Assembly (NCBI GenBank): GCA_050916045.1
Contig: CP051526.1
Location: forward strand, 448,001-512,000
Length of the DNA stretch: 64,000 bases
DNA from: Tepidisphaera sp.
Lineage (GTDB): Bacteria > Planctomycetota > Phycisphaerae > Phycisphaerales > UBA1924
Direction: 5' to 3'
Both the position numbers and the translations under genes were made by a program. Shown piece after piece: positions 1 through 64,000 of the stretch (position 1 is the first letter of the stretch; each line of letters begins with the position of its first letter). The notes below the pieces were generated by a model. That model was not told the DNA's origin. It saw only the letters and a program-made list of their open reading frames with translations, and ran no database searches.

Positions 1-1335
1 GGGTACCTCCTCGTCGCCGACGGCGAAGAGGTCAAGAAGGGCCACCTGGCTCTCAAGTGGGACCCGCACCGCGCCCCGATCCTGGCCGAGAAGGACGGCG
101 TGGTTCAGTTCAAGGACATCGAGATCGACGAGACCGTCCGTGAAGAGGACGCCGGCCGCGGTCAGAAAGCCCTGGTGGTGATCGAGCACAAGGGTGACAA
201 GCACCCCGCGATCAACATCACGGATACAACCGGCAACATCCTCGACTTCCACTACCTGCCCGCCCGGGCCCGACTGGAGGTCAAGGACGGCCAGACGATC
301 AAAGCCGGTCAGATGCTCGCGCGTCAGCCGCGCGGCGCGTCGGGCTCGCAGGACATCGTCGGCGGTCTGCCCCGCGTCACGGAGATCTTCGAAGCCCGCA
401 AGCCGCGCGATCCCGCCGTCATGGCCGAGATCAGCGGTCGGGTCGAGATCCTCTCCGACAAACGCAAGGGCAAGATGACCATCCGCATCATCTCCGATGC
501 GGGCATCGAGAAGGACCACCACGTCGACGCCGCCAAGACCCTGCTCGTGCACACCGGCGACTTCATCCAGGCGGGCGACCGCCTCACGGAAGGCCCGCTG
601 GTCCCGCACGACATCCTCAAGATCAAGGGTGAGGAGGCGCTCTACGAGTACATGCTCGACGAGGTCCAGAACGTCTACCGCGCTCAGGGCGTGACGATCA
701 ACGACAAGCACATCGAGCTGATCCTCGCCCAGATGATCCGCAAGATCAAGATCGAGAACCCCGGCGACACCGACCTGCTCCCGCAGGAAGTCGTCGACAA
801 GTACGCGTTCAAGCAGAAGAACAGCCAGATCGCTTCCATGTACCGCGTCACCGACGTCGGCGGGACCGACCTCCCCCTCAACGCCCTGGTGACCAAGGAA
901 GAGATCAAGGAAGCCAACGCCAAGGCGGAAGCCAACGGCAAGGAAGGCGCCAAGGCCAAGCGCGCTCGCCCCGCCACGGGACGAACGATGCTCCTGGGTA
1001 TCTCCAAAGCCGCTCTCCAGAGCGAGTCGTTCCTCTCCGGCGCGTCCTTCCAGGAGACCACCAAGGTCCTCACGGAAGCGTCGCTCAAGGGCGCGACCGA
1101 CACGCTCATCGGCCTCAAGGAGAACGTCCTCCTCGGCCACCTGATCCCCGCCGGCACGGGCTTCCGCCCGTTCCAGGAGATCAAGGTCAAGCTCCTCGCC
1201 GAGCCGCCGGCGGAAGAGTCCCTCGAAACCGAGGAACTCGAAGAGGCCCAGGTTGCCACGGCTACCGCGATCGCCGAACCCGCTCCGCAGGTTCAGATCC
1301 CGACCAACGGCGTGCCCAGCACGTCCGGTCTGTAA
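1..1335 (+). CDS. rpoC: DNA-directed RNA polymerase subunit beta' (3' part; 5' end lies outside the window)
   Basis: Frame is open from base 1 (GYLLVADGEEVKKGHLALKWDPH). Contains the conserved beta' motifs DIVGGLPRVTEIFEAR, EVQNVYRAQGVTINDKHIE, SFLSGASFQETTKVLTEA and GLKENVLLGHLIPAGTG. Confidence 0.98.
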   Translation, partial: GYLLVADGEEVKKGHLALKWDPHRAPILAEKDGVVQFKDIEIDETVREEDAGRGQKALVVIEHKGDKHPAINITDTTGNILDFHYLPARARLEVKDGQTIKAGQMLARQPRGASGSQDIVGGLPRVTEIFEARKPRDPAVMAEISGRVEILSDKRKGKMTIRIISDAGIEKDHHVDAAKTLLVHTGDFIQAGDRLTEGPLVPHDILKIKGEEALYEYMLDEVQNVYRAQGVTINDKHIELILAQMIRKIKIENPGDTDLLPQEVVDKYAFKQKNSQIASMYRVTDVGGTDLPLNALVTKEEIKEANAKAEANGKEGAKAKRARPATGRTMLLGISKAALQSESFLSGASFQETTKVLTEASLKGATDTLIGLKENVLLGHLIPAGTGFRPFQEIKVKLLAEPPAEESLETEELEEAQVATATAIAEPAPQVQIPTNGVPSTSGL

Positions 1336-1358
1336 GCCTCACTGACGTTTGGTGAACG

Positions 1359-1395
1359 ACAGGACCCCGCGACCAAGCGGGGTCCTGTTCTTTTT
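1359..1395 (+). terminator. Rho-independent terminator after rpoC
   Basis: 12-bp stem ACAGGACCCCGC/GCGGGGTCCTGT, 6-nt loop, followed by TCTTTTT. Confidence 0.85.
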
Positions 1396-1484
1396 CCCGG
1401 ACGTCGGGCCCGCTCTCCTACCGTCTTCCCTGTCCCGGACTGAACCCCGGGTCTGCCCATTCGTATCTTTCCAAGCAGCACCCG

Positions 1485-2657
1485 ATGGACGCGGTCCTCG
1501 CCGTCAAGCCGTTCGTTAAGCGTCGCCCCTGGTCGGTGGTGCTTCTGTCGCTCGCGCTGCTCGTGGTCATCGTCGCGGCGGTTCAGACCGTCATCACCCT
1601 CGCAGGATCCTTCGATCTGGGGTTCGGGTTCATCCTCGTCCTGCCCAGGATCTTGGAACTCGGGCTGATCGCGTTCGGGCTGGTGCTGACGGCGAAGGGG
1701 ATGCCGTATCGGATGGGCGGCTCGCTCCATTGCTCGCGTTGCGGGTATCAGCGGGTCGAGGAGCGAGACCGCCTGCTCGTCAACTGTCCCGAGTGCGGGC
1801 ACTACTGGCGGCTCTTCGGCGGATGGCGCACGGGCAAGCCACTCGGCGACAGGCGGCTGGTCACGATCGGGCTGCTTCTGTGCGTGGTGGGGATCGGAAC
1901 CGTGACCGGGCGCGAGCTCGCGGCCCGATGGCTGACCGAGCGTCTGAGTTCCTCGATGCTGATCAGGCATGTGCTGTACGCGCCGGCGGGCTCGGCGGGC
2001 ACGTCGTGGGAGGTCCTCGCGCGGCGGCCTCTGACGCAGGGTCAGGCCCGCTGGCTTGCGGATGATCTTCTCAAACGCCGGTCACAGCGCGGGTCTCTGG
2101 ATCTCGCGGCGACGCTGTGGCTTCAGAGCCGGGTCTCCGAACCGGGGTTCGACAAGCAGCTCGTCTCACGCTATTACGAGGAACTCGCGGACTTCTGGAT
2201 TGAAGCGCCCTCTCAGGCGCAGGTGCAGCAGGCTTTCGAGGTCTCGGTCCGCGGCGTTTATCGCGGGAATTCGGCTCCGACACCGGAGGGACGCGTCTCG
2301 TTCGCTGTCGAGGGGATCGTGATCGAGCTGCCCGCGCCCCCGCAGGAAGACCTCCGCACCGAGTTCGAGAAGCAGTTCCTGACGGGGCCCAAGGTGATGC
2401 TGTCGCAGGGCGTTTCGATGCAGACCCTCGATCCGGCTTCCGCCGGTCGCGACGCGAGCCTGGCTTCCGCTTCGGGCGTGGGCGCGTTCGTCGGGAAAGC
2501 AACCGTGCGGGCGACGGTCTGGATCCTCATCGGGCCGGAAGTGAACGAGGAACTCCGATGGACGACCGGAAGCGGGCCGCAGTCGCTCTCGACGCAGCGC
2601 CGCGCGATCCGCCGCGACATTGTTCGCGAGGTCGACATCGTTCCGGGCGGACGGTGA
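1485..2657 (+). CDS. Hypothetical membrane protein with a zinc-ribbon-like motif
   Basis: 390-aa ORF with N-terminal hydrophobic helices, CSRCGY...CPECG, a further TM helix and then a soluble domain. Confidence 0.7.
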   Translation: MDAVLAVKPFVKRRPWSVVLLSLALLVVIVAAVQTVITLAGSFDLGFGFILVLPRILELGLIAFGLVLTAKGMPYRMGGSLHCSRCGYQRVEERDRLLVNCPECGHYWRLFGGWRTGKPLGDRRLVTIGLLLCVVGIGTVTGRELAARWLTERLSSSMLIRHVLYAPAGSAGTSWEVLARRPLTQGQARWLADDLLKRRSQRGSLDLAATLWLQSRVSEPGFDKQLVSRYYEELADFWIEAPSQAQVQQAFEVSVRGVYRGNSAPTPEGRVSFAVEGIVIELPAPPQEDLRTEFEKQFLTGPKVMLSQGVSMQTLDPASAGRDASLASASGVGAFVGKATVRATVWILIGPEVNEELRWTTGSGPQSLSTQRRAIRRDIVREVDIVPGGR

Positions 2658-2663
2658 TCCGCG

Positions 2664-3158
2664 TCATGCGCCGGTGGAGCCGAACCCGCCCGAGCCGCGA
2701 ACCGTCTCGTCAAGCTCTTCAACGGCTTGAATGGTCGCATGGGCGACCGGGGCGATCACAAGCTGCGCGATCCGCATGCCGTGGGTGATCGTGAAGGGTT
2801 CTTTGCCGAAGTTGATCACCGCGACGCGGAGCTCGCCGCGGTAGTCGCTGTCGATGGTGCCGGGAGCGTTGGGGAGCCCGATGCCGTGCTTGGTCGAAAG
2901 GCCGGATCGGGCACGGACCTGGCCCTCGAACCCGTGGGGGATCGCGACCGCGAGGCCCGTGGGGACAAGCAGGATCGCACCCGGGGCGACAGGCAGTTCG
3001 GGCTTGTCGGCCGGAAGACACGCGGAGAGGTCCAGCCCGGCGGCGTGCTGGGTCTGGTAAGCCGGGAGGGTCGCTCGCGCGTCGAGTCTCTTGATGCGAA
3101 GCACGGGGGCGGGAGTGGGAGCGGGAGTGGGAGTGGGGGTGGGAGTGGGGGCGGTCAT
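2664..3158 (-). CDS. dut: dUTP diphosphatase
   Basis: Motifs [25 protein letters not shown] and [10 protein letters not shown]; Pro/Thr repeat at the N-terminus. Confidence 0.97.
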
Positions 3159-3406
3159 CGCGACATCACCTCGGCGGCTTGGAACTGCTCGATCTGCCGG
3201 GTGAGGGTCTCGATCATCCGCTTGGTGGACGCGATGGCGTTGTCGAGGCTGGAACGGCCGGTGACGACGCGAAGGTGGTCACGCTGGCCGGACTGGGAGA
3301 GGAAAGCCTCGGACTGCGCCTGGGCTTCGGTGAGCGCACGGAGCAGGGTCTCCGCGTTCTCGCGGACCTGCACGGTCTCCTTCAGCAATCGCAAACGATC
3401 TTCCAT
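3155..3406 (-). CDS. Small helical hypothetical protein, translationally coupled to dut
   Basis: 83-aa ORF whose stop overlaps the dut start (ATGA); coiled-coil-like composition. Confidence 0.65.
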
Positions 3407-3507
3407 GGGCGGACAGTCTGTTCAACGCCTCAATCCCACCAGACGCCGAACGATTTTCAAGCGGCGGGTGCTCAGATGGCGCGAAGATCATACGCCGGGG
3501 GGCCGGG

Positions 3508-5058
3508 TCAAGCCGCGATCGCGCCGGGGCGATCGGTCTTTGTCTGGGCTGTCGGATCAACGACGAGTTTGGGCTCGGTCGCGGCTCCGGACTTCATCTC
3601 GGGCACGTACCGGCGGATGACTTCGACGACGGTTTCGCGGCTGGTTTCGCTTCGGACGAGGGAGAGGTCGGCGACGAGCGCGGGGAGGTTGGCCCGTTCG
3701 CCGGCGTCGCCGAGCCAGGCCCGGATACCGGGGTGGGCCGTTGGCGCGAGACGCTCGCGGTCGTACGCGAGTTCTTCGTGGAGCTTTTCTCCGGGACGGG
3801 TGCCGGTGAGGGTGATCCGCATGGACGCGGGGTCTTCGTCATCGGCGGTGACGGGGGTGTAACCGCGCGAGCGCACGAACCGGTGGGCGAGGTCGAAGAT
3901 GCGGAGGGGTTCGCCCATGTCCAGGACGTAGAGCGGGGCTGCGGGCACGTCGCCCGTGAGCGCCGCGGCTTGAACGACGAGGGTCGCGGCTTCGTTGATG
4001 GTCATGAAGTAGCGGGTCATGCGCTCATCGGTGACGGTGACGGGACCACCGCGCTCGATCTGGCTTGCCCAGATCGGGAGGACACTGCACGCGGAGCCGA
4101 GGACGTTGCCGAAGCGGACGGCGGCGAATCGCGTGGCGGTGGGGGAGACGGCCCGGCCCTGGCGGTGCAGAGCCTGAACGTAGATCTCGGCGAGGCGCTT
4201 GGTGGCGCCCATCACGCTGCTGGGGTTGACGGCTTTGTCAGAGGAGATGAGCACGAACCGCGTGACGCCGGTGGCGAGGGAAGCGTCGGCGACGGACTTG
4301 GTGCCGAAGAGGTTGTTGGTCACCGCGTGCGAGGGGTGATCTTCCATGAGCGGGACGTGTTTGTGCGCCGCGGCGTGGAAGACGGTGTTGGGTCGGATGT
4401 TCGTGAAGTGCCGGAGGGTCGCGTCGGCGTCGGTGACGTCGTGGAGAACGGCTTTGCGGTGGACCTTGGGGAAGCGCTCGGCGAGTTCGCGGTCGATCTC
4501 GAAGAGAGCGTTCTCGGAGCGCTCCATGAGCACGATAAGCGAGGGCTCGAAGCTCGCGACGATGCGTGCGAGCTCGCTTCCGATGGAGCCGCCCGCGCCG
4601 GTGATGAGCACGCGCTTGCCGGTGATCGTCTCGGCGACGGCTCGTCGGTCGATCGCGTGCGGCCGGCGGCCGATGAGGTCGGCCCAGTTGGTCGTCGCGA
4701 GTGAAGCCGCAGGGGCGGCGGCTGCGGGCCGCGCGATCAGTTCGCTCAGCGGGGGGACATCACGCTGCGGCAGGCCGAGGGAAGCGAGAAGGGTCTGCAC
4801 GCGGCGGGCGAGCGCGGAAGCGTCCTGCGGCAGCGAAACGATGGCCAGGTCGGGTTTGACCGAAGCGACCAGCCGCGGCAGGGATTCCAGCGTGTCGAAA
4901 GCGGCGTCGGTCGAGCCCTCGGTGAGGACATGGCCGACGCAGGTCGGCGCGTTGGGCAGCAGGGCGAGCTGTTCGGAAAGGAGCGGGAGGGTCGAGGACG
5001 TCCCGATGAGGACGGCTTTGCTGGTGGTGTTGGGCTTGGAGATGGACTGGCTTTGCAT
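3508..5058 (-). CDS. CapD/PglF-like nucleoside-diphosphate-sugar 4,6-dehydratase (polysaccharide biosynthesis protein)
   Basis: Motifs GAGGSIGSEL, HAAAHKHVPLME, SSDKAVNPSSVMGATKR, VRFGNVLGS, MTRYFMTI and RPGEKLHEEL. Start placed at MQSQS, which follows a GGAGG. Confidence 0.92.
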   Translation of the reverse strand: MQSQSISKPNTTSKAVLIGTSSTLPLLSEQLALLPNAPTCVGHVLTEGSTDAAFDTLESLPRLVASVKPDLAIVSLPQDASALARRVQTLLASLGLPQRDVPPLSELIARPAAAAPAASLATTNWADLIGRRPHAIDRRAVAETITGKRVLITGAGGSIGSELARIVASFEPSLIVLMERSENALFEIDRELAERFPKVHRKAVLHDVTDADATLRHFTNIRPNTVFHAAAHKHVPLMEDHPSHAVTNNLFGTKSVADASLATGVTRFVLISSDKAVNPSSVMGATKRLAEIYVQALHRQGRAVSPTATRFAAVRFGNVLGSACSVLPIWASQIERGGPVTVTDERMTRYFMTINEAATLVVQAAALTGDVPAAPLYVLDMGEPLRIFDLAHRFVRSRGYTPVTADDEDPASMRITLTGTRPGEKLHEELAYDRERLAPTAHPGIRAWLGDAGERANLPALVADLSLVRSETSRETVVEVIRRYVPEMKSGAATEPKLVVDPTAQTKTDRPGAIAA

Positions 5059-5227
5059 GGGGCCTCCGTGGTCGCGAACATCGGCCGCCGGGAGGGGGAC
5101 CCATGGCAATCAGGGGGCCCCGCGGCACGCCGAGTTCTCGGGCGGAGCGGCCCGAGCGGTTATCGAACCGCGTAACCACGGGCGGACGTGCTCCGTGAGG
5201 TTGCTTGGGGTCGACCTACCGTCCGCC

Positions 5228-5866
5228 ATGATCAGCCGGATCCGAGGAATCCTGGTCGAGGTGAGCGATGCGCACGCAGCTCAGATCGAGCCCGAAGGCT
5301 CGCCGCTGACGTACGAGGTGCTGCTCCCCGCGTATCTCGCGGAGCGCCTTCGCGGCGTGGTGGGCAAGCCCGTATCGCTTATCACGCTTGAGTATCTCGA
5401 GAGCCAGGGGCAGGGGACGTCGTTCATTCCGCGGCTGATCGGGTTCGCGAGCGAGAGCGATCGGCGGTTCTTTGATGTCTTCACCACGGTGAAAGGGATC
5501 GGGAACAAGAAGGCTCTTCGGGCGATGGCGGTCGAGCCCGCCTCGATCGCGCGGGCGATTGCGACCAAGAATGTCAAGGCCCTCGTCGAGCTTCCCGAGA
5601 TCGGTAAGCGGATGGCCGAGACGATCATCGCGGAGCTGAACGGCAAGGTTGATGTGTTCCTCGCCGCGAGCGAGATCGAGCAACTCGACCGCGCTGCGGA
5701 GAGCAGGCCCGTCGCACGCGGGACGGCGGAAGAGGAAGCCATCGAGGCGCTCATCGCCCTGGGCGAACAAAGGCCCGAAGCGGAGCGGAAGATCGCAAAG
5801 GTCGCAGCGCGGCTTGGAGCGAAGGCGACGACGGATCAGCTTGTGTCGGGCGTGTTCGGCGGTTGA
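5228..5866 (+). CDS. ruvA: Holliday junction branch migration protein RuvA
   Basis: MISRIRG start, helix-hairpin-helix motifs VKGIGNKKAL and LPEIGKRMAETII, C-terminal EAIEALIALG. Confidence 0.93.
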   Translation: MISRIRGILVEVSDAHAAQIEPEGSPLTYEVLLPAYLAERLRGVVGKPVSLITLEYLESQGQGTSFIPRLIGFASESDRRFFDVFTTVKGIGNKKALRAMAVEPASIARAIATKNVKALVELPEIGKRMAETIIAELNGKVDVFLAASEIEQLDRAAESRPVARGTAEEEAIEALIALGEQRPEAERKIAKVAARLGAKATTDQLVSGVFGG

Positions 5867-5893
5867 TTTCAGATCAGGAGCGAAGCGCGCGGT

Positions 5894-7354
5894 TTAGCTT
5901 TGCAACTCTTCGGGCAGCAGATTCTGCGGCACGTTCTGATAGCACACCGGCCTGCACCAGCGGCTGATGGCTTGCGGGCCGACGGCGGTCGAGTCCGGGC
6001 GGTTGCATGATGGCATCGGGCCGCTATGGACCATCGCGGGCGAGACCTCGACGCCGGTGGGGACCCCGTTCACGATGAAGCGGCCCACGCGTGCCGTCAA
6101 CAGGTCGACAAACGGCAGAGCGTCATCCTTCGTGTCGGCCCAGAGCGTGCCCGTGAGGCTTCCGGGCAGATGAGCCACGGCTTGCTCCATCTCTTCGGTC
6201 GAGCGGCAGACGACGAGGATTGCGGCTGGGCCGAAGCACTCTTCGTGGAGCGACGGATTGGCGATGAAGTTCGCGGCATCCACGGTGAGCAGCGCGGGGC
6301 CCGGGCGGGTTTCGGAACCCGCGAGCATCGCGACGCCCGCGGCTTTCGCGTTGTCGGAAAGCCGCTTGAGGTATCCATCCTTGACGCGGGGCGTGAGCAT
6401 CGGCGCGGACGGAGCGGCGGCGAAGGCCGCGACGAGCGCGGCTTTGAACGCTTCGAATCCGGGGCCGAGGGATGCGAAGATGAGGCCCGGGCAGGTGCAC
6501 ATCTGGCCGTTGGACGCGGTGGCGCTGGCGGCGAGTTTGCTCGCAATTTCCGCCGCGTTTGCAGCGAGGGCTTCGGGAAGGATCACGACGGGGTTGACGC
6601 TTCCCATTTCGGCGAAGACGGGGATGTGGTCGGGGCGTGCGGAGGCGAGGCGGACGAGAGCCATGCCGCCGGAGGTTGAGCCGGTGAAGCCGACGGCTTT
6701 GATCGCCGGGTGCGTGACGAGTTCTTTGCCGACGTCGATGTCGCGGTCGCCGCCGGACTGGAGGAGCTTGAACGTGCCCGGGTGCAAGCCGGCTTTGGCG
6801 ACGGCGCGGTCGAGAGCCTGGGCGACCATCGCGCCGGTGGCGGGGTGCGCGGGGTGGCCCTTGACGATGACGGGGCAGCCCGCGGCGAGCGCGGAAGCGG
6901 TGTCGCCGCCCGCGACGGAATAGGCCAGCGGGAAGTTGCTGGCGCCGAAGACCGCGACGGGGCCGAGGGGCCGAAGCATGCGGCGGAGGTCGGGTTTGGG
7001 AAGCGGCGTGCGTGCGGGGTCGGCGCGGTCGATCGCGGCGTCGATCCACGAGCCTTCACGCACGACGTTTGCGAACATGCGGAGCTGGAAGACGGTGCGG
7101 TCGCGCTCGCCGGCGAGGCGTGGCTTGGCGGGAAGGCCGGTTTCGGCCGCGGCAGTGTCGAGGAGCGCATCGCCGAGGGCGATGATCTCGTCGGCGGCGG
7201 CTTCGAGCATCGCGGCCCGCGCCGCCCGAGGCAGGCCCGCGCGGAAAGCGTCCAAAGCGTGCCGGGCGGCGGTGTCGACGTCGGCTGCGGAAGCGGCGGT
7301 AAAGTTTGCGCCTTGTTGTCCGTTGCCCGGATTGATGTTGGAAAATGTGGCCAT
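5894..7354 (-). CDS. NADP-dependent aldehyde dehydrogenase (alpha-ketoglutaric semialdehyde dehydrogenase-like)
   Basis: Motifs VFGASNFPLAYSVAGGDTASALAAGCPV, GFTGS, EMGSVNP, GQMCTCPG and EECFGP. True start is MATFS; the upstream part of the ORF-track call is antisense to yceI. Confidence 0.93.
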   Translation of the reverse strand: MATFSNINPGNGQQGANFTAASAADVDTAARHALDAFRAGLPRAARAAMLEAAADEIIALGDALLDTAAAETGLPAKPRLAGERDRTVFQLRMFANVVREGSWIDAAIDRADPARTPLPKPDLRRMLRPLGPVAVFGASNFPLAYSVAGGDTASALAAGCPVIVKGHPAHPATGAMVAQALDRAVAKAGLHPGTFKLLQSGGDRDIDVGKELVTHPAIKAVGFTGSTSGGMALVRLASARPDHIPVFAEMGSVNPVVILPEALAANAAEIASKLAASATASNGQMCTCPGLIFASLGPGFEAFKAALVAAFAAAPSAPMLTPRVKDGYLKRLSDNAKAAGVAMLAGSETRPGPALLTVDAANFIANPSLHEECFGPAAILVVCRSTEEMEQAVAHLPGSLTGTLWADTKDDALPFVDLLTARVGRFIVNGVPTGVEVSPAMVHSGPMPSCNRPDSTAVGPQAISRWCRPVCYQNVPQNLLPEELQS

Positions 7355-7468
7355 GCGTGAGGGTAGTGGCGGGTTGGCTTGAGGGTGGACGGACCGGGCG
7401 GGCGGCCTATATTGATGCCGGTCTATACTCGTGGACATATCCACGGGGACTCTTAAGGAGACTGATTC

Positions 7469-8098
7469 ATGAAATGCATCGCTTGCTGGTCGATCGGTTC
7501 CGCGGCTCTTCTGGCTGTCGTCGGCTCCACGCTGATCGGGTTCGCCCCGGCTCCGGCGCCGTCCGCTCCGGCGGCACCCGCGCTGGCGGCGTACGAGATC
7601 GACACGGTCCACTCGTCGGTGGTCTTCAAGGTTCAGCACGCGGGCGTGTCGAACTTCTACGGCACGTTCCAGAAGCTGACGGGCTCGCTTGAGTGGGACA
7701 AGGCGTCCCCCGAGTCGATGAAGCTCACGGCGACGATCGACGCGGGCAGCGTGAACTCGGCGAACACCAAGCGCGATGATCACCTCAAGGGCCCGGACTT
7801 CTTCAACGCGAAGGAGCACGCGGCGATCACCTTCAAGTCCACCGCCGTCAAGAAGACCGGCGAGGGCACGTTCGACGTCACCGGCGACGTGACCATGCTC
7901 GGCAAGACCAAGCCCGTCACCGCCAAGGTCGTCTTGACCGGCGAGAAGGACGCGGGCAACTTCGGCTACCGCGTGGGCATGGAAGCGACCTTCACGATCA
8001 AGCGGTCGGACTTCGGCATGACCTACGGCGTCGCGCAGGGTTCGCTGGGCGACGAGGTTGCGGTCACCGTCGGGTTCGCCGGCGTCAAGGCCAAGTAA
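7469..8098 (+). CDS. YceI family periplasmic lipid/isoprenoid-binding protein
   Basis: Signal peptide; YEIDTVHSSVVF, RDDHLKGPDFF and IKRSDFGM. Confidence 0.93.
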   Translation: MKCIACWSIGSAALLAVVGSTLIGFAPAPAPSAPAAPALAAYEIDTVHSSVVFKVQHAGVSNFYGTFQKLTGSLEWDKASPESMKLTATIDAGSVNSANTKRDDHLKGPDFFNAKEHAAITFKSTAVKKTGEGTFDVTGDVTMLGKTKPVTAKVVLTGEKDAGNFGYRVGMEATFTIKRSDFGMTYGVAQGSLGDEVAVTVGFAGVKAK

Positions 8099-8202
8099 GC
8101 GTGTCCACCGACATGCTCGGGTGCTGATTCCATTCGCCCACGGACCGATCCATCGTCGGCGTGGGCGATTTTCTTGGGCGGCGGGGGACAGGAGCGATCC
8201 CA

Positions 8203-9111
8203 ATGGACCCGATGTTTCTCGTCAAGTCGGTGCTGATCCCCCTCGTCTTCGCGAGCGTGGTGGCCGGGGTGGCGTTCCTGGTCGCCCGGCGCACGCCGGG
8301 GACGCCGCTGGTCCGGTTGGCCGGAGCGATCGCGGTGGCTGGAGCGTTCGTCCTTGGCGTGCCGCTGATCCTGGGACGGGTTCCGGAGTGGAAGCCCGCG
8401 CAAGCGGCGGAGTGGCTGCCGTACCTGGGGCTTGTCGTGCTTGCGATCGGCGTGGTCGATGCGCTGCTGCCGAGAAAGGTGTGGGCTTCGGTGGTGGTTG
8501 GGGCGTTGCTTGCGGGCGCGGCGTGGGCGGCGCTGGAGGGGCCGCTTGCGTCGGCCGTGGCGCGGATCAAGGGTGAACCGGGCGGCTCGGCGCTCCCGTG
8601 GCTGATGGGCTTGATGATCGTCGTGCCGGCGCTGGCGGGTCGCGCCGGAGCGAAGCACACGCCGAACGCGGGGCCGGTGTTCGCGCTTGGCTTGATGACG
8701 GCGTGCTCGATCGCGGGGGTGTTGCTTTCGGGCACGGCGATGTTCGCGCAGTTTGTCGCGTTGCTCGGGCTTGGGCTCGCGCCGTTCGGCGTGGCGACGC
8801 TGATCCGCAAGCCTTGGGCGAGCGATCGGGGGCTGATCGTGACGTTCGCTTCCCTTCACGCGTTGATGTGGCTTGTGACACACTTCTATGCCACCAAGGA
8901 CGGGGTGTGGGCGGCGACGGCTTTGTTCTGCGTGGCGCCGGCGGGGCTTCTGATTGCCCGCGTGCCGATGCTTGCCAAGCGGCCGACGCTTGCGGGCGTG
9001 GCACAAGTCTGTGCCGTGCTTGCGATGGGGATCGCCGGAGCGGCGACGGTCGTTGCGACGCAGCCGGCGCCGGAAGCGGGCGAAGCGGATGTTTCCGATC
9101 TGTACAAGTGA
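8203..9111 (+). CDS. Hypothetical multi-pass membrane protein
   Basis: Roughly 9-10 hydrophobic segments; AGGAG upstream of the ATG at 8203. Confidence 0.7.
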   Translation: MDPMFLVKSVLIPLVFASVVAGVAFLVARRTPGTPLVRLAGAIAVAGAFVLGVPLILGRVPEWKPAQAAEWLPYLGLVVLAIGVVDALLPRKVWASVVVGALLAGAAWAALEGPLASAVARIKGEPGGSALPWLMGLMIVVPALAGRAGAKHTPNAGPVFALGLMTACSIAGVLLSGTAMFAQFVALLGLGLAPFGVATLIRKPWASDRGLIVTFASLHALMWLVTHFYATKDGVWAATALFCVAPAGLLIARVPMLAKRPTLAGVAQVCAVLAMGIAGAATVVATQPAPEAGEADVSDLYK

Positions 9112-9166
9112 ACATCGGATCGCGTGAAGCGTTGATGGTTCGGGCGGCTCCCGGTATTCTGCGTGC

Positions 9167-9961
9167 ATGCTGATGTACGCCGAGCCGCAGCCTTCGATCA
9201 CCGAGGTCCTCTTCGTCGTTCCGCAGAAAGAGCCAGGGGACGCCAACAAGGACGGCAAGCGGAGTGCGACGGCGGATGAGTTCGTCGAGCTTTGCAACCT
9301 CACTGACAGACCCGTGGATCTCAAGGGCTGGGCGCTCATCGATTCGGACTCGTGGGCGTTTCTCACCGAGAAGGGGAAGAAGCCTTGGGCGACGGTGGTC
9401 GCGAGTGACGGCAAGCACAAAGCCGACGGCAAGGACTGGCTCTTCGTGTTCCCAAGCTGCACGCTCAAGCCCGGCGAGCGGGCGGTGGTCTTCAACGGGT
9501 TCGAGCAGAAGCCCAAGGGGAAGGTCGGGTCGCACGAAGCGTCGTTGGGGAAGAGCGACGAGTTCGCCGGAGCGTTCGTCTTTGCGATGAAGGTCGAGAC
9601 CGCGAAGGTCGGGTTCGGGAACGACGGCGACTGGATCGCGCTCGTCTCGCCCGCCGGGAAGATCGTCGAAGTCGTCAAGTGGGGCAAGCCCGATCAAGCG
9701 ACGCCCGCGGATGCCTCGGGCGTCGTCGAAGCACCCGCGGAGCCGCACGGCAGCGTGCAGCGCGAAAGCACGAGCGGCCAAGTGGGCGGAAAATTCGTCG
9801 ACCACGCGACGCTCGGGGACAAGACCAAGCTCTTCAGCCCCGGGGAGTTCGAAGCGTCGAAGAAGGATGGCAAGGACGCCAAGCCACCTTCCAAAAAGCC
9901 CGACGCCAAAGAGAAGCGGGAGGAGCCGACCGCTCCTCCCGCGAAACCTGATCTGAAATGA
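9167..9961 (+). CDS. Lamin-tail-domain-like protein
   Basis: ITEVLF...DAN.DG...DEFVELCN...VDLKGW...LKPGERAVVF...FGNDGD.IALVSPAG...SPG matches the LTD pattern; Lys/Pro-rich tail. Confidence 0.75.
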   Translation: MLMYAEPQPSITEVLFVVPQKEPGDANKDGKRSATADEFVELCNLTDRPVDLKGWALIDSDSWAFLTEKGKKPWATVVASDGKHKADGKDWLFVFPSCTLKPGERAVVFNGFEQKPKGKVGSHEASLGKSDEFAGAFVFAMKVETAKVGFGNDGDWIALVSPAGKIVEVVKWGKPDQATPADASGVVEAPAEPHGSVQRESTSGQVGGKFVDHATLGDKTKLFSPGEFEASKKDGKDAKPPSKKPDAKEKREEPTAPPAKPDLK

Positions 9962-9967
9962 TGACGC

Positions 9968-10180
9968 TTAGGTCGGGGTCGGGCCCGGGCCGGATTCTTC
10001 CGGCGGCGGCTCCGCGGACGGTTCTCCGACGGGTCCCTTTCCGCGAGCCCGCACCGCTTCGCGGAGGATGTACTCGATCTGCGCGTTGAGGGAACGCAGG
10101 TCGTCCGCGGCCCATCGCGAGAGGGAAGCCCACAGCGCGGGGTTGATGCGGAGCAGGATGGACTTGCGTTCGTCGGGCAT
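9968..10180 (-). CDS. Arc-like ribbon-helix-helix DNA-binding protein
   Basis: [39 protein letters not shown]; lies directly downstream of the SPFH gene. Confidence 0.8.
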
Positions 10181-10207
10181 GGCTTTCCGCTGCGTTCGGG
10201 CTTGCGT

Positions 10208-11116
10208 TTAGTAGATGGTCCCGGTGTTGACGATGGGTTGGGCGCTGTGGTCGCCGCAGAGAACGACCATGAGGTTGCTGACCATCGCGGCTTTGCGCTC
10301 GTCGTCGAGGGTGATCATCTTGGACTTGCTCATGTGGTCCAGAGCGGATTCGACCATGCCGACGGCGCCCTCGACGATCTTCATGCGAGCGGCGACGACG
10401 GCTTCGGCCTGCTGTCGGCGTAGCATCGCGCCCGCGATCTCGGGGGCGTAGGCGAGGTGGCTGAGGCGGGCTTCGTCGATCACGATGCCGGCTTTGTCGA
10501 GGCGTGCCTGAAGTTCAGCGCTCAAAGCGACGCTGATGTCGTCCATGCTGCCGCGCAGGCTTTTGATCGGCTCGCGGCCGACGTCGTAGTGGCCGTCGTA
10601 GGGATAGCTCGAAGCCAGGTGCCGGACGGCGGACTCGGACTGGATCTTGACGAAGTTGACGTAGTCATCGACGTCGAACGCGGCTTTCGCGGTGTCGACG
10701 ACGCGCCAGACGACGACGGCCGCGATCTCGATAGGGCTGCCGGCCAGGTCGTTGACCTTCAGCGTCTCCGTGTTGATGTTGCGGACGCGGAGAGAGATCT
10801 TCGTCTTGCTCAGGAACGGGTTGGCCCACCACAAGCCATCCTTGCGGACCGTGCCCTTGTACTCGCCGAAAAGCGTGAGCACCGCGGCGGTGTTGGGCTG
10901 CACCGTGATGAACCCGCAGAGCACGATGACCCAAGACACGATGCCCAGCACGCCCGTCACCATGCCCGCGATCGGCAAGGGCCTCGGCCCGCCGAACCGC
11001 TCGTTCATGTTGACGCCGGACCAGATCATGAGCCCGATCATCGCCGGGAGCAGCAAGAACGCCACGACCAGCATCGTCCATCCGGAACTTGGTTTTGACT
11101 CGCGTTCAACCACCAT
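10208..11116 (-). CDS. SPFH/Band 7 domain membrane protein
   Basis: Two TM helices, then LKVNDLAGSPIEIAAVVVWRV, QSESAVRHLA and LAYAPEIAGAMLRRQQA; AAGGAGG RBS before MVVER. Confidence 0.92.
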   Translation of the reverse strand: MVVERESKPSSGWTMLVVAFLLLPAMIGLMIWSGVNMNERFGGPRPLPIAGMVTGVLGIVSWVIVLCGFITVQPNTAAVLTLFGEYKGTVRKDGLWWANPFLSKTKISLRVRNINTETLKVNDLAGSPIEIAAVVVWRVVDTAKAAFDVDDYVNFVKIQSESAVRHLASSYPYDGHYDVGREPIKSLRGSMDDISVALSAELQARLDKAGIVIDEARLSHLAYAPEIAGAMLRRQQAEAVVAARMKIVEGAVGMVESALDHMSKSKMITLDDERKAAMVSNLMVVLCGDHSAQPIVNTGTIY

Positions 11117-11136
11117 GAGTGCCTCCTTGAGACAGA

Positions 11137-11164
11137 ATGATATCACAAATATACCACTGAGCAA
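11137..11164 (-). promoter_or_regulatory. Sigma70-like promoter of the SPFH-RHH operon overlapped by an imperfect palindrome
   Basis: Minus strand TTGCTC-N16-TATCAT; TGATAT-N7-ATACCA at 11138-11156 overlaps the spacer and -10. Confidence 0.55.
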
Positions 11165-11349
11165 GTCTTCGGTTGTTCTTTGCGGCAACTTCACAAGGCT
11201 GGGAAGGTAAATAAGTCCGATAACAGGTGTTCAGGGCTGTGTGCGCCTGAGGGCGGCATCGGGCCAACCCCGGGGAAGGGCCGGGGGATTGCTCGGGGGT
11301 GGCTTCCTCGAACATCGAACGCTTCTCGAACGCGTTCGTATGATCTCGC

Positions 11350-12558
11350 GTGCTGTGGCAACCCTCTCTTCCCGAACGCTACCTGAAGCTTTCCCCCGAT
11401 GAACTGGCGGAAGCGATCGCCGCGCGGCGGAAAGAGCTTGGGGACAAGCTCTTTATCCTCGGGCACCACTACCAGACCGACGAGGTCGTCCGGCACGCGG
11501 ATGTGACGGGCGACAGCCTCAAGCTGAGCCAGATCGCGGCCAAGGTCGCCGCTGAGCGGCCGGTGAAGTGGGTCGTCTTCTGCGGTGTCCACTTCATGGC
11601 CGAGTCGGCGGACATGCTCACACCCGAGCACGTCGAGGTGATCCTGCCGGACCTGTCGGCGGGGTGCTCGATGGCGGACATGGCTCAGTACGACGACACC
11701 GTGCAAGCGTGGGATGACCTCCATGACACCCTTATCGAGCAGGGGTGGAAGGGCCGGATCATCCCGATCACGTACGTGAACTCCTCCGCGGCGATCAAAG
11801 CGTTCGTCGGGGCTCGCGGCGGCGCGTGCTGCACCAGCAGCAACGCCAAGCGGGTCTTTGAATGGGCCGTCGCCGAAGCGGGCGAAGATGGCAAGATCCT
11901 CTTCCTGCCCGACCAGCACCTGGGTCGGAACACGGCTCACGCGTTCGGGATCGATGTCGCGAACGAATCGTGCATCTATGACCCGCGGCAGACGCGGCGC
12001 GGCGAGGCTCTCGGCGGAGCGACGCCCGAGCAGGTCCTTCGGTCGAAGGTGATCCTGTGGGCCGGGCACTGCTCGGTGCACAAGCTTTTCCGGCCCGAGC
12101 ACATCGACCAGATCCGCGAAGCGGACAAGACCGCCGCCGAGCGGACGACGATCCTCGTGCATCCCGAGTGCGCGAAGGAGGTTGTGGACAAAGCCGACCT
12201 CGCGGGGTCGACCGAGTTCATCATCAACACGATCCGGGCCGCCAAGCCGGGGAGCCGTTGGGCGATAGGGACGGAGTTTCACCTGGTCGCGCGGCTTGCG
12301 AAGGAAGCGGCGGCTCGCGAAGGTGGAGCGGTGCACGTCCGGATCCTGTCGGACTGTCAGTGCTTGTGCACGACGATGTACCGGATCGACCAGCCGCACC
12401 TGCTCTGGGTGCTTGACAACCTTGCGGGCGACTATTCGAAGGATGGCTCACCGAAGGTGGTGAACGCGATCCGGGTGCATCCGGAAGCGAGGCGGGATGC
12501 GTTGCTGGCGCTGGACCGGATGTTGTCGCTTTCGACGCCGGTGGCGGCCAAGGACTGA
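11350..12558 (+). CDS. nadA: Quinolinate synthase
   Basis: Motifs LGHHYQ, GDSL, FCGVHFMAE, AGCSMAD, YVNS, CTSSNA, PDQHLG, GHCSVH, HPEC, GSTE and CTTM. Confidence 0.97.
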   Translation: MLWQPSLPERYLKLSPDELAEAIAARRKELGDKLFILGHHYQTDEVVRHADVTGDSLKLSQIAAKVAAERPVKWVVFCGVHFMAESADMLTPEHVEVILPDLSAGCSMADMAQYDDTVQAWDDLHDTLIEQGWKGRIIPITYVNSSAAIKAFVGARGGACCTSSNAKRVFEWAVAEAGEDGKILFLPDQHLGRNTAHAFGIDVANESCIYDPRQTRRGEALGGATPEQVLRSKVILWAGHCSVHKLFRPEHIDQIREADKTAAERTTILVHPECAKEVVDKADLAGSTEFIINTIRAAKPGSRWAIGTEFHLVARLAKEAAAREGGAVHVRILSDCQCLCTTMYRIDQPHLLWVLDNLAGDYSKDGSPKVVNAIRVHPEARRDALLALDRMLSLSTPVAAKD

Positions 12559-13131
12559 ATCGCACAACTGTGTGAGATGAGGAAAGTAAAGCCATCGGCG
12601 CTCTCCCTCTCGAATGAAGAACTCATCGAGAGGCCGAGGAAACGGATCTGGCTCGTCCGCGACGCAGTATCTCAGGCCGATAGCGGAGCTGACTTCGCTG
12701 CTAACGCCACCTTCAAGCGCGACGGAAAAGTGTCCCACCGGACCCGGTCTTCGCCACATCTCCTCTCCGTGCTCATCATAAAACCGACGACGATGGCCAC
12801 ACCAAAACTGATGACGATTGAGCACCTCATAGGATGTTTCGGAAAGCCGCCGCTTGTGCTGAAACCATCCGCCGCGCCAGAGCACGTTGTAGGTCACGAG
12901 CGGGGGGATCAGCAGGTCACGGACTGGAATTGGCGTGATATCCGTGAGGTCGTAGCGAGACTTGTAGAGATAGACAAGAATGAGACCCTCCTCGCTGCAG
13001 GGCAAGCGATTGAACTTGATGTTCGTTCGCACAACGATGCCAGACCTCACAATCTGATCGGCCATGACAAACTCAAACAGGTCGCCTTGCTCCACGATTC
13101 TGCGGGAGCGCGGCCCTTGAAGCAGATTCAT
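12448..13131 (-). CDS. Imm26-like immunity protein (orphan), with an extended C-terminus overlapping nadA
   Basis: GDLFEF...G.VVRT...LILVYLY...LLIPPLVT...W..GWF...VL..H.F...YDEHGEE...P.G.F resembles Imm26 proteins from memory; GAGGA RBS; visibly more AT-rich than the flanking genes. Confidence 0.6.
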   Translation of the reverse strand: MNLLQGPRSRRIVEQGDLFEFVMADQIVRSGIVVRTNIKFNRLPCSEEGLILVYLYKSRYDLTDITPIPVRDLLIPPLVTYNVLWRGGWFQHKRRLSETSYEVLNRHQFWCGHRRRFYDEHGEEMWRRPGPVGHFSVALEGGVSSEVSSAIGLRYCVADEPDPFPRPLDEFFIREGERRWLYFPHLTQLCDSVLGRHRRRKRQHPVQRQQRIPPRFRMHPDRVHHLR

Positions 13132-13450
13132 GATGAATCGCGAGTCCTCTTTCAACGAAGTCCCGATCGGAGTCAGTTTGAACGTCGCTGCCGCGTGGCA
13201 GTGGCCGAGACCAGCATACCCAGCACACGAGCCGGGGACGCCGCCCAAGCCACCGGGTGAGTTCCGAACTGGTCCCAGAACGGTTCCGTGGGCGACCCTA
13301 TCCTCGTGGCCCGGAGCCGTCATGAGGTTTCGGGGTGGGTTTGGGGGCGGATTCGGCCGATGAAACCGGACGGTCCGGTGACGTTCAACACCGAACTTTC
13401 CGGACCTTCGGCCGTAGTGCGGGTTCAGTGAGCAGAGCGAGGAGTCAGTC

Positions 13451-14779
13451 ATGCGGATCGCGGTCTTTGGTCTTGGGTATGTCGGAGCGGTGTCGTGCGG
13501 CTGCCTTGCGGAGCTTGGGCACTCGATCATCGGGTGCGATGTCAGCCAGGCCAAGGTCGACCTGATCAAGGCCGGTAAGCCGCCGATCGTGGAGGAGGGC
13601 TTGCCCGAGCTGCTTGAGAAAGCGATCAAAGCGGGCCGGCTGACGGCTCTGATGGATGCGGATGAGGCCGTCAGGACGTCCGACGCCGCGCTCGTCTGCG
13701 TCGGCACGCCGAGCACGCCGAGCGGCGGCGTCAACGCCGTCTACCTCGAGACGGTCTGCAAGCAGATCGGCGAAGCGATCAAGAAGCACGCTCCCAAGCA
13801 CTACGTCGTCATGAGCCGGTCGACGAGCTTGCCCAATGTCCATGAGAGCCTCATCAAGATCCTCGAGCAGTCGAGCGGGCGGAAGATGGGCGAGGGGATC
13901 GGCTACGTCTGCCACCCCGAGTTCCTGCGCGAGGGCGTGAGCGTGTACGACTTCTTCAACCCGCCCAAGATCGTCTTTGGGCCCACGGACGCGAGGACGG
14001 CCGAGGTGTGCAAGACGATGTACCCGACGGAGAACCATCCGGGTCTGAAGTGTCCGACGTTCTTCCTGACGCCTTCGGAAGCGTCGATGGTGAAGTACGC
14101 GGACAACTGCTTCCATGCTCTCAAGTGCACGTTCGGCAACGAGATCGGGATGATCTGCAAGACGCTGGGCGTTGACAGCCACAAGGTGATGGATGTCTTC
14201 TGCGCGGACACCAAGCTGAACATCTCGGCGAAGTACCTCAAGCCTGGGTTCGCGTTCGGCGGATCGTGCTTGCCGAAGGACCTGCGCGGGATCCTGGATG
14301 CGTCGCGCGACACGGCGACGGCGCTGCCGATGCTCGCGGGCACGCTCGCGAGCAACGAGGTGCAGATCAAGTCGCTGATCAAGCGGGTGGTGAGCGAGAA
14401 GCGGCCGAAGGTCGGCATCATCGGGTTGGCATTCAAGGAAGGGACCGACGACGTTCGCGAGAGCCCGATCGTGACGGTCGTCGAGAACCTGTGCGGCAAG
14501 GGCCACCCGGTCAAGATTTACGATGAGCACCTGTCGGTGCAGGCGCTGGTGGGGGCGAACCGCAGCTTCGCGTTCCAGATGGTGCCGCACCTGTCGGAAC
14601 TGATGACGCAGAACCTGGCGGAGGTCGTGGCGTGGGCGGACACGCTGATCGTGACGCACAGGCTCAAGCCGGCGACGTGGGCGGGCGTGACGTTCAAGCC
14701 CGGCCAGCGGGTGATCGACCTGATGAACATCCCCGACCTGCGGAAAGCGGGCTCGGGGTACGAAGGCCTGTACTGGTAA
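13451..14779 (+). CDS. Nucleotide-sugar dehydrogenase (GDP-mannose 6-dehydrogenase/UDP-glucose dehydrogenase family)
   Basis: Motifs GLGYVG, CVGTPS, PEFLREG, KYADNCFHALK, FAFGGSCLPKD and FKEGTDDVRESP. Confidence 0.93.
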   Translation: MRIAVFGLGYVGAVSCGCLAELGHSIIGCDVSQAKVDLIKAGKPPIVEEGLPELLEKAIKAGRLTALMDADEAVRTSDAALVCVGTPSTPSGGVNAVYLETVCKQIGEAIKKHAPKHYVVMSRSTSLPNVHESLIKILEQSSGRKMGEGIGYVCHPEFLREGVSVYDFFNPPKIVFGPTDARTAEVCKTMYPTENHPGLKCPTFFLTPSEASMVKYADNCFHALKCTFGNEIGMICKTLGVDSHKVMDVFCADTKLNISAKYLKPGFAFGGSCLPKDLRGILDASRDTATALPMLAGTLASNEVQIKSLIKRVVSEKRPKVGIIGLAFKEGTDDVRESPIVTVVENLCGKGHPVKIYDEHLSVQALVGANRSFAFQMVPHLSELMTQNLAEVVAWADTLIVTHRLKPATWAGVTFKPGQRVIDLMNIPDLRKAGSGYEGLYW

Positions 14780-14809
14780 GCGGGCTGGAACGAAACACAA
14801 AGCGTTGTC

Positions 14810-14841
14810 AGGCCTCGGCTTAGAGCCGAGGCCTTTTGTTT
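14810..14841 (+). terminator. Rho-independent terminator
   Basis: AGGCCTCGGCT-tag-AGCCGAGGCCT followed by TTTGTTT. Confidence 0.8.
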
Positions 14842-14967
14842 GGGCTGTTTTCACTTGTGTTGGGGGGCGAGGTCCTGTAAGCTACGCCGTAACTGTTTCT
14901 GAAATTGTATCGGTACTGTTACCGATGCGGAGAACGGGGCCGATCGGGCGTGGGCAAGGAGAACGGC

Positions 14968-15753
14968 ATGAAGAACGCGAACGTGTTTGCGATGGGCGTG
15001 GCGGTGATGGCGGGCGTGTGCAGCGCGCGGGCGCAGGATGTGATTGTCAACGGCGGGTTTGAAGCCGAGGGCGAAGCCGGGTCGACGGATTCGGGAAGCT
15101 GGATCGAGATCGCCAACGGAGGCGAGGGCACGGTGTCGGAGCGTGTGGGTTCCGGAGCTGCGGTTGGCTCTTTCGCGCACCGGCTGGTCGCGGTCGGGCA
15201 GAACGGGCTGGGCGGGACGGGCGTGATCCTTCAGAACAGCCGGACGAACGGCGGTTTGGCTTCACTCGAGCAGAACACGCAGGTGAGCGCGGTGTTCCAA
15301 GCGAACGTGGACCTTGGCCCCGGGGGCGTCGGGTTCTACACGCTTCGGGTTCTCAACGGTGCGGGCGCGATCGTGGCGAGTTCGGGCACGGGCGTGATCA
15401 CGCGGAGCACCAATGGGCAGTACGAGTTCTTCGCGATGGGCCCGCTGACGGTGCCGGCGTTCGGGGAAGCCCCGAACGACGTGTACTCGGCGTTCGTCGA
15501 GATCGCGATGGCGGCGGGGGCGTTCCCCGAGTCGCGAGCGGAAGGCTTGATCGATGGGGTGGTGGTGACGGGGACTCTGGTGTCGTCGTGCGCGGCGGAC
15601 TTCAACGCGGATGGGTTCCTGGACTTCTTTGACTACGGCGACTTTGTGACGGCGTTTGAGACGGGCGTGGGCGACGCGGACTTCAACAATGACGGGTTCG
15701 TTGATTTCTTCGACTACGCGGACTTTGTCACCGCTTTCGAACTTGGTTGCTGA
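14968..15753 (+). CDS. Secreted protein with a CBM-like beta domain and a C-terminal GC-type dockerin-like anchor
   Basis: Signal peptide ending ARA-Q; IVNGGFE; C-terminus CAADFNADGFLDFFDYGDFVTAFETG...ADFNNDGFVDFFDYADFVTAFELGC. Confidence 0.85.
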   Translation: MKNANVFAMGVAVMAGVCSARAQDVIVNGGFEAEGEAGSTDSGSWIEIANGGEGTVSERVGSGAAVGSFAHRLVAVGQNGLGGTGVILQNSRTNGGLASLEQNTQVSAVFQANVDLGPGGVGFYTLRVLNGAGAIVASSGTGVITRSTNGQYEFFAMGPLTVPAFGEAPNDVYSAFVEIAMAAGAFPESRAEGLIDGVVVTGTLVSSCAADFNADGFLDFFDYGDFVTAFETGVGDADFNNDGFVDFFDYADFVTAFELGC

Positions 15754-15789
15754 TCGCGGCATCGCGAGAGCATGACCGAACTTCACGAG

Positions 15790-15822
15790 GGAGCTCCGAT
15801 CTGTGTCGGAGCTCCTTTCTTT
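15790..15822 (+). terminator. Rho-independent terminator
   Basis: GGAGCTCCGA-N6-TCGGAGCTCC followed by TTTCTTT. Confidence 0.8.
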
Positions 15823-15886
15823 GGCACAGAATTGTGCATGAATGTGTCGCGTGCAGGTTCGGGCCGCACTCGGTACGCTTTCCGCC

Positions 15887-17446
15887 ATGCTGAGCCGCGT
15901 CCAGTCGTATCTGTTGCATGGGATCGATGCTCTGCCGTGCGAGGTGGAGGTTGATTACGACGACACGGAAATCAACAAACCCGGGGCGGTCGTGGGTTTG
16001 CCCGACGCGGCGGTGAAGGAAGCTTTGGACCGCGTGGGCGCGGCGCTCGGGAACAGCGGGTACGGGTGGCCGCAGGGGAAGGTGCTGATCAATCTGGCAC
16101 CGGCGGATGTACGCAAAGAAGGGCCGGTGTATGACCTGCCGATCGCGGTGGGGATCTTGATGGTGCAGGGGGTGATCCCGACGCACGTGCCCAAGCGCGG
16201 GTCGCTTGCGGCGGCGGATCCGCCGGGGCTGGATCATCGCCGGCTTGTGTTCGCGGGGGAGCTGGCTCTGGATGGGCGGGTGCGGCCGATCAAGGGAGCG
16301 ATCGCGCTGGCGGCGATGGCGAGGGCGAGCGGGGCGATGGGGATTGTGGTGCCGAGGGACAACGCGCTGGAAGCGGCGGTGGTCGAAGGGCTGAACGTCT
16401 ACGGCGTGTCGACGCTTGCGGAGGTCGTGGGGGTGCTGACGGGGCATCTGGAAGCCGAGCCGCAGTCGCCGGTGGATGTGGGGTCGCTGCTTCGCAACGC
16501 GGCGGCACCGATTGATTTCGTCGAGATTCGTGGGCAGGAGGGGGTGAAGCGGGCGATCGTTATCGCGGCGGCGGGCTCGCACAACATCGTCATGCTCGGG
16601 CCGGCGGGGACGGGGAAGACGATGATGGCCAAGGCGCTGCCGGGCGTGCTGCCGCCGCTCTTGCCCGACGAAGCGATCGAGATCACGCGGATCTATTCGG
16701 CGGCGGGTGCTTTGCAGCCTGGGTCGGGGCTGATCACGAGCAGGCCGGTGCGGAGCCCGCACCACACGGCGAGCCCGCCGGCGATCGTGGGCGGGGGTGC
16801 GGTGCCGCGGCCGGGGGAGATCTCGCTGGCGCATCGCGGCGTGCTATTCATGGATGAGCTACCGGAGTTTCCGCGTGATGTGCTTGAGACCTTGCGGCAG
16901 CCGATGGAGGACCATTGCGTGACGATCGCGCGGAGCCACGGGTCGGTGCGGTTTCCGGCGAACTTCATGCTGGTGGCGGCGATGAACCCGACGCCGAAGG
17001 GGCACTTGGAAGCGGGGGAGGTGGGCAAGCGTGCGATGGACCGGTACCTGTCGCGGCTTTCGGGCCCGCTTCTGGACCGGATCGATCTGCATGTGGAAGC
17101 TCCGGCGGTGCCGTTCAAGGAGCTCTCGTCGGCGCCGAAGGGAAGCTCGACGGCGATGATGCGGGAGCAAGTGATGAGGGCGAGGGCGGTGCAAGCGGCG
17201 CGGCAGGGAGCGGCGACGCCGAACGCGCGGCTGAGCGGCAAGCAGCTTGACGAGTTTGCTCCGATGGAGGAGCAGGCGCGGGTGATGCTGGGGCAGGCGC
17301 TGACGGAGATGGGTCTTTCGGCGCGGGCGTACGACAAGCTTCGTCGGATCGCGCGGACGATCGCGGACCTGGAGGGCAAGCAGGTGCTGACTTTTGCGCA
17401 CGTGGCGGAAGCGGTGCAGTATCGGCTGCTGGATCGGAAGGTGTGA
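15887..17446 (+). CDS. comM: YifB/ComM family Mg-chelatase-like AAA+ ATPase
   Basis: Motifs INLAPADVRKEG..YDLPIA, GELALDG, GPAGTGKT, RSPHH, PGEISLAHRGVLFMDE, SGPLLDRIDL and LSARAYDK. Confidence 0.93.
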   Translation: MLSRVQSYLLHGIDALPCEVEVDYDDTEINKPGAVVGLPDAAVKEALDRVGAALGNSGYGWPQGKVLINLAPADVRKEGPVYDLPIAVGILMVQGVIPTHVPKRGSLAAADPPGLDHRRLVFAGELALDGRVRPIKGAIALAAMARASGAMGIVVPRDNALEAAVVEGLNVYGVSTLAEVVGVLTGHLEAEPQSPVDVGSLLRNAAAPIDFVEIRGQEGVKRAIVIAAAGSHNIVMLGPAGTGKTMMAKALPGVLPPLLPDEAIEITRIYSAAGALQPGSGLITSRPVRSPHHTASPPAIVGGGAVPRPGEISLAHRGVLFMDELPEFPRDVLETLRQPMEDHCVTIARSHGSVRFPANFMLVAAMNPTPKGHLEAGEVGKRAMDRYLSRLSGPLLDRIDLHVEAPAVPFKELSSAPKGSSTAMMREQVMRARAVQAARQGAATPNARLSGKQLDEFAPMEEQARVMLGQALTEMGLSARAYDKLRRIARTIADLEGKQVLTFAHVAEAVQYRLLDRKV

Positions 17447-17455
17447 CGCGGCCGC

Positions 17456-19060
17456 TCAGCAGCCGGATTCAAATGCTTCAACGAACTCGATGTAGTCAAA
17501 GAAGTCGGCAAAGCCGTCGCTGTTGGCATCCCCGGAGCGGCCGTCGGGGCACTCGCCTCCCTCAAAGCAGTCGACGAAGTTCGAGTAGTCGAAGAAATCG
17601 ATGAAGCCGTCGTTGTTGAAATCCGCGACGCAGCCGGGAGCGATGACCCGAACGCTTCCGACGTACTCGCCGAACGTTGTCGTCACGTTGAAGAAGTACC
17701 ATCCGTCCGGCGAGAGGAGTGAGTATCGGTCGTCATCTCCTCCCGAGTGCGGTGCGGCCGCAAATGAGAATGAACCCTCGAACGGCGGGCTGGTCCACGC
17801 GACATTGCCGCGGACTCCCGACTCGGCGGGGAGCGGCTGGTTGATCGCGGCGATGGTGACCGTTCCACCGACAGGCTTGTAGATGGCGAGCGAGTTGTTG
17901 AAGAGCAGAGCGACGTCGTCCCGATCGTTCATGGACGCGAAGTTGAGGCTTCGGGGGCCGCTGGATCCGCCGCTTGGCTGTCCTGCGCGTGAGCGCGCGA
18001 TCAGTGTGGTTTGACCGTCTCTCCAGAGATAGACAGCCAGGAAGTTATCATCGTTGATGCCCGGCCCCGCGAGGTTGGCGAGATAGAGCACCGCTCCGGT
18101 GCGGTTTGCCGTGAGAAAGCGGACGCTGCTGATGAGCACGCCTGCGTCGGTGCCCGTGGCGCGGTCGCCGACGCGAGCAAGCGTGGTCGCGAGGCCCGCG
18201 GGTCCGGAGGGAGGAATCAGCCAGAGGCCGGGGCTTTGCTCCCAGTTCTCCGAGATCGCGACCGATCCGTCCGGCAGGGCGTGCGACGTGAAGATGAACC
18301 AATTGGCGAAGGGGACCGGCCCGCGGTCGGTCGGCAGAGGCGCCGAGCCGTTGTAGACGATGCGCGAGCCCAGCTCATCGGCGACGCACGCGACGGGGTA
18401 CGACCGTCCGGAAGGCGGACGGAGAACCCCGACGAAGGAGAGTTCGCCGCGCGAGTTGAGGCGCGGCGGCAGATGTCCGGACGTGCTGAACGTGCCGATC
18501 AAGCTCGGGGGAACGTAACTTGCAGGGATGACGACGCGGTACGGCCCCGCGATCGGTCCGACTTCGTACCCGGTCGCTTGCAGACGGACACGCAGGCCGT
18601 TGCGTGTGCATCCAGACACCGTCCCCCAGCCGAGGATGTCCGGTGATTCGAAGTCTCCGGCGAAAAGCACGTTGGACGGCGCACCCAGGTCGCCTCCCGA
18701 GGCGATGGCGGAGAAGTACGAACCGCCGCTTTCGAGCGGCCAGATCTCGTTGCGGAAGGTGCCGCCCCAGATGACACCCTGGGGCTGGCCCGGGATCTGC
18801 GTCCCGGCGACCATGACCCGGCGGAGAGAGATGCCGTCGGACAGGTAGTTTTCGCCGGCTTGCGTTCGGATCAGCGCGTGGAGCGGGTTGAACATGGCAA
18901 GCCTGCTGACGCTCGCGGGAGGCACGAGCGCCGGGTCGACCCCGACCTGGCTGGTGCCCACGAGGGCACGGAACTCAAGCACCGGTTCGGCTCGTGCCGA
19001 GACCGCGAGGGAACCGAGTGCAAGGGCGGCGAGGGGGAAGGCGGCGGGCGGGATCGTCAT
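17456..19060 (-). CDS. Secreted beta-repeat (NxxGxxxF-type) protein with a C-terminal GC-type dockerin-like anchor
   Basis: Signal peptide; LNSRGELSF, ANRTGAVLY and MNDRDDVAL repeats; C-terminus ADFNNDGFIDFFDY...FVEAFESGC. Confidence 0.85.
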   Translation of the reverse strand: MTIPPAAFPLAALALGSLAVSARAEPVLEFRALVGTSQVGVDPALVPPASVSRLAMFNPLHALIRTQAGENYLSDGISLRRVMVAGTQIPGQPQGVIWGGTFRNEIWPLESGGSYFSAIASGGDLGAPSNVLFAGDFESPDILGWGTVSGCTRNGLRVRLQATGYEVGPIAGPYRVVIPASYVPPSLIGTFSTSGHLPPRLNSRGELSFVGVLRPPSGRSYPVACVADELGSRIVYNGSAPLPTDRGPVPFANWFIFTSHALPDGSVAISENWEQSPGLWLIPPSGPAGLATTLARVGDRATGTDAGVLISSVRFLTANRTGAVLYLANLAGPGINDDNFLAVYLWRDGQTTLIARSRAGQPSGGSSGPRSLNFASMNDRDDVALLFNNSLAIYKPVGGTVTIAAINQPLPAESGVRGNVAWTSPPFEGSFSFAAAPHSGGDDDRYSLLSPDGWYFFNVTTTFGEYVGSVRVIAPGCVADFNNDGFIDFFDYSNFVDCFEGGECPDGRSGDANSDGFADFFDYIEFVEAFESGC

Positions 19061-19090
19061 GATGGGTCCTCAGCGAGATCGGAGGAAGTT

Positions 19091-20713
19091 TCAGCACCCT
19101 CTCTCGAAGGCGTCGACGAACTCCATGTAATCGAAGAAATCGGCGATGCCGTCGTCGTTGAAGTCGGCGGGCTTGCCGTCGGGGCAGCGGCCGCCCTCGA
19201 AGCAGGTCACGAAGTCGAGGTAGTCGAAGAAGTCGGTGAAGCCGTCGAGGTTGAAGTCGGAGGGGCACGGTGTCCCGACGACTTCAAACGCGGCGAAGAA
19301 GTTTCCGCTTTCGGAAGGGGGGTTCGCTGAAGTGAATCCCGCGATGAAAAGCCGCCCATCGTCGGTCAGGCTTGGCACGGAGATGTCGTCGCCTCCCGAA
19401 TTGTGCACTCGACCGATCGTGGACCCGTAGAACGGGTAGATCGAGACGATGTTTCCAGCCAGGCCCGAGGAGGGTGCGATCGGCTGGCCGCGACGGGCGA
19501 CACGAATCGTGCCCACGCCGGGCTTGTAGATGAATGCTTGCATCTCGCCGATGAAAGCGGCTTCGTCGCGTGAATTGAGTGATCGAGAAGGCGCGGTGCC
19601 GGGAGAGAGGCTTGATTCCGCTGTCTGACGTGCGACAAGGGTGAGGCTGCCGCGTCGCCAGAGATAGAGGGCGACGCTCGGCCCCTCCGGCGTGGAGAGA
19701 GCCGCTTGAAAGAGAAGCGAGCCGTTCCGGTTGGCGGCATACACCTCGAAGGGGTTTGACGTCACCGCGAAAGTCACGCCCGGTTCGGTTCCCGGCGCCC
19801 GGTCGCCGGCCATCGCGACGATCGACGCGGGGCCGGACGGTCGCGCTTGCCAGAGGAGCACGCGGGACTGGTTGCCGACCTGCGTCGAACCGCGGATGAA
19901 CACGGAACCGTCGGATATCGGCTGGGAAACCGCCGCGACCAGCGAACGAAGAGCGATGACGCCGCGGTCTGACTGGAGCGAGGTCGAACCTTCGGCTCGG
20001 AGTTCGACGGTCGTTGTGTCGGCGATGACGACGTAGTTCCGGCTGTTGCCGAACGCGGTGAAGGACAGGCTTGCGCGACCGGCGTTGTTGAGGTAGTTCG
20101 CGATGGGATCGAAGGACCGCGAACCGGAGGCGCCGGGCGGCTGGTAGCTCGCGGGAAGCACAACTTGAAGCGGTCCGCCGATGGGTCCGACCAACGCTTC
20201 GGGTCGCGCGAGCTGGAGCACGAGTCCGGTGCGCGTGCAGCCGGCCGGCTGATTCTGAATCTGGGTATTCATCGTCAAGGGACCGTCGGGCACCCCGATG
20301 AATGAGACATACTGAGGAACATCTCCGATGCCGGGGCCCGCGGCTTGGGCGGAGAATGAAGCTCCGACTCCATCGATTGGATAGATCGCGGCGCGGAACT
20401 CTCCGGACCACACCACACCGGCAGGTTGACCGGGAATCTGGGTGTTGGCGAACATCACCTCGCGGATCGACTCGCCGTCGGCGAGAAAGTTGCGATCCGA
20501 TGGGTTCGAGCTGACGAGGACTCGATGATCGTCGAATCGCCCGGCCGTGCTCAGCGTGCCCACCGGGAGTCGGGTCGCCGAGGGGCCCACTCTTGAATCG
20601 TGAGCCAAGACTCTTACAAGGATTTCTGGCTGTCGAGCGGCTGAGGTGCCGGTGACGAGCAACGTTGCAACCAATGACGAACGAGCGACCGACGGCAAGT
20701 TCCTGAGAAGCAT
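19091..20713 (-). CDS. Secreted beta-repeat protein with a C-terminal GC-type dockerin-like anchor (tandem paralog of 17456-19060)
   Basis: Signal peptide; LNNAGRASL, ANRNGSLLF and LNSRDEAAF; shares TQIPGQP.GV.W.G.FR, GCTR.GL and H.SGGDD with its neighbour; ends FVDAFERGC. Confidence 0.85.
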   Translation of the reverse strand: MLLRNLPSVARSSLVATLLVTGTSAARQPEILVRVLAHDSRVGPSATRLPVGTLSTAGRFDDHRVLVSSNPSDRNFLADGESIREVMFANTQIPGQPAGVVWSGEFRAAIYPIDGVGASFSAQAAGPGIGDVPQYVSFIGVPDGPLTMNTQIQNQPAGCTRTGLVLQLARPEALVGPIGGPLQVVLPASYQPPGASGSRSFDPIANYLNNAGRASLSFTAFGNSRNYVVIADTTTVELRAEGSTSLQSDRGVIALRSLVAAVSQPISDGSVFIRGSTQVGNQSRVLLWQARPSGPASIVAMAGDRAPGTEPGVTFAVTSNPFEVYAANRNGSLLFQAALSTPEGPSVALYLWRRGSLTLVARQTAESSLSPGTAPSRSLNSRDEAAFIGEMQAFIYKPGVGTIRVARRGQPIAPSSGLAGNIVSIYPFYGSTIGRVHNSGGDDISVPSLTDDGRLFIAGFTSANPPSESGNFFAAFEVVGTPCPSDFNLDGFTDFFDYLDFVTCFEGGRCPDGKPADFNDDGIADFFDYMEFVDAFERGC

Positions 20714-20870
20714 CGAAAAACCCCACGACCGATGTTGATGCCGTACGCCGACGCAGACGCTGCGACCTGTCTCTCTTCGCTCGCAAGGCGGGCGGAGTTC
20801 CATGCTAGAGGTCGTCGAGGCGGCTTTGGTCGGGGGGTTGGGCGGCCGAATCGAACCGGTGCGGCAAGGT

Positions 20871-22358
20871 TTAGCGCTTGCGTCCCTTGAGCTTCCCGAA
20901 CATGCGGTTGGGCGGGAGGGCCGTGGGGACGATGCCGCCGGGGAACTTGGTGGCGTCGGGGGCTTTGGGGACTTCGAGGTTGATGGAAGCTTCGAGGCGG
21001 GTCTGTCGCGGGCCCGCCGGTGCGGGGGGCTTGATGCCGCTGGGGTTGGCGAGGGTGAGGCCGCCGCTGGCGTGGCGGTCGTCGGGGTCGCGGTAGCCGT
21101 CGGGGCGCGGGCTTGGCTTGAAGTCGGGGTATTCGATCTTGGGGATCATGATGTTGATCAGATCCTCGACCTGGCTGAGGAGTTTGCCCTGTCCGGGGGT
21201 GACGAAAGCCCAAGCGACGCCCTTGCGGCCGGCTCGCGCGGTGCGGCCGATGCGGTGGACGTAGACCTCGGGGTCTTCGGGAAGGTCGTAGTTGATGACG
21301 TGCGAGATGTCGTCAACGTCGATGCCACGGGCGGCGAGGTCGGAAGCCACGAGCACCGCAAGCTTGCCGGAGCGCAGGTGCTCCATGACGCGGTTGCGTT
21401 TGCCCTGGGGCATGTCGCCGTGGATGGCGTGGACGTCGATCTTGGCCTGTTCGAGCTTGCGAGCGAGCTTGTCGACGGTGCGTTTGAGCTTGCAGAAGAC
21501 GACGGTGAGAGCGGGCTCTTCGTGGGTGAGGAGGTGGACGAGGAGGCGCTCCTTGTCCCAGCCGTCGACGGTGATGTAGTGCTGCTCGACCATCGAGACG
21601 GTGAGGCTTCCCGCGGCGGTCTCGATCTTCTGCGGGTCCTTCATGTACTTGCGGGCGAGGCGTTCGATCTCGCCGGAGATGGTGGCGCTGACGACGATGG
21701 TCTGACGCGTGGGCGGCGTCATGTCGAGGATCTTCTTGATGTCGTCGCGGAACCCGATGTCGAGCATGCGGTCGACTTCGTCGAGGACGACGAACCGCGT
21801 GTTGTCGAAGTTGACGAGGCCGCGCTCCTTCATGTCCATGAGGCGGCCGGGGGTGGCGACGATGATCTGGGCCGAGCCCTGGAGCTTCTTGGCCTGGGCG
21901 TGGATCGCCTGGCCGCCGAAGACGGTGACGGCGCGGATGGGGGTGAACTGGGCGATCTCGTTGATCTCGGCGGTGATCTGAATCGCGAGCTCTCGCGTCG
22001 GGGAGAGGACGACCGCTTGGAACTGGCCTTCCTTGGAGCACATGTGAATGAGCGGGAGGGCGAAGGACGCGGTCTTTCCCGAGCCGGTCTTGGCCTGGCC
22101 GAGGACGTCGCGGCCGGTCAGGATCGGCGGGATGAGCTGGGCCTGGATGTGCGTGGGCTTGGTAAAGCCCATGGCTTCGATGCCCTTGAGCACGCTGGCA
22201 CGCAGGCCGAGCTCGGCGAAGGTGTTGTCGTTGGCGAAGATGTCCGAAGCTTTGAGCTCGGTGGGGCGGCTGGGGGGCGTCGAATCGGCGGAAACCGTTG
22301 AGGATTCAGCCCCGCGTTGCCCGTCGGGACCCGTCACGTTGATGTCGTTCATATTCAA
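20871..22358 (-). CDS. DEAD-box ATP-dependent RNA helicase
   Basis: Q motif (GFTKPTHIQ), GSGKT, PTRELA, TPGR, DEVD, SAT, ARGID and HRIGRTAR. Confidence 0.96.
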   Translation of the reverse strand: MNMNDINVTGPDGQRGAESSTVSADSTPPSRPTELKASDIFANDNTFAELGLRASVLKGIEAMGFTKPTHIQAQLIPPILTGRDVLGQAKTGSGKTASFALPLIHMCSKEGQFQAVVLSPTRELAIQITAEINEIAQFTPIRAVTVFGGQAIHAQAKKLQGSAQIIVATPGRLMDMKERGLVNFDNTRFVVLDEVDRMLDIGFRDDIKKILDMTPPTRQTIVVSATISGEIERLARKYMKDPQKIETAAGSLTVSMVEQHYITVDGWDKERLLVHLLTHEEPALTVVFCKLKRTVDKLARKLEQAKIDVHAIHGDMPQGKRNRVMEHLRSGKLAVLVASDLAARGIDVDDISHVINYDLPEDPEVYVHRIGRTARAGRKGVAWAFVTPGQGKLLSQVEDLINIMIPKIEYPDFKPSPRPDGYRDPDDRHASGGLTLANPSGIKPPAPAGPRQTRLEASINLEVPKAPDATKFPGGIVPTALPPNRMFGKLKGRKR

Positions 22359-22445
22359 GCACCATGGTAGGTCGACGCACGGGCCACGACGCGGGAGCCG
22401 GTCGCGGCCCCCCGGCGGCCGGAACCGAGCGCCCGAGCTTGGAAA

Positions 22446-23801
22446 TCAGGCCCGGACGAGGCGGGAGCCCATGGCTCGGGCGAACCCGGCCATGGCGTTG
22501 CGCGTGTCGATCACCAGTTTGGCATGCTCGGCGAGCGCGGCGTAGTCGAACGCGGAGTGATTGGTCGAGATGAGGACGGCGTCGTACGAAGCGATCGACT
22601 CCGGCGTCAGGGGCACGCTCGATTTATTGAGGTCGTACTTCCGCATCTTCCAGGTGCGGGGGACGAACGGGTCGGAATAGTCCGCCAGCACCCCACGGTC
22701 CATGAGGCCCTCGATGAGCTCGAAGCTCGGGCTTTCGCGGACGTCGGCGATGTCGGGCTTGTACGCGAGGCCGAGGACGAGGACGCGGGCGCCCCTGGCG
22801 GCGACGCCGCGGTCGTTGAGGGCGCGGACGGTGCGCTCGACGACGGTGTGGGGCATCGCGGTGTTGATCTCGCCGGCGAGCTCGATGAAGCGGGCGGGGA
22901 CCTTGGCTTCGCGGGCTTTCCACGCGAGGTAATAGGGATCGATGGGGATGCAGTGGCCGCCCAGCCCGGGGCCGGGGTAGAAGGGCATGAACCCGAATGG
23001 CTTGGTGGCGGCGGCTTGGATCACCTCCCAGACGTTGATGTTCATGGCCTCGAGGATGGTCTTCATCTCGTTGGCGAGGGCGATGTTGACGGCGCGGAAG
23101 ATGTTCTCGAAGACCTTGGCGGCTTCGGCGACCTCGGCGGAGGATACAGGAATCACCCGTTCGATCGTGCCCTCATAAAGAGCGACCGCCGCGTCGCGGG
23201 AAGCGTCGTCGATGCCGCCGACGAGCTTGGGGATGGTCCGTGTGGTGTGCGTCGTGGAGCCGGGGTTCTCGCGTTCGGGGCTGAACGCGATGAGCAGGTC
23301 CTGTCCGGGCGTCCGCGGCGTCTGCGAAGACCGCAGGATCGCCGGGAGCATGTCGTCGCGGGTGGTCCCGGGATAACTGGTGGACTCAAGCACGACGAGC
23401 ACGGGTCCGGACGCGGGCGAGCGGCCGTGCTTGCCGATCATTTCGGCGGTGGACAGGACATAGGAGAGGTCGGGTTCGCCGTGGGAGCCCAGGGGGGTGG
23501 GGACGCAGACGACGATGGCGTCGGCTTGGATAAGGGCGGCGGGATCGGTGGTGGCTTGGAAGCGCGGGCTTTGGGCGAAGGAAGCCGCGAGGTCCGGCCC
23601 GAGGTGGGGGAGGTAGTGGGTGCCCCGGCGGAGCTGCTCCGGCTTGGCCGGGTCGGTGTCAAAGCCCAGGACCCTGTGCCCTGCGGCGTGGAACGCGGCG
23701 AGAAGCGGCAGACCGACGTACCCAAGGCCGACCACGGCGATGAGAGCCTCTTTGGATCGGAGGCGGCGGGCAAGGTCGCTGGCGGGCGCGGGCGTGGGCA
23801 T
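22446..23801 (-). CDS. UDP-N-acetylhexosamine 6-dehydrogenase-like nucleotide-sugar dehydrogenase (WbpA/WecC family)
   Basis: Motifs GLGYVGLP, CVPTP, ESTSYPGTT, SPERENPG, ENIFRAVNIALANE and PGPGLGGHCIPIDP. Confidence 0.93.
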   Translation of the reverse strand: MPTPAPASDLARRLRSKEALIAVVGLGYVGLPLLAAFHAAGHRVLGFDTDPAKPEQLRRGTHYLPHLGPDLAASFAQSPRFQATTDPAALIQADAIVVCVPTPLGSHGEPDLSYVLSTAEMIGKHGRSPASGPVLVVLESTSYPGTTRDDMLPAILRSSQTPRTPGQDLLIAFSPERENPGSTTHTTRTIPKLVGGIDDASRDAAVALYEGTIERVIPVSSAEVAEAAKVFENIFRAVNIALANEMKTILEAMNINVWEVIQAAATKPFGFMPFYPGPGLGGHCIPIDPYYLAWKAREAKVPARFIELAGEINTAMPHTVVERTVRALNDRGVAARGARVLVLGLAYKPDIADVRESPSFELIEGLMDRGVLADYSDPFVPRTWKMRKYDLNKSSVPLTPESIASYDAVLISTNHSAFDYAALAEHAKLVIDTRNAMAGFARAMGSRLVRA

Positions 23802-23857
23802 GCTGAGAGGATATCGGCATGCGGTGGGTGGGCCAAAGGGGGTACACTGGTCCGAAC

Positions 23858-25561
23858 ATGGCCACCACGCAGGTCAAAACCATCAGACTGGACGTGCTGG
23901 CCGGCCCCCAGGTCGAGCCGATCGTCGTAACGTCGGCCAAGACGCACGTGGTCGGCCGCGGGAACGCCGCGGACATCCGGCTTTTGGACGAGACGGTCTC
24001 ACGGCGGCACGCCCAGTTCTGGCTCGCCGCGGACACGTGGCTGATGAGCGATCTCGGTAGCCGGCACGGGACGAGCCTCAACGGCGTGCGGCTTCCGGCC
24101 GAGCAGGCGCTGCCCATCAAGGAGAACGACCTGATCGGGCTGGGTCCGTGGACCTTCGTCGTGCGCACGGGCCATCGGCACACGACCACCGGGTTCCTCA
24201 CGACGCAGGACGATGTGGTGGCGGCGACACGTCGCGTGCAGCGCGTGCCGCAGGCCGAACTGACCATCAAAGCCGAAGCCAAGCTCGACCTGATCGCCGA
24301 GAGCGCGGCGACGATCGCAGCGGCGATGGACGAAGCCGGGCTCGCGACGGCGACGATCAACGCCGCATCGGCGGGAACGGGCGTCGCTCGCGTGGCGTTC
24401 CTGCGGCACATCAACGGCGATGACGTCGACTTGATCGCTTCGAAGGGTCCGGTTTCAAGCCGGGCGGGCGGGGGCGGGCTGGATTTCTCGCGGTCCCTGC
24501 TCCGCGCCGCGGCGGAGGGCGAGGTTGTCCGCTTGGACCACGAAGCCACGCCGAATTTCGGCCAGAGCATCGTGCAGCTTGGCATTCACTCGGCCCTGTG
24601 CGCGCCGGTGATGGTGGGGTCGAGCCCGGGCGGTTATCTGTACCTGGATTCGCGGGTGGGCGAGTCGGCTTTGGCGCAGGACGCGGCGGCGTTCTGCCGA
24701 GCGATCGCTCGCATCGCGGGGCTCGCGCTTGGCAATCTGCGTGCCCGAGAGATCCGCCAGCGTCAGGAAGAGCTGCAGCATGACCTGGAAGCAGCGCACG
24801 AGGCGCAGGTGCGGCTTCTGCCGCCGCCGCGCGGCATGCTTCACCGCGTGGGGTACGCGATGCGTTCGATTCCGGGGCGTCACGTGGCGGGCGACCTCTT
24901 TGGTGCGCTCGCGCTGGACGGGGGCCGGACGGCGATCTTCCTCGGCGACGTTTCGGGCAAGGGCGTCGGGGCGGCGCTGCTGATGGCGACCGCGAAGGCG
25001 CACCTGGACGCGTCGCTGCTGTATCACGGGGACGCGGCGCGGGCGATCGCGGAGGTGAACCACTACGTGAGCCAGCACTGCGTGGATGGGAAGTTCATCT
25101 CGCTGTGGCTTGGGGTGTTCACACCGCAGAGCGATGGGGCGACGGAGCTTTCGTTCATCGACGCGGGGCACGGGTACTGGCTGGTGCGGGACGGTGCGGC
25201 TTCAAGCGTGCGGCGAGCGCAGTATCGCGGGGGGCTGCCGCTTGGCGTTGAGTCGACGGCGGGGTACGAAGCCGAGACCCTGATTCTCCCGCCTCGGTCC
25301 CGGCTTGTGATCTACTCCGACGGGGTGGTGGAACAGCAGTCGCCGGAGGGTGCGGAGTTCGGGGTGGAGCGGGCGATCGAGACGCTCGCGTCGTGCGGGG
25401 ATGTCGAGACCGACGTCGAGACGCTGGTGCGGGGCGTGATCGATTTCGCGCACCCGTCGTTTGCGGCGGGTTCGGGGCCCAGCGGGTCAAGGTCCAATCC
25501 GAACGAGCGCGTGGCGCGGCTTGCGGACGACGTCACAGTGGCTTCGATCATCGTGGGCTGA
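23858..25561 (+). CDS. FHA-GAF-SpoIIE(PP2C) family protein phosphatase
   Basis: FHA (VGR...VSRRHA...DLGSRHGTSLNG), GAF (SALCAPV...YLYLDS) and PP2C (AGD, GDVSGKGVGAALLM, DAGH, YSDGVVE, DDVT). Confidence 0.92.
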   Translation: MATTQVKTIRLDVLAGPQVEPIVVTSAKTHVVGRGNAADIRLLDETVSRRHAQFWLAADTWLMSDLGSRHGTSLNGVRLPAEQALPIKENDLIGLGPWTFVVRTGHRHTTTGFLTTQDDVVAATRRVQRVPQAELTIKAEAKLDLIAESAATIAAAMDEAGLATATINAASAGTGVARVAFLRHINGDDVDLIASKGPVSSRAGGGGLDFSRSLLRAAAEGEVVRLDHEATPNFGQSIVQLGIHSALCAPVMVGSSPGGYLYLDSRVGESALAQDAAAFCRAIARIAGLALGNLRAREIRQRQEELQHDLEAAHEAQVRLLPPPRGMLHRVGYAMRSIPGRHVAGDLFGALALDGGRTAIFLGDVSGKGVGAALLMATAKAHLDASLLYHGDAARAIAEVNHYVSQHCVDGKFISLWLGVFTPQSDGATELSFIDAGHGYWLVRDGAASSVRRAQYRGGLPLGVESTAGYEAETLILPPRSRLVIYSDGVVEQQSPEGAEFGVERAIETLASCGDVETDVETLVRGVIDFAHPSFAAGSGPSGSRSNPNERVARLADDVTVASIIVG

Positions 25562-25574
25562 GGGCCGAAACCAA

Positions 25575-28500
25575 TCAGGCGGGAAGGGCGCTTGCCGGGG
25601 GCGTGTCCTGCGCGGGCTTGGCGTGGTCGTGGCCGGGGGTGCCGGGCGAGGTACCCGGTGAAGTACCGTGGCCGGCGTGGGCTTTGTGCGTGCCGGCCAG
25701 CAGGATGTAGATGGAGGGGACGACCAGCAGGGTGAAGATCGTGGAGATCGCCATGCCGGTGACGAGCACGATGCCGATGCTGTTTCGGGACATCGCGCCG
25801 GCGCCGGTGACAAGCACGAGCGGGAAGTGACCGACGATGGTCGCCACGCTGGTCATCAGGATGGGGCGGAGGCGGGTGAGGGCCGAGGTCTTGGCGGCTT
25901 CCCGCTTGCTGAGGCCCTGTTCCTGCAGTTGGTTCGCGAACTCGACGATCAGGATGCCGTTCTTGGCGACCAGGCCGACGAGGGTGATCAGTCCGACCTG
26001 CGAGTAGATGTTGACGGTGGTGAAGCCGAGGTACGTGAAGATGAGCGCGCCGGAGATGGCGAGGGGCACCGAGCCCAGAAGCACGATGAGCGGGTCGCGG
26101 AAGCTGCTGAACTGGGCCGCGAGAACGAGATAGATGAGGCCGAGCGCGAAACCGAGGGTCATCGCCAAGGATGAGCCCTCCTGGCGGAGCTGGCGGCTCT
26201 CGCCGACGTAGTCGATCGTGTATCCCGGAGGCAGGATCGGGCGGGCCGCATCTTCGAGGGCGCGGAGAGCTTCTTCTTTGGTGACGCCGGGACGGACGCC
26301 GCCCATGATCTTGACGCTGTTGCGCTGCTGGAAGCGGTTGAGGGTGCGGGGCGCGGCTTTGGTCTCAAGGCGGACGAACGAGGAGACGCTGACGAGGCCG
26401 CCGTCCTTGGCCCGGACCTTCATCTGGAGGATCTGGTCGGGGGTGATCCGTCCGGACTCTTCGATCTGGGGAATGACCTTGTAGCTTCGGCCGTCGTAAT
26501 TGAACCGGTTGACGTATCCGCCGCTGAGCATGATGGCGAGGTCGCGGCCGACGGTCGCGAGGTCAAGCCCCATGTCCGAGACGCGTTCGCGATCGATGAT
26601 GATCTTGGTCTGCGGCAGGTCGATCTTGAGGTCGGTGTCCGCGAACATGAACTTCTCGCTGGCGTAGGCCGCGGCCATGAGCTTGCCCGCGATCTCGGCC
26701 ATGTCCTCGGGCTGGTTCGAGCTGCTCACGATCATCTCGACGTCGAACTGTCCGGCTCCGGGGAGCGGGGGGGGCAGGACGGGGAACGCCTGCACGCCCG
26801 GAATCGAGGAGACGATGCCGAACGCCGGGCCGAGAAGCTCGGCGGTGGTCTTCTCACGCTCATCCCACTTGGTGGTCTGGATGCCACCGAAGCCCGAGGA
26901 GGGGGTCATGATGACGCGCCAGGCGAAGCCGGCTTCGGGAAGCTGGAGCAACGCCGTCGACACCTTCTGGGCGTGGTCGCGGGTGGAAGTGAGCGAAGCG
27001 TCGGGCGCGGCGGAGAGAACGAAGAAGATGCCGCCCTCATCCTCGGTCGGAGCCAGCTCCTTGCCGGACTGCTGGTAGAGCGGGACCGCGGCCGCCGCGA
27101 TCAGTACGGCCGCGAAAGCCATGCTCCAGCGGAGGTCGAGGGTGATGTCGAGCAGGCGGGAATAGCCGCGGCGAAGGCGATCGAAGATGCGATTGAGGAA
27201 CCGGGTGAACCGACTCTCGCGGCCGTGCGCCGGGACCAGCGCGGCGCTCATCACCGGCGAGAGCGTCACGGCGACGATGCCCGAGACGACGACGGCGGCC
27301 GCGAGCGTGAAGGCGAACTCCTTGAAGAGCACGCCCGTGAGGCCGCCTTGGAAACCGATGGGCGCGTACACCGCGGCGAGGGTGATCGTCATGGAGATGA
27401 CGGGGGCGAAGAGCTCGCGGGCGCCCAAGAGCGCGGCTTCCATCTTCGGCTTGCCCTCGCGGATGTGGCGTTCGACGTTTTCCACCATGACGATGGCGTC
27501 GTCGACGACCAACCCGACGGAGAGGACGATCGCCAGGATCGTGAGGAGGTTCAGGGAGAAGCCCATCGCCGCCATGAAGATGCATGCCCCGACGAGGGAG
27601 ATCGGGATGGCGACCAGCGGGACGAGCACCGTCCGGATCGAGCCAATGAACAGGAAGACGACGAGCGCGACGATGCCGACGGTTTCGGCGAGGGTCTTGC
27701 CGATCTCGGTGAGCGCATTGCTCATGTAGTAGGTACCGTCGTAGGCGAGCTTCATGTCGATGCCCGGCGGGAGCGACGGGCGGAGATCCTCCATCCGGGC
27801 TTTGAGCTTGGTCGCGACTTCGAGCTCGTTGGCGCTGGGAAGGGGCCAGACGGAGAGGTAGATGGCGGGGTTCTCGTTGAAGCCGGCTTCGCCGGTGGGC
27901 TCTTCGCTGCCGAGCTCGACGCGGGCGACATCCTTGAGGCGGACGATGGTCCCCTCGGTCTCGCGGACGATGAGCTGTTCGAACTCGGAGACGGTGCGGA
28001 GGTCGGTGTCGGTGATGAGATCGATCTGGATCTCGGCGCTCTTGGTGCGACCGACGGCGGCGATGAAGTTGTTGCGGCGGAGGGCTTCGTTAACCTCGGT
28101 GGGGGTGACGTCGAGGGCGGTGAGCCGGCTTTCGTTCAGCCAGATCCGCATGGCCATGTTGCGCGGGCCTTCGATGCCGCAGCGCTGAACGCCCTCGATG
28201 GTGCCCATTTCGGGCTGAACCTCTCGGACCAGGTACTCGGTGAGGCGGGTGAGGTCGAGGGAGGTGCTTGTGAAGCTCAGGTAGAAGGTGGCGAAAGGCC
28301 TGTCGGCGCGCTGGATCTCGATGGAGGGGGATTCGGCTTCGGTGGGGAGTTCGCTCCGCACCTGGTTGAGTCGGGCGCTGATCTCCGCGAGGGCATCGTT
28401 GCTGTTGTGGTTGAGGCGCAGGCGAACGGTGATGGTGCTGAGGCCGGGGGCGCTGGAGCTTTCGATGTAGTCGACGCCGTCGATGGCGGCGACGGCTTTC

Positions 28501-28706
28501 TCGATGGGGGTGGTGAGGAAGCCCTTGATGGTTTCGGCGCTGGCGCCGATGTAGGCGGTGGTGATGACGATCGAGGTGGACTCGATGCGCGGGTACTGGC
28601 GCACGGGGAGTGAGCCGATGGCTCGCCAACCCACCGCGAGAATGATGAGGTTGAGCACGATCGCCAGAACGGGCTTCTTGATGAACAGATCGGTGATCGA
28701 TGCCAT
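25575..28706 (-). CDS. RND efflux transporter permease subunit (AcrB/MexI-like)
   Basis: 1043 aa; LPVRQYP, GLVVDDAIVMVEN, GLVAKNGILIVEFAN and RLRPILMT. Confidence 0.97.
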   Translation of the reverse strand: MASITDLFIKKPVLAIVLNLIILAVGWRAIGSLPVRQYPRIESTSIVITTAYIGASAETIKGFLTTPIEKAVAAIDGVDYIESSSAPGLSTITVRLRLNHNSNDALAEISARLNQVRSELPTEAESPSIEIQRADRPFATFYLSFTSTSLDLTRLTEYLVREVQPEMGTIEGVQRCGIEGPRNMAMRIWLNESRLTALDVTPTEVNEALRRNNFIAAVGRTKSAEIQIDLITDTDLRTVSEFEQLIVRETEGTIVRLKDVARVELGSEEPTGEAGFNENPAIYLSVWPLPSANELEVATKLKARMEDLRPSLPPGIDMKLAYDGTYYMSNALTEIGKTLAETVGIVALVVFLFIGSIRTVLVPLVAIPISLVGACIFMAAMGFSLNLLTILAIVLSVGLVVDDAIVMVENVERHIREGKPKMEAALLGARELFAPVISMTITLAAVYAPIGFQGGLTGVLFKEFAFTLAAAVVVSGIVAVTLSPVMSAALVPAHGRESRFTRFLNRIFDRLRRGYSRLLDITLDLRWSMAFAAVLIAAAAVPLYQQSGKELAPTEDEGGIFFVLSAAPDASLTSTRDHAQKVSTALLQLPEAGFAWRVIMTPSSGFGGIQTTKWDEREKTTAELLGPAFGIVSSIPGVQAFPVLPPPLPGAGQFDVEMIVSSSNQPEDMAEIAGKLMAAAYASEKFMFADTDLKIDLPQTKIIIDRERVSDMGLDLATVGRDLAIMLSGGYVNRFNYDGRSYKVIPQIEESGRITPDQILQMKVRAKDGGLVSVSSFVRLETKAAPRTLNRFQQRNSVKIMGGVRPGVTKEEALRALEDAARPILPPGYTIDYVGESRQLRQEGSSLAMTLGFALGLIYLVLAAQFSSFRDPLIVLLGSVPLAISGALIFTYLGFTTVNIYSQVGLITLVGLVAKNGILIVEFANQLQEQGLSKREAAKTSALTRLRPILMTSVATIVGHFPLVLVTGAGAMSRNSIGIVLVTGMAISTIFTLLVVPSIYILLAGTHKAHAGHGTSPGTSPGTPGHDHAKPAQDTPPASALPA

Positions 28707-28785
28707 GGAGGTCTCGCTCTTCCGTGCGGAAGTTGAAGGGCCTTGTTCGGGAGCGCGAGATCGCGCGGGGTCGGCTCTCTGGGGG

Positions 28786-30003
28786 TTACTTCGTGGTTGC
28801 GGCGGCCGAAGCGGGCGCCGCCGGAGGAGCGACGAAGATCAGGGCCCCGTCGCGGAGCTTGAAGGATCCGGAGGACGCGATCTCGTCGCCGGCTTTGAGG
28901 CCTTCGGTGACGATGATGTCTTCCCCGAGGGTGGGGCCGATCTTGACGAACTGCTGCTTGGCGCGCAGGACGGGGTTGCCCTGGTCGTCCTTGCCCGCGG
29001 GAACGACCATGAACACCTGGTCGGCGTAGGAGGTTCGGCGGAGAGCGGTGCGGGGGATGGCGAGGTACGTCTGCGGTTCCTCGACCGGCACGCTGATCTG
29101 GATGAACATGCCGGGGCGCAGCTTGTCGTTCTTGTTGTCCACGACGGTGCGGACGCGAACGTTGCGGGTGGCGTTGTTGACGGCGGCGTCGACCGCGACG
29201 ACGCGGATGTCGATGGGCTCAGGCCCGAGGAGCGGCCCGGTGGCTTTCACGATGACGCCGGGCGCGACGCGGGGGAGGTATTCCTGGGGGATCGCGAAAT
29301 CGAGGTTGATGGTGTCGGAGACTTCCTGAAGCATGACGACCGAGGCGCCCTCGGCGAGGTACTGACCGGCGTGGACGTTGCGGAGACCGGCGCGGCCGCG
29401 GAAGGGGGCGCGGATGGTGCGTTTGTCCAAGCGGGTCTTGACCTGTTCGACGCGTGCTTTGGCCTGTTCGATCTCGGCGACGAGGCGGATACGGTCGGCG
29501 CGGGTGCGATCGAGCTCGGCGGCGGCGCGGTCGAGGTCGATGTCGGACATGGCCTTGAGCTTGACGGCTTCGTCGATGCGTCGGAGCTCGGTTTCGGCGA
29601 GCCGGAGGCGGGTGTCGGCGACGGCGACGTTGGCTTCGGCCACCTTGACGGAGGCCTGAGCGGCGACGAGATCGGCCTGGTCCTCGGCATCGTCGAGGGC
29701 GAGGAGTTCCGCGCCCTCCTCGATGATGGAGCCGGACTCAAAGTTGATGCGGGAGATGACGCCCGGGAGTTCGTTGCTCACGGTGACCGAGCGGAGAGCG
29801 AGCACGGTGCCCACGAGGCTTGAGGTGGGCTGCCAGGTGATCTCGCGGACCTTGACCACCTCGACGGAGGTCGCCGGCTCGCCGGGGCCCTTGGCTTCGG
29901 CGCTGGCTTGGTTCTGGCGGTGCTTGATGAACGCGAGCCCGCCGCCGACCACCGCGAGCAGGCCGAAGATCGCGACGCTGGCGAAAACAGTTGCCTTTTT
30001 CAT
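28786..30003 (-). CDS. RND efflux periplasmic adaptor (membrane fusion protein)
   Basis: N-terminal TM helix, lipoyl half-motifs (IRAPFRG), coiled coil, LRPGMF and GLKAGDEI. Confidence 0.93.
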   Translation of the reverse strand: MKKATVFASVAIFGLLAVVGGGLAFIKHRQNQASAEAKGPGEPATSVEVVKVREITWQPTSSLVGTVLALRSVTVSNELPGVISRINFESGSIIEEGAELLALDDAEDQADLVAAQASVKVAEANVAVADTRLRLAETELRRIDEAVKLKAMSDIDLDRAAAELDRTRADRIRLVAEIEQAKARVEQVKTRLDKRTIRAPFRGRAGLRNVHAGQYLAEGASVVMLQEVSDTINLDFAIPQEYLPRVAPGVIVKATGPLLGPEPIDIRVVAVDAAVNNATRNVRVRTVVDNKNDKLRPGMFIQISVPVEEPQTYLAIPRTALRRTSYADQVFMVVPAGKDDQGNPVLRAKQQFVKIGPTLGEDIIVTEGLKAGDEIASSGSFKLRDGALIFVAPPAAPASAAATTK

Positions 30004-30051
30004 GCCGGAATCCTGCTTCCCACCCCGTTCCCTCGGCCCGCCCGGGGCCAT

Positions 30052-30067
30052 TCAAACACGTGTTTGA
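30052..30067. promoter_or_regulatory. Perfect 16-bp palindrome, probable repressor operator of the RND operon
   Basis: TCAAACACGTGTTTGA, beginning 7 nt downstream of a minus-strand TACCAT -10 box (30074-30079). Confidence 0.65.
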
Positions 30068-30349
30068 CTGAGAATGGTACCCGCAGAAACCGGATTTTCC
30101 GCTCGGGGCCAGCGGAACGCATCGAAATTCATCAATATGCTGCTGGAGGTCCTTGGCCGGACAGTTGTTAAGTAAATTTTAATGACCCGGACTTCGGGTT
30201 TGTAGCGTGGCCAGGGCCACCGCTCGATCCCTTTCCTATCTCGGATGCCGGCCGATCGTCGGGCGACCTTGTTGCAACGTTTCACAGGTGCCGCGGCCTC
30301 TGGCGGAAGCGTGCGGCGGGCGAAGTTCCATCGCCGATATGCTGGGCGA

Positions 30350-30952
30350 ATGAAGCATGAGCAGGCCGTTCGGGCGGCGGTGAACGAGTACAACACCGAG
30401 TTTGCGACCAAGGGATGGGTCGCGATCTCGATGGGTGTGCTTTCGTCCTTGGTCATCTACGTGTTCATGCTGATGGCGTGCTGGGTGTTCTTCGGCGGCG
30501 GGTTTGTTCCGTGGTATGTGCTTGCGACGTTGATCTTCGCGATTTTCTTTGGTGTTTCGTGGTGGACGTGCTCCCGCGGGGTTGATCCGAGCGATGGCCT
30601 TCGGCCGATGGACGAGGATGATCTTGGCGCGGTCAAGGTGGCCCACCTGGCGACCGGGACGCTGATGAGTCCCCGGCACGCTTCGGCGGGAGCGGCCGGT
30701 CTCGTCATGCACGGAGCGGCGAGCATCCTCGAGGGCCGGTCGATGCTTGCGAGCAAGTTGCCCGAGGATGAAAGCACGGCCCGTGCGGCGGGGGAACTGC
30801 TTGCGCGACTCGCGGCCGAACAGAGCGTCCCGGTCAATCAGGTGAAGCTGCCAGCCGCGGCGCTGGTGCTTGTGCGCACGGGATTGGCGAAGGTGGACCG
30901 TGCGGGAACGGCTTTGCTCGCGACGGTCAAGGGGCGGGAAGCCGCTTCGTGA
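30350..30952 (+). CDS. Hypothetical membrane protein
   Basis: Two TM helices; TATGCT lies 6 nt before the ATG. Confidence 0.7.
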   Translation: MKHEQAVRAAVNEYNTEFATKGWVAISMGVLSSLVIYVFMLMACWVFFGGGFVPWYVLATLIFAIFFGVSWWTCSRGVDPSDGLRPMDEDDLGAVKVAHLATGTLMSPRHASAGAAGLVMHGAASILEGRSMLASKLPEDESTARAAGELLARLAAEQSVPVNQVKLPAAALVLVRTGLAKVDRAGTALLATVKGREAAS

Positions 30953-31063
30953 CGGTCGGCGGGTTCCGGCCCCGATGGGAGGGGCGAAATGCCTCGAATC
31001 CGTGAACCGGACGCGGATTGGTCGCGCTGGATCGGACCGGTTCGGTGATTCGGAGGCTGTCTC

Positions 31064-32293
31064 ATGCTGCTGGCTTCGACCCTGATTGCTTTGGCGTCCT
31101 TTCAACCGGCGTCCCCTTCGGCCGATGCTGCCAAGCCGGTGCGTTGGCCGGTTCACATCGTTGATGGTGACCGCCACCCCGGAGGCAGGTCGCCGGCGAT
31201 GGTGGTGGGCTCGCTCTTTACGGGCGGGCACTGCTACCGCGAAGACGATGGCAACCGGGTGCACGCGACGCCGGCGGGCCAGATCGTGATGCCGAGCCGG
31301 TACAAAGCGAACAAGTACAGCCCGGTGATGGCGGAGTACCTCCTCGGCAACGTGCGGCCGCGACCGGGGTGTGATGAGGAGGAGACTTGCGTCTTTCTGA
31401 CGAGCCCGCCGCTTGAGAATGGCTGGGACTTCACCGTCGACTCGGTCACGCTGACCGGGAACGTCTGGGAGGTGCAAGCAAGCTATTGGCACGACGACAT
31501 CAAGCATCAGTGGAGCCCGGGTGCGAACCGCGACGGCCAGATGCTTCGATTGGGCTGGCTGCCGGCGGGGGAGTATGTGTGCAGGCTCACGCTTCACGAT
31601 CGATTCATGTCGGCGGACGCCAAGCGGAAGGGGATCTACGAGCTCACCAAGGTCCGCACGGGCGAGGTCAAGTTCACGGTGACCAAGAGCGACCCGTGGC
31701 GATTTCACTCATGGGATCAGCCGCAGACCACCGCCGTTCTCAAGCTTGAGGACATGAAGGAAACGCGGCATGAGCCGGTGCCGGCCCAGCAGATGCCCTT
31801 CTACGCCGCCAAGCGCGAGGACGTCGTTCCGGTTGCTTCGGGCGGGTCGAAATCCGTCGAGCCGACGGTCGAGGTCCGCGTCGCGCCGGCGCTGGATTGG
31901 CGAAAGCACAGCCAGTCGGCCGAGGCTTTGTGGCAGAAAGCGAGCGGCGAGGCGGTGACGGACGGCGTGCTGGTGGCTGAGATCCGCGGGGGTGAGAAGC
32001 AGACCATGGGCCGGCACGACTGGGCCGAGATCACGTCCGTGGAATGGAATGCGCCGGACGCGCAGCGCGACGGCCCGGGGGCGCCGCCGAGCGTGACGGT
32101 CCGTGCGACGGTCTGGCGGAGAGCGTTCATCGACGGGAACAAGCCGCAGTCGACGGTTCCGTGCTTCGCGGTCCCGCTTGAGACCGCCGGGCTTCCGCCG
32201 GTCGCCGAGTGCGCGAAAGTGATCCGGGTGAACGTCGTCTGGACCGAGGGCGTCGACAATCCGCGCGGCGCGGTGTATCAGAGCGGACGCTGA
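31064..32293 (+). CDS. Hypothetical secreted protein
   Basis: GGAGG RBS, signal-peptide-like N-terminus, 409-aa ORF with GC-rich third codon positions. Confidence 0.7.
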   Translation: MLLASTLIALASFQPASPSADAAKPVRWPVHIVDGDRHPGGRSPAMVVGSLFTGGHCYREDDGNRVHATPAGQIVMPSRYKANKYSPVMAEYLLGNVRPRPGCDEEETCVFLTSPPLENGWDFTVDSVTLTGNVWEVQASYWHDDIKHQWSPGANRDGQMLRLGWLPAGEYVCRLTLHDRFMSADAKRKGIYELTKVRTGEVKFTVTKSDPWRFHSWDQPQTTAVLKLEDMKETRHEPVPAQQMPFYAAKREDVVPVASGGSKSVEPTVEVRVAPALDWRKHSQSAEALWQKASGEAVTDGVLVAEIRGGEKQTMGRHDWAEITSVEWNAPDAQRDGPGAPPSVTVRATVWRRAFIDGNKPQSTVPCFAVPLETAGLPPVAECAKVIRVNVVWTEGVDNPRGAVYQSGR

Positions 32294-32299
32294 CCGCTT

Positions 32300-33844
32300 T
32301 CAGTGTTCGTCGAGCATGTTGACGTTGCGTCGTTCCTTGAGCATCGTCGCGCCGATGATGACCGTCAGCGCGGCGATGCTCATCGGGTACCAGAGCCCGG
32401 CGAACTTGTTCCCGGTCGCTTGCACGAGGTACTGCGCCGTGAAGGGCACGAGGCCTCCGAAGACGCCGTTGCCGATGTGGTACGGCAAGCTCATGGAGGT
32501 GTACCGGATCCGCGTGGGGAAGAGCTCGACGAGGAATGCGGCGATGGGCCCGTAGACCATGGTGACGAAGATCACCTGGATGAAGACAAGCCCGATCAGC
32601 TTGAGCGCCGGTGGGCTTGTGATGCTCGGGAAGGTGATCTGGTGGGTGATGACGGGCTTGGGAGCCGGATCCGTCGCGGTCGGCGTGGGGGACAGCGTCT
32701 TGACGATGTCGACGGTGCCGTCGGCGTACGTGTTGCGGACCGAAGCGATGGGACCGGACTTCGTCGCCGTTGGTGCAAGGGTCTCCGTGGCTGTGAGCGA
32801 GAAGCGGGCGGGGTCGGAAACGTCGGCGATGCGGACCTTCGCCCCGTATATCGGGTAGTACGAAGCGATGGCGACCACGCAGCCGACGAGGATGATCCAT
32901 TTGCGGCCGATGCGGTCGGAGAGAGCGCCGAAGACGATGAAGAACGGTGTCGCGAGGACCAGAGCGATACCGACGAGGATCTCAGCTTGCATGGCCTCGA
33001 TGCCGAGGGTCACTTTCATGAAGTTCATCGCGTAGAACTGACCGGTATACCAGACGACGCCCTGGCCGGCGGTGGCGCCGAAGAGCGCGAGCAGGACGAG
33101 CTTGCGGTTGGCCGGGTTGACGAAGCTCTCCTTGAGGGGATTCTTGGTGCCCTTGCCGGATGCTTTCATGCGTTGGAAGAGCGGCGACTCGTTCATCCGG
33201 CGGCGGATGTAGTACGAGAAGAGCACCAGCAGCATCGAGACCCAGAAGGGGATCCGCCAGCCCCATGCCGCGAACTGCTCCGGCGTCAGGAGGGTGCGGC
33301 AGGCGATGATGACCGCAAGCGAGAGGAACAAACCAAGCGTGGCGGTCGTCTGGATCCAGCTTGTCCAGTACCCGCGCTTGCCGTCGGGGCAGTGCTCGGC
33401 GACGTACGTGGCCGCTCCGCCGTACTCGCCGCCCAGCGCGAGCCCCTGCAGCAGTCGGAGGATGACGAGGATGACCGGCGCCGCCCAGCCGATGGTGGCA
33501 AAGCCCGGCAGGATGCCGATGGCGAAGGTTGCTCCGCCCATGAGGAGCAGGGTGACCATGAACGTGTGCTTGCGGCCGATGACGTCGCCCAGCGCCCCGA
33601 AGATCAGGGCGCCAAAGGGCCGGACAACGAACCCGATGGCGAACGTGGCGAGCGTCGAGAGCAGGGCTGTCGCGTCGCTTGAACCGGGAAAGAAGACCGT
33701 TGCGATCGTGGTGGCGAGGGCTCCGAAGATGTAGAAGTCGTACCACTCGATGAGCGTGCCGGCGGAGGAAGCTCCGACGATCGACCAGAGGCTTCGGGGC
33801 GGCTCAATCTTGGGAGCGGAGGAGGCGGGGGCAGATTCGGTCAT
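32300..33844 (-). CDS. MFS transporter, MHS (metabolite:H+ symporter) family
   Basis: Motifs GTLIEWYDF, RPFGALIFG.LGD.IGRK, RLLQGLALGGEYGGA, SDRIGRK and ELFPTRIRY. True start is MTESA. Confidence 0.95.
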   Translation of the reverse strand: MTESAPASSAPKIEPPRSLWSIVGASSAGTLIEWYDFYIFGALATTIATVFFPGSSDATALLSTLATFAIGFVVRPFGALIFGALGDVIGRKHTFMVTLLLMGGATFAIGILPGFATIGWAAPVILVILRLLQGLALGGEYGGAATYVAEHCPDGKRGYWTSWIQTTATLGLFLSLAVIIACRTLLTPEQFAAWGWRIPFWVSMLLVLFSYYIRRRMNESPLFQRMKASGKGTKNPLKESFVNPANRKLVLLALFGATAGQGVVWYTGQFYAMNFMKVTLGIEAMQAEILVGIALVLATPFFIVFGALSDRIGRKWIILVGCVVAIASYYPIYGAKVRIADVSDPARFSLTATETLAPTATKSGPIASVRNTYADGTVDIVKTLSPTPTATDPAPKPVITHQITFPSITSPPALKLIGLVFIQVIFVTMVYGPIAAFLVELFPTRIRYTSMSLPYHIGNGVFGGLVPFTAQYLVQATGNKFAGLWYPMSIAALTVIIGATMLKERRNVNMLDEH

Positions 33845-34132
33845 GGAGCGGAGCTTACCGGAATCGGTCGATTGCCTCCCGAGCGGGCGAAAGTCGCTCG
33901 TGCGAGCCCGGAAAGCGCTCCGCTCGGAGATGCGACGCCCCCGACCGACGCTCTGGTGATCGGTGGCGACGCGGCGAAGGACCGAGAAGGGCTTTTGAGA
34001 CCGTGCAACCAATCGGTCGCCGCTCCGAACGGGTGCGGCAACGAATGGCGACGCATGGGCTCTGCATGCATTGGCACGTTGTTGTGCATGCGTCGGCGAG
34101 GCACGCGCAAGAAGTGCGAACCGAGCGAGCGA

Positions 34133-34248
34133 GAAACGTTCCGGAATGTTTCGAGATCTCAATCGCGCAGGTTTCCTGTGGAAAACTCGCAGAATTCTGC
34201 ATCGTCTCAAGAACGTTCCATGGACACGGCGCGAGGATCTGGTAGCTT
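34133..34248 (+). promoter_or_regulatory. LacI-type operator-like boxes and putative promoter of the GH13 gene
   Basis: GAAACGTTCC/GGAATGTTTC 20-bp near-palindrome (34133-34152), GAACGTTC (34211-34218), then TGGACA-N16-TAGCTT. Confidence 0.5.
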
Positions 34249-34297
34249 GACGCTCGCATGCCGCGTCTGGCATCGCTTGTTCCCTGGAGCACGCAAC

Positions 34298-36703
34298 ATG
34301 ATGAATCGTGGACACGGTCGTTGGCCCGGTGGCGGAGCGGTTCGGCGTTTTGTCGCGAGCAGCGGAGCGTTTCTCGCGCTCGCCGGTTCGGCGCTGCTGA
34401 GCGTCGGGAGCGCATGGGCGCAGTCGACGCGGCCCGGGATGGGCGCGGTGCGGTACTCCGACAGCGGTGGTGGAACGATGTTCCGCGTCTGGGCTCCCAA
34501 CGCGACCGCGGTCGCCGTGGCCGGCGATTTCAACGCGTGGAACGGCACCAGCCTGCCGCTCACCAGCGAGGGGAACGGCAACTGGTCTCGCGACGTCGCC
34601 GGCGCGACGGAGGGGCAGCAGTACAAGTACGTCATCACCAACGGCACCACGGCGTGGAAGAACGATTCGCGAGCCCGTCAGCTGACCAATAGCACCGGCA
34701 ACAGCATCATCCGCGGCGACACCTTTGACTGGTCGGTCTACGGCAACTCGGTCACGATCTTCACCGACGGGTTCGAGGGCGCGACCTTCAACGCCGCCTG
34801 GACGCGGACGGGCACCAGCACGTGGCGGATCGCCCAGTCCACGACGTACAAAGCCAGCGGCACCAAGGGCTGCACGTTCGACAGCTCCGCTTCGAGCACC
34901 TACGAGACGAGCCAGCTCACCACCACGGTCAACGCCACCAACTACGGGGCTCTTACGCTGACCTACAGCGTCCGCAACGTCGGCGAGGAAGTGCACACGC
35001 AGGACGGTGTGTTCATCTCCAACAACGGCACGACGTGGACGAAGGTTGACTCCTACCCGGCGATCTCGGCGAGCTTCTCGACGCGGGTCGTCAACCTCTC
35101 TTCCGCCGCGGCGGCCGCGGGGATCACGCCCGGCTCGACGTTCCGCGTCCGGTTCCAGCAGTACGACAATTCGCCGCTTCCCTCCGACGGCCTCGCGATC
35201 GATGATGTCACGATCGCGGGCAAGCTCAAGAGCCCGTCGTTCACGACGCCGGCGTGGAACGAGATGGTCATCTACGAGATGCACGTGGGCACGCTCAACG
35301 ACGTCGCGGGCGGCACGCCGGGCACGTTCGATACGGCGATCGCCAAGCTCGACTACCTCCAGGGGATGGGCGTTAACGCCGTCAAGGTGATGCCGGTCTG
35401 TGAGTTCGCCGGTGACTTCTCCTGGGGGTATAACCCGGGCCACCCCTTCGCCGTCGAGTCGATCTACGGCGGGATGAACAACTACAAGAAGTTCATCAAC
35501 GAAGCCCACGCCCGCGGGATCGCGGTGATCCAGGACGTCGTCTACAACCACCTTGGGCCCAGCGATCTTGACATGTGGCGGTTCGACGGCTGGTACCAGA
35601 ACAACCTCGGCGGCGTCTACTTCTTCCAGGATTGGCGTGCTTCGACGCCCTGGGGCGATACGCGTCCGGACTACGGTCGCGGCGAGGTCCGGTCGTTCCT
35701 GCGGGACAACGCGATGATGTGGCTTCAGGAGTTCCGGGCCGACGGCCTGCGCTGGGACTCGACGGTCAATATTCGCACTCAGAACAACGGCGGCGGCGGC
35801 GACATCGCCGACGGCTGGACGCTGATGCAGTACATCAACAACGAGATCAACGCCAACGTCGGCTGGAAGATCTCGATCGCCGAAGACCTGCAAGCCAACG
35901 ACTGGCTCACCAAGACCACCGGCGCGGGCGGCGCCGGGTTTGACAGCCAGTGGGACTCGCGGTTCGTCCATCCGATCCGCGCCGCGGTCATCAACGGGAG
36001 CGACGCTTCCCGCGACATGTGGGCCGTCAAGGGCGCGATCGAGTCCCTGTACAACGCCGACGCCGTCCAACGCGTCATCTACACCGAAAGCCACGACGAG
36101 GTCAACAACGGCCACTCCCGCGTCCCCGAAGAGATTTGGCCCGGCAACGCCGGGAGCTGGGCGAGCAAGAAGCGGTCCACCCTGGGTGCCGGCCTCGTGA
36201 TGACGAGCCCGGGCGTGCCGATGATCTTCCAGGGGCAGGAGATCCTCGAGGACGGGTTCTGGGCCGACACCGACCCGATCGACTGGACCAAGCTCACGAC
36301 CTACGCGGGCATCCAGACGATGTATCGCGACCTGATCCGCCTGCGCCGCAACTGGTACGACACGACCCGCGGCTTGCGCGGCAACAACACGAATGTTCAC
36401 CACGTGAACAACACCAACAAGGTGATCGGGTTCCACCGCTGGCAGAACGGCGGCGCGAAGGACGACGTGATCGTCATCGCGAACTTCGCGAACACCTCGT
36501 ACGCGAGCTACAACATCGGCTTCCCCCGCGGCGGCACATGGAAGGTGCGCTTCAACAGCGACTGGAACGGGTACTCCGGCGACTTCGGCAACACCAACAG
36601 CTACGACACGACGGCCAACGCCGGTGCCAAGGATGGCATGAGCTTCAACGGCAACGTCGGGATCGGGCCGTACACGGTGATCATCCTGTCCCAGGACAAT
36701 TAA
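34298..36703 (+). CDS. Secreted GH13 alpha-amylase family enzyme (CBM48 + inserted beta domain + branching enzyme/TreZ-like catalytic domain)
   Basis: Signal peptide ending AWA-Q; FRVWAPNA..V.VAGDFNAW; IYEMHVG; SWGYNP; DVVYNH; catalytic GLRWD, IAED and ESHDE. Confidence 0.93.
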   Translation: MMNRGHGRWPGGGAVRRFVASSGAFLALAGSALLSVGSAWAQSTRPGMGAVRYSDSGGGTMFRVWAPNATAVAVAGDFNAWNGTSLPLTSEGNGNWSRDVAGATEGQQYKYVITNGTTAWKNDSRARQLTNSTGNSIIRGDTFDWSVYGNSVTIFTDGFEGATFNAAWTRTGTSTWRIAQSTTYKASGTKGCTFDSSASSTYETSQLTTTVNATNYGALTLTYSVRNVGEEVHTQDGVFISNNGTTWTKVDSYPAISASFSTRVVNLSSAAAAAGITPGSTFRVRFQQYDNSPLPSDGLAIDDVTIAGKLKSPSFTTPAWNEMVIYEMHVGTLNDVAGGTPGTFDTAIAKLDYLQGMGVNAVKVMPVCEFAGDFSWGYNPGHPFAVESIYGGMNNYKKFINEAHARGIAVIQDVVYNHLGPSDLDMWRFDGWYQNNLGGVYFFQDWRASTPWGDTRPDYGRGEVRSFLRDNAMMWLQEFRADGLRWDSTVNIRTQNNGGGGDIADGWTLMQYINNEINANVGWKISIAEDLQANDWLTKTTGAGGAGFDSQWDSRFVHPIRAAVINGSDASRDMWAVKGAIESLYNADAVQRVIYTESHDEVNNGHSRVPEEIWPGNAGSWASKKRSTLGAGLVMTSPGVPMIFQGQEILEDGFWADTDPIDWTKLTTYAGIQTMYRDLIRLRRNWYDTTRGLRGNNTNVHHVNNTNKVIGFHRWQNGGAKDDVIVIANFANTSYASYNIGFPRGGTWKVRFNSDWNGYSGDFGNTNSYDTTANAGAKDGMSFNGNVGIGPYTVIILSQDN

Positions 36704-36764
36704 GAGACCTCCGGAGCCCCGAGCTTCAGCAAGCGGGTCCCTTCGACATCGCAGAGCCTTCCTG

Positions 36765-36797
36765 CAAGGGCGGAACGCGGAAAGCGCTCCGCCCTTG
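36765..36797 (+). terminator. GC-rich hairpin after the GH13 gene (possible terminator)
   Basis: CAAGGGCGGA...TCCGCCCTTG stem; weak U-tract. Confidence 0.45.
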
Positions 36798-36931
36798 TCA
36801 TTGGCCGGCTCAACGGCTGATAACCCGCGATCAGCAGCGCCGTCGCCGGCAAAGCGTGACGCCCGCGGGCAGAGTCGCGGATCTCTTGGGTTTCAGGTGC
36901 AGTTGGCCCGGCATCCGTCCGATGCGCCGAT

Positions 36932-37414
36932 ATGAGCACTGAGCCCTATTCGCAGGAAGGCATGGCTTGCATCCCAAACACGGTTTCCGCGATCATGACG
37001 CGGCATGTGGTGACGGTCGGCATGGACACCAAGCTGCGAGCGGTGCGGCAGCTCTTTGAGCTTCATCGAATCCATCACCTCCCGGTGATCGAGGGTGGCT
37101 TCGTGATAGGGATCGTCTCCGACCGCGACCTGCTGCTCGCCCTTTCCCCCTCAGTTGATGCTCCCGCCGCGACCGCCCGCGACCTCGCGACGCTCGACAA
37201 GCACGTCCACCAGATCATGCATCGCGGCGTCGTCACGATCAGCCCGCTCGCTTCGATCACGCAAGCCGGCCAGATCATGCTCGCCCAGCGGATCTCCGCG
37301 CTCCCCGTGGTCGAGGGCGAAGAGGGCGCGAAGCGCTGCGTCGGCATCGTCACCAGCCGCGACTTCATGAAGTGGTGCCTGCAGGCGGGATGTCCGACGG
37401 CGAAGGTCGCCTAA
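36932..37414 (+). CDS. CBS domain pair protein
   Basis: IMTRHVVTV...IHHLPVI..GIVSDRD and IMHRGVVTI...ISALPVV...GIVTSRD. Confidence 0.9.
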   Translation: MSTEPYSQEGMACIPNTVSAIMTRHVVTVGMDTKLRAVRQLFELHRIHHLPVIEGGFVIGIVSDRDLLLALSPSVDAPAATARDLATLDKHVHQIMHRGVVTISPLASITQAGQIMLAQRISALPVVEGEEGAKRCVGIVTSRDFMKWCLQAGCPTAKVA

Positions 37415-37417
37415 GCA

Positions 37418-39223
37418 TCAATCGTCGAAGTACGTCTCGGCGTCGTCCGCGAACTGTGCCAGTTCTTCCGGCGAAAGCTCGCGGTCGATGAGGTCGTCGG
37501 TGCGGGCGTCGGGCGTCGCGCCGGCTTTGGCCATCTTCTTCTGCCAGACGCCGGCGTTCTTGTCGGGGACCGGCGCGAGGTGCATGTGCTTGCCCTTCTT
37601 GCGCTGGACACCCTCGCGGGTCTCGACCATCGCTTCGGGGTCCATCGGGATGTCGTCCTCGCGCTGGCGACGTGCCCGAACCACGATCCGCATCGGGACC
37701 TCGACGAACGGAAGCTCCTCGCGGAACCGGTTCATCAGGAACCGCAGGAACCCCGGACGGAAAAGCTCCGGATGGTTCACGACAAGCGTGATCGTGGGCG
37801 GGCTGTGCCACGTCTGGGCGACGTAAAGCACCTTCGCGTGCGTCCCCTTCGTGTCCGTCGGGGCGCTCTTCTCCATGATCTTGCGCACGATCCGGTTCAG
37901 CTTGCCCGTCGTCACGCGTTCGGCCGCCTGCTCCTTGAGGTCCATCGCGAGCTTGAGCGTCTGCTTGACGTTCCGCCCGCTTTTGCCTGAGATGAACGCG
38001 ATCGGAGCGTACGTGAGGCCGCCGAGCTCCTTGCGGAGGTAGTCCTCGTAGTCGCCGGTCACGACGGGCAAGCCCTTCTTGTTCGGCTTGCCCTCCGCCA
38101 GGTCCCACTTGCTCACGACGATGATCGTCGGCTTGTAGCCTTTCTGACAGAGCATCGCGACCTGCTCATCGACCTGGCTCACCTTCTCGGTGGCGTCGAT
38201 CATGAGGAGGACGACATCGGCCCGTTCGATGGCCCGCTGAACGCGGTCGAAAGCGAAGTGCTCGACCATGCTCTGGAAGCTCTTGGCGCGGCGGACGCCG
38301 GCGGTGTCGATCGCGAGCACGCTCTTGCGAATGGGCTTGCCATCCTCGCCCGTGCCCATGTCCATATCGAAGTGGACGTCGATGGCGTCGCGCGTGGTGC
38401 CGGCGATTTCGGAGACGATGACACGCGGCTCACCCGCGAGAGTGTTGATGAGGGTGCTCTTGCCGGCGTTGCGTTTGCCGACGATGGCGATCTTGAGGTC
38501 GGCCTGGGCTTCGAGATGTTTGCTCGGGATGGGAAGCATGTCGAAGATGCGGTCCATGAACTCGCGGCGCATGTAGTTGTTCTTGGCGGAGACGACGATG
38601 GGTTCGCCGAAACCCAAGCCCGCGGCTTCGGCCGCGTGGGCTTCCCACTTGGGGCCGTCGGTCTTGTTGGTGACGACTTGGATGGGCGGGATCTTGAACC
38701 CTGCGGCTTTCTTGCCGGCTTTCTTGGTCGTCTTCTTGGTGCCCTTGGCGTCGGGGTCGGCTTCGGGGACGTTTTTCTTGGTGGTCTGCTTGTGCTGGGG
38801 CCCGAGCTTGCCCTCGCGGAGGAGCTTGGCGATGGCTTCATCCTGCGGGGTCACGCCGGACTGGGCGTCGAGGACGAAGAGGACCAGGTCCGCGCCATGG
38901 ACGGCTTCGGCGATCTGGAACTCAATCGAGTTGGTGAGCGTGTGAAGGTCGGCGCCGACCTCGTCGAAGCGTTCGCCCGGGGCGGTGTACGCGCCGAACC
39001 CGCCGGTGTCGACGAACTCGACCGTCTTGGGCTTGTCGTCGCGGTCGTTGCGATCGCCCTTGAACTTGACGGGAGGGTCAAGCACAACGATGGCGGAGAC
39101 GCGGTCCCGCGTCACGCCTGGGGTGGGATCGACGATGGAGACCTTCGCCCCCGCGATCATGTTCATGATGGAGGACTTGCCGACGTTGGGTCGGCCGACG
39201 ATAGCAACACGAGGAATAGGCAC
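37418..39223 (-). CDS. der: Ribosome biogenesis GTPase Der (EngA)
   Basis: Two G domains (GRPNVGKS/GVTRD/DTGG/NKTD and GKRNAGKS/GTTRD/DTAG/SKWD) plus a KH-like domain; GTG start at VPIPRVAIV. Confidence 0.96.
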   Translation of the reverse strand: MPIPRVAIVGRPNVGKSSIMNMIAGAKVSIVDPTPGVTRDRVSAIVVLDPPVKFKGDRNDRDDKPKTVEFVDTGGFGAYTAPGERFDEVGADLHTLTNSIEFQIAEAVHGADLVLFVLDAQSGVTPQDEAIAKLLREGKLGPQHKQTTKKNVPEADPDAKGTKKTTKKAGKKAAGFKIPPIQVVTNKTDGPKWEAHAAEAAGLGFGEPIVVSAKNNYMRREFMDRIFDMLPIPSKHLEAQADLKIAIVGKRNAGKSTLINTLAGEPRVIVSEIAGTTRDAIDVHFDMDMGTGEDGKPIRKSVLAIDTAGVRRAKSFQSMVEHFAFDRVQRAIERADVVLLMIDATEKVSQVDEQVAMLCQKGYKPTIIVVSKWDLAEGKPNKKGLPVVTGDYEDYLRKELGGLTYAPIAFISGKSGRNVKQTLKLAMDLKEQAAERVTTGKLNRIVRKIMEKSAPTDTKGTHAKVLYVAQTWHSPPTITLVVNHPELFRPGFLRFLMNRFREELPFVEVPMRIVVRARRQREDDIPMDPEAMVETREGVQRKKGKHMHLAPVPDKNAGVWQKKMAKAGATPDARTDDLIDRELSPEELAQFADDAETYFDD

Positions 39224-39252
39224 GAAGCAAGGGTAGGGGGGCTGGCCGCCGT

Positions 39253-40461
39253 TTACTTGCCCTCGATCTTCACCGAAACAAGCTTCCGCCCCCGGATTTC
39301 TTCGCTTCCAAGCTGCCCGCACGCGCCCATCAGGTCGCGGCCCTTGGTCCGCCGACGCTTGGTGTAGACCCCCTGGTCCGTCAGCCAGAACATGAACTGA
39401 TCCACCGATTCCCATGTCGGCGCCGGCCACGGCGAGTTCCGACGCGGGTTGTACGGGATCAGGTTCACCATGCACCGCACCGAGCGGCCCTCGCGTTCGC
39501 CGCGAGCCGTCTCGTAATGCGCGTTCAGCGGCGCGATGAACTCCGCGATCTGCTTGGCGTGCTCGAACCCGTCGTTCACGCCCGGGATCAGCACGTACTC
39601 GATGCAAAGCTTGCCCCCGCCGTAGATCGGGAACCCAAGCAGCGATTCCTGCAGGGCCGCCATGTTCCACTTGCGGTTGATCGGCATGATCTCCGACCGG
39701 ATCGCGTCGTTCGGCGCGTTCAGCGACACCGCGAGGTTCAGGCGGTGCCATCCCGGCTGGTGAAGCTGCTCGCCAAGACGCTTGATCCCGTCCACGCGGC
39801 CGACCGTCGAGACCGTGATCTTCGAGATCGGCAAGCTCGGCCCGTTGTGGTCCTTGAGCACCGCGATCGCTTTGATCACGTTCTCGATGTTGTCCATGGG
39901 CTCGCCCATCCCCATGAACACGATGTTCGAGGGCCGCTGACCGATGGCGAAGGTCGCCGCGTACCACTGGGCGACGATCTCTTCGGGCGTCAGGTGGCGG
40001 ATGAGGCCCATCTGGGCCGTCTCGCAGAACCCGCAGCCCATCGCGCACCCCACCTGCGAGCTGACGCACAGGGTGTACGTCCGCACCTGCCGCTTGCCGA
40101 TCATCGGGATCAGCACGCTCTCGGTCGAGAGGTCGTCAAAGACGCGGGCGGTGTCGCCGGTGCCGACCATCGCGCCCGGGACGCGCTGGGTGAACTTCAC
40201 GACCTCACCCTCCGGGCTTGGTTCCCTCTGGAGGGTTCGGGTATCGGGCTTTACGAATCCCGGCAGGGCCTGAAGGATGCCGGACGCGTCGCCGTTTCTG
40301 AACAGAGCCCGGTAGGCTTCGAGGGCGCCCGCTTGCCCGCCCATCCCATCCAAAACGATCCGCCCCGCGGCCGCGCGGGCGAAGTCGTGGGAGGTCGTCC
40401 CGAAAGGATGGGGAACGGCATTCTCAAGCAAGGGACCCAGAGGGTAGAAGGGCTGCCCCAT
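39253..40461 (-). CDS. rlmN: 23S rRNA (adenine(2503)-C2)-methyltransferase / dual-specificity radical SAM methyltransferase
   Basis: TLCVSSQVGCAMGCGFC, VFMGMGEP, VSTVG, AVSLNAP, EYVLI, VNLIPYNP and GACGQL; divergent N-terminus. Confidence 0.9.
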   Translation of the reverse strand: MGQPFYPLGPLLENAVPHPFGTTSHDFARAAAGRIVLDGMGGQAGALEAYRALFRNGDASGILQALPGFVKPDTRTLQREPSPEGEVVKFTQRVPGAMVGTGDTARVFDDLSTESVLIPMIGKRQVRTYTLCVSSQVGCAMGCGFCETAQMGLIRHLTPEEIVAQWYAATFAIGQRPSNIVFMGMGEPMDNIENVIKAIAVLKDHNGPSLPISKITVSTVGRVDGIKRLGEQLHQPGWHRLNLAVSLNAPNDAIRSEIMPINRKWNMAALQESLLGFPIYGGGKLCIEYVLIPGVNDGFEHAKQIAEFIAPLNAHYETARGEREGRSVRCMVNLIPYNPRRNSPWPAPTWESVDQFMFWLTDQGVYTKRRRTKGRDLMGACGQLGSEEIRGRKLVSVKIEGK

Positions 40462-40580
40462 CGGCGACGGACGCCGCTCCCACCCCCTCCGGCTGGGTCC
40501 GGTCCCCGCCAGCATGTCACCCGGCCCGACGTCGTCCGCAAAATGTGGGATCCCACACCATGGAAGTATGTTTCATGAGG

Positions 40581-40616
40581 GAATCTGCTTGCTCATCCCT
40601 GTGGATCCTGTATGCT
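40581..40616 (+). promoter_or_regulatory. Sigma70-like promoter of the prepilin gene pair
   Basis: TTGCTC-N16-TATGCT, preceded by GAATCTGC. Confidence 0.55.
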
Positions 40617-40669
40617 CCCCGTGGGGAGTCCCGGTGTCTCGGGCAGTGGGTTGACTTGGGAAAACGTGC

Positions 40670-41578
40670 ATGGATCGTAAACGGAGACGTTCCGCCTTTA
40701 CGTTGATCGAGTTGCTGGTGGTGATTTCCATCGTCGCCCTGCTCATCAGCTTGCTGCTCCCCGCGCTGTCGAAAGCGCGAGCGGTGGCGCAGCAGGCCAA
40801 GTGCCAGATCCACGTCAAGCAGATCGTGACCGCCGCGTACCTCTACGCTCAGGACCACAAGGAGCAGTTCTGGCCCGTCTCCGATCGGCTTACCTGGCCC
40901 AACGGCCGCCGCAACTGGCCCACGCCTCCGAACCAGCGACCGGGTGACCCGCCTCCCACGGACGTGGCGTACTGGGCCCAGCTCGTCGATCGCGTCACCC
41001 GTGATCGCAAGCCGGGTTTCCTCTTCAGCTACGTGCAGAACGCCCACAAGATCGTCGAATGCCCGACGAACAAGCGGGCCGTGCCGACGACAACTGAGTA
41101 CAACAACCTCTGGGGCGGCACCACCGGTGTGGAGTTCGACTTCACGATGCTCGACGAGGTGGAAGGGTTCCGCCTTGGAAGCTCGATCCAGGTGGGCTTC
41201 CTGCCCCCCGCGTCCAACAACGCCGCGCGGATCCTGAGCACGGCGCAGGCCCAGACCCTCACGCTGCTCCCCTCGGTCCCGCTTTTCTTCGAGGAATCAA
41301 GCTTCCGGTACAACCAGCAGTTCCGCGACGGGATGTTCGGCAACGAGGACCAGGTCGCTTCCCGCCACAACCGCTCGGGACACGTGGGCTACGTCGACGG
41401 GTCGGCTTCGCTCTTCCCCGGCTGGAACGACGGCAAGGAACAAATCGTGGACCGCACGACAGAATTTGAGTGTCTGGATCTCTACGCGACGGCAGGGTCG
41501 CGGTGGGTCTCGATTTCGGACAACGACTGGCGATTCAACGTCATTCAGGGATTCGGCTGGATCAACAACCCGAAGTAA
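40670..41578 (+). CDS. Prepilin-type N-terminal cleavage/methylation protein with H-X9-DG motif (DUF1559-like)
   Basis: [50 protein letters not shown]. Confidence 0.92.
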
Positions 41579-41612
41579 CGCCGCTCGCGGCTTTCTTGAG
41601 GAAAGTGGAACG

Positions 41613-42509
<897 letters not shown>

Positions 42510-42562
42510 GCCCGACCGGTCTGCGGCCGCCGACGACCGCGGAGACCGAAACCCAAAACAGA

Positions 42563-42592
42563 AAGAGCCGAGGCTTTCGGGCCTCGGCTCTT
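42563..42592. terminator. Probable bidirectional terminator between convergent prepilin genes
   Basis: AAGAGCCGAGGC-N6-GCCTCGGCTCTT, flanked by A-rich and T-rich tracts. Confidence 0.8.
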
Positions 42593-42620
42593 GTGTTTGG
42601 ATGCTTGATGGTCCGCCGGA

Positions 42621-43670
42621 TCAGTTCGTCATCGTGCTGCCCGGGCGGTAGGTCCAGGTGGCGGTGCCGGCGTAGTTCGACCAGCGGGTCATGTCGCGGA
42701 GTTCATCGATCTTGATGGACTCGACGTGGTTATCCATCATCGCGATGGTGACCTGCTCGAAGTACCGGGCATCCACCATGCCCCAGTCGCGAGCGACCGA
42801 GCGAGCGTTCCACTTGTCGGAAGCGACCCAGGCCGGGCCGGAGGCGGACCCGCCGCCACGCTGGCCGTTGGGGAACGCCCGGGGCGGGAGAACCTCGAAA
42901 TAGCCGGGGACCTTCTCGGTGGTTGCGCTGTCGGGCGGGGGGTTCGCGCCCCAGCCGGTTGCGCCCATGTTGCCTGCGACGTTGCCGATGTCGGCACCGC
43001 GCGAGCTGCAGAACAGCATGAGGCGGTTGGGCCGGGTCACCTCGTCGATGCGGCCGACGAAGAACTTGCCACCCAGGTTCAGCGGCATCGGGCCCGCCGA
43101 GGTCGCCGTCGCGTTGGGGTACGCACCCCGAAGATAATTGCCGCCGACGTACACCGAGTTCATGCCGAAGGTCGGATGGATGCCCATCGCCATCTGGTAC
43201 GAGTTGTTGTTGTCGTAGTTGTTGAAGCGGGAGTCGCTCTGGCCGTCGGGGGACTTCGTCCGCTCGTGGAACTTGGCGAACGTCGCGGGGTCGATCTGCA
43301 TCGCCTTGCCGAGGATGCCGTATTGCGCCAGACGCCACGTCCAGATCTTCGTCAGGCCGCCGCCCATGATCTTGCCCCGGTCCGTCTCATCGCCGGGAAG
43401 CGTGCGGACCTGGATGTTCTGGTACCCGTTGGCCGAGTGGGCCGCCCAGGCCCACGGGATGTACGAGGGCATGAACGACTCTTTGTTGCTCGCCGTGTAC
43501 AGCGCGTTCGCGGTGCCGTACTCGCGGGCGGCCGCTTTCTCGCGGAGCTGGCGGGCCAGCATGCGCGCCTTCGACAGCGCCGGGAGGAGAAGGCCGATCA
43601 GGAGCGCGATGATCGCGATCACGACCAACAGTTCGATCAAGGTAAAGGCGCGGCGGTCGGACATCTTCAT
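42621..43670 (-). CDS. Prepilin-type N-terminal cleavage/methylation protein
   Basis: [33 protein letters not shown]; degenerate Y-X9-DN motif near the C-terminus. Confidence 0.9.
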
Positions 43671-43835
43671 CGCGAATCTCCATCGATACCCGAGCCGGTG
43701 ATGCAGGAATGCACTCCGGCTCTCTACAAACCCCGGAACCGATCGATCAGAACGATCGACCCGAACGATCACAGCAAACCAATCCCGGTCACCAATCCGT
43801 ACCGGTCCCTCGTCGCTGTCGGCCCACGAGCATCC

Positions 43836-43872
43836 AGTCTAACAGGTCGTTCGGATTTGGGCAACCATATTT
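43836..43872 (-). promoter_or_regulatory. Sigma70-like promoter of the third prepilin gene
   Basis: Minus strand TTGCCC-N17-TAGACT, preceded by an AT-rich tract. Confidence 0.5.
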
Positions 43873-44031
43873 CAACACAACCAACCCAAAATCCTTTCAG
43901 GTACCAAACAAATCAGACGAGCTCCCTCGCATCATCGTCCTGCGGGCGACCCGTGATACCCTCCGCCTCCGCCAAAGGTGGCGAAAAGCGGGGTGGGAAA
44001 CGGTCGGTCGGGTGGGCACGGGAGGTTTGGC

Positions 44032-45504
<1,473 letters not shown>

Positions 45505-45515
45505 AGGCGGGATCG

Positions 45516-45596
45516 AACGCAGAGGTCGCGGAGGAGCGCGGAGAAAAGCAGAGAAAGCTGGAGATCGCTCCGCGCGGCACGGGCATCCTGCCCGTG
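45516..45596. repeat. Purine-rich degenerate repeat followed by a REP-like hairpin
   Basis: ACGCAGAGG-TCGCGGAGG-AGCGCGGAG-AAAAGCAGAG units, then CACGGGCA-tcc-TGCCCGTG (45578-45596). Confidence 0.5.
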
Positions 45597-45760
45597 GATG
45601 GGCGCCGGAATCGCACGGAACCGCCAAGTCCCCCCATCCCCCACAACCCCCAACGCCGGGCCCACGGCCCTTATGGCCATGCCATCGGCGGCTTTCGCCG
45701 ATCGCATGCGATCATCCGTCGAGGCATCGGCAACGACCGCCGTTGACTCGGCGGGTGGGA

Positions 45761-45815
45761 GTGTGGGTTCGGCGTTGGGGGATGTGGGTTCGGCCCTGGG
45801 GGATGTGGGGGTGTC
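45761..45815 (+). repeat. Degenerate 21-bp tandem repeat (about 2.5 copies)
   Basis: GTGTGGGTTCGGCGTTGGGGG / ATGTGGGTTCGGCCCTGGGGG / ATGTGGGGGTGTC. Confidence 0.6.
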
Positions 45816-45948
45816 GGGACTTCTCGGACGCCCATTTCTTTCCCCGGAAGGAGCCTTTGTTCTGCACCCGCACGCGCGGACGCGCCGATCTTGAACGGGC
45901 GCGAATGACGAGTCTGTCCCCCGCGCCCCCACCCGTCCGGAGCTCTTT

Positions 45949-46656
45949 ATGCCGGTGCTGCCCGATGCCGATGCCAAGCTGATCCAGTTCTGCGAGCTGC
46001 GCGCGGCCGTCTGGGCCGATCCCGAGCCTCCCATCGCCATCGGCGTGACGCCCGCGCAGGCCCAGACGCTCGCCGCCAAAGCCAAGGCCGCCTGCGAGGC
46101 GTACGAGGCCGCCCGCATCGCCCGCGACGCCGCCAAGGCCGCGACGCTTCTGCTCAACGACGCGCTCGGAACGCTGCGGGAAGAGGCCGCGCCGCTGGTC
46201 GCGTCGGTCAAGGTCGCCGCCGCGCGGAACCGCGAGGTCTACGCCGCCGCCCGCATCGACCCCCCGCGAGCGCGCTCACCCCTGCCCCCGCCCCCCACGC
46301 CCACCGATATCTCCGCCCGGCCCGATGGTGCGGGCGGCGTCACGGTGCGCTTTGTCGCCCCGCGATCCGCCCCGACGAGCGGGGCTTCGTTCAGGATCAT
46401 GCGGTCGGTCCGCACGGCGGATGGCCGCAGCACCGATATGGTCGAGATCGGCGGCGTGCAGACCGTGCGGAGCATCGGGACCTTCGTGGATGCCCACCCC
46501 CACATCCCCCAAGGCGCGGTGTCGGCGGTGTACATGGTCATCGGCCGCAGGGGCGGGCGCGAAAGCGACCCGAGCAACGCGGTGTCGGTGGTGTTGGGGG
46601 CTGGCGGAGTGGGGGCGGTGGGGGTGGGGGAGGTTCGGAGGAAGGCCGCCGCGTGA
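45949..46656 (+). CDS. Hypothetical protein: Ala-rich helical N-domain + FN3-like C-domain
   Basis: GGAG RBS; helical AARIARDAAKAAT segment, Pro linker, then PTDISA...VTVRF...F.IMR...FVD...Y.VIGRRG..ESDPSN. Confidence 0.7.
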   Translation: MPVLPDADAKLIQFCELRAAVWADPEPPIAIGVTPAQAQTLAAKAKAACEAYEAARIARDAAKAATLLLNDALGTLREEAAPLVASVKVAAARNREVYAAARIDPPRARSPLPPPPTPTDISARPDGAGGVTVRFVAPRSAPTSGASFRIMRSVRTADGRSTDMVEIGGVQTVRSIGTFVDAHPHIPQGAVSAVYMVIGRRGGRESDPSNAVSVVLGAGGVGAVGVGEVRRKAAA

Positions 46657-46695
46657 GGCCGGGTGCACAGGGCCCGATGCCTCTAGACTGCCTTC

Positions 46696-47823
46696 ATGTC
46701 CAGCCTCACCATCCACGAACCCGGCAAGCTCGCGAGCGATCAGCGGGCCGTGTTCGAGCGGCTCAAGGCGATCCTCTCCGGGCCCGAGGCGGACAAGCGG
46801 TACAACGCGATCCCCGAATCGCGCAAGGGCAAGCTCATCAGCGTCGATGTGGCCCGGCTTGTCTCGCCGGAGTTCCAGACGTGGGACGCCAAGGTGCGGC
46901 ACACGCCTTCGACGGTGAACCCCGCTGGGGCGTACGCCCATGACCGGCTCTTGCGAGAACTCTCCAAGCCCCCCGCCAACAAGTCCGGGACCAAGCGCCT
47001 CGTCGTCACCGCGGGCGGGGCCGGGTCGGGGAAGACTTCGCTCCTGGCTTTAACGACGGACCCTGTGCAAGCCGACCTCATCTTCGACAACCAGCTCCGC
47101 GACTTCGCCCGGGCCAAGCAGATCCTCGAGACCGCCGCCAAGCATGGCTGGGAGACCGAGTTCTGGTACGTCCACCGCCCCTTCGCCGACACCGTGCGGG
47201 CCGTGATCGAGCGGAGCCAGCGGACGGGCCGGTGGAACATGCTCGCCGACCTCCCCCGCACGCACATCGAAGCCCAGGCGACGATCGTCCGCCTCCGACG
47301 CGAGTTCTACGAGACGCCCGGGATCAAGTTCCGCGCCCAGTACAACGCCTCTGCGGCGGCGGCCGGGTCGGCGTCTCAGCCCGCTTCCCATCCCAAGCGC
47401 GGCTCACGCGTCTTCTTCCGCGACCTCAAAGAAGGCGGCGTCTACCACCACAAGGATGAGAAAGCCATGCTCGCGATGATCCCGCCGATCCTCGCGAAAG
47501 CGATCAAGGACGGCCTCATCTGCGAGGAACTCGCCGCGATCATCGCGCCCCCAGCCGGGCCCGCCGCCTCTACCGCCGCCAAAGGCAAGCTCCCCCACGC
47601 CGCCAAGCCCAAACGCCGCCGCGGCCCCAAGCACCTCCCCGGCCACCTCGCCGGCCATCTCGCCAAAGCCGCCGCCGCCGGCGTCACGCCCGAAGAAGCC
47701 GAGTCCTTCCCCGCGTGGATGGAGAAACGCTTCGAGCGAGCGAAGAAGTCCTCCCAAAAGCTCGCGAAAGCCCGCGGCGACACGCTCAAAGTCGTCAAGG
47801 GCGTGGACATGAAGGGCGTCTAG
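46696..47823 (+). CDS. Zeta-toxin-like P-loop kinase with a low-complexity basic C-terminal tail
   Basis: LVVTAGGAGSGKT Walker A, LIFDNQL, FWYVHRP...VIERSQRTGR; TAGACT lies 6 nt before the ATG. Confidence 0.7.
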   Translation: MSSLTIHEPGKLASDQRAVFERLKAILSGPEADKRYNAIPESRKGKLISVDVARLVSPEFQTWDAKVRHTPSTVNPAGAYAHDRLLRELSKPPANKSGTKRLVVTAGGAGSGKTSLLALTTDPVQADLIFDNQLRDFARAKQILETAAKHGWETEFWYVHRPFADTVRAVIERSQRTGRWNMLADLPRTHIEAQATIVRLRREFYETPGIKFRAQYNASAAAAGSASQPASHPKRGSRVFFRDLKEGGVYHHKDEKAMLAMIPPILAKAIKDGLICEELAAIIAPPAGPAASTAAKGKLPHAAKPKRRRGPKHLPGHLAGHLAKAAAAGVTPEEAESFPAWMEKRFERAKKSSQKLAKARGDTLKVVKGVDMKGV

Positions 47824-48209
47824 CACACCCCGCAGATGAGCCCCGCCGCCGCCACCGACATCGCACTGAGCACGAACCACGCGACCACCATCGGCGAGCG
47901 TTCCTCATCGCCCACGATCATCGAGCCCATCGGCTTCTCGAACCGGTACCACACGCCGAAGAGGCCATCCTCTTGCCATCCCAGCACGATTCGCGAGACG
48001 GTGTACGAGCCGGCGACGAGGACGGCGTAGGTCAGGACCAAGGTCGAGCCCGACGATGACGTGTTCGCGAGCGCGATCAGCCCGACAAGAATCGATACGC
48101 CGACGACAAACGCTGCGGCTGCGAGGAGCGGGGTGTCCCACGTCGGCGGCGGCTTGCGATCCCCCGAAGGCCCGTCGTACTTCATCAGCATTCGTCCGCC
48201 GAGGGCCAT
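47820..48209 (-). CDS. Small hypothetical membrane protein (3 TM)
   Basis: 129-aa hydrophobic ORF; TATGCT lies 6 nt before the ATG; its stop overlaps the convergent gene by 4 nt. Confidence 0.65.
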   Translation of the reverse strand: MALGGRMLMKYDGPSGDRKPPPTWDTPLLAAAAFVVGVSILVGLIALANTSSSGSTLVLTYAVLVAGSYTVSRIVLGWQEDGLFGVWYRFEKPMGSMIVGDEERSPMVVAWFVLSAMSVAAAGLICGVC

Positions 48210-48326
48210 AACCCAAGCATACGGGCGGGCTCTCTCAGAATGAATCGACGGCCATCGGCCGATTGGAGGCAGATCCCTCGTATGAAAGGGGCGAGCCTCG
48301 CCTCAGAGCCGGCTTGGTTTGCTCGA

Positions 48327-48391
48327 TCCAGTCCCCAATCCAGTCCCCAATCAAGCCCCCACCCAAGCCCCCACCCAAGCCCCCACCCAAG
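48327..48391 (+). repeat. 12-bp tandem repeat (about 5.4 copies)
   Basis: TCCAGTCCCCAA x2, TCAAGCCCCCAC, CCAAGCCCCCAC x2, CCAAG. Confidence 0.85.
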
Positions 48392-48402
48392 AGAGGGTCT
48401 CT

Positions 48403-49803
48403 ATGTTCGTACGTCCCATCGTGAAAGCGTTGGCAGTTGTTCTCGCGTGCGCATCAAACACGACCGCCCAGCCCGTCGCCTCCCCGAGCCCGGCCGTTCT
48501 GCCTGTCACCCCCACCCCCACCCCCACCCCAGCTCCAGACTTCCGTTTCGAGTTCATCGATGTCGAACGAGCGATCCCGCTCGCAGCCGGTTCGACCGTG
48601 CTCGATACGCGCCCGCTCGCCAAGTACCTCGCGGGGCACATCCCTGGCGCGATCCGCCTCAGCGACGAGGCTGTGCGAGAGGCCGCGGGCTCGCTGCCCA
48701 CGGCGATGCTCCCGTCGGATCGCCTCGCCGAGCTCTTCGGCCGCCTCGGTGTGGTTGATGACAAGCCCGCCCTCGTCTACAGCGACCACGAGGACCCGCT
48801 CGCCGCGACCTTGGTCGCCTACGCCCTGCTGAAAGCCGGGCACTCGCACGTCCGCGTGCTTGACGGCGGCTTCACCGCGTGGCAGGGTTCGGGCCCGACG
48901 ACGCAGGACTTTACGACCGTCACACCCAGGCTTTGGACACGAAGCCCGAACACCACGCTCGCCGCAACCCTCGACGATGTCCGCGAGGCCCTTCGTACCG
49001 AGGAAGTGGCATTGATCGATGCCAGGCCGCCCAAGTCCTACCGCGGCGAGGGCAGAGCGTGGAAACGCAACGGGCACATCCCCGGCGCGACCAACCTCGA
49101 CTGGCACACGCTTGTGAACGCGGACAACGAGAGCCTGATGAAGGCGCCCGCCGCGATCCGCGACATCATCAAAGCGTCCAAGGCGAGCCCCGACGACCCC
49201 ACGATCGTCTACTGCGGCACCGGACGCGAGGCCACGCTGCTCTTTCTCACGCTCCGCACCGCCCCCGGTTGGCGCAACGTCCGCCTCTATGAAGGTTCGT
49301 GGACCGAGTACCAGTCGCACGCTGACCTTCCGGCAGAGATCGGCAGCGAGCCGGGCGTCGCGATTCACACCGACGGCACAGTCTCCACCAGCGGCCAGCC
49401 GAGCGAGCGGACCATCCGCATGCTCGCCGATCGCGGGACTCGCGTCATCGTCAATTGTCGCACGCCCGGCGAAACACGCGAGGTCGGCTTTGCCGAGCGA
49501 GCGATCGTCGAATCGGCCGGCATGAAGTATGTCGAGATCCCTCTGGGCGGTTCCGAAGGTTACAACACGCAGGACGTCGAGAAACTCCACGCCATCATCA
49601 CTCAGCACGGCGGGACAGCTGGTCTCCACCTTCACTGCGCGGGCGGACCCCGGGCCTCGACGCTCTGGGCGGCATACCTCGTCCGCTACGAAGGGCTCAC
49701 CGCGCCCGCCGCCATCGAACGCCTCCGAAAGGCGGGCATGCTTCGGGAGTCTTCGCTCGAAAGGCTCGTGGGCGAGACGCTCCTGCCCACCGCCTCACGG
49801 TGA
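48403..49803 (+). CDS. Exported tandem-rhodanese sulfurtransferase fused to a DUF442/Blh-like (PTP-fold) domain
   Basis: Signal peptide; LDTRP...GHIPGA...LDGG; IDARP...GHIPGA...YCGTGREA...YEGSW.EY; then TSGQPS...VNCR...HCAGGPRA. Confidence 0.88.
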   Translation: MFVRPIVKALAVVLACASNTTAQPVASPSPAVLPVTPTPTPTPAPDFRFEFIDVERAIPLAAGSTVLDTRPLAKYLAGHIPGAIRLSDEAVREAAGSLPTAMLPSDRLAELFGRLGVVDDKPALVYSDHEDPLAATLVAYALLKAGHSHVRVLDGGFTAWQGSGPTTQDFTTVTPRLWTRSPNTTLAATLDDVREALRTEEVALIDARPPKSYRGEGRAWKRNGHIPGATNLDWHTLVNADNESLMKAPAAIRDIIKASKASPDDPTIVYCGTGREATLLFLTLRTAPGWRNVRLYEGSWTEYQSHADLPAEIGSEPGVAIHTDGTVSTSGQPSERTIRMLADRGTRVIVNCRTPGETREVGFAERAIVESAGMKYVEIPLGGSEGYNTQDVEKLHAIITQHGGTAGLHLHCAGGPRASTLWAAYLVRYEGLTAPAAIERLRKAGMLRESSLERLVGETLLPTASR

Positions 49804-49819
49804 TTGGAGGGGCCGCGGA

Positions 49820-51160
49820 TCATTTCCCGACGCAGAACGTCGAGAAGACCCGTCCCAGCACCTCGTCCGGCGAGATGTGCCCCGTCACTTCCCCAAGTTG
49901 GTCGAGCGCGAGGCGAAGCTGGCTCGCCACGACCTCCGGCTCTTCAAGCGTGCGGGCTTGAGCATCGATCGCATCCACCGCCACTCCGACCGACAAAGCC
50001 GTCGCCGACAGCGCCCGCCGGTGCCGCGGCACGACGACAAGCACCTGATCCAACGCCCCCGACCCGCGCCACGCCGCCGCGGCGATCCGCCGCTTGAGCT
50101 CATCGAGGTTCCACCCGTCCAGGGCGCACACCGGCAGCGAGTCGCCCGCGGGCCCGGCCCGGCCCGAGTCCGCTTTCGTCCGCACGCGGATCACGGTCGG
50201 AGCCGCACCCGCGATGGGCTCGAACACGCCGCTCGGGTCGCAGTACACAATGGCGCTCGCTTCCGCGATCGCCCGACGCGCGGCCGCCTGCGCCGCTTCG
50301 TCGATCGCCCCGGAAGCCAGTTCATCCAGCCCGGCGAGGTCGACAAGCTCTACCTCGCCCGCGCCGGGCACGTGCCTCGAGAGATCCAGCTTCTCCGCGA
50401 GCACGTCCCGCGTCGTCCCCGCCACCGCCGACACCACCGCCCGCTTGCGGCCGAGTAGAGCGTTGAAAAGCGTCGACTTGCCGGCATTGGGCACCCCCGT
50501 AAGGACGACGCGCGGCCGCTCATCGCTCGATTCCGCCGCCGAAGCACCGAGATGTCCGCCGATCGCGTCTTTCAGAGCGATCAGCCGCTTCGCAAGCGCG
50601 AGCGGAGCGATCGGCACCACGTCTTCCTGATCCGTGAAGTCGATCCCCGCTTCGACCAGCGCCAGCAGCGTCGCCAGTTCCTCCGCCCACCGGCGGTACG
50701 CCTGCCCGCTTCGTCCTTCGAGCAGCGACCGGGCCGAGTCGAGCTGTCCCCGCGTCTGCGCCGCGATCGTCGCCGCGACGCCTTCCGCTTCGTCGAGGCT
50801 GAGCTTCCCGCTCAGGTACGCCCGCGCCGAGAACTCGCCCGGTTCCGCTTGACGCACGCCCGGAAGGGCGACCAGAGTATCCACCAGCCGCGTCACGAGA
50901 GCAGGATTCCCCGGGCACTGGATCTCCGCGCAATCCTCACGGGTGTACGACCGCGGCGCGGGCATGCGGACCACGAGCACGGGGCAGACCAAAGCGCCGA
51001 TGAGCACGCGCGACGCGAACGCCCCGCGCACCTCGGGGACCCCGGGCTTGCAGAGCGCGTCGAGCGCGGCTTGCACGCTCGGCCCGGACATGCGGATGAT
51101 TGCGCGCGGCGAGCGTCCCGGCCCGGTCGCGCACGCCACGATGGTGTCGCCCATCCGCAT
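49820..51160 (-). CDS. mnmE: tRNA modification GTPase MnmE (TrmE)
   Basis: DTIVACAT, PRSYTRED, AEPGEFSARAY..GK, EAGIDF, GVPNAGKS, GTTRD and C-terminal FCVGK. Confidence 0.95.
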   Translation of the reverse strand: MRMGDTIVACATGPGRSPRAIIRMSGPSVQAALDALCKPGVPEVRGAFASRVLIGALVCPVLVVRMPAPRSYTREDCAEIQCPGNPALVTRLVDTLVALPGVRQAEPGEFSARAYLSGKLSLDEAEGVAATIAAQTRGQLDSARSLLEGRSGQAYRRWAEELATLLALVEAGIDFTDQEDVVPIAPLALAKRLIALKDAIGGHLGASAAESSDERPRVVLTGVPNAGKSTLFNALLGRKRAVVSAVAGTTRDVLAEKLDLSRHVPGAGEVELVDLAGLDELASGAIDEAAQAAARRAIAEASAIVYCDPSGVFEPIAGAAPTVIRVRTKADSGRAGPAGDSLPVCALDGWNLDELKRRIAAAAWRGSGALDQVLVVVPRHRRALSATALSVGVAVDAIDAQARTLEEPEVVASQLRLALDQLGEVTGHISPDEVLGRVFSTFCVGK

Positions 51161-51181
51161 CGCGACCTCACGTCCCGGCGA

Positions 51182-53494
51182 TCACCGCTTGTTGCGGAAC
51201 CGGTCCTGCGGCCCGTTCTTGGGCTTGCCGCCGCCGGCCTGCTTGCGGGCCGCTTCTTCCTGCTTCTGCTTGGCGAGAGCGGCGCGTTCCTGGAGGTTGG
51301 ACCACCAGTTCGCCATCGCTCCGCCGCCTTTGGCTTTGCGTTCCTCTCGCATCTTGTCGACGTTCAGCAGGTCGTGCTTGTCGATGTGGCGCTTGATCCA
51401 CTTGCTCTCCATGATGCCAAGCACGGAGTTGGTGAAGAAGTAGAGCGTCAGCCCGCTGGGCGCGTTGTACATCATCAGCGGGAACAGGAACACGGTCATC
51501 CACTTCATCATCTTCATCTGAAGCTCCTGCTCCGGCGTCGTCGTCGCCGACGGAGGAGGGCTCATGTACTTCTGCTGAATGTAGAAAAGCACGCCCATCA
51601 GCAGCGGCAGGATGTTGAACGACGAGATCTCGCCCATCATCGGCGCCGTGAAAAGCGTCTTGTGGAAGTAGATCAGCCGGTCCGGCTCGGCCAGATCGCC
51701 CAGGAACCAGAACGGGAAGCTCCCGTCCGGCGAACCCATCTTCTGGAACACGCCGAAGAACGCCGACTGGTGCCGGATCTCGATCGCAAAGAAGAGCATC
51801 GCCGAGAGCGCGATCCAGATCGGCGTCTGCAGGAACATCGGCAGGCACCCCAGCATGCCCGCGGGGTTGATCCCCTCCTCGCGCCAAAGCCGGGCCGTCT
51901 CCTCCTGCTGCTTCTTCGGGTCGTCCGCGAACTTCTCCTTGATCTGCTGCATCTTGGGAGCGATGCTCTGCATCTGCTTCCCGAACCGCTGCACGCGGAT
52001 CTGCGACCACTTCGTCACCGGGTGAAGCGTCGTGCGCACGATCACCACCAGAAGCATGATCGCCAGCGCCCAGTCACGCGTCACGTAATCGTGAAGCACG
52101 ATCAAGAGCTTGAGCAGCGGCTCCGTCAGCCACGCGAACGTGCAGCACCCGCACATCCCGCCGAAGTTGAAGAGCACCACTTGGTCCACGCCCGTCGCCG
52201 TCGCCAACGGGTCCCGACGGATCACCTGCGCCGACTGCGGCCCCACGAACAACGCTTGCGAAGCGTCCAGCGTCCCGCCCGCCCCGATCGTCTCCCCACG
52301 GTCGTTCAGGCGAAGCGCCGAAAGCCAGGACCCGTTCACGCCGTCGCGAACGATCCGGTCCACCATCTCGATCCGAGGCATCGCCAACGCACGAATCGTG
52401 CCCGCCGGCGGATTCAGATTCACAAGCGGCGTCGCGATCGCCGCGAAGTACCGGTTCGTCGAACCGGTCCACACCAGCTCGTACCCGCGCTTCGCCGTCG
52501 TTTCGTTCGGCCACAGCTTCATGTCCGCCGCAGGGCGACCCATCGCGTCCAGAGGCCCCATGAACGTCGCGTGATCAAGCACCACCGCCGAATCGCTGCC
52601 CAGCACCAGCTGGCGCGAGGGATCGGACTTGGGATCCACCAGATAACCGAACCGAACGCGCCGCTTGTCCCCGCCGTACGTGATCTTGTCCGCCGGCATC
52701 TCCGACGGCCCAAGCTGAAACCAGCGGACCGTCAGCGGAGCGTCCGTCAGGTTCACGAGGTTCTGGTGGATGCGCACCGAGTAGCTGTCGGCCGGAAGCT
52801 CATACCGCCGCGTCACGCGGGCGACGTCCTTTCCGGTCTCCGTGTCGTAGATCACCGCTTGGAAGTTCCCCGCCGCCGGGCCCGACTTCCAGACGTCCGG
52901 CGAAAGCAGATCGACGTAGGTCCCGTTGATCAGAACGCCAAGCAGCGCCATCGGCGTCAGATTCCGCCCGCTCAGCATCTGCTGCTCGCGCTGAACCTCG
53001 ACGTTGGTCTTCTGGTCGATCTCGGTGAAGTACCGTGCAAGCGTGGCGGACTTGATCCCCGCGCCGTGGAGCGAGAACTCAAGCTTCACCAGATCTCCGC
53101 CCGCAGGATCAAGGCCTCCCAAAGCCGCGGGGTCCGCCGCTCCGACCGCGTCCGCTCGCGCCGCCAGCTTCAGCGCCTGCGCCTGAGCCCCAGGCGCCGC
53201 AGCGTTCGCTTGCGGATTCGAAGCGGGCGTCGAAGGTGCCGGCGTCGAAGTGGTTGGGGTCGAAGGTGCGGGCGTCGCACCCGCTGGCGTCGTCACGGGC
53301 TGGGCTTTGGGATCCTGCGATTCCACCGACGGCGTGCCGCCGGCAGCGGCCTGCGTCGGATTGTTCTTCGCGTCGAGAATCGCGGAATTCTGACGTCCCG
53401 TATTGCGGAGCACAGCGGTGAAAACGCCCGCCGCAAGGACCGCCGCGATGAGAATGACGCCCCAGCGAAGGGCTTTGTTCGGAGTCTCTGCCAT
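51182..53494 (-). CDS. yidC: Membrane protein insertase YidC
   Basis: TM1 plus a large periplasmic domain; WALAIMLLVVIVR, PKMQQIKEKF.DDP, GCLPMFLQTPIW, DLAEPD and PSGLTLY. Confidence 0.96.
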   Translation of the reverse strand: MAETPNKALRWGVILIAAVLAAGVFTAVLRNTGRQNSAILDAKNNPTQAAAGGTPSVESQDPKAQPVTTPAGATPAPSTPTTSTPAPSTPASNPQANAAAPGAQAQALKLAARADAVGAADPAALGGLDPAGGDLVKLEFSLHGAGIKSATLARYFTEIDQKTNVEVQREQQMLSGRNLTPMALLGVLINGTYVDLLSPDVWKSGPAAGNFQAVIYDTETGKDVARVTRRYELPADSYSVRIHQNLVNLTDAPLTVRWFQLGPSEMPADKITYGGDKRRVRFGYLVDPKSDPSRQLVLGSDSAVVLDHATFMGPLDAMGRPAADMKLWPNETTAKRGYELVWTGSTNRYFAAIATPLVNLNPPAGTIRALAMPRIEMVDRIVRDGVNGSWLSALRLNDRGETIGAGGTLDASQALFVGPQSAQVIRRDPLATATGVDQVVLFNFGGMCGCCTFAWLTEPLLKLLIVLHDYVTRDWALAIMLLVVIVRTTLHPVTKWSQIRVQRFGKQMQSIAPKMQQIKEKFADDPKKQQEETARLWREEGINPAGMLGCLPMFLQTPIWIALSAMLFFAIEIRHQSAFFGVFQKMGSPDGSFPFWFLGDLAEPDRLIYFHKTLFTAPMMGEISSFNILPLLMGVLFYIQQKYMSPPPSATTTPEQELQMKMMKWMTVFLFPLMMYNAPSGLTLYFFTNSVLGIMESKWIKRHIDKHDLLNVDKMREERKAKGGGAMANWWSNLQERAALAKQKQEEAARKQAGGGKPKNGPQDRFRNKR

Positions 53495-53702
53495 TGGAGG
53501 GGAGAGTAGGTCCGAGTGAGCACGGGCGTCCCGGTCGCGTACCGCCGCGGCCCGCGATTCACGCGGATCCATGCGAATCGCTCGCTCCTTCTCGCCGCTC
53601 GCGAACCCCGTCCCGCGTACCCCCGTACGTCGTCAAGCCCGAGCACGGGCCCCTGCCCAATTCACCTCAACCGCCCCCAAGCCAACCCCGGAGATCCGCG
53701 GC

Positions 53703-54518
53703 ATGATGTCACTCGCGCCCCTCAAAGCCCTCGATGAACTGCTGCGCGGCGCCCGCACGCCCGCCCCGCCGCCCGCCGATGCCGACGCCGCCGACGCCCT
53801 CGCCATCATCGACGACTCGCGCGAGAAACTCCCGGTCCGCTGGTTTCTGCCCGCCGCCATCATCCTCGGAGGCATCCACGGCGTCTTCGTCGGCATGTAC
53901 GCCCTCGGGTCGCTTTCCTCCGGCGGCTTCAAGCATCTGCTCGCCTGCACGGTCAAGCTGCCGATGCTGTTCCTGCTCACGCTTCTCGTCACGTTCCCAT
54001 CGCTTTACGTCTTCGCCGCGCTCGGCGGTTTCAAACTCGGCTTCGCATCCACGTTCCGGCTGCTCGTCGGCGCTATCGCGGTCAGCCTCACCGTCGGGGC
54101 GTCGCTTGGCCCGATCCTGGGATTCTTCACGCTCAGCACCACAAGCTATCCGTTCATCGTGCTCCTGAACGTCATGCTCCTGGGCATCGCGGGTGTCGTC
54201 GGAGCCGCGTTCCTGCTCCGCGCGCTACGAGCCGTCGCGGGCACCGGGGTGCAGCTTCCCCCGTTGCCCCGGTTTGAACCACCGTCTGATCCGACGCTTC
54301 ATCCCGAGTTTCCCTTCCAGCAAACCGTGCCGATCCGAAGCTCGCTCGCCGACCTGATCTTCTCGGCTTGGGTCATCATCTACGCCGGCGTCGGCCTGCA
54401 GATGGCCTGGATCCTGCGTCCGTTCATCGGAGCCCCCGGAAGCGACTTCACCCTCTTCCGCCCCCGCGCCAGCAACGTCTTTGAGAGCATCCTCCAATGC
54501 TTCGAGCGACTCTTCTGA
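53703..54518 (+). CDS. Hypothetical 5-TM membrane protein (Yip1-like topology)
   Basis: KLPMLFLLTLLVTFPSLYVF; C-terminal VGLQMAWILRPFIGAPG..F..FR. Confidence 0.75.
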   Translation: MMSLAPLKALDELLRGARTPAPPPADADAADALAIIDDSREKLPVRWFLPAAIILGGIHGVFVGMYALGSLSSGGFKHLLACTVKLPMLFLLTLLVTFPSLYVFAALGGFKLGFASTFRLLVGAIAVSLTVGASLGPILGFFTLSTTSYPFIVLLNVMLLGIAGVVGAAFLLRALRAVAGTGVQLPPLPRFEPPSDPTLHPEFPFQQTVPIRSSLADLIFSAWVIIYAGVGLQMAWILRPFIGAPGSDFTLFRPRASNVFESILQCFERLF

Positions 54519-55147
54519 CCGACCATGCGATCTTCCGCATCGCCGAGCCACGGCTCGCGGTCACCACGCGGACGCTTCTCGCCGTGGTGCTCATCGCGGG
54601 GTCGATCGCCGGCGCCGCGGTCGGAGCATTCGCGTTCGACGCCCCCGAACGCTTGCTCGGCGTGCTCTACACCGCGCTCAAGGTCCCGCTCTTGCTGCTG
54701 GCGACGGCTGCGATCACCCTGCCCGGGTTCTTCGTGATCTGCACCGTGCTCCGCTTGCGCGAAGACTGGCCCGAGGCGCTGGGCGCGATCCTGCGCGGGC
54801 AAGCGGCGATGGCGTGCACCCTCGCAAGCCTCGCGCCGATCACGCTCTTCGTCTACGCGAGCGGCATCTCCTATCGCGGAGCGTTGCTCTGGAACGTCCT
54901 GACCTTCACCTTCGCCGCGATGGTCGCCCAAGCGATCATGAAACGGGCCTACGCCCCGCTCATCGCGAGGAACCCCCTCCACAGACGAATGAGTGTGCTT
55001 TGGACGGTCCTCTACGCCTTCGTCGGCATCCAGATGGGCTGGACCCTCCGCCCCTTCATCGGAAGCCCCGGCGCGTTCCCGACGTTCTTCCGCGAGGAAC
55101 CCTTCACCAACGCGTACGTGGTGGTACTCAAGCTCTTGATTCCCTAG
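54497..55147 (+). CDS. Hypothetical 5-TM membrane protein, paralog of the upstream gene
   Basis: KVPLLLLATAAITLPGFFV; VGIQMGWTLRPFIGSPG..PTFFR; start overlaps the end of the previous gene. Confidence 0.75.
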   Translation: MLRATLLTDHAIFRIAEPRLAVTTRTLLAVVLIAGSIAGAAVGAFAFDAPERLLGVLYTALKVPLLLLATAAITLPGFFVICTVLRLREDWPEALGAILRGQAAMACTLASLAPITLFVYASGISYRGALLWNVLTFTFAAMVAQAIMKRAYAPLIARNPLHRRMSVLWTVLYAFVGIQMGWTLRPFIGSPGAFPTFFREEPFTNAYVVVLKLLIP

Positions 55148-55197
55148 TCAAGCGGTGCTTCCCGCAACCGGTTCGCTCGCGCCCCGTACCTTCGGGC

Positions 55198-55974
55198 ATG
55201 CCACCGGACCCTGACGCAGCCGTGCTCCTCCGCCAGATGTGCGAGCTCTACGCGAACTGCTCGTCGTACCGCGATCAGGGGCAGGTTGTGACCAAGATGG
55301 TCTCCGCCCGCATGCCGGAGCGGACGGAACGAAAGCCCTTCGCCACGCATTTCGTTCGTCCCGACCGCTTCAGATTTGAGTTCCGGGCGCGAATGGGCGC
55401 AAGCGAGAACTTCGCCTCCCGCCATATCGTGTGGCGCGCCGATGGCGTCTGTGGAACGCACTGGACAATCGGGGAAGATCGTGTGGAGCGTTCGCTTCGA
55501 CTCGCATTGGCCGGAGCATCCGGGGTTTCGGGCGGATCAGCCCACAGGGTGCCGAGCCAGTTGCTCCCGAAAGAAGTCGGGCCCGGATTTCTCAGTTCTC
55601 TCAGGAATCCCGTTGCGACCGAGAGTGACTTGCTCGGCACTCCGTGCTTCTTGATCAAGGGTGCGACGAACGCGGGAGAAACGGCCGTCTATGTCGATCG
55701 GCGCACCATGCTGATCCGCGGAATCCGAGAGGCCCGCGACTTCACGGTGCAAGCCCAGGATCAAATGTACCGGGAATCCCAGGAAGCTCTTCGCGTCTAC
55801 GCCGAGCAGTTTCCCCAGGAAGCCGCTCGATTGAACCTGGGTTCGATCGAGTTCCGACCCAAGCCGGTCCCATTTTCCACCGAGACGCTCACCACCTACA
55901 CCCCGGAGGTGGACGTTGACATCGATCCGGAGGTTTTCAGGTCGCCGCGGGACGAACGCTGGCTCACCCTCTGA
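55198..55974 (+). CDS. Hypothetical LolA-like fold protein
   Basis: Y...SSYRDQGQV...F.THFVRPDRFRFEF...VYVDRRTMLIR; TACCTT lies 5 nt before the ATG. Confidence 0.6.
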   Translation: MPPDPDAAVLLRQMCELYANCSSYRDQGQVVTKMVSARMPERTERKPFATHFVRPDRFRFEFRARMGASENFASRHIVWRADGVCGTHWTIGEDRVERSLRLALAGASGVSGGSAHRVPSQLLPKEVGPGFLSSLRNPVATESDLLGTPCFLIKGATNAGETAVYVDRRTMLIRGIREARDFTVQAQDQMYRESQEALRVYAEQFPQEAARLNLGSIEFRPKPVPFSTETLTTYTPEVDVDIDPEVFRSPRDERWLTL

Positions 55975-55980
55975 CGCCGC

Positions 55981-56760
55981 TCACCGCCCGTCATAAAGCC
56001 GGTCGATCAGCCAGCCCGGAAGCTGCGGGATCCCGCGCATCTTGTTCGCCGTCGCGTCGATGTCGTACGCCACGCGGGCGAATTCCGCCCGGTCCGGGTG
56101 CAGGATCAGGTAGCTCGCCCGCGGATCGTGATCGCGCGGCTGGCCGACCGACCCGACGTTGATCACGGCTTTCTCGCCCTCGCGCCAGCGATAGCACCGG
56201 TCCGAGCCGAGCTCATCGGGCGGGTAGAAATCCGGCTCATTCGTGAAGACGCCCGGCACGTGCGTGTGGCCGACCAGGCAGACCCGCGTCACGCGGTCGA
56301 AGATCGACTCCATCTTGTCGGGCGAGTTCTGCGGGTCGTCCGGGAAGATGTACTCGTTGATCGGCCGGCGGGGGGACCCGTGCACGGCCAGGATCGGAAA
56401 GGACAGATCCGGCGGCTGATCGACGACCCGGACGCGGAGCTTGCCGAGGAAGTCGTACCGCTCGGCCCGGCTCTTCTCGTCCGGCTCCTTGTCAAACTGC
56501 TCCCGGGTCCAGTACGCCGCCGTCTCGGCACCCTGGTTGAAGTTCGTCGGCTCGTAAAGCACCGCGAAATCGTGGTTCCCCATCAGGGCCCAGGCGCACT
56601 TCTCGCGGACCAGATCGACGCACTCAAGCGGATCCGGACCGTACCCGACCGTGTCACCCAGGCAGATGATCCGGTCGATCTTGCGAGCGGAGATGTCCGC
56701 GAGCACCGCCCGCAAAGCGGAGACGTTGGCGTGAATGTCACTGATGACGGCAGTCGGCAC
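55981..56760 (-). CDS. Calcineurin-like metallophosphoesterase
   Basis: SDIHAN, LGDTVGYGP, GNHD, HGSP, GHTH and NVGSVGQPRD. The GTG start is an estimate. Confidence 0.93.
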   Translation of the reverse strand: MPTAVISDIHANVSALRAVLADISARKIDRIICLGDTVGYGPDPLECVDLVREKCAWALMGNHDFAVLYEPTNFNQGAETAAYWTREQFDKEPDEKSRAERYDFLGKLRVRVVDQPPDLSFPILAVHGSPRRPINEYIFPDDPQNSPDKMESIFDRVTRVCLVGHTHVPGVFTNEPDFYPPDELGSDRCYRWREGEKAVINVGSVGQPRDHDPRASYLILHPDRAEFARVAYDIDATANKMRGIPQLPGWLIDRLYDGR

Positions 56761-57183
56761 GGAGGTGTCCAGATGGTCGCCGGACAAGGTCGCCCGGTTC
56801 GGGTTCGGTGAAGATCGGTGGGAAGAATAGCGAGTTCCCTCCCTCCCCGCACCCTTAGTGCGTTTCCGAGCCGCTCACGGTCTGACGGTTTCACCCCTTT
56901 GCGCCACAATGAGGCATTCACCGCATCGAAAGGCCCCACGGCGGCAGGCCCCGATCCACGCATGCCATCTCGGCAGACCGCCCGGACCGATCATGCCCCT
57001 GACGCCCCATCGCGGACGTTCGCGTTTGGCATCCCGCTTGCCTACCCCGTTTCTTCATGCGGGAGGTCCGGCGGTCCGATCCAAGACCGTCGGTCTTCCG
57101 TAACGTTGGATGTACCGCACACAGGGTCCGGAAACCGATCCGATCGGAACCCGAACCGCCAAGCGAAGAGGAAGGGACCACCC

Positions 57184-57789
57184 ATGCCCGCAGCAGCCGT
57201 TTCCTATCAGCGCACCCGTGAGATGACCATCGATGAGCTTTTGCTCGAGAACCGGGTCATCTTCATGATCGGTGAGATCAACCAGGCCTCCGCCGCCCGC
57301 GTCATGATGCAGATGCTCTACCTCGAGAACCAGAAGCGAGGCCAGGAGATCAACTTCTACATCAACTCCCCCGGAGGGGCCGTCGACGACACCCTCGCCA
57401 TCTACGACACCATGCGGTTCATCACCAGCCCCGTCGCCACCTACTGCATGGGGCGTGCCTATTCGGGGGGGTCCGTCCTCCTCGCCGCCGGCACCAAGGG
57501 CAAGCGATACATCCTGCCGCACGCCAAGGTCATGATCCACCAGCCCTACGGCGGCGTCGGCGGCCAGGCCGAAGACATCCGCATCCAGGCCGAGCAGATC
57601 ATCAAGACCAAAGCCGAGCTCAACCGCATCCTCTCCCGCCACACCGGCAAGGATGCGGAGGTCATCAAACGCGACAGCGAACGCGACCGGTACTTCACCG
57701 CCGAGGAAGCGGTGGCCTACGGCCTCGCCGACGAGGTTCTGAAGGAGCCGCCGCTTGAATCCTCCGGCGTGCTCGCCGGCGTTCGCTGA
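57184..57789 (+). CDS. clpP: ATP-dependent Clp protease proteolytic subunit (first copy)
   Basis: YINSPGG, AIYDTM, AYSGGS (Ser), MIHQP (His) and ERDRY (Asp). Confidence 0.95.
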   Translation: MPAAAVSYQRTREMTIDELLLENRVIFMIGEINQASAARVMMQMLYLENQKRGQEINFYINSPGGAVDDTLAIYDTMRFITSPVATYCMGRAYSGGSVLLAAGTKGKRYILPHAKVMIHQPYGGVGGQAEDIRIQAEQIIKTKAELNRILSRHTGKDAEVIKRDSERDRYFTAEEAVAYGLADEVLKEPPLESSGVLAGVR

Positions 57790-57851
57790 TCCCCGTCTGA
57801 CCGGTCCCGCGTCCTTTCTTTCCCCCACGAACAACACCCACGAGGTTCCCC

Positions 57852-58478
57852 ATGTCTGGATATCTGGTTCCGATCGTCATCGAGAAGGGCGCCAAGGGCG
57901 AACGCGCCTACGACATCTACTCCCGCCTCCTCAAAGACCGAATCATCTTTCTCGGCGCCCCCATCGGCGACGAGGTCGCGAGCGTCGTCATCGCCCAGCT
58001 TCTCTTCCTCGCCAACGAGGACTCCAAGAACGACATCCACCTCTACATCAACTCCCCCGGCGGAAGCGTCACCGCTGGCATGGGCATCATCGACACGATG
58101 AACTTCATCGACTGCGACGTCTCCACGTACATCATCGGGCAAGCCGCCAGCATGGGTTCGCTCATCGCCACCTGCGGCGCCAAGGGCAAGCGGTACGCTC
58201 TCCCCAACGCTCGCAACCTCATGCACCAGCCGCTCCTCTCGGGCGTCATGGAAGGCCAGGCGACCGACCTTGAGATCGAAGCCCGCGAGATGCTCCGCCT
58301 CCGCGAACGCCTCTACCGCATCTACGCCGAAGCCACCGGCAAGTCGACGGACCAGATCGCCCGCGACTGCGACCGCAACAAGTGGCTCGACGACGGCGAA
58401 ATGCTCGAGTACGGCCTGATCGACAAGGTCCTCCAGCGCATGCCGGTGGTCGCCAAGCCCCACAAGGCTGAGGACTGA
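57852..58478 (+). CDS. clpP: ATP-dependent Clp protease proteolytic subunit (second copy)
   Basis: GERAYDIYSRLLKDRIIFL, YINSPGG, AASMGS and MHQP; DRNKW in place of the usual xRDxF/W. Confidence 0.95.
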   Translation: MSGYLVPIVIEKGAKGERAYDIYSRLLKDRIIFLGAPIGDEVASVVIAQLLFLANEDSKNDIHLYINSPGGSVTAGMGIIDTMNFIDCDVSTYIIGQAASMGSLIATCGAKGKRYALPNARNLMHQPLLSGVMEGQATDLEIEAREMLRLRERLYRIYAEATGKSTDQIARDCDRNKWLDDGEMLEYGLIDKVLQRMPVVAKPHKAED

Positions 58479-58572
58479 AAAAGCCCCCTCCCGGAGGCAG
58501 GGGTTTGGGGGGGGTTTTGTCTTCGCATTTTCACACCCACGATGAGACCGCAGAGGTCGATTCGTGGGTTTT
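58479..58572. terminator. Hairpins between convergent clpP and the MauE-pilin gene
   Basis: AAAAGCCCCCTCC...GGGGGGGGTTTT and ACCCACGA...TCGTGGGT-TTT. Confidence 0.6.
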
Positions 58573-58596
58573 CTCATAGCCGGTTGCTATCAACCT

Positions 58597-59832
58597 TTAG
58601 AAATCTCTTCCCGCGAGTCCGTGGCGTGTCGAGAGGACCGGAAACGGGATCGCGCCGTAGGGGCGACTGACCGGCAGGTCGGCGGGCGGGTTGGCGATGT
58701 CGATGAGGCCTGCGGACCCGTCGGCACGCCCGGCGGTGTAAAGGGCGATGCTGTCATCGCCCTCTTTATTGAGGTACTTTCCGCTGCCCGCGTCCCACGT
58801 GAGCCCTTTGTGCGAGGGGAACCGCACATCTCCGAGGGTCGAACCTCGGAGAAGGGTGTCGTCAATCGGCGCGTCGTCGGTGTCCCAGTACTGCGCGGAG
58901 GCCGAGCACCCGTGGGCAATCCGAAACTGAGTTGTAAAGACGCCCTCCGGGTATTCATTGAGTGAGTCATTCTCACGGGTACCGTCGTCGGTCACGGATC
59001 GCTTGCTGTTCAGGTACGCAGGGTGGAGAAGAGAGAGCCAAAGCCGCGAGTTGGCGCGAAAGTACGAAAGTCCACCGCCCGGGCTTGAGAGTTCGTCATA
59101 CCCGTTGATGACGAGCGGCCCCATTGGATTACCGGGTGTCCCGACGTACGGGAAGAAGTCTTTCGACGAAGAGGCGTAAGTGTTGATCGCGATGACAAGT
59201 TGCTGATGGGTGGCGAGGCTTACCGTGACCTTGGCCTGCTTTCGAGATTTCGAGAGTGCGGGCAGCGAGATCGCGATAATCAGCGCGATGACGCCGATCA
59301 CAAGAAGCATTTCGATGAGGGTAAACCCCGCGCGGACGCCGTTCCCGTGACCACGCGATACCGACCCTGGTGCCCCGGACGAGCCGAACCGAACACCGCA
59401 CCGGATGAGAAGCCAGCCGTTGACAATCAGCAGAGCGCCATTGCGGACTAATCCGCTCGTGGTATCCTCGCGGGGCCCCATCGACGATTTCACGAGCCCG
59501 AAGCATCCGCACGGACGCGGGGAGGGAGACAAACTGAGATAGATCAGTGTCAGGGAAAAGACTATGAGCGTTGCGAATGACAGGGCGAGAGTTCGGCGCC
59601 CACCCACGCCCGCGATCATTACCCCGCCGAGCAAAGCCTCGCCTATCACGACCATGGAAGCGACGCTCTTGGCGATTGGAAGATCGACGGGAAAAAGATG
59701 GTCAAGCACGGATGCGAATTGCGACACGGTATAGGCCTTGGTGACCGCGGCGCACAGAAACACGCCCCCGAGAAAAACCCAAAGTACGATGGTCAAAGAG
59801 TCCCGACGATCTGCTGTCGCTTGGATGTTCAT
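58597..59832 (-). CDS. MauE/DoxX-like membrane domain fused to a prepilin-type (type II secretion pseudopilin-like) domain
   Basis: Four TM helices with FL.AAVTK, GEALLG, PCGCFG and RN..L; then RAG-FTLIEMLLVIGVIALIIAISLPALSKSR (G169/F170); C-terminal ADGS...STRHGLAGRDF. Confidence 0.85.
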   Translation of the reverse strand: MNIQATADRRDSLTIVLWVFLGGVFLCAAVTKAYTVSQFASVLDHLFPVDLPIAKSVASMVVIGEALLGGVMIAGVGGRRTLALSFATLIVFSLTLIYLSLSPSPRPCGCFGLVKSSMGPREDTTSGLVRNGALLIVNGWLLIRCGVRFGSSGAPGSVSRGHGNGVRAGFTLIEMLLVIGVIALIIAISLPALSKSRKQAKVTVSLATHQQLVIAINTYASSSKDFFPYVGTPGNPMGPLVINGYDELSSPGGGLSYFRANSRLWLSLLHPAYLNSKRSVTDDGTRENDSLNEYPEGVFTTQFRIAHGCSASAQYWDTDDAPIDDTLLRGSTLGDVRFPSHKGLTWDAGSGKYLNKEGDDSIALYTAGRADGSAGLIDIANPPADLPVSRPYGAIPFPVLSTRHGLAGRDF

Positions 59833-59850
59833 GGCTCAGGACTCCGTCTT

Positions 59851-60696
59851 TCAGTACTCCAACGCGGTGCCGACTCTCGCAACGTTGTAGTCGTACACAC
59901 CGTCGAGCACCCAAAGCGATCGGCGCGGATCCCAGTAGAACGAGTGAACACGGGGATGCACGGCACCATCGCCAAACGTCGTAACCAGCCCGATCTCGGC
60001 CCAGACTACACGGCGATCACGCTTGAGAACGTCGCGCCAACTAGAAGGCGCGTTCCACCAGTTGCGTGTCGTTCCGCTGCTCTTTCCCTGCCAGATCTCG
60101 GCGGGCATGACCCCCGAGACAAAAGGCCTGGATTGGCTGGGGCTCGTCACCACGCCCGCGACCACAGCAAGCCCTTCGGGAGAATCCGCGATCTTGACAG
60201 GCTTCGCCGACCCATTCTCGACGAGTAGGCCGGTTGAAAAGAACTCCTTGAACATCGTCTCGACATCGCGACCTGGAGGGACGGGGGACTTGAAGATCGC
60301 AGAATAATCTTGTTCAATTTGCCAATTCGATTGCAGATCGTCGTAGGCACGAAGTATGTACCCCGACGCCCTCCTCCACTGAACGTACTTGTCGAAATCC
60401 TGAGTGACAAACCGCAGCGTGTAAAAGCGCGAAAATTCCTTCAGCAAAGCATCGATCGACCCCGAACCGTCGGGCAATCGACTCGGTAGCGTCGCGGTAC
60501 TCTTGTAGTAGTCGTAAAACGACGCCTCATCAAACTCAGTGCTCGATCGCATCGTGATCGCTCGGAATCTCTCCTGCGATTCTCGAACAATCTCAGCAGT
60601 ATCTCGCGGGTCGCGGGGAAGCCACCAAGACCGCGTCAGAATCGCGGTCACGGTCACTACACACAAAGAGACAACGCCGACTTGCCACGCTCGCAT
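59851..60696 (-). CDS. Hypothetical protein with an N-terminal membrane anchor (281 aa)
   Basis: GGAGG RBS; 13 nt after the upstream stop and 18 nt before the next start; one hydrophobic N-terminal helix. Confidence 0.75.
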   Translation of the reverse strand: MRAWQVGVVSLCVVTVTAILTRSWWLPRDPRDTAEIVRESQERFRAITMRSSTEFDEASFYDYYKSTATLPSRLPDGSGSIDALLKEFSRFYTLRFVTQDFDKYVQWRRASGYILRAYDDLQSNWQIEQDYSAIFKSPVPPGRDVETMFKEFFSTGLLVENGSAKPVKIADSPEGLAVVAGVVTSPSQSRPFVSGVMPAEIWQGKSSGTTRNWWNAPSSWRDVLKRDRRVVWAEIGLVTTFGDGAVHPRVHSFYWDPRRSLWVLDGVYDYNVARVGTALEY

Positions 60697-60709
60697 GGGG
60701 GCCTCCCGT

Positions 60710-60958
60710 CTATTTGCAGAGATCGGTGGGAGTGTCCTTGCAGTTTTCAGTCGTCTTGCAGCTGCAAGTCCACGTCGTTCCGGTTCTAGGCTTGCAGCAA
60801 CAAGCATCCTCGCTTGTCGCGCACTGTACCGAGCCCGTGCAGCCGTTCGTGCACGTGCGAGTAACCAGCACAGCACTGGCGATCGAAGCAAACGCCGTCA
60901 TCGCCGCAACGACCGCCACCGCACGACCGATCCGATCCAAACGAGTGGTTTTCGACAT
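60710..60958 (-). CDS. Secreted cysteine-rich small protein (82 aa; 53-aa predicted mature peptide with 10 Cys)
   Basis: AAGGAG RBS 6 nt before the ATG; Sec-type signal ending ASA; mature VLVTRTCTNGCTGSVQCATSEDACCCKPRTGTTWTCSCKTTENCKDTPTDLCK. Confidence 0.85.
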   Translation of the reverse strand: MSKTTRLDRIGRAVAVVAAMTAFASIASAVLVTRTCTNGCTGSVQCATSEDACCCKPRTGTTWTCSCKTTENCKDTPTDLCK

Positions 60959-60978
60959 TAGTGTCTCCTTGGTTCGCC

Positions 60979-61010
60979 ACCTTACCCCGGGGGGGGGGGT
61001 CGCATGTCAA
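60979..61010 (-). promoter_or_regulatory. Sigma70 promoter with a poly-C tract in the spacer
   Basis: Minus strand TTGACA-tgcga-C11-gggg-TAAGGT; the spacer is 20 nt. Confidence 0.7.
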
Positions 61011-61203
61011 GCAGATTCTCGATTTTGGTCCTCTGCAGACACGATTCTCTCTGCGAGTGACATCGCCGCGTCGGAACGTGGTTCGTGGCATCGAAGTCAT
61101 CCGAAGCTGCTGAGTTCGATGCCAAGAGCACTTCGTGTACCGGAAACCCCTCTGCCTCGAAGACTCGGCACCTCATCCGCCGGGGGGCGGTGGAGGCGTT
61201 GAT

Positions 61204-62706
61204 TCACTTCGCCGGCGTGATCTTGAGCACGCGGTCCGGCTCGTTGAGCACGACGTAGATGTCGCCGTTCGGGCCTTCGGTCACGTCGCGCACGCGGCCC
61301 ATCCCGTGGATGATCTCCTCGCGCTCGACGAAGACGCCCTTGCCGCCTTCGACCTTGACCCGCACGCGGTCGACGTTCGCGCCGGCCAAGCCGCCCGCGA
61401 AGAGGTCGCCCTTCCACTTGGGGAACGCGCTGCCGTTCGAAAGCCCCAAGCCGCACGCCGCGATCGACGGCAGCCAGCGGTACGTCGGCATGATGATGTT
61501 CGCCGGCAAGGACTGACCCTCGCTCCGCGACTCGGGCACATCCGCCCACGGAGTCCGCAGGGGCGTGTCCTGGTAGTTGATGCCAAAGGTCACGATCGGC
61601 CAGCCGTAGTTGCCGCCCTTCTGGATCAGGTTGAGCTCATCGCCGCCGCGCGGGCCGTGCTCGGTGTCCCAGAGGTTGCCCGCCGCGTCAAAGTGCAAGC
61701 CCTGCGGGTTGCGGTGGCCGTACGACCAGATGGCCGGGTACGCATCCTTCTCATTCACGAAGGGGTTGTCCGCGGGGATCGTGCCGTCGTCCTTGACGCG
61801 GAAGATCTTGCCGTTGGGACGCTTGAGGTCCTGAGCAAGCTGGCCGTTGCCGCGCTCGCCGATGCCGAAGTACAGGATGCTCGAGTCCTTGGGGTCAAAC
61901 GCGATCTTGACGCCAAAGTGCAGGCCCGAACCGACGTAGTGCTCGGGTTTGGCCTGGAAGATGTCCTGCTGATCGGTCCAGACGACCTTGTCACCCTCGG
62001 CTTTGAGCTTGCCGCGCACAACCCGGGTCATGTTGCGGTTGCGCTGGGTGGGGCTGGGGTCGGCGTAGGCGAGGTAGATCCAGCCGTTCTTGGCGAAGTC
62101 CGGGTGGGTCTCGACGTCCATCATGCCGCCCTGGCCGGCTTCGACGGACTCGGGCACGCCGTCGATATTGATCAGCTTGCCCCCGCGGAAAAGCAGAACC
62201 TCGCCGCTCCGGTTGGTCACGAGCATGCCCTCGAGGGGCCCGGTGATGAACGCGCACGACCACGGCGTGCGGAGCTTGACCGTCGAGTCCTTGGAGTTCT
62301 CGACGACCGTTTCGACCTTGTACTTCTCGTACTTGGAGGAGTACACGCCCTCGACGGCTTTGGGGCTTCCCAGCCGGCTGCGGCGCTCGTCACGCTGAAG
62401 TTCGCGGATGTGGACGACCAGGGACCAGATCTGCTCGTTCTTGAACTTGGACCCGAACGCGTGCTTGTCCTTGCCCGCTTTGATCGCGTCAAAGAACGGC
62501 CGGTCGAGGGTCTGGTCGAACTTGTCGTCGGTCAGGAGGGTCTTGGCGTCCTTGGACCCTTCGCCGCGACCCCCGTGGCAACTGGCGCAGTCGTTGGTCC
62601 ACATCGACGAAGCGGATTGTCCCTGCGCCGCCGCGGTTCCGGCGAGAGCAAGGAGGAGGGCGAGACGGATCGCAAGACGGTTGGCGAGCGGCGAGGTGTT
62701 AGGCAT
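61204..62706 (-). CDS. PQQ-dependent sugar (glucose/sorbosone-type) dehydrogenase with an N-terminal cytochrome c domain
   Basis: Signal peptide, CASCH haem motif, GQGGMMDV..HPDF..NGWIY, HFG, GERG, SYGHRNPQG, EHGPRGGDELN and GRVRDV. Confidence 0.93.
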   Translation of the reverse strand: MPNTSPLANRLAIRLALLLALAGTAAAQGQSASSMWTNDCASCHGGRGEGSKDAKTLLTDDKFDQTLDRPFFDAIKAGKDKHAFGSKFKNEQIWSLVVHIRELQRDERRSRLGSPKAVEGVYSSKYEKYKVETVVENSKDSTVKLRTPWSCAFITGPLEGMLVTNRSGEVLLFRGGKLINIDGVPESVEAGQGGMMDVETHPDFAKNGWIYLAYADPSPTQRNRNMTRVVRGKLKAEGDKVVWTDQQDIFQAKPEHYVGSGLHFGVKIAFDPKDSSILYFGIGERGNGQLAQDLKRPNGKIFRVKDDGTIPADNPFVNEKDAYPAIWSYGHRNPQGLHFDAAGNLWDTEHGPRGGDELNLIQKGGNYGWPIVTFGINYQDTPLRTPWADVPESRSEGQSLPANIIMPTYRWLPSIAACGLGLSNGSAFPKWKGDLFAGGLAGANVDRVRVKVEGGKGVFVEREEIIHGMGRVRDVTEGPNGDIYVVLNEPDRVLKITPAK

Positions 62707-62772
62707 GGCCCATGATACGGTGGTCTGGGCCCGCGCCGCACCCGGCCCTCCGGAGGCTTTCCTCGGGCTCCC

Positions 62773-64000
62773 TCAGACCCCGGCTCGACGGATGTCCACC
62801 AGCGCATCCACCGTCACGAGCAGGTCGTCGATCGAGAAAGGCTTGGCCAGGAACGCGGTGTGCTCGACCAGATCGCCTGAAAGCGACGGCCGGGCCCCGC
62901 CCGTCGTCAGCACGCACGGAAGCATGGGCAGCGTCGTCCGAAGCCTCGCCAGACACTCGACGCCGGTGTAGCCCGGAAGGCCCACGTCGAGCACCACCGC
63001 CGTGACCTCTTCGCTTCGTTCGGCCACCGCCGAAAGCACGCTCGTCCCGTCGTTGCACGCGATCACGCGATACCCCGCCGAACGGAGAGCTTCCACGACC
63101 ACGTTGCGGACCCCCGGGTTGTCCTCGCCGACGACGATGAGAGCGTCCTTTGAAAGCAGAGCGATCTTGGGCACGGCGGGCTTGAAGGACACGGCTTCGT
63201 GCTTGCACGCCGGCAGCGTGAAGGTGAACTCCGACCCGCCGCCGGGGAGAGCCGCCGCTCCCACGCTCCCGCCGTGCTCGATCAGAATGCCCTTCGCGAC
63301 CGCCAAGCCCAGCCCGGAACCTCGCCCGTCGATCCGGCCTCGGGCAAAGGTCGAGAAAACGTTCTCGAGTTCCCTCGGGCTGACGCCCGTCCCGGTGTCC
63401 CGAAGCCGCAGCGTGAGCGTCGTGACTGCTTCGCTCCCAGCGGTCGAACGGCTTTCGTCGATCCGAGCCGTCAAGGTCAGGGTCCCTCCAAGCGGCATCG
63501 AGTCTCGCGCGAAGATCGCCGTGTTGAGCAGGGCCTGTTTGATCTGGGCGGCATCGCACACGACGCCGTACCCGCGCACCGAATCGGTGTCGACCAAGAA
63601 CGCGACCGACTGCGGCAGAACCGCGGCGATCAGCGAATGCGCCGCGCCAAGCACTTCTTGGATGTCGCAGACCTTCTTGTCCGAGGGCGACGGGCGCTGA
63701 AGCGAGAGAAGCGAGCGTGTGAGACCCGCCGCATGCTGGCCCACCGATTCGATGCGGTTGAGAGCACGGATCGCTTCGGGCTCCTCCCGCATCACGCTTC
63801 GAGCCATCGCGGTCAGGCCGAGGATCGCGGTCAGGACGTTGTTGAACTCGTGATTCACCTGTTCGGCGACCGATCCCGCCGCTTCCATGCGCTGCGTGTC
63901 GCGGACGATCGCTTCCAGACGCTTGCGCTCCGTGATGTCGTCGGCGGCGACCAGCATCTCGCCCGAGTCCGCGCCAAGCCGCGTCGCGCGAAGCTCGAGA
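62773..64000 (-). CDS. Hybrid sensor histidine kinase/response regulator (3' part; 5' end lies outside the window)
   Basis: PAC end DITERKRLE, H-box HEFNN, LLNTAIFARDSM, DTGTG, GSGLGL, and receiver ED...LD..LP...KPF; the frame is open to the window edge. Confidence 0.92.
   Translation of the reverse strand, partial: LELRATRLGADSGEMLVAADDITERKRLEAIVRDTQRMEAAGSVAEQVNHEFNNVLTAILGLTAMARSVMREEPEAIRALNRIESVGQHAAGLTRSLLSLQRPSPSDKKVCDIQEVLGAAHSLIAAVLPQSVAFLVDTDSVRGYGVVCDAAQIKQALLNTAIFARDSMPLGGTLTLTARIDESRSTAGSEAVTTLTLRLRDTGTGVSPRELENVFSTFARGRIDGRGSGLGLAVAKGILIEHGGSVGAAALPGGGSEFTFTLPACKHEAVSFKPAVPKIALLSKDALIVVGEDNPGVRNVVVEALRSAGYRVIACNDGTSVLSAVAERSEEVTAVVLDVGLPGYTGVECLARLRTTLPMLPCVLTTGGARPSLSGDLVEHTAFLAKPFSIDDLLVTVDALVDIRRAGV

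Follow-up and report, generated by a model that had tools for sequence, protein, structure and literature searches.

A conserved gene cassette of Phycisphaerales combining a cysteine-rich miniprotein, a membrane-anchored protein, MauE and a type IV pilin

Introduction

In the single-contig genome of a Tepidisphaera sp. (4.08 Mb, 95.6% complete; hereafter G000), a low-GC insert carries genes for a small cysteine-rich protein, a membrane-anchored protein and a fusion of MauE with a type IV pilin. In the MauEs tested so far, a CXC motif is described as the active site, and MauE has been shown to be a DsbB-like disulfide generator (bioRxiv 10.64898/2026.03.05.709764). The locus raises the question of whether these genes belong together and, if so, what such a set might do. 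The initial annotation of the window (the whole stretch of 64,000 nucleotides that was analysed, C1:448001-512000) took the locus for a dedicated module that folds the peptide oxidatively and displays or exports it through pilin machinery. Following up this claim by computation, we arrived at the reading of a switchable, mobile plug-in that would fold a miniprotein and pass it to the type IV filament machinery; it is the best of the readings considered, and we hold it to be about as likely as not.

Organization of the cassette

The features of the locus are listed in Table 1.

Table 1 Features of the cassette and its surroundings in the window.
Feature	Position	Strand	Description
Gene A	60710..60958	-	82-aa putatively secreted miniprotein, 10 Cys
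Gene B	59851..60696	-	281-aa protein, N-terminal membrane anchor and predicted periplasmic domain
Gene C	58597..59832	-	411-aa MauE-pilin fusion
MauE domain of gene C	59404..59796	-	Residues 13-143, Pfam match
Type IV pilin domain of gene C	58597..59325	-	From F170, E at +5; basic linker before it ends G169
Promoter-like element	60979..61010	-	-35 TTGACA 61010-61005; 20-nt spacer; -10 TAAGGT 60984-60979; function inferred
C11 homopolymer	60989..60999	-	Inside promoter spacer; candidate slipped-strand phase-variation switch
Hairpin	58483..58514	both	Between clpP and cassette end; possible shared terminator, consensus match only
Entire low-GC insert	58479..61203		Between clpP and glucose/sorbosone dehydrogenase gene

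As the initial annotation had described, the three genes were found as co-oriented ORFs with gaps of 13 and 18 nt, and a GGAG-type Shine-Dalgarno motif precedes all three starts. A 346-aa reading of gene B from a TTG codon was set aside, since its homologues begin at the ATG at 60696; plus-strand ORFs overlapping the cassette were also set aside. The AT-richness noted earlier was confirmed by GC and codon analysis: the cassette has 59.1% GC against 65.9% for the genome, a value as low being found in 13 of 1512 genome tiles of 2.7 kb, and the GC3 of its genes was 0.67-0.71, compared with 0.88-0.90 for the flanking clpP and dehydrogenase genes. The single upstream promoter was located by script, but a scan for spacers of 16-18 nt had missed it because of its longer spacer. 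Of the downstream hairpins, one was found on both strands, but the 7 terminator-like calls in the region do not clearly exceed the 4.8 (sd 2.2) of shuffled sequences.

No mau structural genes stand next to the cassette MauE, in line with what had been stated for the window, the neighbours within and beside the cassette being A, B, clpP and the sorbosone dehydrogenase gene. Membership in a mau cluster was rejected, as mauA, mauB and mauD do not occur beside mauE and the insertion site is empty in congeners. A search of positions 57500-62500 gave no Rfam match, none of the three cassette proteins matched anti-phage defence profiles (PADLOC), and no profile match to RiPP or bacteriocin tailoring enzymes, ABC or PCAT exporters or an immunity gene was obtained in the window cassette.

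Distribution and linkage across genomes

Within the order, a profile of B built from 143 sequences matched 51 of 301 genomes, in some cases weakly; across the phylum, it matched 3 of 401. Sixty regions from 37 genomes were fetched, corresponding to 61 of the 62 outside B matches under E 1e-20; four were short of flank, leaving 56 loci (B-loci). To be scored as a peptide here, an ORF had to lie directly before B, carry a signal, span 55-135 aa and have seven or more Cys in its mature part. The initial annotation had asked for the linkage of Cys-rich ORFs and homologues of the 281-aa protein to be examined; in the loci picked by the B profile, a Cys-rich peptide (8-14 Cys) was found in 40 of the 56, MauE in 40, and a pilin within 1.5 kb in 53. 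Throughout G000, the same rule picked up 14 ORFs (two of them the cassette peptides), or about 0.001 per 650-nt window. The 53 pilins were fused to MauE (16), separate downstream (15), divergent (15), upstream (5) or scored as convergent (2), the last two classes including ORF-boundary artefacts. Of the B-loci, 36 had both peptide and MauE, 12 had neither and 8 were discordant. A Fisher p of 4e-6 for this association was not relied on, as it ignores kinship; on the tree, co-variation of peptide and MauE was not confirmed, two to four independent pairs on supported branches being too few.

A second profile, built from the heads of the B-linked pilins, matched 91 of 301 order genomes, among them 78 of the 90 that belong to the family, the number of candidates scored being capped at 12 per genome. 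Of 301 phylum genomes it matched 3, each a member of the family. The best 40 unfetched loci from the 150 listed of 375 matches were then taken as pilin-loci, three with a B match and three at contig edges being omitted. Among these best 40, a peptide was present in 26 (24 by rule, minus one spurious and plus three on inspection) and MauE in 19. A B-like protein occurred in 16, as called by an iterated B profile that may have drifted and that gave no matches on reversed ORFs, and a protein of another family, D, in 12; the two never occurred together, and 28 loci had either. By rule, 9 of the 40 had a peptide without MauE and 4 had MauE without a peptide. These discordant loci, together with the 12 B-loci that have neither, indicate that neither peptide nor MauE is obligatory, a point against the favoured reading.

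The cassette is a conserved gene system of Phycisphaerales, and its constant part is the pilin subfamily rather than the MauE fusion: the core consists of this pilin, usually with a Cys-rich miniprotein and an anchored partner, and MauE is present in about half to two thirds. The dedicated folding and display module first proposed was accordingly upheld with respect to the co-occurrence of peptide, anchored protein, MauE and pilin, which is seen in dozens of loci, but not with respect to the fusion, found in 16 of the 56 B-loci. Low GC and recent insertion would suit genes that are chance neighbours on a foreign island; this explanation is refuted by the linkage counts and retains almost no probability, as the same set was found in 37 genomes through B and in further genomes through the pilin, at protein identities near 25-30%. 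In a separate metagenome scan, alignment A1 matched a generic pilin motif (79 loci).

The linkage could also arise if two modules hitch-hiked together, the pilin and its partner forming an adhesin or tip while A and MauE yield a periplasmic or released miniprotein that shares the promoter and has no contact with the filament. At least nine loci indeed retain B and pilin but have neither A nor MauE. However, peptides flank the pilin where MauE is absent and in five gene orders, and MauE-pilin fusions occur alongside both partner families, and we consider such an arrangement improbable, a little more so than the antagonism discussed below.

Gain, loss and replacement of cassettes

In the congener G1019, clpP and the dehydrogenase gene are 96-98% identical to those of G000 and lie about 77 nt apart without a cassette; the interval is about 118 nt in a second congener, G1020, compared with 2.7 kb in G000. 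Conversely, a related cassette occupies a site of G1019 whose counterpart in G000 has none (flanks 96% and 90%). L189, the closest relative of the cassette in the window, shows 62-69% protein identity and adjoins a different gene.

G000 itself has two further MauE-pilin fusions, and these three are the only full-length matches among its 55 pilin-like matches. One of the two further fusions, at C1:3366416, stands in a cassette that has lost the peptide and most of B. At the equivalent site in L190, the flanks are 95.6% identical and the fusion gene 67%, a contrast that indicates allele replacement. At C1:2041434, an 11-Cys peptide is followed by a 374-aa protein unrelated to B and then by the fusion. 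Within the genus, the number of pilin-head copies ranges from 0 to 20 (five genomes). Taken together, these comparisons show that cassettes come and go, and replace one another, while the flanking genes stay in place.

A repeat within the promoter-like element

The initial annotation had overlooked the homopolymer between the -35 and -10 hexamers, on the basis of which we propose phase variation. G000 contains 102 runs of at least eight G or C; hexamers resembling -35 and -10 enclose just two of these, namely the ones ahead of the two intact cassettes. The pattern was defined after these loci had been seen, and the comparison was with the genome as a whole rather than with low-GC islands. A repeat (a G or C run of at least eight, or (GA)n) occurs within 630 nt upstream of B in 21 of 58 loci; as the background, it occurs in 5 of 268 windows from the flanks and in 94 of 6482 tiles of the genome. 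It was present in 19 of the 41 loci with a peptide versus 2 of the 17 without. Of all 100 fetched loci, 26 have a repeat between the hexamers, both with B and with D, and the spacers measure 13 to 26 nt; about half of the repeat-free promoter calls have spacers of 16-18 nt, the script calls being noisy. The lack of a promoter repeat in 37 of the 58 loci counts against reading the cassette as switchable.

In Neisseria, poly-C or poly-G tracts between the -35 and -10 of fetA and porA alter the spacing and cause transcriptional phase variation (PMC5320596). Judging from the accessible part of that report, the present tracts resemble these in lying in the spacer, ahead of surface-related genes; they differ in that the hosts are free-living Phycisphaerales, that G, C or (GA)n tracts occur at many separate loci and that switching is here predicted from sequence. 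The position of the tract suggests that the promoter is probably phase-variable by slipped-strand changes of tract length.

The MauE-pilin fusion

The MauE part of gene C matched Pfam PF07291 with 67.2 bits (curated cut-off 27) and has the active-site motif C108-G109-C110-F-G (59511-59503) together with K32 and E65. The CXC is kept in 41 of 43 cassette MauE ORFs. One locus, L131, has a fused MauE that stands next to a 10-Cys peptide and yet is without CXC, which counts against the miniprotein-folding reading.

Residues 167-189 of gene C form a GFxxxE prepilin motif (TIGR02532, 22.6 bits against a cut-off of 16.3), and this class III signal, with its basic leader, G/F cleavage site, E at +5 and hydrophobic helix, is internal, not N-terminal, in the MauE-pilin fusions. 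F at +1 of the cleavage site and E at +5 are invariant in 50 cassette pilins, a subfamily with heads ending in GxxGRD; 37 of the 50 have fewer than two Cys, and there is no conserved Cys pair. The pilin model (pLDDT 93.4) consists of a long helix and a globular head. Its best structural match was Thermus PilA4 (6xxd; a modest Z of 6.2, rmsd 3.6, 122 residues), the top 18 rows for this domain were all pilins or pseudopilins, and Foldseek at E 0.001 returned nothing for the pilin or for B. By its predicted structure, the C-terminal part of gene C has a pilin fold, and it represents an undescribed subfamily. In being multi-copy prepilin-type proteins of PVC bacteria with a late DG motif, the cassette pilins are similar to the planctomycete DUF1559/SBP_bac_10 and the Verru_Chthon (TIGR02596-02600) proteins, and we take this late DG motif to resemble H-X9-DG. 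Membership in the former was rejected, PF07596/TIGR04294 and H-X9-DG being found in 0 of 50 pilins (profiles at E 0.01); a Verru_Chthon cassette, which would need proteins A-D above cut-off, was likewise rejected, the best window score being 21.3 bits against a cut-off of 70 and covering the N-terminal helix only.

Prepilin peptidase cuts its substrates on the cytoplasmic side. In each of the 17 fusions, the linker closes with G (10) or A (7) ahead of F/Y-x-x-x-E, and 15 of these linkers are net positive. The fourth MauE helix fell under the hydropathy threshold used, and hence the topology assumed here rests on the published four-helix model. In that work, two other MauEs were shown to replace DsbB in E. 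coli via a periplasmic CXC between helices 3 and 4 (bioRxiv 10.64898/2026.03.05.709764). With the CXC in that position, the linker after helix 4 would lie in the cytoplasm, on the side where the peptidase acts. Gene C probably encodes a polyprotein that this enzyme processes, a reading that fits the free interchange of fused and split MauE and pilin forms. G000 encodes a prepilin peptidase and six secretins.

The cysteine-rich miniprotein and its relation to MauE

Gene A has a hydrophobic signal at about residues 10-30 and a Cys spacing of 3-5-6-0-0-9-1-5-7. Among 43 A peptides, the Cys count is even in 38 and exactly ten in 27; CC is present in 42 and a CCC core in 28, and the median identity is 25%. 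Judged from these patterns, A looks like a disulfide scaffold with variable loops. Against the nearest relative, L189, the dN/dS of A was 0.45 (0.38 for the mature part), and that of B, MauE and the pilin was lower at 0.13-0.18; in this one pair, purifying selection acts on A, yet A evolves faster than the other three. No match of the A family was obtained with Pfam profiles or in a PDB sequence search with the A profile, and an atlas search gave no match at 0.9 for A or B. A relationship of A to pilins was rejected, since only the hydrophobic helices align to the pilin profile (probability 10.6). The A peptides appear to be a new, diverse family of disulfide scaffolds.

G000 has one stand-alone MauE besides the cassette MauEs, and profiles of DsbB, VKOR and Thioredoxin_4 gave no match in this 95.6% complete genome, with positive controls. 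Since neither B nor the pilins have conserved Cys, A is the likely client of MauE. MauE normally acts through a thioredoxin-fold carrier, and the absence of such a carrier from the cassette counts against the reading favoured here. A could instead be a redox or metal shuttle, either a thiol carrier that replaces DsbA between MauE and periplasmic proteins or a metallothionein-like binder, which would agree with the three unmatched redox families. For such a carrier, however, B and the pilin offer no conserved Cys pair as substrate, the strong divergence and the even, scaffold-like Cys pattern of A are unusual, and a housekeeping role would be unexpected under a phase-variable promoter on a dispensable insert. 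We rate the shuttle as very unlikely and retain the reading of A as a folded miniprotein.

The anchored partners B and D

The B homologues form 385 clusters at 50% identity. No Pfam family was found in more than 1 of 143 members, and a PDB sequence search with the B profile gave no match. The AlphaFold2 model of B (pLDDT 95.8) shows an anchor helix and one domain. Its best VIA-align match had a Z of 5.5, below the level at which the tool is reliable (rmsd 3.7, 105 residues), the top rows were mostly NTF2-like, and the atlas search gave a lead to the NTF2/SnoaL-like superfamily at 0.82; the modelled periplasmic domain of B thus bears a weak resemblance to the NTF2/SnoaL-like fold. B was ruled out as a substitute for DsbA on account of the missing conserved Cys. 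Longer fused forms of B were absent among 8000 candidates of 600-2000 aa, which is weak evidence, and no B relative was present among 31 pattern matches on viral contigs. When B (28-281) was modelled as a complex with the head of the pilin, the score was 0.01, which speaks neither for nor against contact.

Family D, of about 380 aa with a signal and a C-terminal anchor, is unrelated to B, and the seven members tested had no Pfam match. D takes the place of B in some cassettes.

The position of B directly behind A in most loci, the faster evolution of A, and the multi-copy, patchy and swapped occurrence that recalls polymorphic toxin loci could all be explained if the cassette served antagonism, with A as a disulfide-stabilised antimicrobial or anti-predator peptide, B or D as its cognate immunity protein, and the pilin bringing A to the target on contact. 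On the other hand, A pairs with two unrelated partner families, and A is missing beside B and pilin in four loci that form a supported clade and in several others, which orphan immunity genes could explain. We consider antagonism unlikely and prefer the reading of a plug-in that supplies a folded miniprotein to a filament.

Discussion

The proposed plug-in would work in five steps. First, the homopolymer present in the promoter would slip in length and so raise or lower expression of the operon in some of the cells, with the 20-nt spacer of the window cassette as the low state; we regard this as very likely. Second, A, which bears a signal, would cross into the periplasm via Sec. Third, the cassette MauE would probably make the five disulfides of A, directly or via a carrier, given the published activity of its family. 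Fourth, prepilin peptidase would cut between G169 and F170 on the cytoplasmic side, so that an ordinary pilin is freed from MauE, which would serve as its unusually large leader; the motif at this site makes the step about as credible as the first. Fifth, the pilin might be assembled into a type IV filament by machinery whose genes lie outside the cassette, with B or D as a chaperone or loading platform and the miniprotein displayed or released as a variable recognition tip, a step that we put forward tentatively and slightly lean against.

Compared with the MauE pathway and the mau cluster, the cassette shares the four-helix MauE with its CXC(FG), Lys and Glu, and a service to disulfide-rich secreted proteins, as far as the available text of the MauE study describes it (bioRxiv 10.64898/2026.03.05.709764). 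Unlike in mau, the cassette MauE is fused to or beside a pilin, has no thioredoxin-fold partner but a dedicated small putative client, and occurs in up to several copies. In candidate Streptomyces clusters found with decRiPPter, mauE is reported beside precursors of at least eight Cys (PMC7794033), and these likewise place MauE next to a Cys-rich small precursor outside a mau cluster; in contrast to the present cassette, the accessible part of that report mentions neither a pilin nor a promoter repeat, nor a protein of family B or D.

Type IV pili can carry tips made of a minor pilin plus an adhesin. By analogy, the cassette may work like known variable pilus tips. The Kil/Tad pilus of Myxococcus is described as having interchangeable minor-pilin tips (PMC12075869); similarly, a genome with several cassettes could use their alternative pilin modules to adapt a single filament machine. 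From what is accessible of that description, the cassettes differ in having one pilin each, a type IVa-like GFxxxE leader rather than that of Flp/Tad, mobile single-site insertions, and a disulfide miniprotein with an oxidase instead of the large adhesin domains of Kil/Tad and other adhesin tips. A literature search, mostly outside subscription journals, did not turn up this cassette. Each part relies on known chemistry; the combination, like families A, B and D, was absent from the literature searched.

Planctomycetota have dozens of pilin-like proteins of unexplained purpose (55 matches in G000), and the cassette ties one subfamily to a candidate job, the handling of a folded miniprotein. 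MauE, only recently shown to be a general disulfide generator, gains a candidate dedicated client, and in the fusion an enzyme domain may double as a prepilin leader that is cut off. Repeat promoters in free-living bacteria would suggest strong outside selection on a surface structure, for example by phage or grazers. More speculatively, and in our estimate somewhat improbable as a whole, Phycisphaerales would hold a large natural library of disulfide miniproteins as plug-in cassettes with their own oxidase and pilin adaptor, prepilin peptidase parting oxidase from pilin, the filament delivering or displaying the miniproteins and slipping promoters choosing among the cassettes at random. If this is true, type IV filaments would have a cargo route not seen before, and there would be a first functional handle on many pilin-like genes of Phycisphaerales.

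Surroundings and further copies of the cassette

Immediately outside the cassette of the window lies a palindrome of roughly 55 nt, which has at least five further copies in the Tepidisphaera sp. genome (G000) as well as copies in relatives; we take it to be REP- or MITE-like. The tandem clpP genes are ordinary. Three other pilin-like genes of the window align with no more than the N-terminal part of the pilin profile.

Coordinates of features in the window and elsewhere in G000
Feature	Locus	Window	G000, contig C1
Palindromic element		61143-61201	
Tandem clpP genes (two)		57184-58478	
Pilin-like genes (three)		~40679-43661	488679, 489613, 491227
Second intact cassette, D type	L004, L209		2040250-2043013
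Decayed cassette	L003		3365184-3366600
Stand-alone MauE	L001		3088979-3090127
Secretin domain			2306939-2307436

In the second intact cassette, which carries the anchored family D, the promoter tract is G16, the longest G/C run of the genome. This cassette stands tail to tail with two genes, which from their sequences presumably encode a GspG-like pilin and a protein resembling secretion ATPases. The decayed cassette has lost the peptide and most of B by deletion, leaving a B remnant with a stop beside an intact MauE-pilin gene. The search of congener genomes for the pilin head, the globular domain of the cassette pilins, gave 20 matches, several of them clustered, in G1017 alone, and zero in G1020.

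Stand-alone MauE and secretin

Neither DsbB nor VKOR was found in G000, so the stand-alone MauE, which adjoins a gene for a rhodanese-like membrane protein, is likely the housekeeping disulfide generator of this organism. The open frame that holds the secretin domain listed in the table runs to 3978 aa and greatly exceeds in length those of the five other secretins.

Variant loci and promoter repeats

In three related loci without MauE (L154, L160, and L161), the gene ahead of B encodes a cytoplasmic product, presumably ferredoxin-like, instead of a secreted peptide. The fused MauE-like domain of L131 lacks the CXC loop, and the adjoining 10-Cys peptide is intact.

Upstream of the peptide, L141 (16 nt) and L176 (48 nt) carry a (GA)n repeat in place of the homopolymer. 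In the divergent cassettes L147 and L179, a single homopolymer lies inside two overlapping promoter-like elements of opposite direction, whose spacers are equal (18/18 and 20/20, respectively). Judging from this shared homopolymer and the equal spacers, one slip could switch both directions.
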